The notes beneath the pieces are model-generated. The model did not search any database, was not told where the DNA came from, and saw only the letters and a list, made by a program, of their open reading frames with translations. This document shows positions 1 to 64,000 of a DNA stretch of 64,000 bases, in pieces. Within the stretch, counting starts at the first letter, position 1. The number at the start of each line of letters is the position of its first letter. Source of the DNA: an uncultured Alphaproteobacteria bacterium. Its GTDB lineage: Bacteria > Pseudomonadota > Alphaproteobacteria > Rhizobiales > Aestuariivirgaceae. A program made the position numbers and the translations under genes. Location of the stretch: contig CAVWGR010000001.1 of NCBI GenBank assembly GCA_963754625.1, forward strand, positions 129,513 through 193,512. The letters run 5' to 3'.

Positions 1-174
1 CTGGAAATGCGCATTGCGCATCAGGAAAAATCCATCGCCGACCTCAACGACGTGATCACCTCGCAGTGGAAGAAGATCGAGGCTCTGGAGCGGCAACTCA
101 GGCGGCTTGATGAAGAGATGCAATCGCTCGATTCCGGCGAAGCACCAGCGAACCAGAAACCGCCGCACTACTGA
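1..174 (+). CDS. slyX: SlyX family protein (5' partial)
   Basis: Frame 1 reads LEMRIAHQEKSIADLNDVITSQW...NQKPPHY*, a coiled coil with the C-terminal PPHY hallmark. Missing from the ORF track. Confidence 0.9.
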   Translation: MEMRIAHQEKSIADLNDVITSQWKKIEALERQLRRLDEEMQSLDSGEAPANQKPPHY

Positions 175-370
175 TTCCGAACCGCGTTCGGTCCTGATCA
201 CCGATTGGTGAAGCAGCGCGCGATATTTGTGACGGTATCGTTTGTTGTCCGCCGTCCCTCCACGGCGCTAAGACACCGGCACTGCCATAGCTGACTGCCA
301 TACCTCGCAAATCCGAAATGGCACTGTGGTGCGTATCAAGTTGGCTGGTACAATACAAGGACGTGCAGTC

Positions 371-1213
371 ATGACGGACGCAGCATTGAAACGGGGACAG
401 GCAAATGGTGCGCTGGTCTACCGCCAGTCTCGTTGGACACGAATGACCCACTGGGTCTGGGCAATCAGCCTGTTTTTCCTGTTGTTGTCCGGCCTGCAGA
501 TATTCAACGCCCATCCCAAACTCTATTTTGGCCACCAGTCCGGATTTGAATACGACAACGCGATTCTCGACATCGGGGCAAAACAGTCGGGCAATGACGT
601 CGTCGGATACACGCGGATTTTTGGTATGGAGTTTGACACCACCGGTTATCTCGGTGTTTCGGGCGCTACGTCTTTGACACCAGCCTATCAGGCCTTTCCG
701 TCCGCGCTGACCATTCCTTCCAACCGGTCACTGGCGACGGGCCGCATCGTGCATTTCTTTTTTGCCTGGCTCCTGGTGGCAACGCTTCTGGTGTGGGCTA
801 TTGCCAGTGCCGCCAATGGTCACCTGCGCCGTGATCTGGCGATCACCGGAAAAGACATCAAGCGCCTGCCGCAAGATGTGAAAGACCACGCACGGCTGAA
901 ATTCCATCACACGCGCAACTACAACGTACTGCAGAAATTTGCTTACGCCGGCGTGTTGTTTGTTCTGCTGCCATTGATGATCCTCACCGGTCTGTCGATG
1001 TCTCCCAATTTCAACGCCAGCGCACCGTGGCTGCTGGATGTCTTCGGAGGTCGGCAATCGGCCCGCACCATCCATTTCATTGTCATGTTGCTGCTCGTCG
1101 GTTTCTTTGTTGTCCACATGCTGATGATCCTCGCGGCTGGCCCCCTCAATGAGCTGCGGTCGATCATCACCGGGTGGTACCGCGTTGATGGCGAAGCCGG
1201 AAAGGACCACTGA
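371..1213 (+). CDS. Cytochrome b/b6-domain membrane protein (Ni-hydrogenase/thiosulfate reductase cytochrome b type)
   Basis: Four hydrophobic segments with haem-ligand His (RMTHW, RIVHFF, RTIHF, VVHML). ATG at 371 preferred over GTG at 326. Confidence 0.85.
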   Translation: MTDAALKRGQANGALVYRQSRWTRMTHWVWAISLFFLLLSGLQIFNAHPKLYFGHQSGFEYDNAILDIGAKQSGNDVVGYTRIFGMEFDTTGYLGVSGATSLTPAYQAFPSALTIPSNRSLATGRIVHFFFAWLLVATLLVWAIASAANGHLRRDLAITGKDIKRLPQDVKDHARLKFHHTRNYNVLQKFAYAGVLFVLLPLMILTGLSMSPNFNASAPWLLDVFGGRQSARTIHFIVMLLLVGFFVVHMLMILAAGPLNELRSIITGWYRVDGEAGKDH

Positions 1214-1214
1214 G

Positions 1215-2007
1215 ATGCCCACGTTCCAGTTGAACCGCCGCAGGTTTTTAAGCCACGCCGGCATCGGGGTTTCGGCTCTGGGCCTGGCCGGATGTGATGC
1301 CTTTGACGGACTGAACAACGCCGGACAGTGGCGCACGCAAGATTGTCGCCAGTGCCAATGACCTGACCTACCGCGTGCAGCGCCTGCTGGGTGGCGGCCA
1401 CAGCCTGGCACCTGAATACACCCAGGCCGACATCAAGCAGTCGCAACATCCCAACGGCGTGACGGCACCCGAGGACGCCGACTACAAGGCGTTGGCGGGC
1501 AGCGGCTTTGCCGGCTACAGACTGAAAGTCACGGGCCTCGTCGAAAAGCCGTTGGATATGAGCCTCGAAAGCCTCAGGGCCATTCCGGCGCAAACGCAAA
1601 TCACCCGGCATGACTGTGTCGAAGGCTGGAGCTGCATTGCCAAATGGACGGGCCCACGCCTGTCAAAAATTCTCGATGAAGCCAAGCCTCAGATCGCCGC
1701 ACGCTATGTTGTGTTCCATTGCTTCGACACCATCGAGAGCGGCCTGTCGGGCAACATCAAATACTACGAGAGCATCGATTTGATTGACGCCTATCATCCC
1801 CAGACCATCCTCGCCCATGGCCTCAACGACAAGCCACTGCCCATTGAAAATGGCGCTCCGCTGCGCGTCCGCGTCGAACGCCAGTTGGGCTACAAGATGG
1901 CAAAATATGTGCACACGATCGAACTCGTATCGTCATTTGCCGCGATTGGCGAAGGCAATGGCGGTTACTGGGAAGACCGGGGCTATGACTGGTACGGGGG
2001 AATCTGA
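1215..2007 (+). CDS. Tat-exported molybdopterin-dependent oxidoreductase (sulfite oxidase/MsrP-like), frameshift near 1323
   Basis: N-terminus has RRRFL (Tat) and LAGC (lipobox). The second frame has RHDCVEGWS, NGAPLRVRVERQLGYK and GYWEDRGYDWY. Removing one base near 1323 joins the frames (NNA-DSGARKIVASANDLTYRVQRLL). Confidence 0.85.
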
Positions 2008-2063
2008 ACGCAAAATGCCGCCGACGCAGACGCCAGCGGCATTTGATAAAGTGAATTAAGCCG

Positions 2064-2942
2064 TCAGTCGACCCGGAATGCGCGGACATTGTCGTCCATC
2101 ATGACGGGGACAATGGCGGTGCGGCCCTTGTTGATGACATCGAGGTCAGCCGAACCTGCGTTCAAGTCCATCAGCACTTCGTGGCTGCCATCTTTCTTGA
2201 TGCGCAGAAGTGCACCCGCCATGAAGTCAGTGACCAGGAAATTGCCATGGGCATCGCGCTCCAGGCCATCAAGATTTCCAATCGGTGCGCCGGAACCGAG
2301 GCTCTTCAATTCCTTGGTGGCAATGTCGATGGTGAAGAGGTTGCCGAGAACCTTGGTCGAACCATCGTCTTGCATGTCCTTGCCCCAGCCCGCCACCAGC
2401 AGTTTGCCGCCATGGATGCCACGCAGGCCGTTGGGATGCATGAGGTCTTCCTTCTCATACCAAACTGCAAGCTTGCCATCCTTCAACTGCCAGATTTTCT
2501 TCTTGGCGATATCGGTGACGTAGACATTGCCGTCCTTGTCGACGGCAGTGTCGTTGAGGAACACGGCGCCATCAGCGGCATAGGAGTTGGTGATCTTGCC
2601 GGTGCGGGTGTCGATTTGCACCAGCTTGTCGATGTCGGACACATAGAGTGTGAAGCCGTTCATCACCATGCCCTTGGGGGCATTCAGACCCTCGATCCAT
2701 TTCAACTGCAACAGCTTGCCGTCGCGCGAAACTTTCGAGATGAAACCGTTGCCATCCTTGTCGAGTGGCGCTCCGCCGACGTTGGACACATACAGCACCT
2801 GATGGGCGATATCGAGATCGACACTTTCCGGATGCGAGAAGCCACCAAGCACCCAGAGTTCTTTTGTTTTCGCTTCAGCGGCTGAAGCAGCGCCCAGAAG
2901 CAAGGCAACGGTTGCGGCCGAAGCCAGGAGTGACTTGAACAT
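2064..2942 (-). CDS. Secreted SMP-30/gluconolactonase-like beta-propeller protein
   Basis: Signal peptide, then FSHPES, LNAPKG, FLND, PNGL and NLDGL blade motifs. Confidence 0.75.
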   Translation of the reverse strand: MFKSLLASAATVALLLGAASAAEAKTKELWVLGGFSHPESVDLDIAHQVLYVSNVGGAPLDKDGNGFISKVSRDGKLLQLKWIEGLNAPKGMVMNGFTLYVSDIDKLVQIDTRTGKITNSYAADGAVFLNDTAVDKDGNVYVTDIAKKKIWQLKDGKLAVWYEKEDLMHPNGLRGIHGGKLLVAGWGKDMQDDGSTKVLGNLFTIDIATKELKSLGSGAPIGNLDGLERDAHGNFLVTDFMAGALLRIKKDGSHEVLMDLNAGSADLDVINKGRTAIVPVMMDDNVRAFRVD

Positions 2943-3079
2943 TTGCGTATTCCTTTGTGCGGGCAATCTGCCGTAGGCGTGGATGGGTGTGCAGGTTCAG
3001 TTTTGCCGTGCCAAAATGGACACGTGAAACCTGTCGTTGCAAGCCTCGTGCCGGACTTGTCCGCAGCAAACCTGCGTGG

Positions 3080-3475
3080 CTAAAGCTGCGCCCGGATGGC
3101 TTCCGTGTCGATGATCGACCAGACCTTTACAATCTTGTTCCCGCTGAACTCATAAATCACGTTCTCGGCAAAGCGCACCCTCCGGCCGTTTACAGGTAGG
3201 CCGAGAAATTCACCCTTGGGCGAGCAATCAAAAGCCAGCCTGCTCGCCACATGAGTTGGGCTGGCCACCAGCAGTTCAATGGTGAAACGCAGGTCCGGGA
3301 TTTGAGCGAAGTCATTTTCCAGCATGCTGCGATAGCCCGCCAGTCCGAAGGGACGGCCGTTGTGGATGGCCCCCTCAGCAACAAAATCGCCAAGCCGGTC
3401 CCAGTCTTGCGCGTTCAGGCAATCGATATAGGCGCGGTAGATTGCGGTGAGGTCGGGGTGATCATGAACTTGCAA
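3080..3475 (-). CDS. Ester cyclase / SnoaL-like protein
   Basis: YRAYIDCLNAQDW...IPDLRF...VASRLAFDC...VNGRRVRFAENVIY...WSIID. Start uncertain (TTG, or an out-of-frame ATG near 3465). Confidence 0.85.
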   Translation of the reverse strand: MQVHDHPDLTAIYRAYIDCLNAQDWDRLGDFVAEGAIHNGRPFGLAGYRSMLENDFAQIPDLRFTIELLVASPTHVASRLAFDCSPKGEFLGLPVNGRRVRFAENVIYEFSGNKIVKVWSIIDTEAIRAQL

Positions 3476-3561
3476 GGTGCTCTATCCCAAACAACAGCGC
3501 GTGCGCGCAGCATCTCGCGAAGGCAGGCTTGCCTTCGATGACCGATGCAGCGTTGGCGATA

Positions 3562-4866
3562 TCAATTCCCCAAAATGGCTGACTCAAGAACATCGAGCCC
3601 TTCGTTGAGGATTGCTTCGCTTGCTGTCAGTGGTGTCAACATGCGCACCACGTCGCCGTAAACGCCACAGGTCAAAATCAGCAACCCGCGCTCCAGGCAC
3701 TTGGCGGCAAGCGCTTTGGCGCCACCGGCGTCGGGCTTGTTGCCACCGTGTTCGGTCACCATTTCAAAGGCGCACATGGCACCGAGACCACGAATGTCAC
3801 CGATCGGCATGCCCTTCTTCTTGGCCTTGATGCCTTGAAGTTTCTTCATGATGATCTGGCCCTGCTTCTCGGCCTTCTCCAGCAAGTTCTCCTGCTCGAA
3901 GGCGTCAAACACGCCAAGGGCTGCGGCGCAGGCAATGGCGTTGCCGGCATAGGTGCCGCCGATGCCGCCGGGATCGGGCGCATCCATGATCTTGGCCTTG
4001 CCGATGACGGCGGCGAGCGGGAAACCACCAGCCAGTGACTTGGCCGAGGTCATCAGGTCGGGCTCGACGCCATAGTGTTCCATGGCGAAGAACTTGCCGG
4101 TGCGGCCAAAGCCGGTCTGGATTTCGTCGGCGATCAGGAGGATGCCGTGTTCATCGCAAAGCGTCCGCAGTTTCACCATCAGTTCCTTGGGGGCGATGTA
4201 AAAGCCGCCTTCGCCTTGCACCGGTTCGATGATGATGGCGGCCACGCGCTGCGGCTCGACATCACACTTGAACAGCAGTTCAATGGCGTGAATGGCATCC
4301 TCAACTGAAATGCCCTTGTGGGCGACGGGGAAGGGGACGTGCCAGATACCCGCAGGCATGGGGCCGAATTTTGCCTTGTAGGGTGCGACTTTGCCGGTGA
4401 GCGCCATGCCGAGAAGGGTGCGGCCATGGAAGCCACCGTGGAAGGCGATGACGTCGGAGCGACCGGTATAGGCGCGGGCGAATTTGATGGCATTCTCGAC
4501 AGCTTCGGCTCCGGTGGTCACCAAGGCTGATTTTTTCTCGCCAGAGATCGGCGCGGCGGCATTGAGCTTTTCGCACACTTCGATGAAGGGCGTGTAAGGC
4601 ATCACCATGGCGCAGGTGTGGGTCACCTTTTCCAGTTGCTCATAGACACGCTTCATCACCATGGGGTGGCGGTGGCCGGTGTTGACCACGGCAATGCCGC
4701 CGCCGAAGTCGATGTAGCGGTTGCCTTCAATGTCCCAGATTTCGGAGTTCTCCGCCTTGGCCGCCATCACCGCAGCGCCCATGCCGATGCCGCGCGATAC
4801 AGCCTTGGCGCGGCGCTCGACCCATTCCTTGTTGGTTCCAATGGGGGTGGCGATGGGTGCGTTCAT
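3562..4866 (-). CDS. gabT: 4-aminobutyrate aminotransferase (class III PLP)
   Basis: YIDFGGGIAV, TTGAEAVENA, FHGRT, EPVQGEGG, ADEIQTGFGRTG and the PLP lysine in SAKSLAGG. AAGGAG RBS upstream. Confidence 0.92.
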   Translation of the reverse strand: MNAPIATPIGTNKEWVERRAKAVSRGIGMGAAVMAAKAENSEIWDIEGNRYIDFGGGIAVVNTGHRHPMVMKRVYEQLEKVTHTCAMVMPYTPFIEVCEKLNAAAPISGEKKSALVTTGAEAVENAIKFARAYTGRSDVIAFHGGFHGRTLLGMALTGKVAPYKAKFGPMPAGIWHVPFPVAHKGISVEDAIHAIELLFKCDVEPQRVAAIIIEPVQGEGGFYIAPKELMVKLRTLCDEHGILLIADEIQTGFGRTGKFFAMEHYGVEPDLMTSAKSLAGGFPLAAVIGKAKIMDAPDPGGIGGTYAGNAIACAAALGVFDAFEQENLLEKAEKQGQIIMKKLQGIKAKKKGMPIGDIRGLGAMCAFEMVTEHGGNKPDAGGAKALAAKCLERGLLILTCGVYGDVVRMLTPLTASEAILNEGLDVLESAILGN

Positions 4867-4976
4867 GGTGGGCTCCTTGTGTCGGAAGTCTTTTACTCCG
4901 GCCCACGCAGTCAGGCAAACCACATGCGTGGGGCCAGATTTTTGCGAATTCTGAAATCTCTCGCTAATATCCCCCC

Positions 4977-6398
4977 ATGACTGAACTCATCCGCATGTCT
5001 GCCGTCGAAGTGACCGACCTCTTGCGCATTGGCGCGGTGACGCCGCTTGAATGTCTCGACGCGCTCGAAAAGCGCATCGCCGCTGTCAACGCGCCGGTCA
5101 ATGCATTGGTCACGCTGTGCTTTGAGCGGGCCCGCGCTCACGCCAAAAATTTGATGAACATGGCACCGATGAAACGTGGCCGCCTTGCTGGCCTTCCCGT
5201 GCCGATCAAGGACCTCGCCGATGTTGCTGGTGTGCGCTCGACACAAGGGTCGCTCATCTTCAAGGATAACGTTCCGGCGCAGTCCGACATCGTTGTCAGA
5301 CACATCGAAGGCGAAGGCGGCATTGTCTATGCCATGTCGAACACGCCAGAATTTGGCGCCGGGGCCAACACCTTCAACGAGGTTTTCGGGGCGACGCGCA
5401 ATCCGTGGGACACACGGTTGTCGGCGGCGGGGTCTTCAGGCGGAGCTGCCGTGGCGCTGGCCACAGGAATGGCCTGGGTGGCGCACGGCTCTGACCTTGG
5501 TGGTTCGCTCCGCAATCCCGCCAGCTTCTGTGGCGTGGTTGGCATGCGGCCCTCGCCGGGGCGCGTTGCTGCCAGTGTCTATTCCAAGATCGACAGCACT
5601 CTCGGGGTCGATGGACCAATGGCGCGCAACGTCGCCGACCTCGCACTCTTCTTCGATGCCATGGTCGGGGCGGAAGCGGGTGATCCGTTGTCGCTGCCAC
5701 GAGAAGACATGAGTTATTTCGCGGCAACGCATTCGGGCTGGAAACCAAAGCGGGTGGCAGTGTCGCGCGATCTTGGTATCTCGCCCGTCGATACGGAAGT
5801 GGCAGAGCTCGTCATGGCAGCGGCACGCAAGCTCGAAGGCGAGGGCGTGATCGTGGAAGAAGCGCATCCCGATCTTTCTGATGCGATGAATTGTTTCCAG
5901 ACATTGCGCGCCATCGGTTACGCCACGGGCATGCGGCAGATGCTGCTTGAGCATCGCGACAAGCTGAAGCCGGAAGTGATCTGGAATATCGAGAAGGGTT
6001 TGCGGCTCACTGGCGAGGAGATTGCGCAGGCCGAAGCGCAGCGCGGCCAGATGTTCCGGCGCATGCACAGCTTCCTCGAGACCTATGACCTGCTGTTGTG
6101 CCCGGCCACCATTGTTCCTCCGTTTCCGGTTGAGGAACGCTATCCAACCCATTGTAATGGCGTTAAATTTGAGAGTTACATCGACTGGCTTTTGATCGCC
6201 GGCGCGATCACCTTGTGCGCCTGTCCGGCGGTCTCCATTCCCTGTGGATTTACCAGATCACAGCTGCCGGTCGGATTGCAAATCGTCGCGCCCAATCGTG
6301 GTGAAGCCAAGCTTCTCGCGGGTGCCGCATTCATTGAAAAGCTGCTGGGCTTCGGTGCGCTGACGCCGATTGAACCGCGTGTCACGCACCTCGCCTGA
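4977..6398 (+). CDS. Amidase signature family protein
   Basis: GLPVPIKDL, AGSSGGAA, GSDLGGSLRNPASFCG. Confidence 0.9.
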   Translation: MTELIRMSAVEVTDLLRIGAVTPLECLDALEKRIAAVNAPVNALVTLCFERARAHAKNLMNMAPMKRGRLAGLPVPIKDLADVAGVRSTQGSLIFKDNVPAQSDIVVRHIEGEGGIVYAMSNTPEFGAGANTFNEVFGATRNPWDTRLSAAGSSGGAAVALATGMAWVAHGSDLGGSLRNPASFCGVVGMRPSPGRVAASVYSKIDSTLGVDGPMARNVADLALFFDAMVGAEAGDPLSLPREDMSYFAATHSGWKPKRVAVSRDLGISPVDTEVAELVMAAARKLEGEGVIVEEAHPDLSDAMNCFQTLRAIGYATGMRQMLLEHRDKLKPEVIWNIEKGLRLTGEEIAQAEAQRGQMFRRMHSFLETYDLLLCPATIVPPFPVEERYPTHCNGVKFESYIDWLLIAGAITLCACPAVSIPCGFTRSQLPVGLQIVAPNRGEAKLLAGAAFIEKLLGFGALTPIEPRVTHLA

Positions 6399-6984
6399 GG
6401 CAGCTTCGCTCTCTGCACTTCTTGCTGATGTGCGCGCCTGTACACTCTGCCGCGATCTGCCGCTTGGTCCCAAGCCGCTGGTGCAGGCAGGCGAGAATGC
6501 GCGCATTCTCATCGCGGGGCAGGCACCTGGTCGCGTCACTCATCACAAGGGCCAGCCGTTCGATGATGCATCCGGCAATCGCCTGCGCGACTGGCTCGGC
6601 GTTTCGCGCGAAACATTTTACGATCCACAACACTTTGCCATTCTCGCCATGGGCTTCTGCTATCCCGGCACAGGCACGGGCGGTGACCTGCCACCGCGTG
6701 AAGAATGTGCTGGTGCCTGGCGTAACAAACTTCTCGGTGCGCTACCGCACATCCGCCTGACCCTGGTGATCGGGCAATACGCGCAAGCCTGGCATCTGCC
6801 ACAGTCTGCCAAGCTCCGTCTCACCGAGCGTGTGAAACTGCAGGACGCAGCAACTGCCAGCGTGATCGCACTTCCTCATCCCAGCCCGCGCAATGGTGTG
6901 TGGTTGAAATCCAATCCGTGGTTCGAAGCGGATATCTTGCCAATCGTGCAGTTGCGGGTTGCGCAATCACTCAACCAAGGTTGA
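6370..6984 (+). CDS. Uracil-DNA glycosylase family protein
   Basis: CTLC, IAGQAPG, PFDDASG, MGFCYPG, LPHPSPRN. Start uncertain. Confidence 0.85.
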   Translation: MNRVSRTSPEAASLSALLADVRACTLCRDLPLGPKPLVQAGENARILIAGQAPGRVTHHKGQPFDDASGNRLRDWLGVSRETFYDPQHFAILAMGFCYPGTGTGGDLPPREECAGAWRNKLLGALPHIRLTLVIGQYAQAWHLPQSAKLRLTERVKLQDAATASVIALPHPSPRNGVWLKSNPWFEADILPIVQLRVAQSLNQG

Positions 6985-7058
6985 GTCCACGGGCAGTTGC
7001 GCCCGGCGGTGTTTCCGCATAATCAGGCTGCAACTCTTTTGGGATGGGAAACAACCAC

Positions 7059-7634
7059 ATGACCTTTGCTCCACTTGCCGACCGCCTCTGGACCCATGAA
7101 CAGTCCTCGGCCCTTTTGCGCAATGGTGCGCTGGCCGTGCTCGGCAGCCTGTTGATTGCCGCTGCGGCCCAGGTCAACGTGCCGATGCAGCCGGTGCCGA
7201 TGACCTTGCAGACGCTCGCGGTACTCGCTGTTGGTGCCGCTTTCGGTTGGCGGCTCGGTGCGGCCACGGTGGCGCTCTATGTATTGGAAGGTGCCGTTGG
7301 CCTGCCGGTTTTCGCAGAAATGAAAGCAGGTCTGCCGATCCTGTTTGGGCCGACGGGAGGTTATCTTCTTGGCTTCATTCTCTCCGCCGGTGTTGTTGGC
7401 TACCTCGCCGAGCGCGGCTTTGACCGGGGTGTTTTCACCATGCTCGGTGCCATGCTGATCGGTGCAGCCGTTCTCTACGTGCCTGGCCTTGCCTGGCTTT
7501 CGGGCTTTGTCGGCGGCTTTGAAAAGGCCGTCACCTTCGGTTTCGCACCCTTCTGGATCGGCGACATCGTCAAGGCCGTCGTGGCAGCACTTGCCTTCCC
7601 GGCGGTGTGGAAACTGCTCGGCGACAAGCGCTGA
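7059..7634 (+). CDS. bioY: Biotin transporter BioY
   Basis: PVPMTLQT, GAVGLPVFA, GPTGGYLLGF, PFWIGDIVK. Confidence 0.92.
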   Translation: MTFAPLADRLWTHEQSSALLRNGALAVLGSLLIAAAAQVNVPMQPVPMTLQTLAVLAVGAAFGWRLGAATVALYVLEGAVGLPVFAEMKAGLPILFGPTGGYLLGFILSAGVVGYLAERGFDRGVFTMLGAMLIGAAVLYVPGLAWLSGFVGGFEKAVTFGFAPFWIGDIVKAVVAALAFPAVWKLLGDKR

Positions 7635-7852
7635 GAGACTTTGCCATCTGCACAATGTCGCGACCATCACGGCCAATATCGCCGGGATGGCGAGGATGGC
7701 TGCGAGGTTCAGGACAGGGTTGAGAAGGTGATTGTGCATGGCCACAACAAACCATGGAACTGTGGCCGAAATTTGATGATAATCCTAATTTAGGAATTAA
7801 TTTTTGATGTTGCCCGACCGTTGAAATGCCATCCAAGAGGGCCAATCAAAAT

Positions 7853-7929
7853 TGGTCGGAGTGAGAGGATTCGAACCTCCGACCCCCTGCTCCCGAAGCA
7901 GGTGCGCTACCAGACTGCGCTACACTCCG
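7853..7929 (-). tRNA. tRNA-Pro(CGG)
   Basis: Cloverleaf CGGAGTG...CCTGC-TT-CGG-GA-GCAGG...GGTTCGAATCC...CACTCCG-ACCA. Confidence 0.97.
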
Positions 7930-8093
7930 ATATTTTCGGCCAATTTTGGAAATCGCGCGCTTTCTGGAGGGTTGTGGCGATTTCGTCAAGTCGAAACTGG
8001 TAGCGCCGGGCCTCTCGATTGTGCGGGGATTGTGCTAATGCTGCAGCGACTATGGACCGCAATTGCCGTGTGGCCCAACGGAGATTGGTGACG

Positions 8094-9083
8094 ATGAACG
8101 AGATTTCCCATGCCGGCGTTCGTGGCCACAACAGCGAGCCTCGCAATCCCGGCACGCCGTTGACACTGGCGTGGTTTGAAGGGGCGCAGGTCAATACGTC
8201 TGCTGCCGAACGCCGCGCCGCCACGCTCACCACGCGGCGCAGTGTGAAGAAGGAATACCAGGCGGCGTGGCTGGTGAAGGCGCTGCAATGCATCGATCTT
8301 ACAACCCTTGCCGGTGATGATACGGCGGGCCGTGTGCATCGCTTGTGCGCCAAGGCGATGCGGCCGCTGCGTGATGATATCGTCGAGAAACTCGGCCTTG
8401 CCGCGGCACCACCGACGGTGGGTGCGGTCTGTGTCTATCCCGCAATGGTACCGCACGCTGTGAAGGCACTGCGTGGTTCCGGCATTCCCGTTGCGTCAGT
8501 GGCAACAGGTTTTCCGTCGGGGCTGACACCGTTGCCCATCCGGCTTGCCGAAGTGCGCTGGGCGGTGGAGCAGGGGGCCGAGGAAATTGATATCGTGATT
8601 TTCCGCGAACAGGTGCTGACCCAGGACTGGTCTGCGCTCTACGACGAAATCGCGGCGATGCGCGCGGCCTGTGGCGCTGCCCATCTCAAGGCCATTCTTG
8701 CCACGGGTGATCTCAAGACCCTGCGCAATGTCTACAAAGCTTCGATGGTGGCGATGCAAGCGGGTGCTGATTTCATCAAGACCTCCACTGGCAAGGAAGA
8801 CGTGAACGCAACTCTGCCTGTCAGCCTCACCATGGTGCGGGCGTTGCGCGACTATGGCGAGCTCACCGGCCACAAGATCGGATTCAAGCCGGCAGGTGGC
8901 CTCAAGACCGCCAAAGACGCGATGAGTTGGCAGATCCTGATGAAGGAAGAACTGGGCCGCCGCTGGCTGGAGCCGGACCTCTTCCGCATCGGTGCCTCAT
9001 CGATGCTCGCCGATATCGAGCGCCAACTCGAACACTATCTGACCGGGCGCTACGCCGCGCTCTCCCATCACGCACTTGCATAG
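8094..9083 (+). CDS. deoC: Deoxyribose-phosphate aldolase (long type)
   Basis: CIDLTTLAGDDT, VGAVCVYP, SVATGFP, EIDIVI, DFIKTSTGK, GFKPAGG, FRIGASS. Confidence 0.93.
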   Translation: MNEISHAGVRGHNSEPRNPGTPLTLAWFEGAQVNTSAAERRAATLTTRRSVKKEYQAAWLVKALQCIDLTTLAGDDTAGRVHRLCAKAMRPLRDDIVEKLGLAAAPPTVGAVCVYPAMVPHAVKALRGSGIPVASVATGFPSGLTPLPIRLAEVRWAVEQGAEEIDIVIFREQVLTQDWSALYDEIAAMRAACGAAHLKAILATGDLKTLRNVYKASMVAMQAGADFIKTSTGKEDVNATLPVSLTMVRALRDYGELTGHKIGFKPAGGLKTAKDAMSWQILMKEELGRRWLEPDLFRIGASSMLADIERQLEHYLTGRYAALSHHALA

Positions 9084-9106
9084 TGGCTCTGGCCTGAGGA
9101 CTGATC

Positions 9107-11506
9107 ATGCCCACCGTAACCGACATTCTCGACAGCATGGACTATGGCCCGTCACCAGAGCAGACTACCCACGTCAAGGACTGGCTTTCCCGCCATGCCG
9201 ATGGCTTCGGTCATTTCATCAATGGCGCATTTGTCGCTTCATCCGGCAAGGCCTGGGTCGCGGTCGACAATCCTGCTGATGGTTCGTCATTGGCCCGGGT
9301 TCCGCAAGGCACCACGGTAGATGTGGATGCGGCGGTGCAGGCAGCGCGCAAGGCGTTTCCTGCCTGGTCGAAACTTTCCGGCCATGTTCGCGCCAAGCAT
9401 CTTTATGCACTTGCTCGCCATATCCAGAAGCGTGAACGTTTCTTCGCGGTGCTTGAAACCATGGACAATGGCAAGACCATTCGCGAGAGCCGTGACATCG
9501 ACGTGCCACTGGTGGCGCGCCACTTCTATCATCACGCCGGCTGGGCACAGCTGATCGACAGCGAGTTCAAGGGCTATGGTCCCGTCGGTGTGTGCGGGCA
9601 GATCATTCCGTGGAATTTCCCACTGCTCATGCTGGCGTGGAAAATCGCACCTGCCCTTGCCGCAGGGAACACCGTCGTATTGAAGCCTGCGGAGTTCACA
9701 CCGCTCACGGCGCTGGCACTCGCCGAAGCCTGTGTTGAAGCGGGCCTGCCCAAGGGTGTTGTCAACATCGTCACCGGCGATGGTGAAACCGGTGCCGCAC
9801 TTGTGGCGCACAAGGACGTCGACAAGATTGCCTTCACTGGGTCAACCGACGTCGGACGCCTGATCCGCGCCGCAACGGCGGGGTCGGGAAAGAAGCTGTC
9901 GCTGGAGTTGGGCGGCAAGTCGCCATTCATCGTGTACGAAGATGCTGACCTTGATGCTGCCGTTGAAGGCGTTGTTGATGCCGTTTGGTTCAACCAGGGC
10001 CAGGTCTGCTGCGCGGGCACCAGACTTCTGGTGCAAGAAGGCGTGGCTGAGCGTTTCCTCGCCAAGCTGAAGAAGCGCATGGAGACGCTGCGCATCGGTG
10101 ATCCACTCGACAAATCCACCGACATGGGGCCGCTGGTTGCGCCGGTGCAGTTGCAACGCGTCACGGCGCTGGTGAAAAAGGGCGAGAGCGAAGGCGGCAC
10201 GCTGGTGCAGGCCTCGTGTCCATTGCCTGCCAAGGGAAACTATTTCCCTCCGTCGCTGTTCATCAATGTCGATACCTCGTCCACCGTGATCCAGGAGGAA
10301 ATCTTCGGGCCGGTTGTTTCGGCCATGACGTTTCGCACGCCGGATGAAGCTGCGGCACTGGCCAATCATACCCGCTATGGACTTGCGGCATCCATCTGGT
10401 CGGAGAACATCAACGTGGCACTTGACGCTGCGGCGCGCATGACGGCGGGCGTGGTGTGGATCAACTCGACCAATCTCTTTGACGCCGCCGCAGGCTTCGG
10501 TGGCTACAAGGAGTCAGGCTTCGGCCGCGAAGGTGGGCGCGAAGGCCTGTACGAATATCTGGTGGCCGATTGGCTGAAGGCGTTGCCCGAAAGCAAGCCA
10601 TCCAAGATTGTTGCGCTTTCGGGTGCAACAACTGCCGTTGCCCCCGCGGATGGCACGCCGTCGATTGACCGCACCGCCAAGCTCTATGTCGGCGGCAAGC
10701 AGACCCGTCCCGACAGCGGCTATTCCTTTGCCGTGAAAGACGCCAAGGGCAAGGTCATCGGGCAGGCGGGACTCGGCAATCGCAAGGACATCCGCAACGC
10801 GGTTGAAGCGGCGGTGAAGGCGTCGGCCTGGTCATCGGCTTCGGCACACAACCGCGCCCAGGTCTTGTTCTTCATCGCCGAAAATCTCGCGGCGCGCAGC
10901 GATGAATTTGCCAGACGCCTGGCACAAGGTGGTGCTTCCACCCGCGATGCCCGGCGCGAAGTTGAAGCGACACTCGAGCGCATCTTCTTCTATGCGGCTC
11001 ATGCAGACAAGCATGATGGCCGCATCCACTCCACCAATGCCAAGCGCCAGACGACGTTGGCTTTCAACGAGCCTTTTGGTGTGATGGGGCTGGTGTGCAG
11101 CGATCACGCGCCACTTCTGGGGATGATCTCGCTGCTCATGCCAGCCCTTGCCATGGGCAATCGCGTGGTGCTGGTGCCCTCACAATCGCTGCCGCTCGTG
11201 GCTACGGATTTCTATCAGGTGCTCGACACCTCGGATGTGCCAGCGGGAGCCGTCAACATCGTAACGGGTGCGAGCGATGAACTGGCGAGGACCTTGGCCG
11301 AGCACGATGAAGTGGCTGCCATGTGGTATCAGGGAAGCGCAACTGGGTCTGCCATGGTGGAGAAGGCATCGGCCGGAAACCTCAAGTCCACCTGGGTCAA
11401 TGGCGGACGGCGCATCGACTGGTTTGGCAATGACCAGGCCCAGGGGGCTGAATACCTGCGCCGCTCCACGCAGGTGAAAAACATCTGGATTCCCTATGGC
11501 GAATAA
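9107..11506 (+). CDS. Two-domain aldehyde dehydrogenase (ALDH16-like)
   Basis: IIPWNFP, FTGSTDVG, LELGGK, NQGQVCCAG and EEIFGPV, followed by a second degenerate ALDH domain (799 aa). Confidence 0.9.
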   Translation: MPTVTDILDSMDYGPSPEQTTHVKDWLSRHADGFGHFINGAFVASSGKAWVAVDNPADGSSLARVPQGTTVDVDAAVQAARKAFPAWSKLSGHVRAKHLYALARHIQKRERFFAVLETMDNGKTIRESRDIDVPLVARHFYHHAGWAQLIDSEFKGYGPVGVCGQIIPWNFPLLMLAWKIAPALAAGNTVVLKPAEFTPLTALALAEACVEAGLPKGVVNIVTGDGETGAALVAHKDVDKIAFTGSTDVGRLIRAATAGSGKKLSLELGGKSPFIVYEDADLDAAVEGVVDAVWFNQGQVCCAGTRLLVQEGVAERFLAKLKKRMETLRIGDPLDKSTDMGPLVAPVQLQRVTALVKKGESEGGTLVQASCPLPAKGNYFPPSLFINVDTSSTVIQEEIFGPVVSAMTFRTPDEAAALANHTRYGLAASIWSENINVALDAAARMTAGVVWINSTNLFDAAAGFGGYKESGFGREGGREGLYEYLVADWLKALPESKPSKIVALSGATTAVAPADGTPSIDRTAKLYVGGKQTRPDSGYSFAVKDAKGKVIGQAGLGNRKDIRNAVEAAVKASAWSSASAHNRAQVLFFIAENLAARSDEFARRLAQGGASTRDARREVEATLERIFFYAAHADKHDGRIHSTNAKRQTTLAFNEPFGVMGLVCSDHAPLLGMISLLMPALAMGNRVVLVPSQSLPLVATDFYQVLDTSDVPAGAVNIVTGASDELARTLAEHDEVAAMWYQGSATGSAMVEKASAGNLKSTWVNGGRRIDWFGNDQAQGAEYLRRSTQVKNIWIPYGE

Positions 11507-11521
11507 GACTCGCGCAAGAGA

Positions 11522-11550
11522 TTGCAGCGGGCCCGGCCAGCGGCTATAGC
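11522..11550 (+). promoter_or_regulatory. Sigma70-type promoter of tRNA-Gln
   Basis: TTGCAG-N17-TATAGC upstream of the tRNA. Confidence 0.55.
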
Positions 11551-11614
11551 GGCTCGCGCAAGGCCGGGCTCCCGCTGGAATCAGCTGTTCGGGGGCCGGG
11601 CCATCAGCCAGTGT

Positions 11615-11689
11615 TGGGGCGTCGCCAAGCGGTAAGGCAGCGGATTTTGATTCCGCCATGCGGAGGTTCGATCCCTCCCGCCCCAGCCA
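11615..11689 (+). tRNA. tRNA-Gln(TTG)
   Basis: TGGGGCG...GCGGA-TT-TTG-AT-TCCGC...GGTTCGATCC...CGCCCCA-GCCA. Confidence 0.97.
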
Positions 11690-11725
11690 TTTCTCAGCAT
11701 CGTGCGGATGTTGATTGCCCGGACC

Positions 11726-12817
11726 CTAGGATTGAGGAAACAGCCTTCGCAGGCCTTCTGCCGAGGCTTCGGCGATGCCGCGTTCCGTTATCAGGCCCGT
11801 AACAAGACGGGCTGGTGTCACGTCGAAGGCCGGATTTCCCGCCGGAGTTTCAAGAGGAGAAATGCGCACGCGGGCTATGTTGCCACGCTCGTCCAATCCC
11901 TGCACGAAATTCACTTCTGCCCCGGCGCGCTCTTCGATGGGGATTTCCGTGAGGCCGTTCCTGACCGTCCAGTCGATGGTGGGCGAGGGCAGGCCGACAT
12001 AAAAGGGCACGTTGTTGTCGTGGGCCGCAAGTGCCTTCAAATAGGTGCCGATCTTGTTGCAGACATCGCCATTAGCAGTGGTGCGGTCGGTACCGACGAT
12101 CACCATGTCGATCTTGCCACGCTGCATCAGATGGCCGCCAGCATTGTCGACGATCAGCGTGTGCGGCACACCGTGGCCGGCCAATTCCCAGGCCGTCAAC
12201 TGGGCGCCCTGATTGCGGGGACGCGTTTCATCGACGTAAACGTGAATGGGAATGCCTGCTTCATGGGCTGCATAGATGGGAGCCGTGGCGGTGCCAACGT
12301 CCACAGTTGCCAGCCATCCGGCGTTGCAGTGCGTGAGAATGTTGACCGGTGCGCCGTTCTTCTTGCCGGCTGCAATCTTCCTGATGATTTCGAGACCATG
12401 GCGGCCGATGGACTTGTTCAGTTCCACGTCTTCATCGGCGATTTCGGCGGCCCGGGCGAAGGCACGTTGCGCCCGCCTGTTTGCAGGGACAGCCAGGAGA
12501 TGCTTGCGCATGTCATCGAGTGCCCATTTGAGATTGATGGCGGTGGGGCGGGTGGCGTGCAGTGTGTGCCATGTTGCATCGAGGGTGACATCGCTCGCGT
12601 CAGTGAGCATCGCGATCGCCATGCCATACGCGGCGGTGGCGCCTATCAATGGGGCACCGCGCACCCACATGTCGCGGATGGCGGTTGCAACCTCAGTCAC
12701 CGAACGCAAGGTCTCGATGCGGAATTCGTGGGGCAGGACGCGCTGGTCGATGATGTCCACCGCCTTGCCGTCAGCCGTTGGCCAGATGGTGCGGAAGTGC
12801 TTGCCGTTGACGTTCAT
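11726..12817 (-). CDS. mtnA: S-methyl-5-thioribose-1-phosphate isomerase
   Basis: [51 protein letters not shown]. Confidence 0.95.
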
Positions 12818-14091
12818 GTCAGCACATCCAGATCGAGCTTGATGGCGAGTGCATTGAGGTCACGGAGGGAACTGACGGTGCTGCGGTTCACTGCCAGATG
12901 CCGCCCGAATTTGAGCGCGCGTGCCTCACAAGCTGCCCGCAGGTCTGCATCGGCAATCTTCTCAAAGTCGGCATTGTGGGCAAGGCCAAGTATGCGGCGG
13001 TGCGTTTCAATGCCGGCAAATCCCAACATGTCGACCCAGATGCCATGCAACACATATTGCAGTGCCTGTTCCGACCCCAGGGTGTCGCCTTGATCTTCAA
13101 ACAGGCTGTGCTGGTAGAGAATGCCGGTACGTTCGGTTCGCCACAGTTGAGCAAAGTCGGCAGAGAAGCGCTCCCATGTTGCGACAATGATGGTCAGCAG
13201 GTCCCGGCGCAACGTATCGCGAGAGCCATTGGCTTCATGGCCACGTTGCGAAAAGAAACTCATCCAATAATTGGCCAGCAGCATGCCAATATCAAAACCG
13301 AAGGGGCCATAGAAGGCGAACTCCGGATCGATGACGCGGGTCTGTGTTTTTGTCACCATCACAGAACCGGTGTGCATGTCACCGTGACACAGCGTTTCGG
13401 ACTGGGCAGAGAACTTGTGCTTCATCTGCTGTGCGGCAACCCTTAAGTCACGGTCGGCGCGTAGCGTTGCTGCCAGCGCATCAAGCTGCGGTGTGGTGTG
13501 GCGGTTCAACTTGGCTTCGAAATAGGGATCGGAGAAGACCAGGTTCTCGCTGATGTCGCAGAGTTCCACATTGTCAGCGAACAATGCCATGTCGGCCTTC
13601 TTTTGCGCCGTCTTCATGGAGAGATCGGAATTGCGGAAGGCGGTGCGCGCCAGATGGCTGCCGAGGTCGTTTGCAAGGTCGGGCAGTTCGCGGCCTTCGA
13701 TGAGGGCATGGCGCAGGATGACGTGGGGGCTCAGATACTCCATGACGATCATGGCCTGGGCTTCGTCAAAGTGAAAGATCTCCGGCGTTCGGCCGGGGTC
13801 GGCAGCGCCGAGGCGCATCAAGGCGTGATACTCGAAGTACGAGCGCTTCAGTGCCAGGGGCCAGCTTTCGCCGACGAGCCGCACATAGGGCAGGGCCTGC
13901 TTCACCACCACAGCACCGGCATTGCCCGTGACGATGAAGACCAGATTGAGGTTGCCATCGCCAACTTCACGCACGGTCCAGCGTGATGTGTCTTGGCCTG
14001 CGGCCTTGATCAACGGCGGAAGACTGCCGAGGCGCTGGGGCAGGGTCTCCGGCGTAAGCGCGCGGAATTCTGATGCCTTGGCTTGGTCCAT
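12814..14091 (-). CDS. mtnK: S-methyl-5-thioribose kinase
   Basis: [40 protein letters not shown]. 4-nt overlap with mtnA. Confidence 0.95.
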
Positions 14092-14133
14092 GGTCTCAAT
14101 CTCTCAGAAGACACCCGCGCATGAACTGGTCGC

Positions 14134-15147
14134 TCACTCGGAATCCTTCAACCTTTGTGCATAGACATTGATGATCAGGGCCGAGAGCAGAATCAGTCCG
14201 CGAATGAGAATCTTGAGGAAGCTGTCGATCTGAATGTGGTCGAGGCCGTTGTTCAAGACGCCCAGTACCAGGAGACCAATGATGGTGTTGCCGATGCCAC
14301 CGCGTCCGCCGAAGAGGCTGGTGCCACCGACCACGACGGCGGCGATGGCGTCGAGCAGGTAGGTGTCGAACTGGTTCTGTTGGGCCGAGCCGTAATAGGC
14401 CACGGCCAGCATGCCGGCGATGCCCGAACACATGGCGGAGATGACCATGACGGCACCAATGATGCGCTTGACGTTGACGCCAGAATACTCGGCCGCCTCG
14501 CGGTTGCCGCCGGTCATGTAGATGTAGCGGCCAAAGCGCGTGTAGTTGAGCACCAGGTGTCCGGCGAGCAGGAAAATGATGGCAACAATGATAGTCCACC
14601 TGATGCCGAAGATGGAGCCGGAACCCAGCACCGTGATGAGGTCGGGATAGGAATAGGCAATCTGGCCGCGCACCAGCAACGCCGACACGCCATTGGCGAT
14701 CTGCATGATGGCGAGTGTCATGATGAAAGAAGGAATGCCAATCCACGTCACCCCAAATGCCGTGATGAGACCAAAGGCAAGGGCCGACAGCAATGTCAGC
14801 ACGATGGCGATGGCACCCGGCATGGGCACGTTGGCAATGTTCACATAATCCGGCTGGACTGTGAAAAAGGCGATGGTGATGCCGATGGCGTTGGCAACGG
14901 CGGCCACCGAGAGGTCGATTTCAGCGGTGAGGATCACATAGGTGAGACCGACGGCGATAATGGCTGTGATCGATATCTGCGAAAGGATGTTCATGAAGTT
15001 GACGACGGTGAAGAAGGATGGGCTTGCCAACGAGAAGAACAAGACCAACGCAAGCAGGGTGAAGACTGGAGCAATGTTGCGCAGCTGCTCTGTCAGGAAT
15101 GCCCGGAGGCGGCTTTGCGGTTGTTCCAGTGTCGTCGTCGTCGTCAT
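14134..15147 (-). CDS. Sugar ABC transporter permease (RbsC-like)
   Basis: EIDLSV, TRFGRYIYMTGGNREAA, AAVVVGGTSLFGGRG. Confidence 0.92.
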   Translation of the reverse strand: MTTTTTLEQPQSRLRAFLTEQLRNIAPVFTLLALVLFFSLASPSFFTVVNFMNILSQISITAIIAVGLTYVILTAEIDLSVAAVANAIGITIAFFTVQPDYVNIANVPMPGAIAIVLTLLSALAFGLITAFGVTWIGIPSFIMTLAIMQIANGVSALLVRGQIAYSYPDLITVLGSGSIFGIRWTIIVAIIFLLAGHLVLNYTRFGRYIYMTGGNREAAEYSGVNVKRIIGAVMVISAMCSGIAGMLAVAYYGSAQQNQFDTYLLDAIAAVVVGGTSLFGGRGGIGNTIIGLLVLGVLNNGLDHIQIDSFLKILIRGLILLSALIINVYAQRLKDSE

Positions 15148-15157
15148 GTAACGTCCC

Positions 15158-16672
15158 TCACGCCGCTGCCAGCAAATCGCCCTTGTGAATTTCTCCCGTG
15201 ACGAACTCTTTTGCCACGGTACCCTTGCGCATCACACTCACGCGATCCGCGAGGGTGAGGATGGTTTCAGGTTCGGTTGACAGAACCAGAATGGCCACGC
15301 CTTTTTCACGCAGGTTCTTGACGATGCGGATCACATCTTCCTTGGCGCCCACGTCCATGCCGCGTGTCGGTTCGGAGAGGATCAGCACCTTGGGCAGATG
15401 GGTCAGCCATTTCGCCAGCGCCACTTTCTGCTGATTGCCGCCCGAGAGCGAGCCCAGCATCATGTCCGGCTTCGGCGGCCTGATCTGCAAATCATTGGTC
15501 TGCGCTTCGGCGATGCTGCGTTCGGTTGCGGGTTTGAGAAAGAAGCGGTGAATGCGATCCAGAATGGCAATTGAAATATTCTTGTACACGGGCTCGCCGC
15601 GAAACAGCATCATGCGGCGGTTTTCTGATACGAAAGCAATGCCAGAGGCGCGCGCTGCTGCGGTGGAACGGAAGACATGCGGCTGGCCGTTGAGCTTGAT
15701 GCTGCCGCGCCTGATCCGGGTCTTGCCGAAAAGGGCGCGTGCCAATTCAATCTGGCCGCATCCCATGTAGCCATAGATTCCGGTGATTTCGCCAGCCCGC
15801 AATTTCAGCGATACCCCGTGCAGCGTCTTGCCATCGCTGACGTTGTCGGCGGCCAGCACGACTGGTTTTGACTCGTCGCCGCGCAATTCACTGCTCTCGC
15901 CCATGTGCATGCCAACCGAGCCGCGCCCGATCATGTGGGAGATGACATCATCCTTGGTCAGGCTGGCGGAGGATTGCGTGACGACCTTCTTGCCATTGCG
16001 AAAGACCGTGACCGTGTCGGAAATTTCCAGCACGTCATCGAGGAAATGCGAAATGAAGATGATGCCGCGGCCTTCGGCTTTGATCTTCCGGAGCACGTCA
16101 AAAAGGCGTTTCACCTCAGGCGGCGAGAGCGCGGAGGTTGGTTCGTCGAGTATGATGATACGGGCACCGGAAAAGAGTACCCGTGACAACTCGACCAACT
16201 GTTGCAGACCGACCGGCAATGATCCCATGCGGGTTGTGGGGTCAATCTCAAGTCCGAGGCTGCCGATCAGCCGGGCGGCTTCGCGGTTGATGCGGGCCCA
16301 GTCGATGGTGCCAAAGCGGGTGACAGGCTGGTGGCCAAGAAAGACGTTCTCCGCCACGGTGAGGTCGGGCACTGTCGACAATTCCTGATGCACCATGCCG
16401 ATACCCGAGGCGAGCGCATCGCGGGCCGAACGGAAGCGCACCGGCTTTCCCTCGACCTGCATGTCGCCTTCGTAGTCGGCATAAACGCCGGCGATGATCT
16501 TCATGGTGGTGGATTTGCCAGCGCCATTCTCGCCGACGAGGCCATGGATCTCTCCGGCCTGCAGCACAAAGTCCACGTCCTTCAGCGCCGCTATGCCGCC
16601 GAAGGACTTGGAGACATTGGACAGTTGAAGAAGGGGCGGTTGATCGCCCCTTCCGTCTGGGTGTGTGGTCAT
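15158..16672 (-). CDS. Sugar ABC transporter ATP-binding protein (RbsA-like)
   Basis: GENGAGKST, LDEPTSAL, LSGGNQQK, and SEPTRGMDVGAK in the second domain. Confidence 0.93.
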   Translation of the reverse strand: MTTHPDGRGDQPPLLQLSNVSKSFGGIAALKDVDFVLQAGEIHGLVGENGAGKSTTMKIIAGVYADYEGDMQVEGKPVRFRSARDALASGIGMVHQELSTVPDLTVAENVFLGHQPVTRFGTIDWARINREAARLIGSLGLEIDPTTRMGSLPVGLQQLVELSRVLFSGARIIILDEPTSALSPPEVKRLFDVLRKIKAEGRGIIFISHFLDDVLEISDTVTVFRNGKKVVTQSSASLTKDDVISHMIGRGSVGMHMGESSELRGDESKPVVLAADNVSDGKTLHGVSLKLRAGEITGIYGYMGCGQIELARALFGKTRIRRGSIKLNGQPHVFRSTAAARASGIAFVSENRRMMLFRGEPVYKNISIAILDRIHRFFLKPATERSIAEAQTNDLQIRPPKPDMMLGSLSGGNQQKVALAKWLTHLPKVLILSEPTRGMDVGAKEDVIRIVKNLREKGVAILVLSTEPETILTLADRVSVMRKGTVAKEFVTGEIHKGDLLAAA

Positions 16673-16679
16673 CGAGACC

Positions 16680-17705
16680 TCAGATGAGGAAGTTCTTCTG
16701 CAGCCACAGGTGGCCCGGCGCGGTTTCCTTGGTGATCACGGGGCCATCGGCGAGGATGAAGTCGGGAATATCCTTGCCGGCCTTTTCACCGCCCTGAACA
16801 GCGGCAACGCCCGCCGCGACCGACCAGCCGTGGATGCGGCAGGAGGGGTTGCGCACAGTGGCCAGCATGGTGCCTTCGAGAACCGCATTGACGGCGGGTG
16901 CCATGGCATCCACGCCGGCAATAATGATCTTTTCACGGCCCTTCTGCTTCATCACCTGATGGGCAGCGAGCGCCATGTCATCGTTGTGGAAGAAGGCACC
17001 CGCAATATCGGCATTCTGGGTCAGGATCGAATCCCAGATGCGGGCGACCTTGGTCACATCCCAGTCGGCTGGTTCTTCATTCACCACCTTCACATCGGGA
17101 TAGGCCGCGATGACTTGCTGGAAGCCCTTTGCGCGGCCCTGTGCGCCGGAGTGACCAAGTGCACCCTGCGTCATGACCACATTGCCCTTGCCGCCGATGG
17201 CGGTCATGAGTTGTGCGGCTACGGCGGAACCCATCATCACGTTGTCTGGCGCAATGAAGGTGTGCAGCGGAACCGTGCCCGGAGGGGCAACGAGCGTATC
17301 CATGGCGATCACCGGCGTGCCGCCATCGATCATCTTCTTGATCGGATCGGTCAAGGTGCCGATGCCAAAGGTCTGGATGGCGACAAAGTCCCACTTCTGC
17401 GTCGCCATGTTGTCGATGGCGGCGCGCTGTTTGGTGGCCGAGAGTTCACCGTCGAACCAGGTGATCTCGACGTTCATCAGTTTTCCCCAGGCTTCGGCCG
17501 CCTGCTTGCCCTGGGCACACCAAGTGGCCTGCAAGCCAGCATTGGAGAAGGCAGCCTTCATTGGCTTGCCCGATGGTGCGAGTGCCTGAGCCATCGCGGG
17601 ACTGAAGCCGGCGTCTGCGAACAATGCTGCCGCCAACGAAGTCTTGCCGATGGTCTTGAAGACGTTACGGCGTGAGGCGGCGACTTTCAGAATATCTTTG
17701 AACAT
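16680..17705 (-). CDS. Sugar ABC transporter substrate-binding protein (Tat signal)
   Basis: SRRNVFK twin-arginine leader and a periplasmic binding protein type 1 pattern (HNDDMALAA, AGVDA). Confidence 0.88.
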   Translation of the reverse strand: MFKDILKVAASRRNVFKTIGKTSLAAALFADAGFSPAMAQALAPSGKPMKAAFSNAGLQATWCAQGKQAAEAWGKLMNVEITWFDGELSATKQRAAIDNMATQKWDFVAIQTFGIGTLTDPIKKMIDGGTPVIAMDTLVAPPGTVPLHTFIAPDNVMMGSAVAAQLMTAIGGKGNVVMTQGALGHSGAQGRAKGFQQVIAAYPDVKVVNEEPADWDVTKVARIWDSILTQNADIAGAFFHNDDMALAAHQVMKQKGREKIIIAGVDAMAPAVNAVLEGTMLATVRNPSCRIHGWSVAAGVAAVQGGEKAGKDIPDFILADGPVITKETAPGHLWLQKNFLI

Positions 17706-18031
17706 GAGTTTCTCCCATTGATCGGTGTCTTTTGTTGCAAACATTTTATTGAACGAAAGAAGATCAGAAGTACTGGCTCGTTTTCCAGCACTGTAGGCTC
17801 GAACGCGTATGGTTATAGCAGTGACTCTTTCATGTGCAACCGACCTTGCGACTACGTTGTATTCCGGGAACGCATGGTATTGCGCATTGCAGCATAAATA
17901 TCCGAACACGGATTAATGGCGCGATGCCCACCCAGTGGAGCAAGACCTGCCGCATTGCAATGAACGCCGTGGGGTTCACGGCGGAGATGCAACAGATAGC
18001 CGGTCAAAGCGCTTTCAGTCTGCTTTTCTGC

Positions 18032-19309
18032 TCAACGGCCGTCGCGCAGAAATGTGAAGTAGTCATCGCCGCCGACCTGGCCGCCCTTCAATGCGATTTC
18101 AAGTTCTGCCAGTTCGGCAGTGGTGGCGAAGGCGCGGCAGAGCGGGGACCCTGGGGTGGCAGCCAGTGGATAACTTGTTTTCAGTGCGAAGATATCAAGT
18201 TCGCCGAGGGCGTGGCTGGAGGTGTCGCCGCCTGCGATGATGGCGCGTTTCAATCCGGTGTAGCGCAAGACGTGGCGCAAAATCCGGCCGAGACCCTCAC
18301 CGATGGCGCGGCGGCCATCGGCGATGGCGTTCAATTTCTCACCTTCGTCGGTGGCGCTGCCCAGGGCCGTGTGCAGCAATGGACTTCGCCCTGCAGATAA
18401 AATGCGCAATGTGTGGTCTGTTGCATCTTGAAGGGCCGCGGTATTGCGCTGCGCCAAATCAATTGCCGCGACCGGTACAGCTTCAAAGCCGTGTTGGAGA
18501 GCGAAATGGATCTGCCTTTCAGTTGTCGGCGAGACGCTGCCGGATACAACAATGGTTTGTGCAACTTTGCGCAATGGTGCAAATTCGGCACGACCTGAGA
18601 GCTGCCGGGATGCGACCAGTGCTTTCATCACTGCATATTCGATACCGGAGGAGCCAATGACAAAGGGTCGGGCGTGTCGTGGCAAGTGCAGCAGGCGTTC
18701 ACCAGCATGGCACTGCGTGTCGAGATCATGCACATCCAAGAGCGCGATGCCGTGGTGTGGCCAATCAGTGGTTGCCAATTCGACTGGAAGATTTGTCTGC
18801 CGTGCCAGGTGGAGGCGCACGTCGGCCTCATTCATTGGTGTCACGGGATGGCGCGCCATGACGGGATGGCGGTCGATACGATAGGTCTGGCCTTGATATC
18901 CGGCAAACAAGTGGCCAGCAAAGGTGTAGCGCTTCAGTTGCGGTGCGCCGATGACCAGCGGCACGGCGGTCTGGTCAAATACCCGCCTGCCGATTTCGGC
19001 GGCGCGGCCAATACTGCCAATCTCTGCACTCGAGTCGAAAGTCGAGCAGACCTTGTAGTGACAGAAGCGCGCGTTGAGTGTTTTCAACCAGGCGAAGATG
19101 GCTGGAAGATTCTGGTCCATCCAGTGTGGTAATTGGCTGCGGCTGGTGCCGGCAAGTCCAATGGCCACGTGATCAGCGAATGGCGCGAATTCTTCTGCCG
19201 TCGGCAGGCGCGTGAAGAGTACGGTGTCGACGCCGTGGGTCGCCAACGCTTCCATCACATCGGTGGAGCCGGTGAAGTCATCGCCATAATAGCTGATCAA
19301 CCGGCTCAT
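18032..19309 (-). CDS. oiaK: Four-carbon acid sugar kinase family (3-oxo-isoapionate kinase-like)
   Basis: YYGDDFTGSTD, HYKVCSTFDSS, IAGGDTSS, LKGGQVG. ATGA overlap with the RuBisCO-like gene. Confidence 0.8.
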   Translation of the reverse strand: MSRLISYYGDDFTGSTDVMEALATHGVDTVLFTRLPTAEEFAPFADHVAIGLAGTSRSQLPHWMDQNLPAIFAWLKTLNARFCHYKVCSTFDSSAEIGSIGRAAEIGRRVFDQTAVPLVIGAPQLKRYTFAGHLFAGYQGQTYRIDRHPVMARHPVTPMNEADVRLHLARQTNLPVELATTDWPHHGIALLDVHDLDTQCHAGERLLHLPRHARPFVIGSSGIEYAVMKALVASRQLSGRAEFAPLRKVAQTIVVSGSVSPTTERQIHFALQHGFEAVPVAAIDLAQRNTAALQDATDHTLRILSAGRSPLLHTALGSATDEGEKLNAIADGRRAIGEGLGRILRHVLRYTGLKRAIIAGGDTSSHALGELDIFALKTSYPLAATPGSPLCRAFATTAELAELEIALKGGQVGGDDYFTFLRDGR

Positions 19310-20568
19310 GCGCCTTTGCCATCCGCAAAGGTGGCGATGGATTGTGCCAGTTCCGGGTGTTCCTTTGCGTAGGTTGCCAATGGAATGCCTTGCACTGCGG
19401 CGTCCCAAGCCTGGCGCACGGCCCGTACGCCCGCGCCTGCACCTCCGGGATGGGAGACGATGCCACCACCACAAAGATACATGAGATCGAGGCTGCGGCC
19501 TGTGCGTTGGTAAGTATCATGCGCCTGTCCGCCCCATTGACCGGAGCCGGCCACGGGAAGCGGGCAATCCTCCGGCCGGAACAGCGGGGCCGAGAGCGCC
19601 TTGAAGGATTGAACGAAGCTCTCGTCAGGTTCCCAGTATTTGACCCGGATGCCATTGATCTGAAATTGGTCAACACCGAGCAGTCGCCAGAATTGCTGCC
19701 AGACCTTGAAGTCCATGCCGAGGCCTGGATGACGGGTCAGCACATCCCAGCCATTGCGATGGGCGTGCAGCACGAGGCCTGAGCGCTTGCGCAGGAAGGC
19801 CATGGCGCCAAAGCCAATTGAGTTGATATTGATGACGGCACAATTGCCGCCGTGCTGAAGAACCAGATCATGGTTGCGCATCATCTCGTCCGGATCGGTC
19901 GCCGATATGCCCCAGGCATACATGACCTTCTTGCCGGTCTTCTGCTCGTGTTCCAGAACCAGCGGCATGATCGCCTTGACGCGCTCTTGCAGTGGTGAAT
20001 AAGCGGGAGACATCAGCTTCTCGTCATCCTTCACGAAATCTACACCAGCCCCGATCACATCGTTCACCAGCACAGCCGTTTCATGCGGGCGCAGACCCAA
20101 GGCAGGCTTGATGATGGTGCCGATGATGGGCCGGCCATACACCGAGGTGAGCTGGCGCGAACCGGCAATGCCGAATTGCGGGCCAGGCCAGGCGTCAGCA
20201 AATTGCAGCGGCAGTTTCATGTCGATCACACGAATACCGGTAAAGCCTTTGATGGAATAGACACCACCGATCGCAATGGTCATGAGGGCGGCGAGATCGG
20301 TGCCGATGGCATCGAACGGAAAGGTGATATCTGCTTCAGCGCGGTTGAATGGGCCAGTCTCAGGTGTTGGATAGGAGGGCGTGTCTATCGTCGGGAGTTG
20401 ACGGATTGCCACGACGCGGGCAGCAACGCGGTTCTTCAGTTCTTCGGTTTCTCCGGGTACGGGAACAAACGTGCCTGTCGATTGGTCACTGGCGATTTTC
20501 TGCGCCAGCTTCTCAGGGCTTCCCGCTGTTTCGATGAGATAGGTAATCTGGATCACGGATTGTGTCAT
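19306..20568 (-). CDS. RuBisCO-like protein (form IV), 3-oxo-isoapionate-4-phosphate decarboxylase/transcarboxylase type (OiaX/OiaT)
   Basis: ASDQSTGTF, GTIIKPALGL, DFVKDDEKL, LHAHRNG, GGGIVSHPGG. Lies among apiose-pathway genes. Confidence 0.88.
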   Translation of the reverse strand: MTQSVIQITYLIETAGSPEKLAQKIASDQSTGTFVPVPGETEELKNRVAARVVAIRQLPTIDTPSYPTPETGPFNRAEADITFPFDAIGTDLAALMTIAIGGVYSIKGFTGIRVIDMKLPLQFADAWPGPQFGIAGSRQLTSVYGRPIIGTIIKPALGLRPHETAVLVNDVIGAGVDFVKDDEKLMSPAYSPLQERVKAIMPLVLEHEQKTGKKVMYAWGISATDPDEMMRNHDLVLQHGGNCAVININSIGFGAMAFLRKRSGLVLHAHRNGWDVLTRHPGLGMDFKVWQQFWRLLGVDQFQINGIRVKYWEPDESFVQSFKALSAPLFRPEDCPLPVAGSGQWGGQAHDTYQRTGRSLDLMYLCGGGIVSHPGGAGAGVRAVRQAWDAAVQGIPLATYAKEHPELAQSIATFADGKGA

Positions 20569-20571
20569 GGA

Positions 20572-21606
20572 TCAGGCCAGGAGTTCAGAGAGCGAAATGG
20601 TGTGGCCCGTGGCGGCAGACTGGTAGACCGCTTCCACGAGGGCGAATGTCTTGAGGTTGTCGCGGCCTGATGTCTGTGGCTCTTTTCCCTCGCGCAGGCA
20701 ATCCGCCCAGTGCTGCTGGATCAGAGCAACGCTCTCCTGAATATTGTGCCAAGGCTTTGCGGCCCACGGCAACAGCGGTGGGGAAAGATCGTGGTGCGTG
20801 CTCTTGCCGCCGGATGTCAGTGTCAGCTGATAGCCTGCGCCCAGCCGCAACGTGCCGTGACTGCCATCGATTTCGATCAACGTCTGCGGAAAGAGTTCGT
20901 GCTGCAGTTGGGTGGCGTAGGAGCAATCGACGACTGAGGTGATGCCATTGCCATGGTCCAGCAAGATTGTGGCGACATCCTCGCCTTTGATCGCAGGGTT
21001 GACGCGTTTGATCCGTGCGCTGACGTTCACGACGTCACCGAGCAGATAACGCGCAACATCGAGGGCATGGATGCCGAGGTCTTCGACGATGAAGCGGGCA
21101 CCTTCCGCCAGATAGGGCTGGCCGGAGAAGACGTCATAGGCGGAGCGGAAAGAGACGCGGCCCCAGAAGACTTCACCAATGGCACCACTCGCAATGATGC
21201 GGTGCACCTCCTGGATTGCGGATTGCCAGCGGAAATTCTCATGTACCATCAGCGGCACGTTGGCTTCCTGGCAGGCTGAGACCATGGCCTTGGCATCCGG
21301 GAGTGTTGGTGCGATGGGCTTCTGGCAGATCACTGCCACATTGTAGCGTGCTGCCAATTCCACCAGGGCGCGGTGGCTCGGGGCGGTGGTGGCGATGTCG
21401 ACGAAGTCCGGCTTCACCTTTGCCAGCATTTCTTCTGCGTCGGAGAAACGTTTGATGATGCCGAATTGATCTCCCACCGAGGCGAGGCGGTCCGGGCTCT
21501 TGTCGCAAATCGCCACGATTTCTGCGCCGGTGACATCTTTCCAGCCATGCAGGTGATTGATGGCGAAGAAGCCGCATCCTATCAACGCGCCACGCAACTG
21601 TGCCAT
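20572..21606 (-). CDS. apsD: Gfo/Idh/MocA oxidoreductase, D-apiose dehydrogenase-like
   Basis: GALIGCGFFA, CQKP, HENFRWQ, DLGIHALD, PWHNIQESV. Resembles recalled rhizobial ApsD and fits the context. Confidence 0.8.
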   Translation of the reverse strand: MAQLRGALIGCGFFAINHLHGWKDVTGAEIVAICDKSPDRLASVGDQFGIIKRFSDAEEMLAKVKPDFVDIATTAPSHRALVELAARYNVAVICQKPIAPTLPDAKAMVSACQEANVPLMVHENFRWQSAIQEVHRIIASGAIGEVFWGRVSFRSAYDVFSGQPYLAEGARFIVEDLGIHALDVARYLLGDVVNVSARIKRVNPAIKGEDVATILLDHGNGITSVVDCSYATQLQHELFPQTLIEIDGSHGTLRLGAGYQLTLTSGGKSTHHDLSPPLLPWAAKPWHNIQESVALIQQHWADCLREGKEPQTSGRDNLKTFALVEAVYQSAATGHTISLSELLA

Positions 21607-21617
21607 GCCTCTGCCGA

Positions 21618-22445
21618 TCAGGTGATGCGTTTGATGCTGGCGGCGATTTCTTCCGGTGCGAAGATTCGCTTCCAGTCATCGCGCATCAGCATGGGTTTGC
21701 CGAATTCGATCGCCTTGTTGCAGGCATCTGAAAACACACCGGGCTGTTCCTTGAAAATCACGGCAGCAAGAATGTTCAGATGGCCAAGGAGGAAGTCGCG
21801 TGCAGCCTCGTGCGGTACGCCGCGGCGCACCACTTCATCCATGGCTTCGCGCATGACATCAAGCAGCGAGGCGGCCACGGTTTCGGCGAGGCCCGGCTCG
21901 AGAAGGGCCAGTTGTTCAACGGTTAAGCGGTGCGAGCGCATGACCGGTGCCCAGATGGTCTTGGCGACTGCTTCGCCTTTGACGTAGTCGCTCTCCGGAC
22001 CTTGCATGAGGGTGCAGACAATGGCCTGCTTTGCCGCCACGCCACCGAAGCGATCCAACTTTGCGGCCATTTCAGTTTCGTCATTGAAGATCGGCGGATG
22101 GCAGGGATGGGTGATGAAGTAGGTGATGTCCTTGCGATCGGGCAGATGTCCGGCGTAGGGCGCTGCCGCGTCGAGCACGATGATCATGGTCCCGGGTTTC
22201 AACTGGTCGATGATGCTGTTGGCGACCTTGCCGATGACTGTGTCAGGAACCGCCAACACCACGATCCCGGCGCCTGCAAGAGCGGTTTCTGCATCAACTG
22301 CTTTCCAATCCAGTTCTTCAGCAAGGCGTTGCTGGCCGGCCGCGCTGACTTCCACCGGGGCTACGGCATAACTGGAGTTTTTGAGGTTGCGGCCCAGCCT
22401 CATTCCCATCTTCCCACCGGCACCGAACAAGGCAATTCGTGTCAT
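21618..22445 (-). CDS. apnO: D-apionate oxidoisomerase
   Basis: ALFGAGGKMG, LDAAAP, THPCHPPIFNDE, LEPGLAET, FSDACNKA. Confidence 0.85.
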   Translation of the reverse strand: MTRIALFGAGGKMGMRLGRNLKNSSYAVAPVEVSAAGQQRLAEELDWKAVDAETALAGAGIVVLAVPDTVIGKVANSIIDQLKPGTMIIVLDAAAPYAGHLPDRKDITYFITHPCHPPIFNDETEMAAKLDRFGGVAAKQAIVCTLMQGPESDYVKGEAVAKTIWAPVMRSHRLTVEQLALLEPGLAETVAASLLDVMREAMDEVVRRGVPHEAARDFLLGHLNILAAVIFKEQPGVFSDACNKAIEFGKPMLMRDDWKRIFAPEEIAASIKRIT

Positions 22446-22571
22446 ATCTCAACTCCTGGTCTTCGAACTCACGGACTCTTTGGCGGTCTTGATGCAGAAA
22501 TGCAATCGTCACTCCACGCCTGCTTGACCTCGCCAAGACTGCTGCCATCATGTGACGTTCGAGGTTGCCCC

Positions 22572-24494
22572 ATGATAGAAAAACCAATCAGCCGTGCCCG
22601 CAAGCTCTTTGGCACAGATGTGCCGGATAGCAAGAAGCGCATGCTCACGGCGGGGCCGATTTCCGCTGTCTTCGACAATGGGGCGCTGCGTTACATCCGC
22701 TTTCATGGTGCGGAAGTTTTGCGTGGTATCGCCTTTCTGGTGCGCAACAGGAATTGGGGCACGTATGCGCCGGCATTCGGCAATTTGAAAGTGAAGCAGG
22801 GCAAGGGCAGCTTCAAGGTGAGTTACGACGCCATTTGCCGTGATGCCACGCAAGCCATTCTCTACAAGGCGCAAATTGAAGCGTCGGCCAAAGGAGTGGT
22901 GCGCTTTTCGGCCATCGCTACACCACTCAGTGATTTCATGACCAATCGCACAGGCTTTGTTGTGTTGCATCCACTGGTAGGGGTGGTGGGCGCACTGGTC
23001 AAAATTGTCCACACAGACGGCCGTACAGAGACGTCACGCTTTCCAAAATTCATCAATCCGGGCCAGCCTGCCTTCGGAATCCGCTCACTCAGGCACACGG
23101 TCTTGCCCGGCGTTGCTGCAACTGTGCTGATGGAAGGCAATACGTTTGAAATGGAGGACCAGCGCAACTGGATGGATGCGTCTTACAAGACCTATGTGTG
23201 TTCACTGCTCGATCCGTGGCCCTACACCTTGAAGGCAGGTGAACGTTTTGAACAGTCGGTCACTGTTACGATTGAAGGCGGACCAAAGGTCAAAAGGGCC
23301 AAAGAGTCCGGCGTCATTGCGGTGTCGGTTGGCGCTGCCAAAGGTCGTGTTCCGGCGATTGGTGTTGGAGTGCCAATGGCGCAAGCGGCGGCGACTCTGG
23401 ATGTGGGTGATCTGGTGGCGGCGGCCCAGCCCGCCCATCTCGTCTGCCAGATTGACGGCCGCAGCAGTGGCATAGAGCGTGCGGCGGCGGCGTTCCATGA
23501 ACTGAAAACGAAGACGGGCAAGCCCGTGACGCTGGAGATCATTCTGCCGGCCAAGGCTCCTGTCTTGGCCGAGGTGGCGGCGATTGCTGCTGATGTGCGT
23601 GCTGGCGGTCTCAAGCCCGATGCCATCGTCATCACACACAGGCATGATCTCAAGTCATTCCAGCCCAATGCGCCGCGACCGTGGGGACCGACCTATGAGG
23701 AAATGGCGGCGGCAGCACGACAGCACTTCCCCGGCGTGCCGGTGGGTGGTGGCATGCTGACCAATTTCACCGAACTCAATCGCAAACCCACGCCCAAGGG
23801 TGTGTTTGACTTTGTCACTCACAGTGTTTGTCCCATCGTTCACGCGGCTGACGACACTTCGGTCATGGAAACACTTCAAAGCATGCCGTCGATCATCGCG
23901 TCCATGCGCAACATGATCGGCAAGACGCCGTATCACCTTGGCCCTTCGGGCATTGCCTGCCGTGACAATCCTTATGGAGCCGCCGGGGCGGAAAATGCCG
24001 GCCTAGGGCGTGTCTGCCTCACTGAAAATGATCCAAGACAGCGCGGCATCTTTGCGGCGGCGTGGAATTTGGGATTGGTGGCAACAGCAGCGCGTGGCGG
24101 CATTGACGTGATGACATTGGGCGCTTGCACTGGCTATCAGGGTATCATTCTCGATGACGGCCTGGTACCAGCCTATCATGTGATTGCCGGACTTGCTGGA
24201 GCGAGCCGGGCCAGGCGGCTGGAGGCAACTTCGACTGTGCCGTCGAAAATTGAAGCGTTGGCCTATGAGTCGAAGGCCGGGCGCAGCCTGTGGCTCGCCA
24301 ACCTGACGGGCGAAACCCAAACAGTGAAAGTTGGCGGCTTTGCCGGTGCAGTAACGCAGCATCTTATCGATGAAGGCAACTTCGCCAAGCTGCGGCGAGA
24401 TCCTGCCTACATGAAGAAGGCTGGTACCCGTCTTAAAAAGGTGGGCTCCATCGTGTTGGCACCCTATGCTGTGGCTCGCATCGTGGCGGCGTGA
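22572..24494 (+). CDS. apnL: D-apionate lactonase-like protein
   Basis: LRYIRFHGAEVLRGI, RNWGT, TNRTGFVVLHP, FEMEDQRNW-DASYKTY, GMLTNFTELNR. Divergent from apnO. Confidence 0.75.
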   Translation: MIEKPISRARKLFGTDVPDSKKRMLTAGPISAVFDNGALRYIRFHGAEVLRGIAFLVRNRNWGTYAPAFGNLKVKQGKGSFKVSYDAICRDATQAILYKAQIEASAKGVVRFSAIATPLSDFMTNRTGFVVLHPLVGVVGALVKIVHTDGRTETSRFPKFINPGQPAFGIRSLRHTVLPGVAATVLMEGNTFEMEDQRNWMDASYKTYVCSLLDPWPYTLKAGERFEQSVTVTIEGGPKVKRAKESGVIAVSVGAAKGRVPAIGVGVPMAQAAATLDVGDLVAAAQPAHLVCQIDGRSSGIERAAAAFHELKTKTGKPVTLEIILPAKAPVLAEVAAIAADVRAGGLKPDAIVITHRHDLKSFQPNAPRPWGPTYEEMAAAARQHFPGVPVGGGMLTNFTELNRKPTPKGVFDFVTHSVCPIVHAADDTSVMETLQSMPSIIASMRNMIGKTPYHLGPSGIACRDNPYGAAGAENAGLGRVCLTENDPRQRGIFAAAWNLGLVATAARGGIDVMTLGACTGYQGIILDDGLVPAYHVIAGLAGASRARRLEATSTVPSKIEALAYESKAGRSLWLANLTGETQTVKVGGFAGAVTQHLIDEGNFAKLRRDPAYMKKAGTRLKKVGSIVLAPYAVARIVAA

Positions 24495-24581
24495 CAGGCT
24501 TTTTCAACGCAGCTCTGCTTCTTGGTGCTGGACGTCATGAAGTTGTCACTTCTAATGTCGCCTGCAACAGGGAGTTTCAGC

Positions 24582-25538
24582 ATGGGCACACCAACATCCT
24601 CCACCCCGTCTGCCGCCATGATTGGCACTGGCCTCATTGGCCGGTCGTGGGCTGTGGCCTTTGCGCGTGGGGGCTATCAGGTCCGCATGTTTGATCCTGT
24701 GGCTGGTGCGGCCGCAGCATCGTTGGCGCTCATTCCCACCATGCTGAAAGAATTGGCGGAGCACGGGCTGTTGCGCGGCCAGGCGCCAGAGACTGTGCTG
24801 GCGCGGCTATCGATTTCCGGAACATTGGCCGAGGCAGTGCAAGGCGCTGACTATGTGCAGGAAAGCGGCCCCGAAAATCGCGAGATCAAGGCCGCGTTGT
24901 TTGAAGACATCAGCAACCACGCTGGAGATCACACGGTTCTCGCCAGTTCGACATCAATCATCCTGCCGTCACTCTTTACCGGCCACATCGCGCGCAAGTC
25001 ACAGTGCGTAGTGGCCCATCCCCTCAATCCACCGCACCTCATCCCGGCGGTTGAAATCGTTCCGGCGCCGTGGACAGCACCGGAATTTGTTGCGAGGGCC
25101 CGCGCCATTCAGGAAGAGATCGGTCAACGGCCCATCGTCATGCTCAAGGAAATTGACGGCTTCCTGATGAACCGCCTGCAGGGAGCGCTGCTGGAGGAAT
25201 GTTTCCGCCTGCTGGAGGGTGGCTATGCATCGGCGGAGGATATTGATTCTGGTCTGAAGGATGGATTGGCGATGCGCTGGTCCTTCATGGGACCCTTCGA
25301 GACCATCGATCTCAACGCTCCAGGCGGCGTCCGTGACTACGTCGAGCGCTATAATGGTGGCTTCGTTAAGATTCTGGAAAAATCGAAATGGCGCGCCGAC
25401 TGGCTTGGCGCGCCGCTGGATGAGGTGGAAAAAAGCAGGCGTTCTGCGGTGCCCAAGGAAAAAATTCTGGAGCGGCAAAACTGGCGCGACAAGCAATTGA
25501 TGCTCCTGGCGGCCCACAAGGCTGCCTCCAAGGACTGA
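24582..25538 (+). CDS. 3-hydroxyacyl-CoA dehydrogenase family (lambda-crystallin/L-gulonate 3-dehydrogenase-like)
   Basis: IGTGLIGRSWA, QESGPE, ASSTS, AHPLNPPHL, GFLMNRLQ, RWSFMGPFETIDLNA. Confidence 0.85.
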   Translation: MGTPTSSTPSAAMIGTGLIGRSWAVAFARGGYQVRMFDPVAGAAAASLALIPTMLKELAEHGLLRGQAPETVLARLSISGTLAEAVQGADYVQESGPENREIKAALFEDISNHAGDHTVLASSTSIILPSLFTGHIARKSQCVVAHPLNPPHLIPAVEIVPAPWTAPEFVARARAIQEEIGQRPIVMLKEIDGFLMNRLQGALLEECFRLLEGGYASAEDIDSGLKDGLAMRWSFMGPFETIDLNAPGGVRDYVERYNGGFVKILEKSKWRADWLGAPLDEVEKSRRSAVPKEKILERQNWRDKQLMLLAAHKAASKD

Positions 25539-25554
25539 AACCGTCATTTCGCAC

Positions 25555-25640
25555 TTGCGTTGCGACGCGACTTCCGGTTATGGCGGTCGCGGGCTAGCCC
25601 TCCCCACCGGGGGCCAGTTCATCTGTAAGGATGGAGCAAC
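25555..25640 (+). promoter_or_regulatory. serC promoter and probable serC leader RNA
   Basis: TTGCGT-N17-TTATGG, then hairpins CCCC-acc-GGGG and CATC-tgtaag-GATG abutting the GGAG RBS. A serC leader motif is known in alphaproteobacteria; the covariance-model match was not checked. Confidence 0.5.
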
Positions 25641-26768
25641 ATGACAATACAAAAACCGGCAGTGCGCCCGGCAAACGCACAATTTTCTTCCGGCCCCTGC
25701 GCGAAAATTCCGGGCTGGACTCCCAATTCCCTCAATAATGCATTGACAGGCCGCTCGCACCGTTCTGGTGAGGGCAAGAAGCGCCTGAAGCGATCCATTG
25801 ATCTCACCCGCGAGATTCTTGGCGTTCCTGCTGACTACAAGATCGGCATCGTGCCTGCGTCTGATACCGGAGCCGTCGAGATGGCTCTGTGGTCGCTGCT
25901 CGGTGCGCGCGGTGTTGACATGTTGGCCTGGGAAAGCTTCGGCGAAGGCTGGGTCTCGGATGTGGTGAAGCAGTTGAAGCTTCCCGACGTGCGCAAGATG
26001 ATCGCACCCTATGGCGAACTGCCTGATCTCACCAAGGTCGATTTTACGCGCGATGTTGTCTTTACCTGGAATGGCACGACATCAGGCGTACGTGTGCCGG
26101 ATGCAAACTGGATTCCGGCAAACCGCGAAGGCCTCACCATTTGTGATGCAACGTCGGCGGCATTTGCGCAGGACATGGATTTTGCCAAGCTCGATGTCGT
26201 CACCTTCTCGTGGCAGAAAGTGCTCGGCGGCGAGGGCGCGCACGGTGTCATCATCCTGTCGCCGCGGGCTGTGGAACGGCTCGAAAACTACACACCGGCC
26301 TGGCCGATGCCAAAGATCTTCCGCATGACATCGGGTGGCAAACTCATCGCCGGAATTTTTGAAGGCGAGACCATCAACACGCCGTCCATGCTTTGCGTTG
26401 AAGACTATGTTGTGGCGCTGGAATGGGCCAAATCAATCGGCGGACTGGCCGGGCTCAGGGCTCGGGCCGATGCCAATGCTGCGGTGATTGACCGCTGGAT
26501 CGGTGCCAACACCTTTGCCCACCACCTCGCAAAGGTTCCAGCCCAACGCTCAAACACCTCAGTCTGCTTCACACTTGATGGCACGGAAGATGTGCCAAAG
26601 AAGATGGTGAAACTGCTGGAGGCTGAAGGCGCCGCCTTTGACATCGGCGGCTACCGTGATGCGCCACCGGGACTGCGCATCTGGTGTGGTGCCACTGTCG
26701 AAACAGCTGACTTGCAAGCCCTCGTACCTTGGCTCGACTGGGCATATCAAAAGGCGAGCAGGGCGTAG
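25641..26768 (+). CDS. serC: Phosphoserine aminotransferase
   Basis: [55 protein letters not shown]. Confidence 0.95.
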
Positions 26769-26845
26769 CGAGCAGCGAACAGGGGGCAACGGCCCCCCAT
26801 CGCACTCCCTCACTAATTCGCTACTCACTATTCGCTATTCGCTCC
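26766..26845. repeat. Heptamer-repeat imperfect palindrome (TAGCGAG/CTATTCG)
   Basis: Left arm tagcgagcagcgaacaggg and right arm ccct...ttcgctactcactattcgctattcgc, flanking a GGGGC/GCCCC hairpin. Confidence 0.55.
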
Positions 26846-26861
26846 TTAAAGGACAATTCCC

Positions 26862-28451
26862 ATGACTGCACCTCGCGTTCTCGTTTCCGACAAACTTTCT
26901 GAAGCCGCCGTCAAGATATTCAAGGATCGCGGCATTGACGTTGACTACAAGCCTGACCTCGGCAAGGACAAGGATGCACTGCTAGAGGCGATTGCCAACT
27001 ATGACGGCCTGGCCATCCGCTCGGCCACCAAGGTGACACCGAAAATTCTCGCGGCCGCATCGCGCCTCAAGGTCATTGGCCGCGCCGGTATCGGCGTCGA
27101 CAACGTTGATATTCCCGCTGCCAGCCAGCGCGGTATCGTTGTCATGAACACGCCATTCGGCAACGCCATCACCACGGCAGAGCATGCAATTTCAATGATG
27201 ATGGCGCTGGCCCGCCAAATTCCGGAAGCCAACGCTTCGACGCATGCCGGCAAGTGGGAGAAGAACCGCTTCATGGGGGTTGAACTCTACAACAAGACGC
27301 TCGGTGTCATCGGCTGCGGCAACATTGGGTCCATCGTTGCTGATCGCGCCCTCGGCCTCAAGATGAAGGTCATTGCCTTTGATCCCTTCCTGTCACCAGA
27401 GCGCGCCGTTGAAATCGGCGTTGAGAAAGTGGAGCTCAATGACATCTTCAAGCGTTCAGACTTCATCACCTTGCACACGCCGCTGACCGAGAAGACGCGC
27501 AATATTGTCAACGCCAACTCGCTCGCCTTGTGCCGCAAAGGCGTGCGCATCATCAATTGCGCACGCGGTGGCCTGGTCAACGAAGATGCACTTTACGAGG
27601 CCTTGAAGAGCAAACACGTCGCAGGTGCCGCACTCGACGTGTTCGAAGTTGAACCTGCAGTTTCGCACCCGCTTTTCAATCTGGAAAACGTGGTTGCAAC
27701 ACCGCACCTCGGTGCGTCCACCAGTGAAGCCCAGGAAAATGTGGCGCTCCAGGTGGCTGAGCAGATGGCAGATTTCCTGCTCACCGGTGCCGTCATCAAC
27801 GCTCTCAACATGCCATCAATTTCGGCGGTTGAAGCGCCCCGTCTTCGACCCTTTGTGGAACTGGCGAACAAGCTTGGGTCTTTCGCGGGCCAGCTTACCG
27901 ATGCAGCGATCACGGGCATTGTCATCGAATATGCCGGTGATGTGGGCGAAATGAACACCCGCGCGCTGACATCGGCGGCACTTGCTGGTGTGCTGCAGGC
28001 GCAACTTGGCACGGTCAACATGGTATCAGCACCTCTGGCGGCGAAGGAACGCGGCATCAAGGTTGACGAAGTGCGGCAAACCCGGCGCGGGGCATACGAA
28101 ACCTACATCCGTCTCACCGTGAAGACCGGAGATCAGGAACGCGCGGTTGCCGGTACCGTGTTCACGGACGGCAAGCCGCGCATCATCCAGATCAAGGGGA
28201 TTGAGCTTGAATCGGATTTCGGTCCGCGCATGCTCTACGTGTCCAACACTGACAAGCCAGGATTCATTGGCGCGCTTGGCACGATCTTCGGCAGTGCTGG
28301 CGTCAACATCGCCAGCTTCCATCTTGGGCGTCTGGCCGCTGGCGGCGACGCCATCGCACTGGTGGAGGTTGATGGCGAAGTGACGGAGCCGTTGCTCAAG
28401 GCCGTTCGGGCCATCCCGCAGGTGCGCCAGGCCAAACCGCTGGTGTTCTAG
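26862..28451 (+). CDS. serA: D-3-phosphoglycerate dehydrogenase
   Basis: RAGIGVDNVD, GVIGCGNIG, INCARGG, TPHLGAST, C-terminal ACT domain (DKPGFIG). Confidence 0.96.
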   Translation: MTAPRVLVSDKLSEAAVKIFKDRGIDVDYKPDLGKDKDALLEAIANYDGLAIRSATKVTPKILAAASRLKVIGRAGIGVDNVDIPAASQRGIVVMNTPFGNAITTAEHAISMMMALARQIPEANASTHAGKWEKNRFMGVELYNKTLGVIGCGNIGSIVADRALGLKMKVIAFDPFLSPERAVEIGVEKVELNDIFKRSDFITLHTPLTEKTRNIVNANSLALCRKGVRIINCARGGLVNEDALYEALKSKHVAGAALDVFEVEPAVSHPLFNLENVVATPHLGASTSEAQENVALQVAEQMADFLLTGAVINALNMPSISAVEAPRLRPFVELANKLGSFAGQLTDAAITGIVIEYAGDVGEMNTRALTSAALAGVLQAQLGTVNMVSAPLAAKERGIKVDEVRQTRRGAYETYIRLTVKTGDQERAVAGTVFTDGKPRIIQIKGIELESDFGPRMLYVSNTDKPGFIGALGTIFGSAGVNIASFHLGRLAAGGDAIALVEVDGEVTEPLLKAVRAIPQVRQAKPLVF

Positions 28452-28463
28452 AGCGCGACTCGG

Positions 28464-29970
28464 TCAGGGTGACGGCGGCGGCGATGGTGGTGGGGCCATG
28501 CCGGCCATCGCCGAGACGTCAATGCCGTTCACCAGCACCTTCGCGTCGGGTGTCACGTCAATGGCCCATAGCATGGAACCGTCAGCTTCGGCCTTGCCGA
28601 ACCCCTTCAAGGCGACAAGGCCGCCCATGGCCTGCTGGGCGCTGGGGTCTGCTGCGGCGGCGGCCTGAACCTTGGTGATTACCTCATCGAGGCCCTTCAT
28701 GCGGATGTTGGCCTTGCCTGTCGGGAAGCCCGAAAGGTTGATCACGAAGTTCGCGTCATAGGTGATGTTGTAGACCGGTGACCCAATGAGGCCGTTCTGC
28801 AGACTGAACCCGATGGTGTTCTTGGGGGCGAAGGCCGGGAGATAGAGCAGATGCGATTCCGGCGGGATCGGCGGATCCTTGGCAAGGTCGGCCTGGGCGA
28901 TGAACAGCTTCACCGGCGCTTCGAGATCAACTCCGTCCAAGGTGAAATCGAGATTGAGCGACGACGGAATCAAGTCCCTCGGTCCATGGTGGAGCCAGAC
29001 CCGGCGGAACGGTGAGGCCGGAAAATCCGAAAGCCTCGCGCAACTTGCCATCCTTGCTGACGCCATTCATGGTGACGGCGAAGTTTGACTTGGGCAAGGC
29101 GAATTGACCAAAAGCTGTTGCCACCGAAGTCTGTTCCAAGGTGACGGTGCTGTCGACCGATTCCCAAAGGGGCAATGCCGCGAGTACTTTCTCTTTCAAT
29201 TGCGCCTGATCCTTGATGATCAATTCTTTGGCGGGATGGGCCACGAACCATGCCAACAGCTCAAGAATAGCCTTGGACTTCATGCCCTTGGCGGAGGTCA
29301 CATATACCGAGCTGGCGTTGAGCAAGGTGTAGTCGAAGCTCGGTATTCCCTGGGCCGCGACATCAGGCGGCAGTTCCGACTTGGCAGCGCTGGTGACGCC
29401 CATGATATTCATGGTGCTGGTGCCATCAACTGTGCCGTCGGGGCGAGGTGTCGCCGTCGAGTTGCCACTCAGGCTCTCATAGGCAGAGGCGCTCGTGGTC
29501 TTCAGCTTGGTCGTTGGATCAAACATTGTCTGATTCACCGTCAGCCCCTTCAAGGTGTAGGCGCTGGTCAGGAAGCTTGCCGTCGCTTCGTCGAAAACGC
29601 CGGTCCAATCGTAGGAGGCGATTTTGAATTCTGCCGCTGAGATACCTTCGGCATTCCACGACAGGGCGAGGGGGCCAGACTGCGAAACGTCCCATTGGCC
29701 GTTGCCATTGGGGTGAATGGTCAGTGCAACGGGGTCAACCTTGGCCGTGAACGAGGGCGAGGCCGCCTTGGCGATGTAGGGAGCGGCGTCCAGCGTCACC
29801 ACATAGTTGTCGCCCTGGGGCACCACCGTGACCACGCCGGGTTCACTGCCCAGATAGGTTTGCAGGCTGGCCTTGATGCGGTCTGCCTCTTCCTGTGTCG
29901 CCGCAGCAAGTGCGGCACTGCTGGCTGAAACGAGAAGCAGAGTGGCGGCGAATAGGCGGCATTTCAACAT
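28464..29970 (-). CDS. Secreted hypothetical protein (~500 aa), frameshift near 28971
   Basis: Signal peptide MLKCRLFAATLLLVSASSAALA. Two overlapping ORFs join as PPWTEGL-IPSSLNLDF if one base is removed. Confidence 0.65.
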
Positions 29971-30165
29971 GTGCAATTGTCCTGATTTGGCCCTCGCTGC
30001 CAGCAGACCAACTCAGGGGCTTTTCGTCAACGGTGAAAATCTTCAGCCGCGCCATGACGTTAACGATGCCGACAATTCAACAAGCTGACACGGCCCTGCC
30101 ATTGTTCCGCCATCACACGGGATTGTGACTGCTCACCCAGATGCGCTTTCCTGGAGGAACATTTC

Positions 30166-31869
30166 ATGCGCCTTGCCTTGTCCGGATTTTTTCTTGCCAC
30201 CACCTTTCTCGTCCCTGCCTTTGCGGCCGACTTCAACACCACGTCTCGTATTGACCGTGTCACAGTCTATCCGCAGGGGGCCGATGTCACGCGACTGGCA
30301 GAGATAAATGTGCCCGCTGGTGAACACCGCATCATCCTGTCTGATCTTCCGGCCACGGTTGATCCGCGTTCGATCCGGGTGGAAGGGGAGGGAAGTTCAC
30401 CGCTGGAGATTGCATCTGTCGATACCAAAAGCCTCTACATCAATCAGGCAGAGCGTGATGCGCAGCGCAAGCTGATCGAAAAGGAAATTGCCGGACTTTA
30501 TGATGAACGCACGGCGCTCGATCAGGCCATTGCCGATGCCAACCAGCAACGCACCTTTCTTGTTGGCCTTGCCGACAAGCAGATCACACCGCAATCTTCG
30601 ACTGAAACCATGAAGGGCATCGATGTCGTCCAGCTCACCGGCTTGCTTGATCTTGTAAGCACGCGGCTCGCCGCACTTGCCAAGGCCACCCAGACATCGC
30701 AACTGCGCCAACGCGATATCGACGAGAAGGTGAACGAGCTTTCTGCAAAACTCTCTGCGCTCGCTCCTGCCGACAGCTATCGAACGGAAACTACCATTAA
30801 TGTGGCAGCAGCGGCAGAAATGAAAGGTGCACTGCGGGTCAGCTACCGCTTGATGGAAGCGGGCTGGGCACCTTACTACGATGCACGCCTGACCACATCC
30901 GATGCCGGAACGTCCAAACTTGAAATGGTACGGCGCGCGGAAGTCACGCAATACACCTCCGAGAGCTGGGACAATGTCTCGCTCACCTTGTCGACCACAC
31001 GGCCCACCGGCACCACGGCGGCACCAGAGCTCGACGAGGAAGAACTGATGGCGCAGGCTCAGCGTGAAGACATGCTGCGCCGCAAGCAGGCGCTCAACGC
31101 TCCCGCCGCAGAGGCAATGGCGGATGCAGTCCCGTCTTCGAACGACTTGGGTATGATTGCCGGTGGTGCAAAGCTTGAGGAGAAAGACAAGACTGACGTG
31201 ATGAAAAGCGTCGCGCAGCGTCAAGCTGTCATTGAGCTGGCGGGCTTCCAGGCAAACTTCGTCATTCCGGGCCGCGTCGTTGTCGACAATTCCGGTCAGG
31301 CCAAGAAAGTGCGCATTTCAAGCGATGACAATGAGGCCAAGCTGACGGTCGTTGCGGTGCCGCGGATTGATTCCAACGCCTACCTTACAGCCTCGTTCAC
31401 GGTGAAGGGCGAAGGACCGATGTTGCCAGGTTTGGTCAATCTCTACCGTGATGGTGTTTACGTGGGGCAGGGGCAGGTGCCGTTGCTCACGGCGTCGGAA
31501 GAAGCCACGCTGGGCTTCGGCATTGATGACCTCGTCAAGATTGAACGCAAGGAAGTGACCAAGAAAATTGGCGAAGAAGGCATGCTCACGACGTCGAACG
31601 TCGAGGAGCGCGCCTGGGACATCTCGGTCAAGAACCTGCACAAGGGCAAGATGGCGCTGCGCATTCTCGACCGCATGCCCTTCTCGGCCAGCGAAGATAT
31701 TGAAGTCGAAACGCTGGCCGGCATGACGGCCCCAACAGACAAGAACTACAAGAAGCGCCGCGGTGTCATGGCCTGGTCTTTCGATCTTGAAGCGCAAGCG
31801 GAAAACATCATCAAGACGGGCTACCGCATCACCTGGCCGGAAAACATGAAAATCGGGCAAGCGGAATAG
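30166..31869 (+). CDS. DUF4140/DUF4139 (MuiA-like) secreted protein
   Basis: Signal peptide, SRIDRVTVYPQGADVTR, coiled coil, AGWAPYYDARL, AEVTQYTSESW, LGFGIDD. Confidence 0.85.
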   Translation: MRLALSGFFLATTFLVPAFAADFNTTSRIDRVTVYPQGADVTRLAEINVPAGEHRIILSDLPATVDPRSIRVEGEGSSPLEIASVDTKSLYINQAERDAQRKLIEKEIAGLYDERTALDQAIADANQQRTFLVGLADKQITPQSSTETMKGIDVVQLTGLLDLVSTRLAALAKATQTSQLRQRDIDEKVNELSAKLSALAPADSYRTETTINVAAAAEMKGALRVSYRLMEAGWAPYYDARLTTSDAGTSKLEMVRRAEVTQYTSESWDNVSLTLSTTRPTGTTAAPELDEEELMAQAQREDMLRRKQALNAPAAEAMADAVPSSNDLGMIAGGAKLEEKDKTDVMKSVAQRQAVIELAGFQANFVIPGRVVVDNSGQAKKVRISSDDNEAKLTVVAVPRIDSNAYLTASFTVKGEGPMLPGLVNLYRDGVYVGQGQVPLLTASEEATLGFGIDDLVKIERKEVTKKIGEEGMLTTSNVEERAWDISVKNLHKGKMALRILDRMPFSASEDIEVETLAGMTAPTDKNYKKRRGVMAWSFDLEAQAENIIKTGYRITWPENMKIGQAE

Positions 31870-32063
31870 ATTGCGCAACCCATATTTGAATTGACCGCAC
31901 GCCGCCTGCGCACGTGTTGCACAGGCGGCGTTGCTTTGAGTGTTGCGCAACGCCTGAATTGGAGTCAAGCTTGGCGCGTGTGGAGCCGCCGGCGGCGTTG
32001 ACTTCCGCGCCATGCCGCCCTCGGCCCCCTCTGCTGACAACACCAGAATGGGAGGCGTAAGCC

Positions 32064-34130
32064 ATGAATAAATCCATCGAAAATTCAGGCAGACGAGAAC
32101 AGGGCCCGCGATTGATCGCCATCGTGGGGCCCTACCAAAGCGGCAAAACAACACTTCTTGAAGCACTTCTCTACCGAACCGGAACCATCACGCGGCAAGG
32201 CAAGGTTGCTGACAAGTCGTTGGCTGGTGACGCCAGTGCCGAGGCCCGCTCACACGCCATGGGTGTGGAATTGAACGCAGCCGGTGTCAATTTCATGGGC
32301 GACAATTTCACCTTCGTTGATTGCCCCGGCTCAATAGAATTTGCCGAAGAGCAGCGTGCCGCGCTTGTTGCCTGTGATGCTGCAATCGTGGTGTGCGATG
32401 CCGACGCAAAGAAAGCACCGGCGTTGCAATTAATCCTGCGGCAACTTGATGAGATTGGCTTGCCGCGCATCATTTTCCTCAACAAGATTGACCGGGCTGA
32501 AGCGGCGCCGCGCGACGTGCTGGCGTGGATGCAACCTGCAAGCACCAAGCCATTGGTGCTGCGCCAGCTTCCGATCTGGAAAAACAATGTGGTGACGGGC
32601 TACGTCGATCTGGCGCTGGAGCGGGCTTATGTCTACCGCGAGCTCGCAGAAAGCCAGGTTGTCGAGATGACGTCTGATCTTGCGGCGATGGAAAAGCAGG
32701 AGCGCTTCACGCTTCTGGAAAGCCTGGCCGACCACGATGACGAATTGATGGAGCAACTGCTCGCCGACATGGAACCGCCGAAGGATCGCGTGTTTGCCGA
32801 TCTGTCGCGCGATGTGGCGGAGGGGCATGTGACGCCTGTGCTGTTTGGCTCGGCCGAGCACGGCAATGGCGTCGGTCGCCTGCTGAAATCGCTGCGCCAT
32901 GATGTGCGCGGCATTGCAGCAACAGCGGAGCGGCTGGGTGTCAAGGCTGGCAATGGCGCAGTGGCGCAGGTGCTCAAGACGTTTCACACGGCGCAAGGCG
33001 GCAAACTTTCGTTGGTGCGCGTGTTGAAGGGTGAAATTGCCGATGGCACGACGCTCTTTGGCGGCAAGGGCCAGGAGGCGCGAGTTGCTGGTGTGCATGT
33101 TTTTTCCGGCATTACCTATGTAAAGCAGGGCAAGGCCGAGGCCGGGCAGACGGTGGCGCTTGGTCGGCTTGAGGGCATCAGCACGGGAGAAACCATTTCA
33201 TCCAGCAAAGGTGCGGCGGTGCAGCTTGCTCCACATGAGCCGACAACGGGTGTTTACGGCTTTGCCATTTCAGTTGCCGATCGCAAGGACGAGGTAAAAC
33301 TCACCGGAGCTGTGCATCGCCTCATCGAAGAAGATCCTTCGTTGGCCCTGACCCATGATCATGACACGGGCGAAATGGTCCTGTGGGGGCAGGGCGAGAT
33401 GCACTTGCGCGTGGCCATTGAAAGGTTGGCCAGCAAGTTCGGCGTTCATGCCCATGCACGGCCCCGGCGCATTGCCTACAAGGAGACCATCCGCAAGTCG
33501 GTGCAAATCCGCGGGCGGCACAAGAAGCAGTCCGGCGGTCATGGCCAGTACGGTGATGTCGTGGTCGAGATCAAACCATTGGCGCGTGGTGAAGGCTTTG
33601 TCTTCAGTGACACGATCACCGGCGGTGTGGTGCCCAAACAATACATCCCGGCTGTGGAAATGGGCATTCGCGAGTGGATGGGCCGTGGACCGTTGGGCTT
33701 CCCGGTGGTCGACTTCAATGTCAACCTCTCGGAAGGGTCGTATCATGACGTCGACTCCTCGGAAATGGCCTTCAAGATGGCGGCGCGTCTGGCCATGAGC
33801 GAGGGCATGCCGCAATGTTCGCCGGTCCTGCTCGAGCCAGTGCTGGCTGTTGATATTCATTGCCCCAACGAGGCAACGCCGCGCGTCAACCAGATCGTCA
33901 CCGGGCACCGTGGCCAGCTGTTGGGCTTTGACGGCCGCAATGGCTGGGGTGGCTGGGACACCGTCAAAGCAATGATGCCGGAGGCCGAGATCGCCTCGTT
34001 GATCATCGAGTTGCGGTCTGCCACGGCGGGTGTCGGCACTTTCACCACGCGGTTTGACCATATGGCCGAACTCATCGGCCGTGCGGCGGATCAAGTGGTG
34101 GCGGCGGCTGCCGCGGCCAAGGCGGCGTGA
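32064..34130 (+). CDS. Elongation factor G-like protein (EF-G paralogue)
   Basis: GPYQSGKTT, DCPG, NKID, GQGEMHL, YKETI, HKKQSGGHGQY, GSYHDVDSSEMAF, LLEPV. Confidence 0.9.
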   Translation: MNKSIENSGRREQGPRLIAIVGPYQSGKTTLLEALLYRTGTITRQGKVADKSLAGDASAEARSHAMGVELNAAGVNFMGDNFTFVDCPGSIEFAEEQRAALVACDAAIVVCDADAKKAPALQLILRQLDEIGLPRIIFLNKIDRAEAAPRDVLAWMQPASTKPLVLRQLPIWKNNVVTGYVDLALERAYVYRELAESQVVEMTSDLAAMEKQERFTLLESLADHDDELMEQLLADMEPPKDRVFADLSRDVAEGHVTPVLFGSAEHGNGVGRLLKSLRHDVRGIAATAERLGVKAGNGAVAQVLKTFHTAQGGKLSLVRVLKGEIADGTTLFGGKGQEARVAGVHVFSGITYVKQGKAEAGQTVALGRLEGISTGETISSSKGAAVQLAPHEPTTGVYGFAISVADRKDEVKLTGAVHRLIEEDPSLALTHDHDTGEMVLWGQGEMHLRVAIERLASKFGVHAHARPRRIAYKETIRKSVQIRGRHKKQSGGHGQYGDVVVEIKPLARGEGFVFSDTITGGVVPKQYIPAVEMGIREWMGRGPLGFPVVDFNVNLSEGSYHDVDSSEMAFKMAARLAMSEGMPQCSPVLLEPVLAVDIHCPNEATPRVNQIVTGHRGQLLGFDGRNGWGGWDTVKAMMPEAEIASLIIELRSATAGVGTFTTRFDHMAELIGRAADQVVAAAAAAKAA

Positions 34131-34132
34131 GA

Positions 34133-35511
34133 TCAGAGGCGCGTCATTGCCAACTGCGGTGACATCCAGAAAGGTGGCAGCCAGCCCGCGATATTGCTGA
34201 AAGGCAAGATCTCGGGTTTGAGGCTGATGCCGAGTGACCTCGCCATGAAGCTGCGGCGCGCCGTGATGCGGGCCCAGCTTTCTGGATATTGCGCTTGCAT
34301 GGCGTGACGCAGGTCCTCATCCGCAAGGGCGATGCCATCCTCGATATTGGACATGAAGTAATCGGTGCCGGTGGCGGGAATGATGTCGCATTGAATGGCC
34401 ATGCCGGACGCGAACTTCTGGGTGCTGTCGCGCTTCACCGGCGAATGCACCCACTCATCGAGATGGATCAAATGACCGGGGTTGAGCCCGATGCCGAAGA
34501 AGGGATCAGAGAGACGTGACATGACGGCATCGTAGAGTGTGCCGCCTGAAACGCCGATCCCCACCGTGTCATACCAACTTGCGGCGCGCTGAAGTAGGGC
34601 TCCACCAGTTTGTCGACATAGTCGGAAATGGGCTGCGGAAGTTGCGTGGCGTTCTCCACCATGAATCCGGCGCGGCAGTTGAGGGCACCCATCAGGCCAA
34701 AACCGGCAACGATGGGATCACCCAACTCGATCTTGCGGGAAGATGGACTGGGCAGGCCGAACTTGGCGCGCGGTCCGGCGCTCAGGTTGACATGCACAGA
34801 CTGCGGAAAGCCATCGAGCCCCATGGCGCGGACGGCCTGGTATTCGGTCATGCCGGGTTTGGCATTGAGGATGACGCGGCGGATGGCCGAGGAAGAGCGG
34901 GTTGCTGCATACTCAAAGCAGGCGAGTTGCTCCACTTCATTGACACAACGCAGGCCGGTTTCGGGATGCATGAAAAGCCGGGCGGCGTTGATCACATCAC
35001 CGAATTCCTGCAACGCATTTACGAGATAGTGTGGGGCCTCGATCCACTGCGGATCGAATACACCATCATCAGTTTCAAAACCTTTCCATCCCGCAAGGCC
35101 AATTTTCATGCCCTTGCGCAGGCCGGCATCAGTCAGTTCAGCGCGGAGTGGACGCATTTTGTGGCGCGGCTGCCCCATGAGGCTCAGAGGCTGCCAAAGA
35201 ATGCGGTCGAAATCACCATTGGCGCATTCGGTGTAGGAAAATCCCTCATTGCCGGCAAAGAGGACGGGTTTTCGGCCCGGCGTCACCACCAGCAAAGCTT
35301 CCTCGAAGCGCGGATCATAGCCTGTCGCCCAACTGATGTTGGCGACGTGCTCGCGATCACCGTAGATCACCACGGCGTCGAGGCCTTCCTCGGTCATGCG
35401 CGCTTTCAGGCGATGAATTCGGGCGTCATAAACTGAACGCGGCAGCGTCGGCTCCAGCACGGGATCGCCGAAATCGGGCAGGTCGATCGGTGCCAGTCTT
35501 GCCTCAGCCAT
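34133..35511 (-). CDS. M24 (Xaa-Pro aminopeptidase/creatinase)-like protein, frameshift near 34586
   Basis: Creatinase-like N-domain (LDAVVIYGDREH), then GHLIHLDEW and NIEDGIAL. Frames join as YFSAAASWYDTVGIG if one base is added. Confidence 0.65.
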
Positions 35512-35668
35512 GGGTCTTCTCCTGAATTGGCGCCGACATTAACCAGACGTTTACCCTAATGCCAAGTTGATGGGTGGAAAGCGAGTTTGTGGCCGATGCG
35601 GATGGCGTGGTTAAGGCCTTGATGATGGATGTGCCGCAAGACTGATGCATATCTGATAGGGGTAGTCT

Positions 35669-37837
35669 ATGCGCAATCTTGTCGGCTGGCGGTTCATCAT
35701 CGCAATCGCCCTTCCGATTCTTCTGGCTTCAGTGGGCGTACTGTCGCTCACAACGGAACTGTTGAACCAGGTCTCGGACAGCGCTGACCAGGTTGAGCAC
35801 CGCCGCAACCGCGAAATCGTGTTGCAGGTCCTGAAGTCCACCGAGAGCGATCTTGCCCGGCTCGTGCGCCAGAATGCCAATTGGGAAGATGCAACGCGCA
35901 ATCTTTACCCCACTGTGAATGAGGCCTGGATTGCCTCAACATGGGGCAGTGTCAACTCCATCGGCCGGGCCTTTGACCGGGCTGTTGTTGTTGAACGCGA
36001 CAGAGCCCAGCCGGTTGCCACCGCCGGTGTGCCCAGCGACGAACATTTTGATGTCGCTGAGTATCTCGGATCGAGTTATCCCGCCTTATTGAGCCGTTTG
36101 CCATCTTCTGGTGCGGCAGCAGTTGCGACATCATTTGTGCAAACCCCGGATGGCCCCGCAGTCATCGCTATGGCACCTGTTCCGCCGCCCACCACCGCTG
36201 GTATCTCTGCTGATCCGGTGCGCTATCTCATCTTCGTGCGTCAACTCAATGACCAGCTTCTGTCCGGCGTCCAGTCACGATATCTGGTGAAGGCGCTGCA
36301 CGTGGTGCCGGCAGCGGATACACCGGACACTGGTCTCGTGGTGAAGAGCCTTGCAGGCGAAGGCATTTTCGGGCTCGCATGGACCGACAATTCACTGGGC
36401 CGCACCACCACGTCTTTCGCCCGCCAGAAGGCGAGCATCACGCTGAGTTTTCTCATTCTGGTCATGACCGGCATTGCATTTGTGTGCTGGCGGCTGGTCC
36501 AAAGTCTTGCTCAAAACGAAGCCCGGGCCTTGCATCAAGCGTTGCATGATCCACTGACGGAACTGCCCAATCGTGCAGCCATGATCGAAACACTCAAATC
36601 CCTTCGGCAGAGGGGACAGGTCAAGCACGTCATTGCCTATGCTGATCTTGACGGCTTCAAGGAAGTGAACGACAGTTTTGGCCATAATGTGGGTGACAGG
36701 TTCCTGCGCGCCGTGGGTGCAGGTCTGACGCGTCTGGCCAGCAAATCAGCGATGGCCAGCCGCATGGGCGGAGACGAATTCGTCGTGCTGTTCGAAAGTG
36801 AATCTGCTCTCGCAGACGCAGAAGAATTTGCCAACCATCTCCTGCACTTTCTGTCCAAGCCATTTGATATTGACGGCCGCATAGCGTTCGTGGGAGCGAG
36901 CATCGGTATTGCACTATCAGATGCTGGTGATGCCGACGAGCTTGAGATTCTCCGCCGCGCCGACATCGCCATGTACAAGGCGAAAGTCGACGGCAAGAAT
37001 CGCAAGTGCATCTACGACAGCAATTTTGATCTGGAGCGCGCGGAAACGCAAACCATTGCAGCGGAGTTGCGCAGCCTGATCCGCGACCGCCAACTCGACA
37101 TCAATTTCCAACCAGTTGTTTCGACGCGGGACATGCGTGTTTCCGGCGTGGAAGCGCTGGCACGTTGGCCGAATTCTTCAAAGCTGCAGGTGACGACGGA
37201 GCGTTTTATCGCTGTTGCTGAATCGGCTGGCCTCATTGATGATCTGGGAGAACTCATTCTTGACAAGGCCTGTGCAGCGGCCCGCGAGTGGAAAGAGCTT
37301 CGCATTGCCGTCAACATTTCGGCCGTCCAACTCAACAACCCGCGATTTGTGGAGCGGACGATGGCGATCATCGAGTCGTACAACATCGCCACGCACCGTA
37401 TTGAACTTGAAATCACCGAAACGTCTCTGATTCGCGATGCTGACCGGGCCAAGCAGGTTTTCAAGGAACTGCAGCGCTATGGCATCAAGGTGGCGCTGGA
37501 TGATTTTGGTACGGGTTTCTCGTCCATCGGCTATCTGCGCACCTTCAATTTCGACCGCATCAAGATCGACAAGTCGATCATCAGCAAGGTTCTGTCGAAT
37601 CCGGCAGAACTGGCGATCGTGCAGGGAACGCTACTGGTGGCGCGCGGCCTGTCGGCCGACGTGACGGCTGAAGGCGTGGAGCGGCAAGACGAAGTGGCAG
37701 TGCTCAAGCTTGCAGGGTGCACGGAGCTGCAGGGCTATTTCTTCCACAAGCCCATGGAAGCCGCCGGCATTACTGCCATGCTGGATGCCCGCAAGGCACG
37801 GGAACTGGCGAGCCCATTGAACCGTGCATCGGCCTGA
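35669..37837 (+). CDS. Membrane GGDEF-EAL protein with periplasmic (CHASE4-like) sensor
   Basis: Two TM segments, HDPLTELPNR, DLDGFKEVND, RMGGDEF, VEALARW, ELEITET, DDFGTGFSS, AEGVE. Confidence 0.92.
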   Translation: MRNLVGWRFIIAIALPILLASVGVLSLTTELLNQVSDSADQVEHRRNREIVLQVLKSTESDLARLVRQNANWEDATRNLYPTVNEAWIASTWGSVNSIGRAFDRAVVVERDRAQPVATAGVPSDEHFDVAEYLGSSYPALLSRLPSSGAAAVATSFVQTPDGPAVIAMAPVPPPTTAGISADPVRYLIFVRQLNDQLLSGVQSRYLVKALHVVPAADTPDTGLVVKSLAGEGIFGLAWTDNSLGRTTTSFARQKASITLSFLILVMTGIAFVCWRLVQSLAQNEARALHQALHDPLTELPNRAAMIETLKSLRQRGQVKHVIAYADLDGFKEVNDSFGHNVGDRFLRAVGAGLTRLASKSAMASRMGGDEFVVLFESESALADAEEFANHLLHFLSKPFDIDGRIAFVGASIGIALSDAGDADELEILRRADIAMYKAKVDGKNRKCIYDSNFDLERAETQTIAAELRSLIRDRQLDINFQPVVSTRDMRVSGVEALARWPNSSKLQVTTERFIAVAESAGLIDDLGELILDKACAAAREWKELRIAVNISAVQLNNPRFVERTMAIIESYNIATHRIELEITETSLIRDADRAKQVFKELQRYGIKVALDDFGTGFSSIGYLRTFNFDRIKIDKSIISKVLSNPAELAIVQGTLLVARGLSADVTAEGVERQDEVAVLKLAGCTELQGYFFHKPMEAAGITAMLDARKARELASPLNRASA

Positions 37838-37849
37838 TTGAGCCCAGAC

Positions 37850-37877
37850 AAAGAAAAGGCCGGACATGCCGGCCTTT
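37850..37877. terminator. Bidirectional-looking intrinsic terminator
   Basis: AAAGGCCGG-acatg-CCGGCCTTT, with an A-tract on the left that reads as a U-tract on the minus strand. Confidence 0.7.
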
Positions 37878-38086
37878 GATCACATGATCAGTTCGGTCTC
37901 TCGCGGGCGAGAGCCCTGATACGCAGGGGACCGGGCGCGGCAACATGGGGGAAATATGCGGCACCAGTTAACGTCTTTACGATACTGGTCCGGCTGAGCG
38001 CAGCAAGGTGCCCACGATCATGTGTGCCATGCCCGCTGTGCATGCGCAGCTCTCGCGCCGTGTCATTTGCTGGTCTATGGACGGTC

Positions 38087-38686
38087 ATGACCACTGATCA
38101 TTTCATTGCGCTTTTCACTTTTTGCCTTGTGACCTCCATGACACCGGGTCCGAACAACATCATGCTCATGTCATCGGGCATCAATTTTGGTGTACGCCGT
38201 ACCGTGCCCCATGCCGCAGGGATCATGTTGGGCTGGCCCGTCATGGTGCTGCTGGTGGGGTTGGGGCTGGGCCGGGTCTTTGAAACCGTGCCGGTGGCCT
38301 TCACAATTCTCAAAGCAGTAGGTGCTGCCTACATGCTGTGGCTGGCCTGGAAAATTGCCAACGCTGCACCGGCGTCTGGTGATGCACAAACGAAGGGCGA
38401 ACCGATGAGCTTTCTCGGAGCGGCGCTGTTCCAGTGGGTCAACGGCAAGGCGTGGATCATGGCTGTTTCGACAATTGCAGCGTTCACAATAACGTCGAAC
38501 TATGTCTGGAGTGTTGTTGTCGTGGTCGCGGCCTTCTTTCTCACCGGATTGGTGAGCTCCACCAGCTGGACGCTGTTTGGTGCCGTGTTGCGGCGGTTTC
38601 TCGCAGACCCGCGCTATTTCCGTGCCATCAACATTGTGCTGGCTCTCTCGCTCGTGGCGTCACTCTGGCCGATGCTGTCTTATTGA
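38087..38686 (+). CDS. LysE family translocator
   Basis: SMTPGPNNIM, GAAYMLWLAWK, FQWVNGKAW. Confidence 0.9.
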   Translation: MTTDHFIALFTFCLVTSMTPGPNNIMLMSSGINFGVRRTVPHAAGIMLGWPVMVLLVGLGLGRVFETVPVAFTILKAVGAAYMLWLAWKIANAAPASGDAQTKGEPMSFLGAALFQWVNGKAWIMAVSTIAAFTITSNYVWSVVVVVAAFFLTGLVSSTSWTLFGAVLRRFLADPRYFRAINIVLALSLVASLWPMLSY

Positions 38687-39658
38687 GCAGCGATTTCCTC
38701 TGCCTTTTTCACCAGCACTTCCGCTTGGCGGATGGAGGCATAGTCGATCAACCGTCCGTCGAGTGACACTGCTCCCTTGCCTTCGGCCTCGGCCACTTTC
38801 ATTGCGGCGATGATACGCTGCGCTTGGGCCACATCCTTTTCAGACGGACTGAAGACTTCATTGCCAAGGGCAATCTGTGAGGGGTGGATGGCCCACTTGC
38901 CTTCACAACCGAGAACAGCGGCGCGGCGGGCGGCAGAACGATAGCCATCGGCGTCAGAATAATTGCCGAAAGGACCATCGACGGCGCGCAGGCCGTTGGC
39001 GCGGGCAGCTACAACCATGCGTGATATGGCGTAGTGCCACATGTCACCCCAATGAGTGTCGCGGCTGCCGGCCTCGTTGGTGTCTGTCAGCACGGCATAG
39101 TCCGGATTTGCGCCGCCGATGGAGGTGGTGCGGGCGCGCGTTGATGCAGCATAGTCGGCAACACCGAAATGCAGGCTTTCATTGCGCGGCGAGGCGGCGG
39201 CAATCTCATGGATGTTCTGCATGCCGAGCGCCGTCTCGATGATGAGTTCGAAACCGATGCGCTTCTTGCGGCCCTTGGCCGTCTCGATCTGGGTCACCAG
39301 CATGTCGAGGGCGTAGACATCTGCGGCGGTGCCAACCTTGGGGATCATGATGAGGTCGAGGCGGTCGGACGATCTGTTCCAGCACATCCACCACGTCGCG
39401 ATACATGAAATGCGTGTCGAGGCCATTGATGCGCACGGCCAGGGCCTTCTTGCCCCAATCCACATCGCCGATGGCCGCGATGATATTCTTGCGGGCTTGC
39501 GGTTTGTCGTCCGGAGCCACCGCGTCTTCAAGATCAAGGAAGATTACGTCGGCGGCGGATTTGGCGGCCTTTTCGAAAAGCTTGAGATTGGAGCCCGGAA
39601 CAGCGAGTTCGCTGCGGTTCAGGCGGTTGGGGGCGAGGGTGATGGTTTTGAATGACAT
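38680..39658 (-). CDS. mcl: L-malyl-CoA/beta-methylmalyl-CoA lyase (HpcH/CitE family), frameshift near 39372
   Basis: RSELAVPGS, FLDLEDAVAPDDK, RINGLDT, IPKVG, IETALG, FGVADYAAS, GKWAIHPSQI. Closely resembles recalled Methylobacterium Mcl. Confidence 0.85.
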
Positions 39659-39773
39659 GATGGCGCGAGACTAGCAGCTTTCCGCAGGTGCGAAATAGTC
39701 GGAAGGTGCAAGGTCGCTCGCTTGTCAGGGTTGCGTGGGAATGACATCATGACAAGCGGTACTGGAGGTACAC

Positions 39774-40172
39774 ATGTTCAATCGCGTTCTTGTCACCTGC
39801 GTCATCAGTGTTGTGCTGGCCATATCGGCGCTGGCCGACGGCGTCATGTCGCTGGCGGGTTCTGAATGGGGCGAAGGCCAGGATCAGGGGCCGCTTGCCG
39901 TGATGGTGAAGTTTGAACCGGGCAACAAGGTGTGGGGCAGGCTGGGGTGCAACCGCTTCACCGGCACCTACAAGCAGGATGGCTTTGCTCTCAGCTTCGG
40001 CCCGATGGCCAGCACGCGCATGGCCTGCCCGGAAGCCGCAATGAAGACCGAAGCGCGTGTGAGTGCTGCTCTCATGGCTGCCCGCCAGGCGGATATCGGC
40101 CATCTCAAACTGGTGTTGCAAGATGACAAGGGCAAGGAATTGCTCACACTGCAACGCCGGGATTTCGATTGA
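39774..40172 (+). CDS. META/HslJ domain protein
   Basis: Signal peptide, GCNRFTGTY, FGPMASTRMACPE. Confidence 0.9.
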   Translation: MFNRVLVTCVISVVLAISALADGVMSLAGSEWGEGQDQGPLAVMVKFEPGNKVWGRLGCNRFTGTYKQDGFALSFGPMASTRMACPEAAMKTEARVSAALMAARQADIGHLKLVLQDDKGKELLTLQRRDFD

Positions 40173-40188
40173 AGGACAGCCGTGCGCG

Positions 40189-41076
40189 TCAGAAACTCCA
40201 CTCGCGCGCCTTGGACACGAGGAAGTCCCTGAACGCCGTCACCCGTTTGGTTTCTTTCAGTTCTTCCGGATAGACGAAATACGTGTCGTATTCCGGGGTG
40301 TCGATGGGCAGATCGATTTGCACAAGATTCATGTCGGAGGCCACCAGATAGTCGGCGAGGATGGCGATGCCGGCACCTGATTGAGCGGCACGGCGCAGGC
40401 CATAGGCACTGTTGACGCGCAAGGCCACCGGGCGCGGGTCACCTTCTGCGCGGCCAGCCGTTTGCAACATGGTGAGGTTGTTGAGGTAGGTCGCCGAGGT
40501 TCCGAAAATCAGGATCCTGTGCTTGTCGAGATCTTCGGCCGATTTCGGAATGCCGTGCTTCTTCACATAGTCAACCGACGCAAAGACATGGTGGTGCACA
40601 GTGAAGAGCTTGCGCTGGATGAGATCGGGCTGAGTGGGCCGTCGCAAGCGGATCGCCACGTCGGCCTCCCGCATGGAGAGATCAAGTTCCTCGTCCTCCA
40701 GCAACAACTGCACCTGGATGTCGGGATAGAGTTCCATGAACTCCTTGATGCGTGGCGTCAGCCAAATCGAGCCCAGTCCCACTGTCGTGGTGATGCGAAG
40801 TTCACCCGATGGCTTTTCCTTTGAATCCATCAGCCGCGTCTTGGCAGCGGCGAGTTTGGTAAAGACGTCGTGGGCTGTGCGGTACAGCACCTCGCCCTGT
40901 TCAGTGAGGATCAATCCGCGGGCATGGCGGTGGAAGAGCGGAACATTCAAGTCGTCTTCCAGGGCGCTGATCTGGCGGCTCACGGCGGACTGCGAGAGGT
41001 TCAACTCGTGGCCCGCATGAGTGAAGCTGCCAGCGTCGGCAACTGCGTGGAAAATCCGAAGCTTGTCCCAATCCAT
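40189..41076 (-). CDS. lsrB: LysR regulator, LsrB/VtlR type
   Basis: MDWDKLRIFHAVADAGSFTHAG HTH. The position directly downstream of trxB is the conserved lsrB/vtlR synteny. Confidence 0.8.
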   Translation of the reverse strand: MDWDKLRIFHAVADAGSFTHAGHELNLSQSAVSRQISALEDDLNVPLFHRHARGLILTEQGEVLYRTAHDVFTKLAAAKTRLMDSKEKPSGELRITTTVGLGSIWLTPRIKEFMELYPDIQVQLLLEDEELDLSMREADVAIRLRRPTQPDLIQRKLFTVHHHVFASVDYVKKHGIPKSAEDLDKHRILIFGTSATYLNNLTMLQTAGRAEGDPRPVALRVNSAYGLRRAAQSGAGIAILADYLVASDMNLVQIDLPIDTPEYDTYFVYPEELKETKRVTAFRDFLVSKAREWSF

Positions 41077-41079
41077 GCA

Positions 41080-42047
<968 letters not shown>

Positions 42048-42178
42048 GGTATTCTCCATAGCAAGTGTCGCAATTTTCGGCAGGTATGAGGTTTTAGCAT
42101 AGCTCATGTGGGGCGGCCCGCAAGGGGTCGCAAGGGTCTAAACCGGCCTGCTGGCGGAGTTGTGAACATAAACGGCGC

Positions 42179-42204
42179 ATGAACAGTCCATTCAGGGCGG
42201 GTTC
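42179..42204 (+). promoter_or_regulatory. ATGAAC-N5-RTTCAG-N3-GGGTTC motif, copy 1
   Basis: ATGAACAGTCCATTCAGGGCGGGTTC, about 55 nt before the ORF at 42259. Confidence 0.6.
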
Positions 42205-42258
42205 CGGGTCTGCGGTTCAAAAGAGGAGCTACGTTCAACCGATATCCCGGAGCCCAAA

Positions 42259-42546
42259 ATGAAACGCCCCCGCCATCTGATCATGTCCGCAGCGCTCGCC
42301 GTCGCGTTCTTGTCGGCAGGAGCCTTCGCCCAGGTCGATGACATGCAAGTGTCGCAGAACCTGAATAATCAAGCCAACTCCCACATCACCGTCATCAGCA
42401 AGTCCAGCCACCACCGGTTTCGCCTCTTAGTGGGGGCGAAATGCAGCGGGCGTGGCCCGGCCCTCAATGCCCCCTCTGGGTCGGTCCGCCCCGCTGTACT
42501 TCACATCAGGAACAAGCCATGCGCCATATCCTTGCCGCTCTCGTAA
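42259..42546 (+). CDS. Small secreted hypothetical protein
   Basis: GGAG RBS and signal peptide AALAVAFLSAGAFA. C-terminus uncertain. Confidence 0.55.
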   Translation: MKRPRHLIMSAALAVAFLSAGAFAQVDDMQVSQNLNNQANSHITVISKSSHHRFRLLVGAKCSGRGPALNAPSGSVRPAVLHIRNKPCAISLPLS

Positions 42547-42840
42547 TTTTGGCTGCTGCCAGCCCGGCGGCTCTGGCCTCCACCCGCAGCTATTCGTTGC
42601 CAACTGATCCGGGCAAAGCCATTTCGGCTTGCCTCGCCGATGGCAGCCATTGCGGCAAACCTGCCGCCGACCAGTTTTGCAAGTTGGCCGGCTTTTCCGA
42701 GTCGATCCTCTTCCAGCGCCAGTCCGTGACGTCGGCCATCACCATTGATGGTGTCTCGCCAGTGCGAAGGCGACACCTGCCAGGCCTTCACCCGCATCAA
42801 ATGCTACACACCAGTGGAAGAACAGGCGAGCGTGGAGTGA
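42519..42840 (+). CDS. Small secreted six-cysteine protein, frameshift near 42752
   Basis: Signal peptide and CLADGSHCGKPAADQFC. The shifted frame continues RQCEGDTCQAFTRIKCYTPVEEQASVE*. Confidence 0.7.
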
Positions 42841-42844
42841 GGGG

Positions 42845-42949
42845 CTAGAGCAACGTGCGAGCAAGTGGAATCGCTTGCGAAGCGAAAGTTGCTCCAAATC
42901 AAAATGTTAGAGCGGTCTTGCGAGCGCACGCGAGCATTCGCCGCTCTAA
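42845..42949. repeat. RIME/Bru-RS-like palindromic intergenic element, copy 1
   Basis: CTAGAGC...GCTC...TTAGAGCG...CGCTCTAA with two internal hairpins. Similar to 50782-50887. Confidence 0.75.
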
Positions 42950-43821
42950 GCCGCAATCCTGGTTTTCTGCAACGTCCACAGCAGGTGCGCCACTGCTGCT
43001 GAAAGGATGATGGCGCCGCCGATCATGGCTGGGGCCGGTGGCCACTCGCTGAGGAACGCCAGCACCCAGATTGGGGCGAATGCGGCATTGAGAATTCCGA
43101 GCAGGCCGGACTGGGCGGCCGGAATGCGTTGCATGGCGTTGAACAGCAACAGATTGCCCACCGCCAGTTGCACCATTCCAAAGAGCGCCATGAGCGACCA
43201 GTCCTGCTGTGACAAGTTGGTGAAATCGGCAAATGGCAGTGCAATGAGCCCGCTGGCCAACACGGTGAGGCAACTGGTCGGCAGAATGTCGAGCTTGGGC
43301 ATGCGGCGCACCAGCAGGATGATGCAAGAGAAGGTGAGCACACACCCCAGTGACATCAGGTCGCCGATCAGGCCGCCACTGCTGGCGCCGGAAATCATCA
43401 TCACTGTAATACCGGCAAATCCAGCCACGGCTGCAAGCAGGGTCGCAGTATCAAGGGGCTCCTTCAGGACGATGCGCGCAGCGATGGCGGCAGCGAAGGG
43501 CGAGATGGCGAAAATCATGAAGAAGTTGGCGACGCTCGTATAGGTCAGGGCGACGATGTTGAGCATCATGCCAAGGGCATTGAGGAAGACGAGCAAGAGG
43601 CCACCCAGTCCAACGGCCTTCAGCGCGCTGAACGTGCCACGGCCATCGCGCCAGATCAAAAGCGCCAGCACCACCGCAAAGGCAAAGAAGCCACGCCCTG
43701 AGGTGAGGGTGAATCCGTCGGCGCCGATGATCCGGGTAAACAGCCCGGAAGATGAATCAATTGCCGAGCCTGCAATCAGCAGCAGAAGGCCGGCCCGGGC
43801 CGTATTGGGGAAGATCGGCAT
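42946..43821 (-). CDS. DMT/EamA family transporter
   Basis: About ten TM helices in two EamA repeats (ISPFAAA..LKEP; LNAAFAPIW..LSEWP). Confidence 0.88.
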   Translation of the reverse strand: MPIFPNTARAGLLLLIAGSAIDSSSGLFTRIIGADGFTLTSGRGFFAFAVVLALLIWRDGRGTFSALKAVGLGGLLLVFLNALGMMLNIVALTYTSVANFFMIFAISPFAAAIAARIVLKEPLDTATLLAAVAGFAGITVMMISGASSGGLIGDLMSLGCVLTFSCIILLVRRMPKLDILPTSCLTVLASGLIALPFADFTNLSQQDWSLMALFGMVQLAVGNLLLFNAMQRIPAAQSGLLGILNAAFAPIWVLAFLSEWPPAPAMIGGAIILSAAVAHLLWTLQKTRIAA

Positions 43822-43896
43822 CGGGTGGTCATGGCGGAGAGGTGATGATTTGGAAAGGTGGTCTGCCGCAGGGCGGGCATGCGGGAAGTGTCGGCA

Positions 43897-44524
43897 TCAA
43901 GGCATGCCGTTGCGGTCCCATACCTTGCGGACCTTGGGATTTTCAGCGACGGCGGCATAAAGCTCGCGCAACTTGCCATGTCTGGCGAAAAGCCCCGGCA
44001 CATCATCAGACCAGGATATGAGCATCGCGGCATACAGGTCGGCCGCACTGATGGACTTGCCCAGGATGAAGGGGCCGTCGGCTATGGCCGTCGACCAGTA
44101 CATCGAAATCTCGCGCCAGGTCAGCCGAGGCCTTGGCCTTGATGCCTGCCGCGTGGCCGGCATCGGTGGAATAGCGCTGAGGATAGTAGAGGCGGAGGTC
44201 GGTGGGGTAGGCTGCGGCGGCGAGATAGATCATCCAGCGCAAGAATTGCGCGCGCGCGCTGCTGCCCAGTGGCGGGGCGAGACCAGCATCAGGGTAACTG
44301 TCAGCGAGATGGATCATCATCGCCGCACTTTCCGTCATGATGCTGTTGTCGGGAAGTTGCAGACTGGGAATCTCACCGCGTGGGTTGATGGCGATGTACC
44401 AGTCCGGTGCTGTGCCAGCAGCGGTTTTGGCCACGTCCTTGACCTCATGAGGGATGGCCAAAAGTGCAAAGAGTGCCTCAACGGCGGCAGAACCACTACC
44501 GGCGCGGGAATAGAGCGTGTACAT
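43897..44524 (-). CDS. Glutathione S-transferase, frameshift near 44095
   Basis: INPRGEIPSL and MTESAAM. The second frame gives DGPFILGKSISAADLY. Confidence 0.85.
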
Positions 44525-44638
44525 GATTGATGAGTGTCCTTTGCGAACAGACTAGCGCTTGTGCAATGCACGGCAAGTGACTTGCGAGTCGCGTCGTGTG
44601 GCTTCATACTAAGTGCGGGCGGAGAATGGGTAAGCCTG

Positions 44639-45175
44639 ATGAAATCGATACGTATGTCAGCCGTTGCGATGGCATTGCTCCTGGGGACTGCTGCCGGAGC
44701 GCAGGCAGAGTGTCCGGCCGAAGGCTTTGTACTGAGTGCGGGCAATGCATTTCTGGCAGCGGCGCGTAACGGTTCGCCGTCTGCTTTTACATCGGCCGCC
44801 GCACGTTATGCTGATCTCCGTTCGATCGCCATGTTTGCCCTCGGCCCGCATCGCAAATCCCTGCCAAAGGCCAAGGAAGCTGAATATGTCGGATTGGCGA
44901 AAGCCTATATGGGACAGTTCATGTCGCGCCATGCAGCAAAGTTTTCCGGTAGCGGTCTCAAGGTGACGACTTGCTCTGGCAACACCGTCAACGCGTCCAC
45001 TGCTGCCGGCAAGAAACTGATCTTTCGGGTTTCGGGCGGCAAGGGCCGCTACCGGGTTCAAGACGTGAATGCCGCGTCGATCTGGCTCGCCGGCCAGATG
45101 CGCACAACTTTCGTCAGTGTCATCAACCGCAACCATGGTGACGTCAACGCACTCCTGAAATTCCTGCGCAGCTGA
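44639..45175 (+). CDS. MlaC/Ttg2D-like periplasmic substrate-binding protein
   Basis: Signal peptide, DLRSIAMFALGP, YRVQDVNAASIWL. Confidence 0.65.
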   Translation: MKSIRMSAVAMALLLGTAAGAQAECPAEGFVLSAGNAFLAAARNGSPSAFTSAAARYADLRSIAMFALGPHRKSLPKAKEAEYVGLAKAYMGQFMSRHAAKFSGSGLKVTTCSGNTVNASTAAGKKLIFRVSGGKGRYRVQDVNAASIWLAGQMRTTFVSVINRNHGDVNALLKFLRS

Positions 45176-45958
45176 TCACTTGACTGCGAGCAGGAACAGC
45201 CGCGGGAACGGGTAGAGCAACAATCCGTCGTCCATCACCGGGTAGTGGGGTGCAACCGCCTTGCGGTAGTCGGCGAGAAAAGCTTGCCGTTGTTCCATGT
45301 CCAGAGGATCGAGATACGGCCTGAGGCCGGTGGTTGAGAGCATGTCGATAATGCCTTGGTGACCGTGCAGCAGATGCAGGTACGAGGTCTTCCAGATGTC
45401 GAGGTGCGTACAGAGCGGGCGCAAGATCTGGTGATAGCCCTGGGGCGACAGCAGGGCCGCGCGGGCCGATGAGGCCTTGGCGAGTTTGCTTGCATAGGCC
45501 GGCTTTTGCGAAACCTTGGCCATTTGAACATGGCTTTGTTCACCGAGAGTGTCCGGCATCTGCACGGCAAGAATGGCACCTGGCTTGAGCGCATCGAGAA
45601 TGCGGACGAGGTGGCGGGTGTGGTCGGGCAGCCACTGGAACAGGGCATTGGCGAATACCAGATCGGCGTTCGGGTTGGGCTGCCACTGGGCGACATCACC
45701 AACAATGAATTTCGCCTTGGGCAGGGTTTTCTTGGCCTTGGCAATCATGGCGTGGGAACTGTCGATGCCGGTGAGTGTCGCCTTGGGGAAGGCCGCCGCA
45801 AGGAGCGCCGTTGAGTTTCCCGGTCCGCAGCCAAGGTCGTGGATCAGGGCAGGGGTGCGATTGGGCAGGCGGGCGATAAGGTCCAAGGCAGGCTGGGCCC
45901 GCTCATCGGCGAAGGCGAGATATTGCGTGGGGTTCCAGTCGGATTTGGATTGGGACAT
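45176..45958 (-). CDS. tam: Trans-aconitate 2-methyltransferase
   Basis: [46 protein letters not shown]. Confidence 0.92.
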
Positions 45959-46062
45959 GGTTCTTTCATAGCCCGCTTTCCCTCCGGCTTTCCACTGTGG
46001 GGAAAACCTGCTTGGAATCGAGGGGTTCATCCGCTAGGGAACCGCAAATCGGAATCCCGCAC

Positions 46063-49000
46063 ATGCCCAAAAGAACAGACCTCAAGTCCATCCTCATCAT
46101 CGGGGCTGGGCCGATCATCATCGGCCAAGCCTGCGAATTCGACTATTCCGGCACGCAAGCCTGCAAGGCCCTGAAAGAGGAAGGCTACCGCGTCATTCTC
46201 GTCAATTCCAATCCGGCCACCATCATGACCGACCCGGACCTGGCAGACGCCACCTACATTGAGCCGATCACGCCGGAGGTGGTGGCAAAGATCATCGAGA
46301 AGGAACGCCCTGACGCCATCCTCCCCACCATGGGCGGACAGACGGCACTCAATACGGCCCTCTCGCTCAACCGCATGGGGGTGCTGGACAAATACAACGT
46401 CGAACTGATCGGCGCCAAGGCGGAGGCCATCGACAAGGCCGAGGACCGGGAAAAGTTCCGCGACGCCATGTCGAAGATCGGCCTCGAGAGCCCGCGCTCC
46501 ATGCTGGCCAATGCCTCGGCCCTGAAAGAATCCGACCGTGACCAGTTCGCCGCAGAGATGGCGCGCCTCAAGGCCGGCAGCGGCGACGTTGCAGCATTTG
46601 AAAAGCAGTGGGCTTCGGGTGAAGCCGACCGGCAAAAGAAATATCGCGACCGCGCCCTGGTCGAAGCCTTCGAGGCCATGCTGGCGATTGGTCTTCCGTG
46701 CATCATCCGTCCGTCCTTCACGCTGGGCGGCACGGGTGGCGGCATTGCCTACAACCGCGATGAATTCCTCGACATCGTCGAGAAGGGACTGGATGCCTCG
46801 CCGACCTCGGAGGTGCTGATCGAAGAGTCGGTTCTCGGGTGGAAGGAATATGAGATGGAAGTGGTTCGCGACAAGGCGGACAACTGCATCATCATCTGTT
46901 CGATCGAGAACATTGATCCAATGGGCGTGCACACGGGTGACTCCATCACCGTCGCACCGGCCCTCACGCTCACCGACAAAGAATACCAGATCATGCGCAA
47001 CGCCTCGATTGCGGTGCTGCGCGAGATCGGCATCGAGACTGGCGGTTCGAACGTGCAATTCGCCGTCAATCCGAAAGACGGCCGGCTGCTGGTGATCGAA
47101 ATGAATCCGCGCGTGTCGCGCTCCTCGGCGCTGGCGTCGAAGGCGACCGGCTTTCCCATTGCCAAGGTGGCGGCGAAGTTGGCAATTGGTTACACATTGG
47201 ATGAACTGGCCAATGACATCACGGGTGGCGCAACGCCTGCGAGCTTCGAGCCTACCATCGACTATGTGGTGACCAAGATCCCGCGCTTTGCATTCGAGAA
47301 ATTTCCTGGCTCCGAACCACTCCTTACCACCGCCATGAAGTCGGTCGGTGAAGTCATGGCCATTGGCCGCACTTTCCAGGAAAGTTTCCAGAAGGCGTTG
47401 CGCGGTCTGGAGACGGGATTGTCAGGTCTTGATGAAATCACCATTCCCGGTGTCGGTGAAGGCGATGACAAAAATGCCATTCGCGCCGCGCTGGGCCAGC
47501 CAACACCTGACCGGCTGCTCAAGATTGCGCAATCATTCCGCCACGGTGCAACAGTCGAACAGATCAATTCATCATGCCACTATGAGCCATGGTTCCTGCG
47601 TCAGATTGAAGAGCTGGTTCAGACGGAAGAAATCATAAAAAACAAGGGCTTGCCGCGCGATCCTGAGAATTTACGCAAACTGAAGGCGATGGGCTTTTCA
47701 GACAAGCGCCTGGGCAAGCTGGTCGGTCTGAGCGAAGCCAAAGTTGCCGCGCATCGCCGCAAGCTCGCGGTGCGTCCTGTGTACAAGCGTATTGATACCT
47801 GTGCCGCCGAATTCGCTTCACCCACCGCCTACATGTACTCGACCTATGAAACAGGAATTGCCGGCAACAACGGCAACGAAGCCTTCGTCTCGGACAAGAA
47901 AAAAGTGATGATCCTTGGTGGCGGACCCAACCGCATCGGCCAGGGCATTGAGTTTGACTATTGCTGTTGCCACGCCTGCTTTGCTCTCCATGACGCCGGT
48001 TACGAGTCGATCATGGTGAACTGCAATCCGGAAACCGTTTCCACCGACTATGATACGTCCGACCGTCTCTATTTCGAACCGCTCACAGCGGAAGACACGC
48101 TCGAAATCATCCATGCCGAGCAGCAGGCCGGGACCTTGCATGGTGTCATCGTGCAGTTTGGCGGGCAGACACCGCTAAAGCTAGCGAGTGCGCTGGAGGA
48201 AGCTGGCGTCCCCATCCTCGGCACTACTCCTGATGCCATCGACCTGGCGGAAGACCGTGACCGCTTCGCCAAGCTGATCAAGAAACTGAAACTGCGGCAA
48301 CCGGAAAATGGCATCGCGCGATCTGGCCCGGAAGCAAAAAAAATCGCCAAGCGCATCGGCTTCCCAGTGGTCATCCGTCCGTCCTACGTGCTGGGTGGCC
48401 GGGCCATGGAAATCGTTCGCGATGATGCTCACCTGCAACGTTACATCACCGAAGCGGTGGTGGTCTCGGGCGACAGCCCGGTATTGATCGACAGCTATCT
48501 TTCCAATGCCACGGAGGTGGACGTTGATGTGATCGCCGATGGCAAGGATGTCTTCATCGCGGGCATCATGGAGCACATCGAGGAGGCTGGCATTCACTCT
48601 GGTGACAGCGCCTGCTCACTGCCACCTTATTCGCTGAAGCCTGCTGTCATCGCCGAGCTTGAGGCGCAAGCCAAGGTTCTCGCCGTTGCGCTCAAGGTCG
48701 TCGGGCTCATGAATGTGCAGTTCGCGGTCAAGGATGATGTTGTCTACATTCTCGAAGTGAACCCGCGCGCCTCGCGTACGGTGCCTTTCGTCGCCAAGGT
48801 GATCGGCGAACCGGTGGCCAAGATCGCTGCACGGGTCATGGCGGGCGAGAAGCTTGCCGGGTTCAAGCTGAAGCAGAAAAAGCTCAGCCATGTGGCCGTC
48901 AAGGAAGCCGTGTTCCCTTTCAACCGCTTTCCCGGCGTGGATGTTTTGCTTGGGCCGGAAATGCGCTCGACGGGCGAGGTCATGGGCCTCGACAAGAGCT

Positions 49001-49446
49001 TCGACATGGCGTTTGCCAAGTCGCAGATTGGTGCGGGCATGCGCATTCCACAAAGTGGCACGGTGTTTGTGTCGGTGAAGGAAAGCGACAAGTCGCGGGT
49101 GTTACCGGCGATCAAAAAACTGGTCGAGTTGGGCTTCTCGATTTGCGCGACCGGCGGCACCTACAGCTATCTCGAACAGAAAGGCATCGCCTCGGTTAAG
49201 ATCAACAAGGTTCTGGAGGGCCGCCCCCATGTGGTGGACGCGCTCAAGAACGGCGACATTCAACTGGTGCTGAATACCACTGAGAGCAAGTCTTCGGAAT
49301 CCGACTCGAAGTCGATCCGCCAGACTGCGGTGATGCAGAAAGTGCCGTACTACACCACCTTGCCGGGCATTCTGTCGGTCACCAAAGCCATCGCGGCGCA
49401 AAAAGCCGATACCATCCAGGTCAGACCGCTGCAGGACTATTTCTGA
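46063..49446 (+). CDS. carB: Carbamoyl-phosphate synthase large subunit
   Basis: [16 protein letters not shown], duplicated ATP-grasp domains (IEMNPR, LEVNPR), C-terminal MGS domain. Confidence 0.98.
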
Positions 49447-49518
49447 GACCTGCCGGTATTGTTGAATCGTATTGGCCAATTGCTGTTCCAGTCGCTGTCT
49501 TTCGTGGGCTGGTTTTCA

Positions 49519-49770
49519 TCAGAACCCGCGGTTCATCATGGCCTGGGCCGAAACCTGATAGTTTGATTGCTGATGGATGAGTGACAGTTGCGCCTGGGGG
49601 CGGATGTCATCTTCACCAACGTCAGCCAGCAGGTGTGGCGACAGGCTCGGTTTTTCCGCTGACAGCGACTGCAAGAGCCCGGCCAGGAGGCGATGCACGT
49701 GACGTCCCAGAGAGAGTTTTTCTGAGGATGGGGTGGTCTTGCCTGAGTTGATTGATGTTGTGTTTGCCAT
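49519..49770 (-). CDS. Small protein with a DUF1127-like motif
   Basis: AGGAGA RBS, 83 aa. SLSPHLLADVG resembles the DUF1127 LSDHLLxDIG motif. Divergent from a LysR gene. Confidence 0.55.
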   Translation of the reverse strand: MANTTSINSGKTTPSSEKLSLGRHVHRLLAGLLQSLSAEKPSLSPHLLADVGEDDIRPQAQLSLIHQQSNYQVSAQAMMNRGF

Positions 49771-49858
49771 GGTATTTCTCCTTTTGATGTTCTGAAGTTG
49801 GGCCACAGAACGCAAAAACGGAAACGAGTTGCGTAAATTCGCGGAATGAGTTGTGCTC

Positions 49859-50785
49859 ATGGGCATGGTACTGCCCTTGGCTTTCGACTTGGACCTTCTC
49901 CGCAGCTTCATCATTATTGCGGAGGAAAAGAGCTTTACCCGTGCAGCCGAAAGGGTGGGACGGACGCAGTCCGCCATTTCACTTCAGATAAAAAGGTTGG
50001 AAGGAGTTCTCGGCCAGGAAGTCTTGTCACGTGGCAAGGGTGGCACTGTGGAACTGAACGCGTTTGGGCAGGCCCTGCTAGGCCGGGCTCGGGAGTTGCT
50101 TGCGCTCAATGACGACGTGATGAAATCACTCAAAGCAGCGCCCATAATGGGGACCATCCGACTTGGAATTGCTGAAGAATTAACCAACCGGTTCCTGGCA
50201 CGCATCCTGAAGAACATTGCATTGGCTGCGCCTTCTGTTGAGGTTCAGGTTACCACCGCCGGTTCCTGCGTCCTCGCGCCGCAATTGAAGAATGAGTTAC
50301 TGGACATCGTCCTCTTGGAGGAAAGCCAGGAACCAAGGCAATGGCCTGCGGAAGAAATATGGCGGAGTCAATTGCGTTGGGTGACTTCGGACATACACAA
50401 CCAACATCTGCGTGACCCGCTGCCGATCACGGTCTCACCACGAGATTGCCCATGGCGGCCGTCATGGCTCAATGAATGTCTTTGGCGGGGCATGGCTATC
50501 CGGGCCCTGAATCGCAGCAATCGGAAATACGAGATTGTGGCAACGTCCGGCACAACAGCGGGCCAACTTGCGGCGGTGTCGGCTGGGTTGGCTGTTACGG
50601 GAACCCTAGTGGACGACCATTTACCTGCGGGTGTGCGGCAGGTCATGCCTGATGAAGGATTGCCGGAGTTGCCTGAAACAAGTTTTTTGATGCTGAGAGG
50701 CAAGGAAGCACCACAACCACTGACCGACTTGCTTGCGGTGCAGATCAGGCAGGTTTTTGAACAATTTGGTCCAATTGTCCACTAG
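49859..50785 (+). CDS. LysR family transcriptional regulator
   Basis: DLDLLRSF, SFTRAAERVGRTQSAISLQIKRLE, IRLGIAEE. Confidence 0.92.
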   Translation: MGMVLPLAFDLDLLRSFIIIAEEKSFTRAAERVGRTQSAISLQIKRLEGVLGQEVLSRGKGGTVELNAFGQALLGRARELLALNDDVMKSLKAAPIMGTIRLGIAEELTNRFLARILKNIALAAPSVEVQVTTAGSCVLAPQLKNELLDIVLLEESQEPRQWPAEEIWRSQLRWVTSDIHNQHLRDPLPITVSPRDCPWRPSWLNECLWRGMAIRALNRSNRKYEIVATSGTTAGQLAAVSAGLAVTGTLVDDHLPAGVRQVMPDEGLPELPETSFLMLRGKEAPQPLTDLLAVQIRQVFEQFGPIVH

Positions 50786-50887
50786 AGCAACGTGCGAGCA
50801 AATGGAATCATTTGCGAAGTGTAAGTTGCTCCAGATTCAAAGAGTTAGAGCATCTTGTGGACGGTCAATTGACCGTCCGAAGCACTC
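50782..50887. repeat. RIME/Bru-RS-like element, copy 2
   Basis: CTAGAGCAACGTGCGAGCAA...GTTGCTCCA...TTAGAGC. The first 20 nt are identical to copy 1; the right end is degenerate. Confidence 0.72.
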
Positions 50888-50963
50888 GTGGCTTCAAGCA
50901 GTTTACTGCCTGCCTGATGCAGAGCCCCGGGAATGCAGGTTTATCGGTAGGGTCTGGGACCCC

Positions 50964-51085
50964 TTGCAAAATCGACCGCTTTGGGCCACATTAGGGGATA
51001 CCCGGCGGGGCGTTGGTGCCCGTGTGCCGGGTGTTTTCTTGTTAACTCTGCCGCCAACAAACCCCGGTTTTTCGGGTCGGCGGCA
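50964..51085 (+). promoter_or_regulatory. greA promoter and structured leader
   Basis: TTGCAA-N17-CACATT, a hairpin ACCCGGC/GCCGGGT followed by GTTTTCTT, and a second hairpin TGCCGCC/GGCGGCA. Confidence 0.5.
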
Positions 51086-51109
51086 ATGTGCCGATTGGAA
51101 GATACGACG

Positions 51110-51583
51110 ATGGAAAAAGTGCCGATGACTGCCAGTGGCTACGACGCCCTGATCGAGGAAGTAAAGCACCTCAAGTCGGTTGAACGCCCGCGCATCATTC
51201 GCGCCATTGAAGAAGCGCGCGCCCATGGCGACCTTTCCGAAAATGCCGAATACCATGCGGCCAAGGAAGCCCAGGGCTGGAACGAGGCCCGTGTGGCCGA
51301 AATCGAAGACAAGATCAGCCGCGCTGACGTGATCGACGTGTCCAAGCTCTCCGGTGACACGGTAAAATTTGGCGCAAAGGTGACACTCATCGACGAGGAT
51401 ACCGAGGTCAAGGTCATGTACCAGATCGTGGGTGACAGCGAAGCCGACGTCAAAAAGGGCCGCATTTCGATTTCCTCACCCATTGCCCGCGCCATTATCG
51501 GCAAGCGCAAGGGTGACAGCGTCGAAGTTGCAACACCCGGCGGCGGCAAGTCCTACGAGATCGACCGCGTCGCCTGGGGCTGA
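51110..51583 (+). CDS. greA: Transcription elongation factor GreA
   Basis: [25 protein letters not shown]. Confidence 0.97.
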
Positions 51584-51645
51584 GTTGCCGCGGGGTCCGT
51601 ACGCCCATGCGCCTCTGCAATCTTAAAACTGTCAATATTTCGACG

Positions 51646-51659
51646 TTGACTTAAATCAA
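51646..51659 (+). promoter_or_regulatory. FNR/FixK box
   Basis: TTGAC-TTAA-ATCAA (consensus TTGAT-N4-ATCAA), 60 nt upstream of a usp gene. Confidence 0.65.
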
Positions 51660-51718
51660 GGCAGCGGCAGCGCTGCTGCTTCATGAATCCATTGTTCCCA
51701 GCCATTGGAGGCAAGTTC

Positions 51719-52129
51719 ATGAAAAAGATTCTTTGCGCAACGGATGGTACGTCCCACGGTGAAAAAGCTGTGGCTTTCGCCGCGCGTCTGGCGAGCCTCG
51801 AAGGTGTGCCTCTCTCGATCTGCACGGTCAACGTCATGACGGGTGGGCTGCGTGGCCCCGCCATCTATGCTCACTCCGATCGTGAAGTGTCGAAGGTGCT
51901 CAACGATGCTGTGGCAGCTGCCAAGACTGCTGGTGCCAAGGAGGTTTCTGCGGTTGAACTTGACGCCCGCGAAGTGGCGCCATCGGTAATCTCCTATGCC
52001 AACCGCGAAGGCTTCGATCATATCGTCACCGGCACTGGCGATCCGCGCGGCGTGAAGCGCCTGGTGCTTGGCTCGGTGGCGGCCAGCATTGCCGCCGCCG
52101 CAGATTGCCCGGTGACCATCGCCCGCTAG
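51719..52129 (+). CDS. Universal stress protein
   Basis: KKILCATDGTSHG...IVTGTGDPRGVKRLVLGSVA..PVTI. Confidence 0.92.
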   Translation: MKKILCATDGTSHGEKAVAFAARLASLEGVPLSICTVNVMTGGLRGPAIYAHSDREVSKVLNDAVAAAKTAGAKEVSAVELDAREVAPSVISYANREGFDHIVTGTGDPRGVKRLVLGSVAASIAAAADCPVTIAR

Positions 52130-52180
52130 ATGCCATTGGTCACATGGTGGCGTGTGACTGATACCTTGCAACCTTGGCCA

Positions 52181-53408
52181 TCATTGTTGTCCTGGCAACA
52201 GGTGCTTGATGGCCGGGGCCATTGTTTGGGCAAGGGCTTGCTGGCCGGTGGCGGTGAAATGGACGTTTGACGGAAAGAACGCGGCCGGGCCGGTGCTGAT
52301 GGCTTCGGTGTAGGCCGGCGTCTCATCAATAAAATCAAATCCGATGACGGAGGCTGCGCTGGCCAGCCAGTCGCGTTGCATGCCGTGCAGGTTTGCCATG
52401 ACCGGGGCAATGGCCGGATCGTTGAAGTTGGTCGCATTGCCGTAGGCGGTATAGGCTGCGGGTGTCAGCATGACGACTGGCCTGAACGCATTCGCGCGCG
52501 CCAGTTTGACAAACTCGAGCAGCGGGGCACGGCAACTTTCGATCAGGGCAGGAGTTGCTTGCAGCTGGCGCGCCAGTTTCAGTTCATCGAGATCACCGTT
52601 GCGGATATTGAAACCCACGGGTTTGCCCTGCACAGCTGCTGCAAACCGGAAGTCTTCCGAAGCTGATCGCTTCAGGTATTTCACCAGGGCGTTGCCGCCT
52701 GCATAGATGAAATTGAGAGCGTAGCTGTAGCGCATGGGATTGATGGCGGAGGAGCGGCGTTCGACGGCTGCGCCACTGCCCGACTTCAGGAATTCCTCGT
52801 GCAGCAGGCAATCCCGCACGTCATTGGACTCGGCGTAGGCCATGACAACGATGCGTGGTTTGAGGGCCAAGCCATGGGCGCGCAACACTTCGACGTAGTC
52901 ATAGGGTCCGGCACCACCGACGGTCATATTGTAAGTCTTGAAACCCGCAACCTTGCCAAGTTGCGCAGCAAAGGTCTGGTCCGGGCGCACGCCGGTGCAG
53001 CTTGGAACCGAACCTCCGAGGACCAGGACATCGATTGGTGCTGCTTCAAAGGCACCGGGTGGATTGCAGAATCCATAGGCATCCGAGTGTTTGCACTTCG
53101 AGTGCGCCCGCCTCGCGGTCGGCGGCATCGGCGGGCCAAAGATAGGTGGCATTCGGCTCGAAGAGGGCAATGTCGCGGCCGCCATCCTGGCGTGATGCCG
53201 ATGGCAGGATGCGGTACTCACGCGCTGTCGGCAGGCCAATGACTGCCGCAATGTCGGCCCGCAGATCGGGGTCGAACCTGGCGAGGAACGGCAAGCTGAT
53301 GAGGCCGGGGGACATGCGCAGGGCAACCTCGAACAGTCCAAGGCCACATGCCAACATGATGATCCAGACCGCAATGGTCTTGCCCCAGTCGGATTTGTAC
53401 TGCGTCAT
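52181..53408 (-). CDS. Membrane-anchored SGNH/GDSL-like hydrolase, frameshift near 53084
   Basis: N-terminal TM, VLVLGGSVPSC (block I), ESND (block III), FPSNVHFT (block V). Frames join as EVQTL-DAYGFCN. Confidence 0.65.
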
Positions 53409-53434
53409 GGTCGCGAATATCTCCTGTCGAATAC

Positions 53435-54613
53435 TTATACGCGGCGCGCGGTGCGTTGTGCGGCCCAGAGGATCAGGCCGGCAATCAGGCCCCAGAACGC
53501 AGCCCCGATGCCGAACAGCGAAATGCCGGATGCGGTGGTCAGAAATGTGACAAGGGCGGCTTCAATCTCGCGCGGTTCTTTCATCATGGCGGAGATACTG
53601 CCGGTGAGCGGGCCAAAAAGAGCGAGCCCGGCGATTGCTGTCACAACATCCTTTGGCAGCGCGCCGAGGAGCGACACGAAGGTTCCGGCGGCAAGACCGA
53701 AAATCACATAGAGCGCGGCGTAGGGATAGATCATTTTCCAGCGCTGGCCCGGATCGGGATGGGCGTCGGGACCCGCCACCAGTGACGCAGTGATCGCCGC
53801 CATGTTGATGGCGTGGCTGCCGAAGGGGGCTGCCAGGATTGAGCCGATACCCGTCACCAGCAAACACGCCGTTACCGGCGGCTGGTAGCCGTTGGCGCGC
53901 AATACGGCAAAGCCTGGCAGGTTCTGCGATGCCATGGTGACGAAATAGAGCGGGATGCCAAGACTGACGATGACGCCCAGGTTCCACACGGGCCAATCAA
54001 ATGTCAGCGGTGTGACGGCAACGCTGATCGCTTGGCTGAAGGCCCCGGCAAGACCCGCGAGGACAAGGCCGAGCGCCACGATGATCGGCACGGAATACAT
54101 CGGCACGACAAAGCGCAAGGCGAAGAAGGCAAGGATCAGCGGCACCACCAGATGCGGCGAGGACAGTGCCGCCGCCGGCACACCCAGCACATAACGCAGC
54201 AGCACGCCGGCCAGCATGGCGGCGGCGATGCTGGCGGGCATGCGTTCGATGGCGCGGGCCAGCGGGGTGATGACAGCGGTCAGCACCATCAGTGCGCCCG
54301 CCACCATGAAAGCGGCAATGGCCTGCGGGAAGGTGATGCCAAGGGCACTCGTTGCCATCAGCACTGCGCCCGGCGTCGACCAGGCGATAACGATCGGCAT
54401 GCGATAGCGCACTGCCAGAATGGTGGAGCCGATGGCCATGGCAAAGCAGAGAATCGCAGCAACCGAGGCCTGCTGTGCCGGGTTGGCTCCGGCGGCGCGG
54501 GCGCCTTCGATCACCACCAGAATCGTTGACGCAAAGCCGACGATCACCGCTGCTGTGGCAGACGAAAAGAGCGAGCCCCAGTGGTTGTCTTTGCTGGCGA
54601 TTGTCCCGGTCAT
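53435..54613 (-). CDS. BenE family (benzoate/H+ symporter-like) transporter
   Basis: VGFAST, AWSTPG, VTMASQNLPG, INMAAITA, GIGAAFWGL. Confidence 0.9.
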   Translation of the reverse strand: MTGTIASKDNHWGSLFSSATAAVIVGFASTILVVIEGARAAGANPAQQASVAAILCFAMAIGSTILAVRYRMPIVIAWSTPGAVLMATSALGITFPQAIAAFMVAGALMVLTAVITPLARAIERMPASIAAAMLAGVLLRYVLGVPAAALSSPHLVVPLILAFFALRFVVPMYSVPIIVALGLVLAGLAGAFSQAISVAVTPLTFDWPVWNLGVIVSLGIPLYFVTMASQNLPGFAVLRANGYQPPVTACLLVTGIGSILAAPFGSHAINMAAITASLVAGPDAHPDPGQRWKMIYPYAALYVIFGLAAGTFVSLLGALPKDVVTAIAGLALFGPLTGSISAMMKEPREIEAALVTFLTTASGISLFGIGAAFWGLIAGLILWAAQRTARRV

Positions 54614-55074
54614 GGCAGCGGTACCTCGGGATCGTCCTTGGCGACATGCAGGATGAGCGAAGTCTTCACGCTTTCAACATTGGGGGCTTTGGCAAGCGCG
54701 CCCATGACAAAGGCCTGGATCGATTGCAGGTCGCGTGCCACACATTTGAGGATGAAGTCGGCGTCGCCGGAAACCGCATGGCATTCCCGCACAATGGGCC
54801 AGCCTTTGACGCGGCGCTCGAAATCAGCCATTTCGCTCTGTGCCTGGCTGCGGAGACCAACCATGGCGAAAAGCTTGACCCCGTAGTCCAACATCTCGGC
54901 ATCAAGCTGGGCCCGGTAGCCTTTGATGTAACCAGCCTTTTCGAGAACCTGAACGCGGCGCAAGGTGGGAGGCGGCGACAGCCCCACCCGGGTGGCGAGG
55001 TCGACGTTGGTAACTCGCCCGTCTTTCTGCAACTCGCGGAGTATCTTCCAGTCGATGGTATCAAGCTTGGCCAT
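54610..55074 (-). CDS. Lrp/AsnC family regulator
   Basis: LDTIDWKILRELQKDGR, VGLSPPPTLRRV, SGDADFILK. ATGA overlap with the BenE gene. Confidence 0.93.
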   Translation of the reverse strand: MAKLDTIDWKILRELQKDGRVTNVDLATRVGLSPPPTLRRVQVLEKAGYIKGYRAQLDAEMLDYGVKLFAMVGLRSQAQSEMADFERRVKGWPIVRECHAVSGDADFILKCVARDLQSIQAFVMGALAKAPNVESVKTSLILHVAKDDPEVPLP

Positions 55075-55123
55075 TGCGTCGGCTCTATACGCAATAAAAT
55101 TTCGCGGTGGAAGCAGTGCCTGA

Positions 55124-55305
55124 AAAGAAAAACCCCGGCTTTGGGCCGGGGCAAGGTTCAGGCGGGGTCGGGATCACGTTGCAGGGGATCGGAGCGCCTG
55201 GGGCCTTTTGGGGAGAGTAGTTTGGAAGACATAGAGAGGAGCCGGGGCCAGCCTTGGGTCTGGCGAGGGGGCGGGTTATCAGGCCTTTGACCTTGCCCCG
55301 GCTCC
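55124..55305 (-). ncRNA. Candidate 3'UTR structured RNA, copy A (three hairpins, the last a terminator)
   Basis: 11-bp stem 55238-48/55295-305, 6-bp stem 55159-64/55195-200, and terminator CCCCGGC/GCCGGGG with a U-tract. Conserved with copy B. Confidence 0.6.
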
Positions 55306-55348
55306 AACATCCGCGCTGCCGTCCAGCGCACGGACGTATTCGAATGGG

Positions 55349-55537
55349 TTATTCTTCTGAGCAATCCTCGTTGGCACAAGGCTCAAGCTCGATTTCACCG
55401 AACTGCGGGAAGGCCTGGTTCTTGGCGATCACCGTGGTGTGGGCCGGATTGGAAATCTGCTCAGCCGGCGCGATAGAGGCAACGGCGGTGGCGGCAGAAC
55501 CGATAACGGCGAGAACGAAGAGTGTGTAGCGGATCAT
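55349..55537 (-). CDS. 62-aa secreted peptide with C-terminal C-x4-C, copy A
   Basis: AGGGAGG RBS. MIRYTLFVLAVIGSAATAVA...FGEIELEPCANEDCSEE. Confidence 0.85.
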   Translation of the reverse strand: MIRYTLFVLAVIGSAATAVASIAPAEQISNPAHTTVIAKNQAFPQFGEIELEPCANEDCSEE

Positions 55538-55587
55538 TGTGAACCTCCCTGGTTCGGTTGTTGGGAGAACCATAGGCCGCGCCAGAC

Positions 55588-55613
55588 GAACCCACGCTGA
55601 ATGAGCCGTTCAT
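55588..55613 (-). promoter_or_regulatory. ATGAAC-N5-RTTCAG-N3-GGGTTC motif, copy 2
   Basis: Minus strand ATGAACGGCTCATTCAGCGTGGGTTC. Confidence 0.65.
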
Positions 55614-55690
55614 CTGGCGTTTAGATTCAGGAAATCTTGGGTGGCCTGCAAATTTCTCAGCGGTGAAATGGATTGCGCCATCCCCACAAC

Positions 55691-55840
55691 AGAAAACCCC
55701 GGCTTTTCGGGCCGGGGCACCTGACAGGGCGGGATCACTTTGCAGGGGATCGGGGAGCCTGTCGGGAGAAGTTGGAACCGGGGCCTGCCTTGGGACTGAC
55801 GAGGGGGCGGGTTAATCGGCCTTTGGGAAGGCCCCGGTTC
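55691..55840 (-). ncRNA. Candidate 3'UTR structured RNA, copy B
   Basis: 12-bp stem 55775-86/55829-40, a GACAGG/CCTGTC stem, and a terminator hairpin with a U-tract. Confidence 0.6.
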
Positions 55841-55884
55841 TTTTCGCCATTCAACTCTTGCGAGCCGGACAGCGAAACTCAAAT

Positions 55885-56073
55885 TCATTCCTCAGAGCAA
55901 TCCTCCACGGCACATTCCTCGATAATGAGGTCGCCGAACTGCGGGAAAGCCTGATTTTTAGCCACCACCGTAATATTGGCGGGGCTGGACGTTTGGGTTG
56001 TTGGAGCGATCGAGGCGATGGCCGTTGCGGCGGAACCAATCACTGCGAGAGCAAAGAGTGTGTACCTAGTCAT
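55885..56073 (-). CDS. 62-aa secreted peptide with C-terminal C-x4-C, copy B
   Basis: AGGAGG RBS. MTRYTLFALAVIGSAATAIA...FGDLIIEECAVEDCSEE; 46/62 identical to copy A. Confidence 0.85.
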   Translation of the reverse strand: MTRYTLFALAVIGSAATAIASIAPTTQTSSPANITVVAKNQAFPQFGDLIIEECAVEDCSEE

Positions 56074-56135
56074 CTTGAACCTCCTTTCGGTCCTGTAAGC
56101 CTTGAACTTGGCAATGGTTCTATTGGATCCATCAC

Positions 56136-56161
56136 GAACCCGTGCTGAACGCGCTGTTCAT
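56136..56161 (-). promoter_or_regulatory. ATGAAC-N5-RTTCAG-N3-GGGTTC motif, copy 3
   Basis: Minus strand ATGAACAGCGCGTTCAGCACGGGTTC. Confidence 0.65.
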
Positions 56162-56245
56162 CTGGCGTTAACCTTTGCAATCTCGAAAAAAGCCGTGATT
56201 GCAACAGAAAATCCTGCTTTTCTCATTGCTTAGGGAGAACCTGTC

Positions 56246-57664
56246 ATGGACAACGCGTTGCATTGGCTGTCGGCCGCGAAGTTGAACAAGGGCTATCGCA
56301 AGAAAAAATTTTCGCCCGTGGAGGTTGCGATGGCGTGCCTTGGGCGGATGGCGGCGCATGAAAAGACCCTCAATGCCATGGCATTGATCGACGAGCCTGT
56401 GACCCTCGCCATGGCCAAAGCCAGTGCCAGACGCTGGAAAAAGGGTAAACCGCTGTCGCCCCTTGATGGCGTGCCGGTGCTGATCAAGGACCTGCTGCTG
56501 GTCAAGGGCTGGCCAACACTGCGCGGTTCGCGCCTCACCGATCGTAACCAGCCGTGGGAACATGATGCGCCGTGCGTGGCGCGGCTGCGCGCGGCAGGTG
56601 CGGTATTTCTGGGGCTCACCACCACGCCGGAATTCGGCTGGAAGGGGGTCACGGATTCGCCGCTCACCGGCGTTACCCGCAATCCGTGGAACCCGGCAAC
56701 CACACCCGGCGGATCATCGGGCGGTTCGGCTGCCGGTTTGGCGGCTGGCTATGCCCCGCTCGCCATCGGCACCGATGGGGGTGGATCAATCCGTATCCCG
56801 GCGGGTTTCACCGGCACGTTCGGCCACAAACCATCTTTCGGGCGGGTGCCGGCCTGGCCACTGTCACCCTTTGGCACGGTGGCCCATGTCGGACCGATGA
56901 CGCGGCGTGTGAAAGATGCTGCCTTGATGCTCAATATCATGGCGCAACCTGACAACCGTGACTGGTTCTCATTGCCTTATGATGGTGCCGACTACAGCAA
57001 GGGCCTGGGCCAGAGTTTGGGCAAGAGCGTCAAGGGTCTGCGCATCGCCTACAGCCCACGCCTCGGCTACGTTGATGTTGATCCTGAAATCGCCGCGCTG
57101 GTGCAGCGGGCGGTCGGGGTGCTGTCAGATCTCGGTGCCAAGGTCGAGGAAGTTGATCCCGGTTTCAGCGATCCTGCTGAGTGTTTCCGTGTCTTGTGGT
57201 TCTCGGCTGCGCGCAACATGCTGGGGCAATTGCCGCCGGAGAAGAAGGCGTTGCTTGATCCGGCGTTGGCGGACGTGGTGGAACAGGCAGCATCGATCAC
57301 CGTGCAGGACATTTTCGAGGCCAACCGCACGCGCGGACTGTTGGGCACGCAGATGCGCCTGTTCATGGAGAAGCATGATGTGCTGGTGACACCGACACTG
57401 CCCATCCCTGCGTTTGGTGCCGGGCTGTTGCAACCGGCTGACCCCGACAGCAAAGGCAAGTGGGTGAACTGGACGCCCTTCACCTATCCCTTCAACCTGA
57501 CACAGCAACCTGCGGCGAGTGTGCCTTGCGGTTTCACTGCGGCTGGTCTGCCTGCGGGCCTGCATGTCATTGGCCGGATGTTCGATGACAAGACCGTGCT
57601 GAAGGTTTGTGCAGCGTATGAACGGGCAACGGATTTCCACAAGGCGCGGCCCGCCGGATTTTGA
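56246..57664 (+). CDS. Amidase signature family protein
   Basis: GVPVLIKDL, PGGSSGGS, GTDGGGSIRIPA. Confidence 0.92.
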   Translation: MDNALHWLSAAKLNKGYRKKKFSPVEVAMACLGRMAAHEKTLNAMALIDEPVTLAMAKASARRWKKGKPLSPLDGVPVLIKDLLLVKGWPTLRGSRLTDRNQPWEHDAPCVARLRAAGAVFLGLTTTPEFGWKGVTDSPLTGVTRNPWNPATTPGGSSGGSAAGLAAGYAPLAIGTDGGGSIRIPAGFTGTFGHKPSFGRVPAWPLSPFGTVAHVGPMTRRVKDAALMLNIMAQPDNRDWFSLPYDGADYSKGLGQSLGKSVKGLRIAYSPRLGYVDVDPEIAALVQRAVGVLSDLGAKVEEVDPGFSDPAECFRVLWFSAARNMLGQLPPEKKALLDPALADVVEQAASITVQDIFEANRTRGLLGTQMRLFMEKHDVLVTPTLPIPAFGAGLLQPADPDSKGKWVNWTPFTYPFNLTQQPAASVPCGFTAAGLPAGLHVIGRMFDDKTVLKVCAAYERATDFHKARPAGF

Positions 57665-57788
57665 TTTCGCAAATCGCGTGATGCGCGCCGTTTTTGGCCG
57701 TTGGACAGGGAATGCCTGCCTGCTATGACTTGCCCTTCGGGCGGACGGACAAGCATTCCGCGCCCACGCAAGAGCAATGGAGCGGCAC

Positions 57789-57986
57789 ATGATGAAGCGC
57801 ACACTTTCGACAATCCTCATTCTCGCAGCAACGGCTGGCAGCGCCTTCGCCCATCCCGGCGATCATGCGTTCTCGTTGATCGGCAGTCTTGCCCATCTGC
57901 TGACCGAGCCGGATCATCTGGCCATGATGATTGTCGCCGCCGCTGCCGCCTATGGCCTCTGGCGCTGGACCCGCGCCAAGGCCTGA
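57789..57986 (+). CDS. Small HupE/UreJ-like N-terminal protein
   Basis: Signal peptide, AHPGDH, then HLLTEPDHL and one TM segment (65 aa). Confidence 0.6.
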   Translation: MMKRTLSTILILAATAGSAFAHPGDHAFSLIGSLAHLLTEPDHLAMMIVAAAAAYGLWRWTRAKA

Positions 57987-58064
57987 ACCGGACCTGGGCC
58001 GAGGCTTGGCTTCTCCCAAAACACTGCGCATTGCCTGCACTGCCCAATCATGATTTGAAGGGGC

Positions 58065-59081
58065 ATGAAGCTTCTCACTTGTTCGCGCACAAATCACGTT
58101 GATGTTGTTGACGTTGCCGCCCCGGTTGCGGGGCCGGGCGATATTCTGGTGCGCATGCGTGCCTGTGGCATCTGCGGCACCGACCTGATGAAGGTCTATG
58201 ACGCCGACACGCCCAAGCCCGTGCAACTGGGCCACGAGATCGTCGGGACCGTTGCCGCCGTCGGCACTGGCGTCACCCGCTTCACGCCGGGCCAGCGCGT
58301 CGCCGTCGCCCATCACTCCCCCGACTATGGTTCGCACTACACCCGCCGTGGCAGCGCCACGCAGGACCCGCAGTTCAAGTCGAGCAACGTTGCTCCCGGA
58401 GGTTTTGCCGAAGTGGTTCGCGTGCCTGCTGACCTTGTGCCGCATACCGTCGTGCCAGTGCCTGATCATGTACCAGACCTGCGCGCCGTGTTCATGGAGC
58501 CGCTGGCCTGTTGCCTGCGCGCGTTGGAGCGGGTCAAGATCAGCGAGGGTGATACGGTGCTGATCGTCGGCGTCGGTGCCATCGGGGCGCTGTTCCTGCC
58601 GCTGCTGCGCGACCGCAGTGTGAATGTTGTGGCGGCGGACACACGCGCCGAACGCCTCGACGTGGCAACGCAATGGGGCGCGACGGCGACCATGCTGGTG
58701 GGCCGCGATGATGTGGCTGTGGGCACCAAAGCGTTGAGTGGCGGACGTGGCGCTGATCTCGTCATCCTCACCGCCACCAATCCGGCGACGATTGCGTTGG
58801 CGCTGGCCAGCGTGCGTGACGGCGGCACCATCATGCCCTTCGGCGTCAAGCCCGGCATGATGCCGGCAGTTGACCTGTGGCAGCTCTACCGCCGCGAAGT
58901 GAGCCTGGTCACCAGCTACTCCGCCACCCCCGAAGGCCTGGCACGGGCGATGGCGATCTTGTCCCGCCATGACTACGCGCTGGAAAAAACCGTGAGCCAC
59001 CAGTTCAGCATTGCAGACGCAGGGCAGGGGTTTGCACTGCTGCACGACATGAAAGCGTCGAAGGTGGTGGTGACGGGGTGA
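58065..59081 (+). CDS. Zinc-dependent alcohol/sorbitol dehydrogenase family
   Basis: GICGTD, LGHE, MEPLACC, IVGVGAIG. Confidence 0.9.
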   Translation: MKLLTCSRTNHVDVVDVAAPVAGPGDILVRMRACGICGTDLMKVYDADTPKPVQLGHEIVGTVAAVGTGVTRFTPGQRVAVAHHSPDYGSHYTRRGSATQDPQFKSSNVAPGGFAEVVRVPADLVPHTVVPVPDHVPDLRAVFMEPLACCLRALERVKISEGDTVLIVGVGAIGALFLPLLRDRSVNVVAADTRAERLDVATQWGATATMLVGRDDVAVGTKALSGGRGADLVILTATNPATIALALASVRDGGTIMPFGVKPGMMPAVDLWQLYRREVSLVTSYSATPEGLARAMAILSRHDYALEKTVSHQFSIADAGQGFALLHDMKASKVVVTG

Positions 59082-59533
59082 TCAGAAAGGCAACACCGTC
59101 AGACGAACACGCCATTCGTGAATGTGCGATGGCCGCCTACGGCAGATACGTTGCAGCAATCGGCCGCCAGCCCGCACCGATGACGGCTGACTATGCTGAG
59201 CATATTGCACGGGGCGAGGTGCATGTGGCTGTCGATGACGCGGATGCGTTGCTGGGCTTCATCGTTTTCTTTTCCGAGGGTGAACACATGCAACTCGAAA
59301 ATGTCGCCGTGCAAACCACCGCTGCCGGAAAGGGCATTGGCAAGACGCTGATCCAGTTCTGCGAAACCGAAGCCCGCCGCCTTGGTTTCACGACCGTGCA
59401 CCTCTACACCAACGAGAAGATGACAGAGAACCTGTCGCTCTATCCCCACCTCGGATACAGCGAAGTTGCGCGGCGCACGGAACACGGCTTCAACCGGGTG
59501 TTCTTTGAGAAGGTGGTGGGGCGACAAGGTTGA
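59078..59533 (+). CDS. GNAT acetyltransferase
   Basis: LENVAV...GKGIGKTL, LYTNEKMTENLSLY. Confidence 0.9.
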   Translation: MIRKATPSDEHAIRECAMAAYGRYVAAIGRQPAPMTADYAEHIARGEVHVAVDDADALLGFIVFFSEGEHMQLENVAVQTTAAGKGIGKTLIQFCETEARRLGFTTVHLYTNEKMTENLSLYPHLGYSEVARRTEHGFNRVFFEKVVGRQG

Positions 59534-59694
59534 GTGCACTGTCACCGTCACGCGGTTAATACACTGTCACCGTAATAACACCGTAATAACTGAATGCACT
59601 GTCGCCGTAATAACAAGGTTGAGTGGACTGTCACCGTAATAACTGTCACCGTAATACGTCACCGTAATACTGTCACCGTAATACCACCGTAATA
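59524..59694. repeat. Irregular array of ACTGTCACCGTAATA-type short repeats
   Basis: Eight CCGTAATA cores (59570, 59581, 59605, 59634, 59649, 59662, 59676, 59687), one degenerate core, and two ACAAGGTTGAGTG copies. Confidence 0.9.
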
Positions 59695-59760
59695 CCGGCA
59701 GACGTGGGAATCTACGAGACAGAGCGCAACTTGGACAATTGGATCGGAGCCGGGGAAGAT

Positions 59761-60534
59761 CTACGGCTGCTTTTGTTCTTCAGTGTTTGGAATGGGTTGA
59801 CCTACCCGATCTTCGTCTTTCTTGATCCAAGTCAGTCTCTTGTCCCGTTCTACCTTGGCCATTTTGTCAGCCTCCTCTCTCAGACCTCGCCACTTCGGTG
59901 CTGTTTCACTGAGCCACTTTTTGGCTGCCTGTTTCGTCTTGATGTGGAGATCACGGAATGTCTCATCCTTAGGCCTTGTCGGAAAATGGGTTGAAATGTT
60001 GTAGTTCTCTGTTCCGCCAAAGAAGTTGGGAACATCAATCCAATGGTTCACGAAATGCGCTTGGGAAATATCCACCAAAGGATAAGCTGCCTTCAGGTCT
60101 GCTGGCACTTGGTGACAGCCAAATCTCCCCAAAAACGGCAGAGTTCCGTCCACACCAGATTGGCGCATCGCATCAATGAAATCGAGGGACTCAAAACTAT
60201 CGTTGCCAAATTTCCAACCGTGGCGCGATTGGGCAAGTTTGGCCAAGTCAGCCAAGCTGAACAAGTCTTGTTCTAAATTCAGCCGCCGCAATACAAACGG
60301 TCTTAAGTCGGTCCAAACGACCCACAGAACCAAAAGTCCTGAGAACACCTTGAAAGCCAGAAGCTGGTCAACCATGGCAAACAATTTCTGCCATGGCTTG
60401 AGTGCTTCGCCACTGCTAAGAATATCCTGCGGCAGCCAGAACATAGTGAAAAGAACCAGCACCACGCTGATCGCTTTCCAGAACGATTTTAGAAACCATG
60501 TCACCCCGCCACCTTGCCGCAAATCCGGGATCAA
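59761..60534 (-). CDS. Hypothetical membrane protein (visibly lower GC)
   Basis: 257-aa ORF with two N-terminal TM segments. GTG at 60504 is an alternative start. No family recognised. Confidence 0.6.
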   Translation of the reverse strand: MIPDLRQGGGVTWFLKSFWKAISVVLVLFTMFWLPQDILSSGEALKPWQKLFAMVDQLLAFKVFSGLLVLWVVWTDLRPFVLRRLNLEQDLFSLADLAKLAQSRHGWKFGNDSFESLDFIDAMRQSGVDGTLPFLGRFGCHQVPADLKAAYPLVDISQAHFVNHWIDVPNFFGGTENYNISTHFPTRPKDETFRDLHIKTKQAAKKWLSETAPKWRGLREEADKMAKVERDKRLTWIKKDEDRVGQPIPNTEEQKQP

Positions 60535-60618
60535 GTGGAGTCCTGCTGCAACTGGGCGGCCTCAATGCGTTGGCCCGCCCTCGGCGTTCCTGCGCTTGAT
60601 ACATAAGGCCGAAAAGTT

Positions 60619-60692
60619 TGGCTGGGGGACTAGGATTCGAACCTAGACAATCAGAGTCAGAGTCTGAGGGCCTACCGTTAGCCGATCCCCCA
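60619..60692 (-). tRNA. tRNA-Gln(CTG)
   Basis: TGGGGGA...TCAGA-CT-CTG-AC-TCTGA...GGTTCGAATCC...TCCCCCA-GCCA. Confidence 0.96.
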
Positions 60693-60824
60693 AGCGTGGC
60701 CGGACTTGAAAACGGGTTCCGGCGCGTTGGTGCGCTGCCTGATAGCCTTGGGCGCGGCATGATGCAAGTGGGTTGAGATGGGGCGTGATGGTGGGTGAGG
60801 TCCCTCCGCTGCTCCCACAAAAGC

Positions 60825-60855
60825 AAAAAACCTCCCTGCGCCGTGCAGGGAGGTT
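60825..60855 (-). terminator. Intrinsic terminator of the kinase-ATPase operon
   Basis: CCTCCCTGC/GCAGGGAGG stem with a U6 tract on the minus strand, 23 nt after the stop. Confidence 0.8.
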
Positions 60856-60877
60856 CTTGGTTGCAACAGGCCTGACT

Positions 60878-62939
60878 TTACGTCCGGAACTGCTTCAACA
60901 AACTGGCGAGGTTTTGTTGCGAGGTTGGCACCGGGCCTGCGGCCTGGGGCTGCGGGGCGATGGGTTGCTGGCGGCGCAGAGACGGCTGGCCGCTGGGTGC
61001 TGGCGCCTGCGGGGCAGTTGCATGGCCAAAGCCCGTGGCCGGGGCCGAGCGCTGGGCCGCCGCCGCAGCGGATTGCTGGGCCGCGAGGCGCTGGGCCAGT
61101 GCGGCAGCAGCGGCAGACACGATTGGTGCAGGTGCCGATGGTGGCAGGCCCTGGGCCGCCTGCGCGGCGGCAACATCGTCTCCCGCCGGAAGGGCGTTTG
61201 GTGTGCCATCGACGCTGTAGCCCGAGGCATCCGGATTGTAAGTCTGCGAGCGCCAGCGGTGCACGATCTCGTGCAGGAAGCCGTCATCGGGCATGTCTCT
61301 GGCCCAGTTCTTGGTGAAGCTCGCGGTGTTGGAGCGCGGCAGTTCGTTGGCTGGCAACATGTCGAACTTGATGCGGGTCGGCAGCGCCACGCCTTCACCG
61401 AAGGTGATGGCTTCGCCGGTGCCCATGGTGGGCATGAATTCGAGCAGCGAGGCGGCGGCGTCGGAGATACCGGCCTTGAGAATTTCCTGGTCGCGCTCGT
61501 TGGTCAGGCGCAGCGAGAAGATGGTGTTGCACTGGGACAGGATGGTGGGATCAAGTTCGGCCGGACGCTGGGTGACGATGCACAGCGAGACGCCGTACTT
61601 GCGGCCTTCCTTGGCGATCTTGGAAATGGCGCGCTTGGTTGGTTCGAAGCCCAGTGTCTTGTCGTTGGGGACGTAGCGGTGAGCCTCTTCGCAAACGAAG
61701 GTGATGGGGATGCGGCCGGCACTCCAGACACCGAAGTCAAAGGCGAGACGGGCCAGCACGGAGACGACGACGTTGATGATTTCAGACGGCAGGCCACCCA
61801 GTTCAAGAATGGCGATGGGCTTGCCGTTCACCGGCACGCGGAAGATGCGCGACAGGACGCTGGCCATGTTGTCCTGCACCGTCAGCGAGCCGAACATGAA
61901 GCTGTAGCGCGGATCGCGTGAGATGGCTTCGAGCTTGGCCTTGAGGCGCTTGTAGGGTGCAAGTTCACCACGCAGGTCGAGCTTGCCGATATATTCTTCC
62001 AAGCACGCCGGTGAGGTCCGAGGTCCGGAAGGGGATGGGCGTGTCGACGCCGATGGACTGGTTGTCGATGAGGTTGGAGCGCATCGCTGTCTTGTCGCGG
62101 CGCTGGTTGTTCATGTAGCGGATCTTGGCTTGCGGAATGAGTTCGCGCAGGATTTCCACGTCGGTGTCGCGGCCCGGCTGGTTGCCGATCAGGATTTCCA
62201 CCGCTTCGTCGAAGTTCAGCAGCCAGAATGGCAACGACATGTTTTCCGGCGTGATCACTTCGGAAATACCCTGGAAGGACTGGGCATATTCGCGGTGGAC
62301 GTCGAGCAACAGGATGTGGGCTTGCGGATTCTTTTCGAGAATGCGGCGCAGGATCAGCGCCACGGTGCAGCTTTTGCCGGTGCCGGTGGTGCCGAGAATG
62401 GAGAAGTGCTTGCCCAGCATGTCGTCGACCTTGATCATGGCCGGGATCGAGGGATCCTGCTGGATGTGGCCGACGCGCACCGAGCTGTCGGCATCGCAGG
62501 CATAGGCCATGGCAAGTTCGGCGCGGTTGGCGCGATAGACGGGATCACCGAGCGAAGGATAATTGGACACACCGCGGCGGAACGACTTCGGCAGGCCATC
62601 GTCGCCCTTGGGCAGTTCGCCGATGAATTCCACTTCAACGATGCGCATTTCGCGCTCGCTGCGGTCTTGCGATGGCATCGGCGATGACAGTGCCGACACC
62701 AGAGCCAGCGTGATGGCGTTGGCTGTATCTGCCTTGAGCAGGGTGCCGATTTCCGGTCCCTTCAGCGAATTGGCAAAGACCCCCTCATGGCTGTCGAGGA
62801 GCACCACGGCATGACCGCCGGTCACTGCAACGATGCGGCCCATGCGTTCGGTGGCGGCAAGATCTCCGGCTGCACCTGGCAAGGCAACAGGAACGGGGAA
62901 GGCCTCCGGAAACGAGGGCAATGCTGGTTTGGTGTTCAT
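60878..62939 (-). CDS. HerA/DUF87-like ATPase, frameshift near 62001
   Basis: HAS-barrel-like N-terminus, Walker [36 protein letters not shown]. Low-complexity A/P/Q tail. Confidence 0.85.
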
Positions 62940-63832
62940 GCGACGGTCCGCGGTTCTTGCTGAAGGTGAGTGGACATGATGTTGGCGTTGGCGGCAGAAG
63001 CTGGAGTTACTGCGGCCAGCGGAATAAAGACGGTGACGCGGGTGCCCACGCCCTTGGTGGAATGAATTTGCAGATCACCGCCGTGCAGGCGGGCCAGCGC
63101 CATGGCGATGGGCAAGCCGAGGCCGGTGCCTTCGTGGCGTTTGTTGAAGCCGCTTTCGACCTGGCCGAAGGGGCTCATGGCAGTATCAACTTCGGCGGCA
63201 TCCATGCCGGGTCCGGTATCGGTGACACTGATGGTGGCGAAGCCGGCGCTGTGCACACTTGCTTCAAGTTTGACCTTGCCCCAGTCGGGCGTGAACTTCA
63301 CGGCATTGCCGAGGAGGTTGATCATGATCTGCTTGAGGCGCAGCGGATCAGCCAGCAGCAAGGGAAAGCGGTCGGGAATGACGCCCAACACCGAAATGTT
63401 CTTTTCCTTGGCCTTGGCCTCGGTGATGAGCAGGCAGCCTTCGATGATGTTGGCGAGCGAAATCGCTTCGGGATCGACCGAGAGCTTGCCGGCCTGGATT
63501 TTCGAGACGTCGAGAATGCCGTTGATGAGTGCCAGGAGATGTTCGGCTGCCTGCTTGATGTAGGCGGAATACTGGATGGTTTTTTCAGGGCCGGTCACGG
63601 TCTGGGTGGCCAGCATGTCGGAAAAGCCGATGATGGCGTTGAGCGGCGTCCTGAGCTCGTGGCTCATGTTGGCGATGAATTCGGATTTGGCCTTGGATGC
63701 GAGTTCGGCGTCGACCTTGGCCGCGTTGAGCGCCAGCGCCTGCTTTTGCTGGCGCACGCCGTGGCCCATGCCCTCGCCAAAATCAGCGAGCAACGAGCCT
63801 TCACGAAACCAACTTCTGCCGTAATTACGCAT
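62936..63832 (-). CDS. Histidine kinase (HisKA-HATPase), PleC/DivJ-like, no sensor domain
   Basis: [44 protein letters not shown] overlap with the ATPase gene. Start uncertain. Confidence 0.9.
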
Positions 63833-63886
63833 ATTTACCTTGTCCCAACTGACTGTTTTGCCATCAACACCTCAATTCCGGGTTAA

Positions 63887-63908
63887 TGTTGCCACAGTGT
63901 TGCCACAG
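63887..63908. repeat. Perfect 11-bp tandem direct repeat in the kinase promoter region
   Basis: TGTTGCCACAG twice. Confidence 0.7.
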
Positions 63909-64000
63909 GATTTTTCAGATTTTCTTTACGCTTAAGGCAAAGCTGATAAGGTGCGGGCAACGCAATGATTTAAGACCTTGGGTGAGTTCCGGCTTGACGC

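Follow-up and report, generated by a model that had tools for sequence, protein, structure and literature searches.

Three small exported-protein genes in a 64,000-nt stretch of genome (hereafter the window) from an uncultured alphaproteobacterium of the family Aestuariivirgaceae share a promoter element that is probably a site array for a response regulator of the OmpR/PhoB family (PhoP/PmrA/QseB subgroup). The most likely candidate is this genome’s putative FeuP orthologue, encoded outside the window (C5:710056–710727), and motif and regulator together would most likely represent a fresh instance of a switch type already known, by which small exported envelope proteins are turned on.

The motif described in the initial annotation, the 26-bp ATGAAC-N5-RTTCAG-N3-GGGTTC, occurs in three mismatch-free copies in the window (42179–42204 on the plus strand, 55588–55613 and 56136–56161 on the minus strand). 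Each copy is co-directional with a small gene whose N-terminus resembles a signal peptide and ends 54, 50 or 62 nt, respectively, before the ATG. No additional copies were found in the whole window with up to three mismatches allowed, 0 of 100 dinucleotide shuffles contained a match, and a search of the whole 3.27-Mb genome (3,266,962 bases) returned the same three copies only. The 42 kb locus had been described as otherwise unrelated to the 55 kb loci, and no DNA similarity to the 55–56 kb loci was found beyond the element itself.

At all three window sites, a fourth block, TAAAC (individual letters in Table 1), lies 11 bp 5′ of TGAAC, extending the motif to 37 bp, with four GAAC-like half-sites at an 11-bp period: TAAAC-N6-TGAAC-N5-RTTCA-N6-GTTCC. 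The half-sites pair up into two direct-repeat boxes in head-to-head orientation. The motif had previously been read as a TGAA-N7-TTCA palindrome combined with TTC repeated at 11 bp; the 11-bp repeat holds, whereas the palindrome resolves into two opposed direct-repeat boxes. The gene-proximal boxes read ATTCAG-N4-GGTTCC, ATTCAG-N4-GGTTCG and GTTCAG-N4-GGTTCG. Two of the three window sites, and sites in relatives, have a –10-like TAnnnT hexamer 13 nt past the box, which predicts a transcription start about 25 nt past the box. The promoter of tandem copy 1 (55 kb) lacks a –35 hexamer, and the one at 42 kb lacks a good –10 at the expected offset in this genome; the latter counts against the FeuP reading.

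Table 1 Promoter elements and small exported-protein genes in the window
Feature	Position	Strand	Remarks
Four-half-site element, TAAAC-N6-TGAAC-N5-ATTCA-N6-GTTCC	42169..42205	+	PWM score 45.5 bits; holds the 26-bp motif at 42179–42204
Small exported protein gene, family C	42259..42546	+	95 aa as read here
Exported protein family A copy 1, 62 aa	55349..55537	-	Signal peptide, NQAFPQFG, C-x4-C, acidic tail
–10-like hexamer TATGGT, tandem copy 1	55569..55574	-	13 nt past element; TAnnnT kept at the same offset in relatives
Four-half-site element, tandem copy 1 (TAAAC / TGAAC / ATTCA / GTTCG)	55587..55623	-	PWM score 58.6 bits
Exported protein family A copy 2, 62 aa	55885..56073	-	Tandem paralogue of copy 1
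–10-like hexamer TAGAAC, tandem copy 2	56117..56122	-	13 nt past element
Four-half-site element, tandem copy 2 (TTAAC / TGAAC / GTTCA / GTTCG)	56135..56171	-	PWM score 44.1 bits

Between the tandem paralogues at 55–56 kb, the element is the best-conserved part (79% identity), ahead of the coding sequence (70%), the spacer and 5′ UTR (52%) and the DNA further upstream (40%). Family A is present in 101 of the 115 genomes searched from the genus (Aestuariivirga); in one subclade, its genes lack the box, which counts against the FeuP reading. The element at 42 kb has orthologous sites in two relatives (L041 and L042). Family C proteins of relatives stop after 55–58 aa, ending in GFAS, an ending that is out of frame here (42416–42430). 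A weak TVI(S/A)K stretch is common to the 42 kb and 55–56 kb proteins.

Upstream of family A and B genes of relatives, the consensus cTAAACgccagATGAACggnnCATTCAGnnnnGGTTCc-N12/13-TAnnnT was found at at least 58 sites. The pattern AAC-N5-ATGAAC-N5-RTTCAG occurs in 97 of 121 Aestuariivirga genomes and in 45 of 401 genomes of the order, with no matches to a reversed-pattern control in either set (0/121 and 0/401). In other Hyphomicrobiales families, too, the element precedes several unrelated small exported proteins, and its copies outside the tandem array lie 5′ of genes for SH3b and DUF1127 proteins and for further families of small exported proteins.

Boxes in relatives and elsewhere in this genome read RTTCAK-N5-RTTCA. 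A scan with this looser pattern, the kind of check put forward in the initial annotation, revealed clearly non-random placement in this genome: 18 of the 23 copies are intergenic, against 2.0 expected, an enrichment of about eight- to nine-fold. Export-like N-termini are encoded by 14 of the 21 genes with a co-directional box 20–150 nt upstream (background 27.6%, P = 2e-4), and the box-preceded genes include those for YkuD, SH3_3, OmpA-like, Gly-zipper and DUF1127 proteins and a cytochrome c′. The idea of a regulon is thereby upheld, but its size is not: the putative regulon in this genome comprises about 20 promoters rather than three. Similarly, of the envelope or metal-stress role originally suggested for the targets, the enrichment of exported proteins supports the envelope part, while nothing points to metal stress.

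The candidate regulator gene is located between genes for a PepSY-like periplasmic protein and a PhoQ-like kinase. A box, GTTCATGTGCCATTCA-N12-TATCTG (C5:709542), lies 5′ of this operon; it recurs at each of the 28 genus loci whose upstream DNA was long enough and, in other families, in 4 of the 5 genomes tested, which points to autoregulation by the operon’s own regulator. The regulator obtained its best model scores with PmrA, PhoP and QseB and its best structure matches with BasR and PhoP, and is 70–79% identical across families of the order; the names returned for it from a large protein database were generic only. NdvA, encoded by the classic FeuP target ndvA, had no equivalog above cut-off in this genome. 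Judging from subfamily, matching gene order and the common box, the regulator is the putative orthologue of Sinorhizobium meliloti FeuP.

[quoted passage not shown] 2013, PMC3616915); the gene-proximal box of the window elements, TTCA-N7-TTC(A), corresponds to it. Motif 3 ends 23–25 nt before mapped transcription starts, is found at feuN (TTCATTTGCCATTCAG), and occurs in inverted copies ending at –47 at SMc02389 and SMc01557 (PMC3616915). The inverted copy at SMc02389, TTCATCTGGCGTTCAT, has the reverse complement ATGAACGCCAGATGAA, whose words are identical to those of the window elements. Both systems share the half-site RTTCAT/G, its spacing and co-directional orientation, an inverted copy with the same words, a box 5′ of the first, small periplasmic gene of the regulator operon, and a target set made up of an OmpA-family protein, a small arginine-rich protein and small hypothetical proteins that are exported or lie in the membrane. 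The box position predicted here, ~25 nt before the start, would agree with the ~24 nt of S. meliloti. However, the host belongs to a different bacterial family, the targets are alike by class rather than by shown orthology, and the last half-site of the window sites ends in C or G (GTTCC, GTTCG). In addition, the four-half-site layout is the rule at small-protein genes here, but is not so described in PMC3616915. A preprint on Agrobacterium FeuP gives no binding motif. The suggestion of an OmpR-like site with helical-turn repeats and FeuP as one candidate regulator is thus supported by the 11-bp half-site recurrence in two direct pairs, the Motif 3 match, the box before a PhoP/PmrA-type regulator operon throughout the genus, and the enrichment of exported targets.

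Binding by another member of the OmpR family (CenR, a second PhoP-like paralogue encoded at C5:1340650, or ChvI) appears unlikely, even though this genome encodes eight classical-size candidates. CenR recognizes TGA-N8-TGA in R. sphaeroides, where its targets, one of them an L,D-transpeptidase, are mainly extracytoplasmic (PMC9275681), and AGTCAC-N6-GTGACT in S. meliloti, where the left half-site may also be TAA (PMC11328730). The 11-bp period, the envelope regulon and a site just 5′ of or over the –35 region are common to CenR and the present system, and the distal pair, T(A/G)A-N8-TGA (TAA-N8-TGA in the window), fits the loose CenR consensus. Yet known CenR half-sites have GTCAC/GTGAC or TGAC cores, not GTTCA, and a search of the 600 nt preceding each gene gave no box at cenR, chvI, phoB, ctrA or the second PhoP-like paralogue, in contrast to the conserved box of the FeuP-like operon. 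CenR was set aside for this missing box and the loose fit of its literature motif. Moreover, agreement with the FeuP motif of S. meliloti includes spacer words and the predicted position, which counts against CenR, the paralogue and ChvI alike.

Among enterobacterial sites, the PhoP box is TGTTTA-N5-TGTTTA and the PmrA box CTTAAT-N5-CTTAAT, and PhoP boxes are arranged such that sigma-70 RNA polymerase is recruited from a box near –35. Like the present boxes, these are direct repeats of a hexamer separated by 5 bp, and they overlap the –35 or take its place about 12 bp 5′ of the –10; further likenesses are the regulator subgroup, small membrane or periplasmic proteins among the targets and an operon that here is probably autoregulated. 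What differs here is the half-site, GTTCAT, and the second, inverted box. By the FeuP model, one regulator dimer in head-to-tail arrangement would sit on each box RTTCA(T/G)-N5-RTTCA. The box nearer the gene would span about –40 to –25, stand in for the absent –35 and end 13 bp 5′ of TAnnnT, so that the phosphorylated regulator bound there could recruit sigma-70 RNA polymerase. At the window promoters, the second box lies immediately upstream in opposite orientation (predicted at about –61 to –46), placing four half-sites on one helix face; a second dimer is probable and may make induction stronger or more cooperative. Such a head-to-head pair of dimers would be atypical of the OmpR/PhoB family, a point against the model.

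The same promoters could be read as targets of an ECF sigma factor, with –35 TGAAC and –10 GGTTC (GAAC-N16-GTT). SigH/SigR-type ECF promoters resemble this pattern, the genome carries four ECF-like sigma genes, and the distance to the ATG would leave a plausible 5′ UTR. However, conservation of the supposed spacer (CATTCAG) and of the upstream TAAAC equals that of the supposed –35 and exceeds that of the supposed –10, and a distinct –10-like hexamer follows 13 nt downstream. None of the four ECF-like sigma genes carries the motif, the EcfG promoter of this genome is the canonical GGAAC-N16-CGTT, and starts in S. meliloti lie 23–25 nt past the box (PMC3616915). We consider an ECF promoter very improbable; it was rejected because of how conservation is distributed, because no sigma gene looks autoregulated and because of where transcripts begin in S. 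meliloti.

Still fainter is the prospect that the boxes are SOS operators bound by LexA. The alphaproteobacterial LexA box, GTTC-N7-GTTC, has its GTTC core and 11-bp direct repeat in common with the present boxes, and any perfect GTTCA-N6-GTTCA formally contains it, as is true of one of the three window sites; the other two carry ATTC instead, and the distal pair reads AAAC. Intergenic GTTC-N7-GTTC sequences of this genome fall into two classes, the recA/lexA operators with GTTC(T/C) and AT-rich spacers versus GTTCA(T/G)C and GC-rich spacers here. The targets, too, are exported proteins rather than repair genes, and LexA was discarded upon comparison with the genome’s own recA and lexA operators. 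Least credible of all is a role of the palindrome as RNA, either as a leader hairpin (TGAAC-N5-GTTCA could fold) or as a short upstream ORF opened by the motif’s ATG (MNSPFRAGS, MNSAFSTGS, MNGSFSVGS), given that conservation comes in blocks without a codon pattern, the stem has just 4–5 bp and includes a C-A mismatch in two of the sites, an Rfam scan of 41000–57500 yielded no match but a sub-threshold Atu_C7 hit elsewhere, and S. meliloti mapping places the element 5′ of the transcription start (PMC3616915).

Returning to FeuP, it is conceivable, if rather a long shot, that the head-to-head double box defines a distinct high-gain promoter class for very small exported proteins, which would themselves be FeuN-like periplasmic kinase modulators or envelope-protective peptides. 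If so, the tandem, fast-diverging micro-protein genes would serve the FeuPQ envelope-stress system across Hyphomicrobiales as an output layer that can be tuned, or as a feedback layer.

FeuPQ is required for Sinorhizobium symbiosis and for virulence-related traits of Agrobacterium, and the DNA site of FeuP had been proposed from one genome alone. The candidate site becomes much firmer because a box is found at the regulator operon in every relative of the genus examined, boxes are enriched between genes, and predicted position and words are as at mapped S. meliloti promoters; an exact sequence to test is now given. The box marks several unstudied families of small exported proteins as the putative main output in free-living freshwater relatives, and would offer a simple means of reading FeuP regulons off genome sequence alone.

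The 26-bp motif highlighted in the initial annotation, ATGAAC-N5-RTTCAG-N3-GGGTTC, was recovered by pattern search as three exact matches in the window (see table), all intergenic, co-oriented with and 50–62 nt upstream of a small gene whose start resembles a signal peptide, confirming the original observation. A genome-wide search, as that annotation had proposed, revealed these copies to be the total for the genome (3.27 Mb, 8 contigs, 99.8% complete). No fourth copy was found in the window with up to three mismatches tolerated, and the motif occurred in 0/100 shuffles of the window sequence. In line with the earlier description, DNA comparison detected no other similarity between the 42 kb and 55 kb loci.

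Features in the window and elsewhere in the source genome (contigs C1, C3 and C5 of G000)
Feature	Position	Strand
26-bp motif	42179	+
26-bp motif	55588	-
26-bp motif	56136	-
CAAGaTCGAAC/CAAGTTCAACG word	about 55555-55566	-
CAAGaTCGAAC/CAAGTTCAACG word	about 56093-56104	-
Conserved 3′ region, tandem units	55124-55348	-
Conserved 3′ region, tandem units	55690-55884	-
Thioredoxin-reductase-like gene	41196-42107	-
Its minus-strand sigma-70 promoter, CTTGCG-N17-TATGCT	within 42108-42168	
42 kb gene, end differing from orthologues	42400-42546	
Orthologue ending ggtttcgcctcttag	42416-42430	
Second small signal-peptide ORF, 109 aa	42519-42848	+
PepSY-like exported protein	C5:709603	
OmpR-family regulator	C5:710056-710727	
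Three tandem 11-bp units (GCGCTGAACTG)	C3:104349-104385	
Further four-half-site element, TGAAC-N6-TGAAC-N5-CTTCA-N6-GTTCA	C5:911914-911955	-
NepR-EcfG locus (beyond the window)	near C1:226064	

At 55.5 and 56.1 kb lie two paralogues in tandem (family A), each encoding 62 aa. Their homologues, often themselves in tandem, occur in 101/115 genomes of Aestuariivirga, the genus to which the window belongs. Alignment of the upstream regions from 30 genus loci with such homologues gave the extended consensus cTAAACgccagATGAACggnnCATTCAGnnnnGGTTCc, with TAnnnT 12–13 nt further on and, beyond it, the word CAAGaTCGAAC or CAAGTTCAACG. Judged from this consensus and its conserved blocks, the element is made up of four GAAC-like half-sites with an 11-bp period: TAAAC and TGAAC point forward, RTTCA and GTTCC backward, and the symmetry centre is the middle of N5. 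Counting TAnnnT as –10 places the blocks near –61, –50, –40 and –29, and a –35 hexamer is absent from the aligned element promoters; for the 42 kb gene here, a good –10 was not found at the expected offset. Between the tandem units the element is 79% identical, every difference falling at N positions; the corresponding values are 40% for the DNA upstream, 52% for spacer plus 5′ UTR and 70% for the coding part. The downstream word, also seen in relatives (L002–L030), falls where nucleotides +1 to +10 are predicted for most transcripts that depend on the box, and some copies contain a GTTCA-like half-site. A 3′ stretch of ~200 nt is conserved in both units; its words AACCCGCCCCCTCG and GATCCCCTGCAA recur downstream of relatives' homologues, and it is followed by an intrinsic terminator.

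The 42 kb gene (family C) encodes 95 aa here, and its orthologues end at 55–58 aa in ...GFAS (stop). Because this ending is found here shifted by one base from the reading frame, a 1-nt frameshift in a ccaccacc run, or an assembly error, is indicated; the extended frame enters the next gene. The 109-aa ORF directly 3′, beyond a GC-rich hairpin, had no Pfam match and may be co-transcribed. The divergent thioredoxin-reductase-like gene has a good sigma-70 promoter of its own, and thus the palindromic element does not seem to serve it.

The pattern AAC-N5-ATGAAC-N5-RTTCAG was present in 97/121 genus genomes (1–6 copies each) and in 45/401 genomes sampled from the order Hyphomicrobiales, with reversed-pattern controls yielding 0/121 and 0/401. 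In sites beyond the genus TGAAC takes the first position too, which gives the general form TGAAC-N6-TGAAC-N5-GTTCA-N6-G(T/C)TCA. Elements located elsewhere than in the tandem array lie upstream of genes for further small exported proteins, among them the 42 kb gene's orthologues, a family of Cys-rich proteins (110–122 aa), peptides of 48–60 aa, and SH3b and DUF1127 proteins. One genus subclade (G038, G006, G124, G148, G181, G182, G106, G112, G070, G110 and G053; loci L093–L103) retains family A genes and lacks the box; conserved upstream words there, such as AAACTGAACACAAC...GTTACAAGACCGTCCTA and TGTGAC-N5-GTTACA, suggest a switch of regulator.

Each element comprises two direct-repeat boxes placed head to head. 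The single box, searched as RTTCAK-N5-RTTCA, occurs 23 times in the genome; 18 of these sites fall between genes, where 2.0 would be expected from our own gene calls (3,275 genes; intergenic share 8.7%). Genes preceded by it include those for an L,D-transpeptidase, two SH3_3 proteins, a 610-aa OmpA-like protein, one Gly-zipper, one Tat-signal and one DUF1127 protein, cytochrome c', CpdR (cpdR) and several exported peptides of 41–122 aa. A hydrophobic N-terminus was present in 14 of the 21 genes with a co-directional box 20–150 nt upstream, compared to a frequency of 27.6% over the whole gene set (Fisher P = 2e-4). The units on C3 form three phased TGAAC half-sites just 5′ of a cupin-like gene (113 aa), and the element at C5:911914 precedes an 83-aa Cys-rich exported peptide missed by the gene caller, with another small gene (MKTL...) next.

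Among the eight classical-size OmpR-family regulators in the genome, one alone has the box at its operon, which encodes the PepSY-like protein, the regulator and then a PhoQ-like kinase, and is preceded by GTTCATGTGCCATTCA-N12-TATCTG. The same box, followed by a CTAnnn hexamer, lies before the orthologous operon in 28/28 genus loci with enough upstream sequence and in 4/5 genomes of other families. Such strong conservation of the box ahead of the operon that encodes the regulator itself is most simply explained by autoregulation. The regulator's best model scores, though below the cut-offs, were to PmrA, PhoP and QseB, and its best structure matches were to BasR and PhoP.

Schlueter et al. (2013) described "Motif 3", TTCA-N7-TTCA, upstream of mapped S. 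meliloti transcription starts and proposed it as the FeuP site: 5/12 Motif 3 genes were FeuP-dependent, and other FeuP-dependent genes, feuN among them, likewise carry it (PMC3616915). Their Table S17 includes the boxes TTCATCCGGCGTTCAG and TTCATTTGCCATTCAG (feuN), ending 23–25 nt before the start, and inverted copies at SMc02389 (TTCATCTGGCGTTCAT) and SMc01557 that end at –47 (PMC3616915). On the gene strand the SMc02389 copy reads ATGAACGCCAGATGAA (–62 to –47), identical in words and position to the distal box here, whose position derives from the –10 alone. In S. meliloti the products of the FeuP-dependent genes are for the most part small hypothetical proteins, either exported or located in the membrane, together with an OmpA/MotB protein and a small arginine-rich one (PMC3616915). 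These classes parallel the box-preceded genes of this genome. NdvA is the classic FeuP target; a genome search found no NdvA equivalog. Together, the 11-bp phasing, the box at the regulator operon and the Motif 3 match support the initial annotation's proposal of an OmpR-like site with FeuP as a candidate regulator.

Other regulators were considered. CenR controls an envelope regulon through the consensus TGA-N8-TGA (PMC9275681); its half-sites, however, are TGAC or GTCAC, and the cenR-like gene of this genome has no box in the 600 nt upstream. An ECF sigma promoter (GAAC-N16-GTT) was weighed as well, but the supposed spacer block is conserved equally with the supposed –35, and the motif was found at 0/4 ECF-like sigma genes in the genome. 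The EcfG promoter found in this genome is the canonical GGAAC-N16-CGTT, a copy of which lies just 3′ of the NepR-EcfG locus, ahead of a 51-aa membrane protein. LexA operators are a cleanly separate class, because recA/lexA sites have GTTC(T/C) with AT-rich spacers and the boxes GTTCA(T/G)C with GC-rich spacers.

For the FeuP-type regulator, which we infer to be the binding protein and an activator, each direct repeat would be bound by a head-to-tail dimer of the phosphorylated form. The proximal dimer would sit over the missing –35 and recruit sigma-70 polymerase to the predicted start, an arrangement also known from PhoP boxes, where a dimer at the –35 position recruits this polymerase. At the small-protein promoters, the distal inverted dimer, on the same helix face, would add strength or cooperativity. 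The element adds a little-studied genus to the examples of a regulatory box previously proposed in S. meliloti, and extends its description by the layout of four half-sites and the distribution of that layout through the order.

Follow-up and report, generated by a model that had tools for sequence, protein, structure and literature searches.

Introduction

Base pairing of small RNAs (sRNAs) with the mRNAs of porins and other outer-membrane proteins is a means of repression in the Gammaproteobacteria, with MicF, MicC, MicA, RybB, MicL and VrrA/MicV acting in this way, in many cases as the branch of an envelope stress regulon that represses. Aestuariivirgaceae is a freshwater lineage within the Rhizobiales, uncultured for the most part, for which, to our knowledge, no riboregulator has been described. 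A full-text literature search returned no work on RNAs in the genus Aestuariivirga, and literature searches turned up no sRNA targeting a general porin in the Alphaproteobacteria.

In the Enterobacteriaceae, the sRNA CpxQ is located in the 3′ UTR of cpxP (PMC4817254). In Caulobacter crescentus, the stem-loops of ChvR pair both with the 5′ end (−70 to −59) and with the Shine-Dalgarno (SD) region of the mRNA for an outer-membrane receptor (PMC6237742). The cuckoo/alpha-r14 RNAs of the Alphaproteobacteria (CcsR1-4, NfeR1) carry C-rich hairpin-loop motifs and occur in tandem copies, those of Rhodobacter being co-transcribed with an upstream small ORF (PMC4615179, PMC8034643). The two elements described here, from the genome of an uncultured member of Aestuariivirgaceae (G000), share features with each of these systems and are copies of a previously undescribed sRNA family.

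Organization of the locus

The window, which is the whole stretch of 64,000 nucleotides that was analysed, carries on its minus strand at 55122-56161 two paralogous units in tandem, adjoined by genes for an Lrp/AsnC regulator, a BenE transporter and an amidase. Each unit comprises, in this order, an upstream motif, a 62-aa ORF, the hairpins H0 and H1, a pyrimidine linker (…UUCUCCC…), the hairpin H2 and an intrinsic terminator, with all coordinates of the units given below referring to the minus strand.

In the unit that contains copy B, a promoter/operator-like motif (ATGAAC-N6-GTTCAG-N3-GGGTTC; 56136..56161) located by whole-genome pattern search lies before small ORF B (55885..56073), the translation of which gives 62 aa with a signal peptide and the C-terminal sequence ECAVEDCSEE. 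Folding places H0 (55842..55877) immediately 3′ of the stop codon, followed by H1 (55775..55840), a long imperfect hairpin recognised by folding, by a covariance-model match at 55691-55841 and by pair counts, with UUAACCCGCCCCCUCGUCAG (55796-55813) as its apical loop. The single-stranded pyrimidine linker CAACUUCUCCC (55764..55774) was delimited by alignment and leads into H2 (55723..55763), again defined by folding, in which the proposed seed is CCCCGAUCCCCUGCAA (55740-55755). The unit ends in an intrinsic terminator found by terminator scan (55688..55718), its stem (55718..55696) being followed by a U-tract.

The unit that contains copy A is built in the same way, with the motif found by whole-genome pattern search at 55588..55613 and small ORF A (55349..55537), supported by translation and by homologues, encoding 62 aa with a signal peptide and the C-terminal sequence PCANEDCSEE. 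Folding defines H0 (55307..55337), while H1 (55238..55305) was identified by folding, the covariance model and pair counts and has the loop AACCCGCCCCCUCGCCAG (55260-55277). The linker (55201..55237), delimited by alignment and folding, includes CUCUCCCC and is longer than that of copy B. H2 (55159..55200; folding) holds the seed CCGAUCCCCUGCAA (55179-55192), and the intrinsic terminator (55122..55152; terminator scan) consists of a stem at 55152..55132 and then a U-tract. The terminator scan found these U-tracts on the minus strand only and the folds agree with that strand. Both small ORF products combine a signal peptide with an acidic C-x4-C tail, and searches of Pfam and NCBIfam assigned them to no family.

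A cmscan search with all 4227 Rfam 15 models gave nothing over the elements at the gathering score and only chance or terminator matches at E ≤ 10, and Rfam assigned no family to 17 homologous or target loci. Elsewhere in the window, Rfam identified a serC leader (44 bits; 25587-25639, plus strand) and three tRNA genes (7856-7929, minus strand; 11615-11686, plus strand; 60622-60692, minus strand). In their C-rich loops, tandem copies and upstream small ORF the elements are like the cuckoo RNAs; however, the loop motif CCUCCUCCC that defines the latter is missing here, where the loops are AACCCGCCCCCUCGCCAG and CCGAUCCCCUGCAA, and the upstream ORF encodes a secreted C-x4-C peptide rather than DUF1127. 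Since there is neither a covariance-model match nor a CCUCCUCCC motif, the elements do not belong to the cuckoo RNAs.

A conserved RNA with covarying helices

The original prediction, made from the two copies, was that the outer stem carries a paired substitution and that the H2 stem changes in sequence while keeping its topology, and both observations are borne out. The outer stem of H1 reads GGAGCCGGGGC...GCCCCGGCUCC in copy A (55305..55238) and AGAACCGGGGC...GCCCCGGUUC in copy B (55840..55775), with an A-U to G-C double change between them, and across a 30-sequence alignment the substituted pair is AU in 24 sequences, GU in 4 and GC in 2. In H2, the stem of copy A (55200..55159) is formed by CAGGCG/CGCCUG and that of copy B (55763..55723) by GACAGG/CCUGUC. 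The near-invariance proposed for the enclosed motifs holds for AACCCGCCCCCUCG and for CCGAUCCCCUGCAA-GUGAUCC, which are common to both copies and have cores that are conserved throughout the family, but not for CCCAAGGC, which is part of the variable middle stem of H1. Compared with dinucleotide shuffles, copies A and B have fold z-scores of −3.3 and −3.5, respectively, with 0 of 200 shuffles folding as well.

Covariation in a larger alignment, on which the prediction had been made to depend, is significant among 88 homologues. In this alignment, which was fitted to the covariance model and is therefore biased towards the modelled structure, the 26 modelled pairs are 94.8% paired as against 78.7% in column shuffles, and shifting the 3′ partner by 1-3 columns lowers pairing to 31-54%. 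Double-sided changes are present in 22 of the 26 pairs, and the observed values were reached by 0 of 500 shuffles. In an alignment made with MAFFT only, double changes are already found in 11 of 24 pairs. The covariation is located in H1, the loop-closing stem, the inner H2 stem and the terminator, which covaries at all 8 of its pairs across the family.

The outer stem of H2 falls into 17 classes that have no 5-mer in common and is not alignable by sequence. When its arms were exchanged between stem classes, a test of which the fixed-window version was noisy, cognate arms outpaired swapped arms with 0 of 20000 permutations as good. Of 68 homologues, 60 have a hairpin at the position of H0 (mean z −3.05), its sequence not being conserved. 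It follows from the covariation, the pairing of the stem classes and the H0 hairpins that the helices are under selection. In the loops (with a CCCCCUC core in H1 and UCCCCUGCAA in H2) and the linker, it is the sequence that is under selection. The element is a conserved RNA with four helices (H0, H1, H2 and the terminator), in which the loops of H1 and H2 and the linker hold invariant C-rich sequence.

In several genomes, H1 is duplicated in tandem to give the order H1-H1′-H2-terminator, as at loci L076/L018 (genome G125), L075 (G231), L084 (G168) and L100-L102, the last group having an additional C-rich hairpin (CCUCCCCAUCCCCUCAC) 3′ of a divergent H2. In some clades, it is the H0 loop that holds an H1-like C-rich motif (AACGCCCCCUC, AACCCGCCCCCGCC), as seen in the region between the stop codon and H1 at L099, L103, L116, L118, L121, L122 and L129, and in those clades three or four C-rich loops are therefore displayed per RNA.

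Distribution and gene context

G+C-rich inverted repeats in tandem arrangement are also what might be seen in dispersed repetitive DNA of the REP or MITE-like kind that has no function as RNA, and a finding of many genomic copies had been named as a result that would speak for such a repeat. When the element was compared by BLAST with the complete 3.27-Mb genome, two copies only were detected, on which ground a dispersed repeat is refuted. Covariance model R1, built from 30 homologues, matches 158 of the 241 genomes of the GTDB family (Aestuariivirga and relatives), in 9 of 20 genera, with 1-3 copies in each. With the gene context always the same and the helices preserved by compensatory changes, the probability left to a dispersed repeat is negligible. 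In 400 genomes of the order, five weak matches were found outside the family and were set aside, their scores being driven by the terminator, and the RNA is confined to a single bacterial family.

A pattern scan of public genomes yielded 48 stretches, mostly from Aestuariivirga and Hyphomicrobiales MAGs. About 18 of these were discarded after inspection as chance matches, several lying inside a coding gene of Beta- and Gammaproteobacteria that reads IRPLAYC...IIPCNLCGSQ (probably ttcA). A 3.2-kb contig labelled as a Rhodoferax sp. MAG (L040; JBDHRZ010000401.1) carries a typical Aestuariivirga-type unit of small ORF plus sRNA, nearly identical to that of G102, and this contig is probably mis-binned.

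At least 62 of 85 RNA matches begin 24-76 nt past the stop codon of a small ORF homologous to these C-x4-C genes, which is an undercount as the ORF picker was crude. The RNA lies between the stop codon of the small ORF and a common intrinsic terminator, the position of a 3′-UTR-derived sRNA, and judging by this placement it is probably derived from the 3′ UTR. It resembles CpxQ in this respect, both being located in the 3′ UTR of the mRNA for a small periplasmic protein with which a terminator is shared, such that a single transcript would give rise to a periplasmic effector and to a riboregulator aimed at envelope proteins. In a comparison drawn from sequence alone, the two RNAs are not homologous in sequence or in structure, the protein encoded upstream, with its 62 aa and acidic C-x4-C tail, is not related to that of cpxP, and the predicted target is a porin leader and none of the CpxQ targets.

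The same position raises the question of a purely cis-acting 3′ UTR, in which the hairpins would serve only to stabilise the micropeptide mRNA or to end it, without a target in trans. In keeping with this, the element always shares the terminator of the gene and lies 24-76 nt past the stop codon, and the conservation of H0 is confined to its structure, as expected of a protective hairpin. Invariant loops of 14-18 nt are however needless in stabiliser hairpins, the H2 loop is matched by an unlinked leader with which it co-varies (see below) and in genus g16 the RNA is found without any upstream ORF, making a function confined to cis very unlikely.

In some genomes the ORF is followed by just H2 and the terminator, while in genus g16 the RNA is a stand-alone gene behind the same promoter motif. 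From the H1 duplications, the units reduced to H2 and the stand-alone gene of g16 it follows that the RNA, and H2 in particular, is the selected unit, and that the RNA belongs to a regulon defined by the promoter motif. The g16 arrangement points to an evolutionary transition between free-standing and 3′-UTR-embedded forms of the sRNA. The g16 gene, which consists of linker, H2 and terminator (L140 of G031, 601-724; L139 of G049, 201-313) and has no micropeptide ORF, starts approximately 60 nt past the promoter motif.

In eight genomes of the genus that are nearly complete, no copy bearing a UCCCCUGCAA loop was recognised with one search pattern that was too strict and a looser one that was partly inspected. 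The leader motif beside the porin gene (see below) is retained in 5 of the 6 of these genomes that were searched with the looser pattern, from which it follows that this motif has a role of its own. In G092, which has no model match, the looser pattern gave one candidate, in which GAGUCCCCUGCAAGG is followed directly by a strong terminator (L214; C31:8965-8974, minus strand) and has 11-nt complementarity to the porin leader of the same genome (UUGCAGGGGAC), such that the locus may be a minimal version of the sRNA.

Complementarity of H2 to a porin leader

It had been suggested that the C-rich loops pair with SD sequences or other G-rich mRNA sites. For H2 this is supported by a specific G-rich site in a porin leader, to which the complementarity is long, conserved and co-varying and which is not the SD itself; no convincing partner was found for H1. 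The H2 of copy B has a perfect 16-nt complement at C5:1418510-1418525 of G000, extending to 20 nt with G-U pairs. This 16-mer occurs a single time in the genome outside the sRNA genes, the chance expectation for a 16-nt match being approximately 0.002 when equal base frequencies are assumed. The site, UUGCAGGGGAUCGGGGGG, is at approximately −51 to −36 relative to the ATG of a Porin_2-type gene, in the putative leader, to which the H2 of copy A has a perfect complement of 14 nt. The predicted duplex with the leader has an energy of −35.5 kcal/mol for copy A and −43.8 kcal/mol for copy B, with 0 of 500 shuffled leaders as good. A second perfect 14-mer (CCGAUCCCCUGCAA; C5:927453-927466) was rejected as a target, being a copy of the seed that has the same sense as an acyl-CoA-synthetase-like ORF, in which it encodes ADPLQ, and is probably due to chance.

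The target ORF begins with a signal peptide and its full-length homologues are 400-550 aa long, ending in …VTWWNF. Relatives of the homologue in G113 at 40-70% identity have precomputed assignments to PF02530 or PF13609, with one named 'porin [Aestuariivirga sp.]' by NCBI. Pfam and NCBIfam searches with the porin fragments gave no family, and the G113 homologue itself has the signal peptide and the C-terminal ...VTWWNF, with hmmscan scoring no porin family. In G000, the predicted ORF (C5:1418561-1419941) is split over four reading frames with at least three frameshifts relative to G113, which could reflect strain heterogeneity, a consensus or assembly error, or gene decay. Unlike the frameshifted porin ORF, the genes nearby in the window are intact.

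For the H2 seed CCCCUGCAA, a leader element UUGCAGGGGA(U/C)(C/G)GGGGGG recurs in this position in 29 of 30 homologous genes of the genus and in five other genera. Over the 31 genomes of 6 genera in which both loci are known, the longest perfect complementary run has a mean of 15.4 nt, compared with a mean of 7.5 nt for shuffled leaders even when G-U pairs are allowed. Within the genus the sRNA and leader co-vary at GAUC/GAUC, GGUC/GACC and CCAUCC/GGAUGG. In this genome and its relatives, the sRNA loop …CGAUCCCC is matched by the leader GGGGAUCG…, in 11 genomes the loop …CCAUCCCC is matched by GGGGAUGG…, and in several genomes and genus g16 …GGUCCCC is matched by GGGGACC…, with CCCCU-CGAA in the loop and UUCG-N-AGGGG in the leader in genus g13. 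These compensatory changes amount to three states within the genus and one in g13 and represent few independent events (at least 2-3), with G-U wobbles between sRNA and leader being tolerated, for example in G102. The H2 loop is complementary to, and co-varies with, a conserved G-rich site in the putative porin leader.

As double-stranded DNA, the porin site and the sRNA site are one and the same sequence, and a motif of 14-19 bp common to both could also be the operator of a single transcription factor, with the RNA complementarity being a by-product. All sites would then be expected to change in parallel as the specificity of the factor drifts. The motif in the sRNA is however neither a palindrome nor a direct repeat, it occupies the apical part of a hairpin with covarying stems directly before a terminator, and the differences between sites include G-U-compatible transitions. 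In addition, lineages differ in the sub-window of the constant 19-nt leader element that is covered (UUGCAGGGGAUC, AGGGGAUCGGGGGG or the whole element), which fits selection on a duplex and does not fit a shared DNA operator, leaving an operator a highly improbable explanation.

An hfq gene is present (PF17209, 110.9 bits, C5:1360729) and the terminators have U-tails, the combination that would be predicted for an Hfq-dependent sRNA. Base-pairing control of the mRNA for an abundant outer-membrane protein would be shared with the gammaproteobacterial porin sRNAs, which are unrelated in sequence and lineage, and repression here is assumed by analogy with them. The pairing sites of most of those sRNAs fall on or close to the ribosome-binding site or early in the coding region, whereas the site in the porin leader is approximately 25 nt upstream of the SD and direct occlusion of the ribosome is therefore unlikely. 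ChvR, likewise alphaproteobacterial, combines a far-upstream site with a site near the SD, to which the H2 site (−51 to −36) and a possible contact between linker and SD may be compared. It differs in being a ChvI-dependent stand-alone gene with a TonB-dependent receptor as target; no sequence similarity between the two RNAs was detected, and the second site is weakly supported in the Aestuariivirgaceae RNA.

The linker, the folding of the leader and the H1 loop

In copy B, the linker is complementary over 7 nt to GGGAGAA of the porin SD region, and linker complementarity to this region (UUGGGAGAA) reaches 7-8 nt in this and some other genomes. Across genomes it is 4-8 nt, with a mean of 6.0 compared with 4.4 in shuffles, and being inconsistent and modestly above shuffles, linker-SD pairing was rejected as a consistent feature. 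The folding of the porin leader is unremarkable (z +0.8). In the RNAalifold consensus of the leader, CCUUCC is paired with the G-run and UUGCAGGGGAU is placed in a loop, with no covariation in the predicted leader helices, a hairpin further upstream in the leader among them. A hairpin or switch that sequesters the SD is unsupported by this folding and by the consensus.

The loop of H1 is the longest invariant stretch of the RNA (18 nt). A search of this genome with the reverse complement of the H1 loop found no significant partner, and a perfect 12-mer at C3:125174 was rejected as it falls inside coding sequence and is no more than chance would produce. The original prediction had allowed for the binding of a protein, and the C-rich loops, mainly that of H1, could bind a protein instead of or besides mRNAs or make the RNA a sponge. 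The invariance of H1 over 18 nt exceeds that of a typical seed, its tandem duplication in some genomes and the recurrence of H1-like C-rich loops in the H0 of some clades would be accommodated, as would the lack of a significant RNA partner. On the other hand, no candidate protein came to light, the target search for H1 was crude and base pairing by itself explains H2 well, and protein binding or a sponge is on balance unlikely as the function of the RNA; the H1 loop by itself may bind a protein.

The upstream motif

The motif upstream of the units has the general form ATGAAC-N6-(A/G)TTCAG-N3-GGGTTC and is followed 12 nt further on by a CTATGG- or CAATAG-like −10 sequence, with the same motif preceding homologous units in other genomes. 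The promoter/operator-like motif recurs in the window at 42179-42204 (plus strand), before another small signal-peptide gene, and there is one further occurrence in the genome (C5:77293-77318 of G000, plus strand). The motif reads equally well as TGAAC-N16-GTTC (ECF sigma-like), as GTTC-N7-GTTC (LexA box-like) or as TTC repeats spaced by 11 bp. The alphaproteobacterial LexA box resembles GTTC-N7-GTTC, while 11-bp-spaced TTC repeats are of the kind bound by response regulators.

A proposed envelope circuit

The resemblances to known sRNAs, taken together with the failed tests for cuckoo membership, identify a separate new sRNA family that appears, by analogy, to work like CpxQ, MicA or ChvR without being homologous to them. 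We consider it likely that the RNA is a trans-acting base-pairing sRNA with the porin leader as its target. The element of approximately 150-180 nt, encoded in the 3′ UTR of a secreted-micropeptide gene and ending at the common terminator, would be co-transcribed with the mRNA of the micropeptide from a conserved promoter that depends on a regulator. The RNA may be freed by processing or may act within the full mRNA, with the H2 loop predicted to pair with the porin leader approximately 50 nt upstream of the AUG. As judged by analogy, this pairing would most likely reduce porin synthesis, possibly by destabilising or remodelling the leader, and in some lineages the linker might assist by pairing with the SD region. 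In such a circuit, the permeability of the outer membrane would be tied to an envelope-related regulon.

A further elaboration, which we regard as tentative and rather doubtful, is that one transcript provides two coordinated envelope functions in the form of the C-x4-C micropeptide and a multi-seed riboregulator. The porin leader would then be an sRNA-triggered switch, in which pairing of H2 with the G-run would release the leader-internal C-rich anti-SD CCUUCC without any direct block of the ribosome. The H1 loop, together with the H1-like H0 loops, would serve as a second seed directed at further envelope mRNAs or would titrate a protein.

If the proposed pairing is correct, it would give the Aestuariivirgaceae a well-supported sRNA-target pair arrived at purely by sequence analysis. 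The covariance model, the defined seed and the defined target site make it directly testable in the cultivable type species. The combination of a gene for a periplasmic protein with a 3′-UTR sRNA directed against outer-membrane proteins suggests that this arrangement arose independently of the enterobacterial cpxP-CpxQ.
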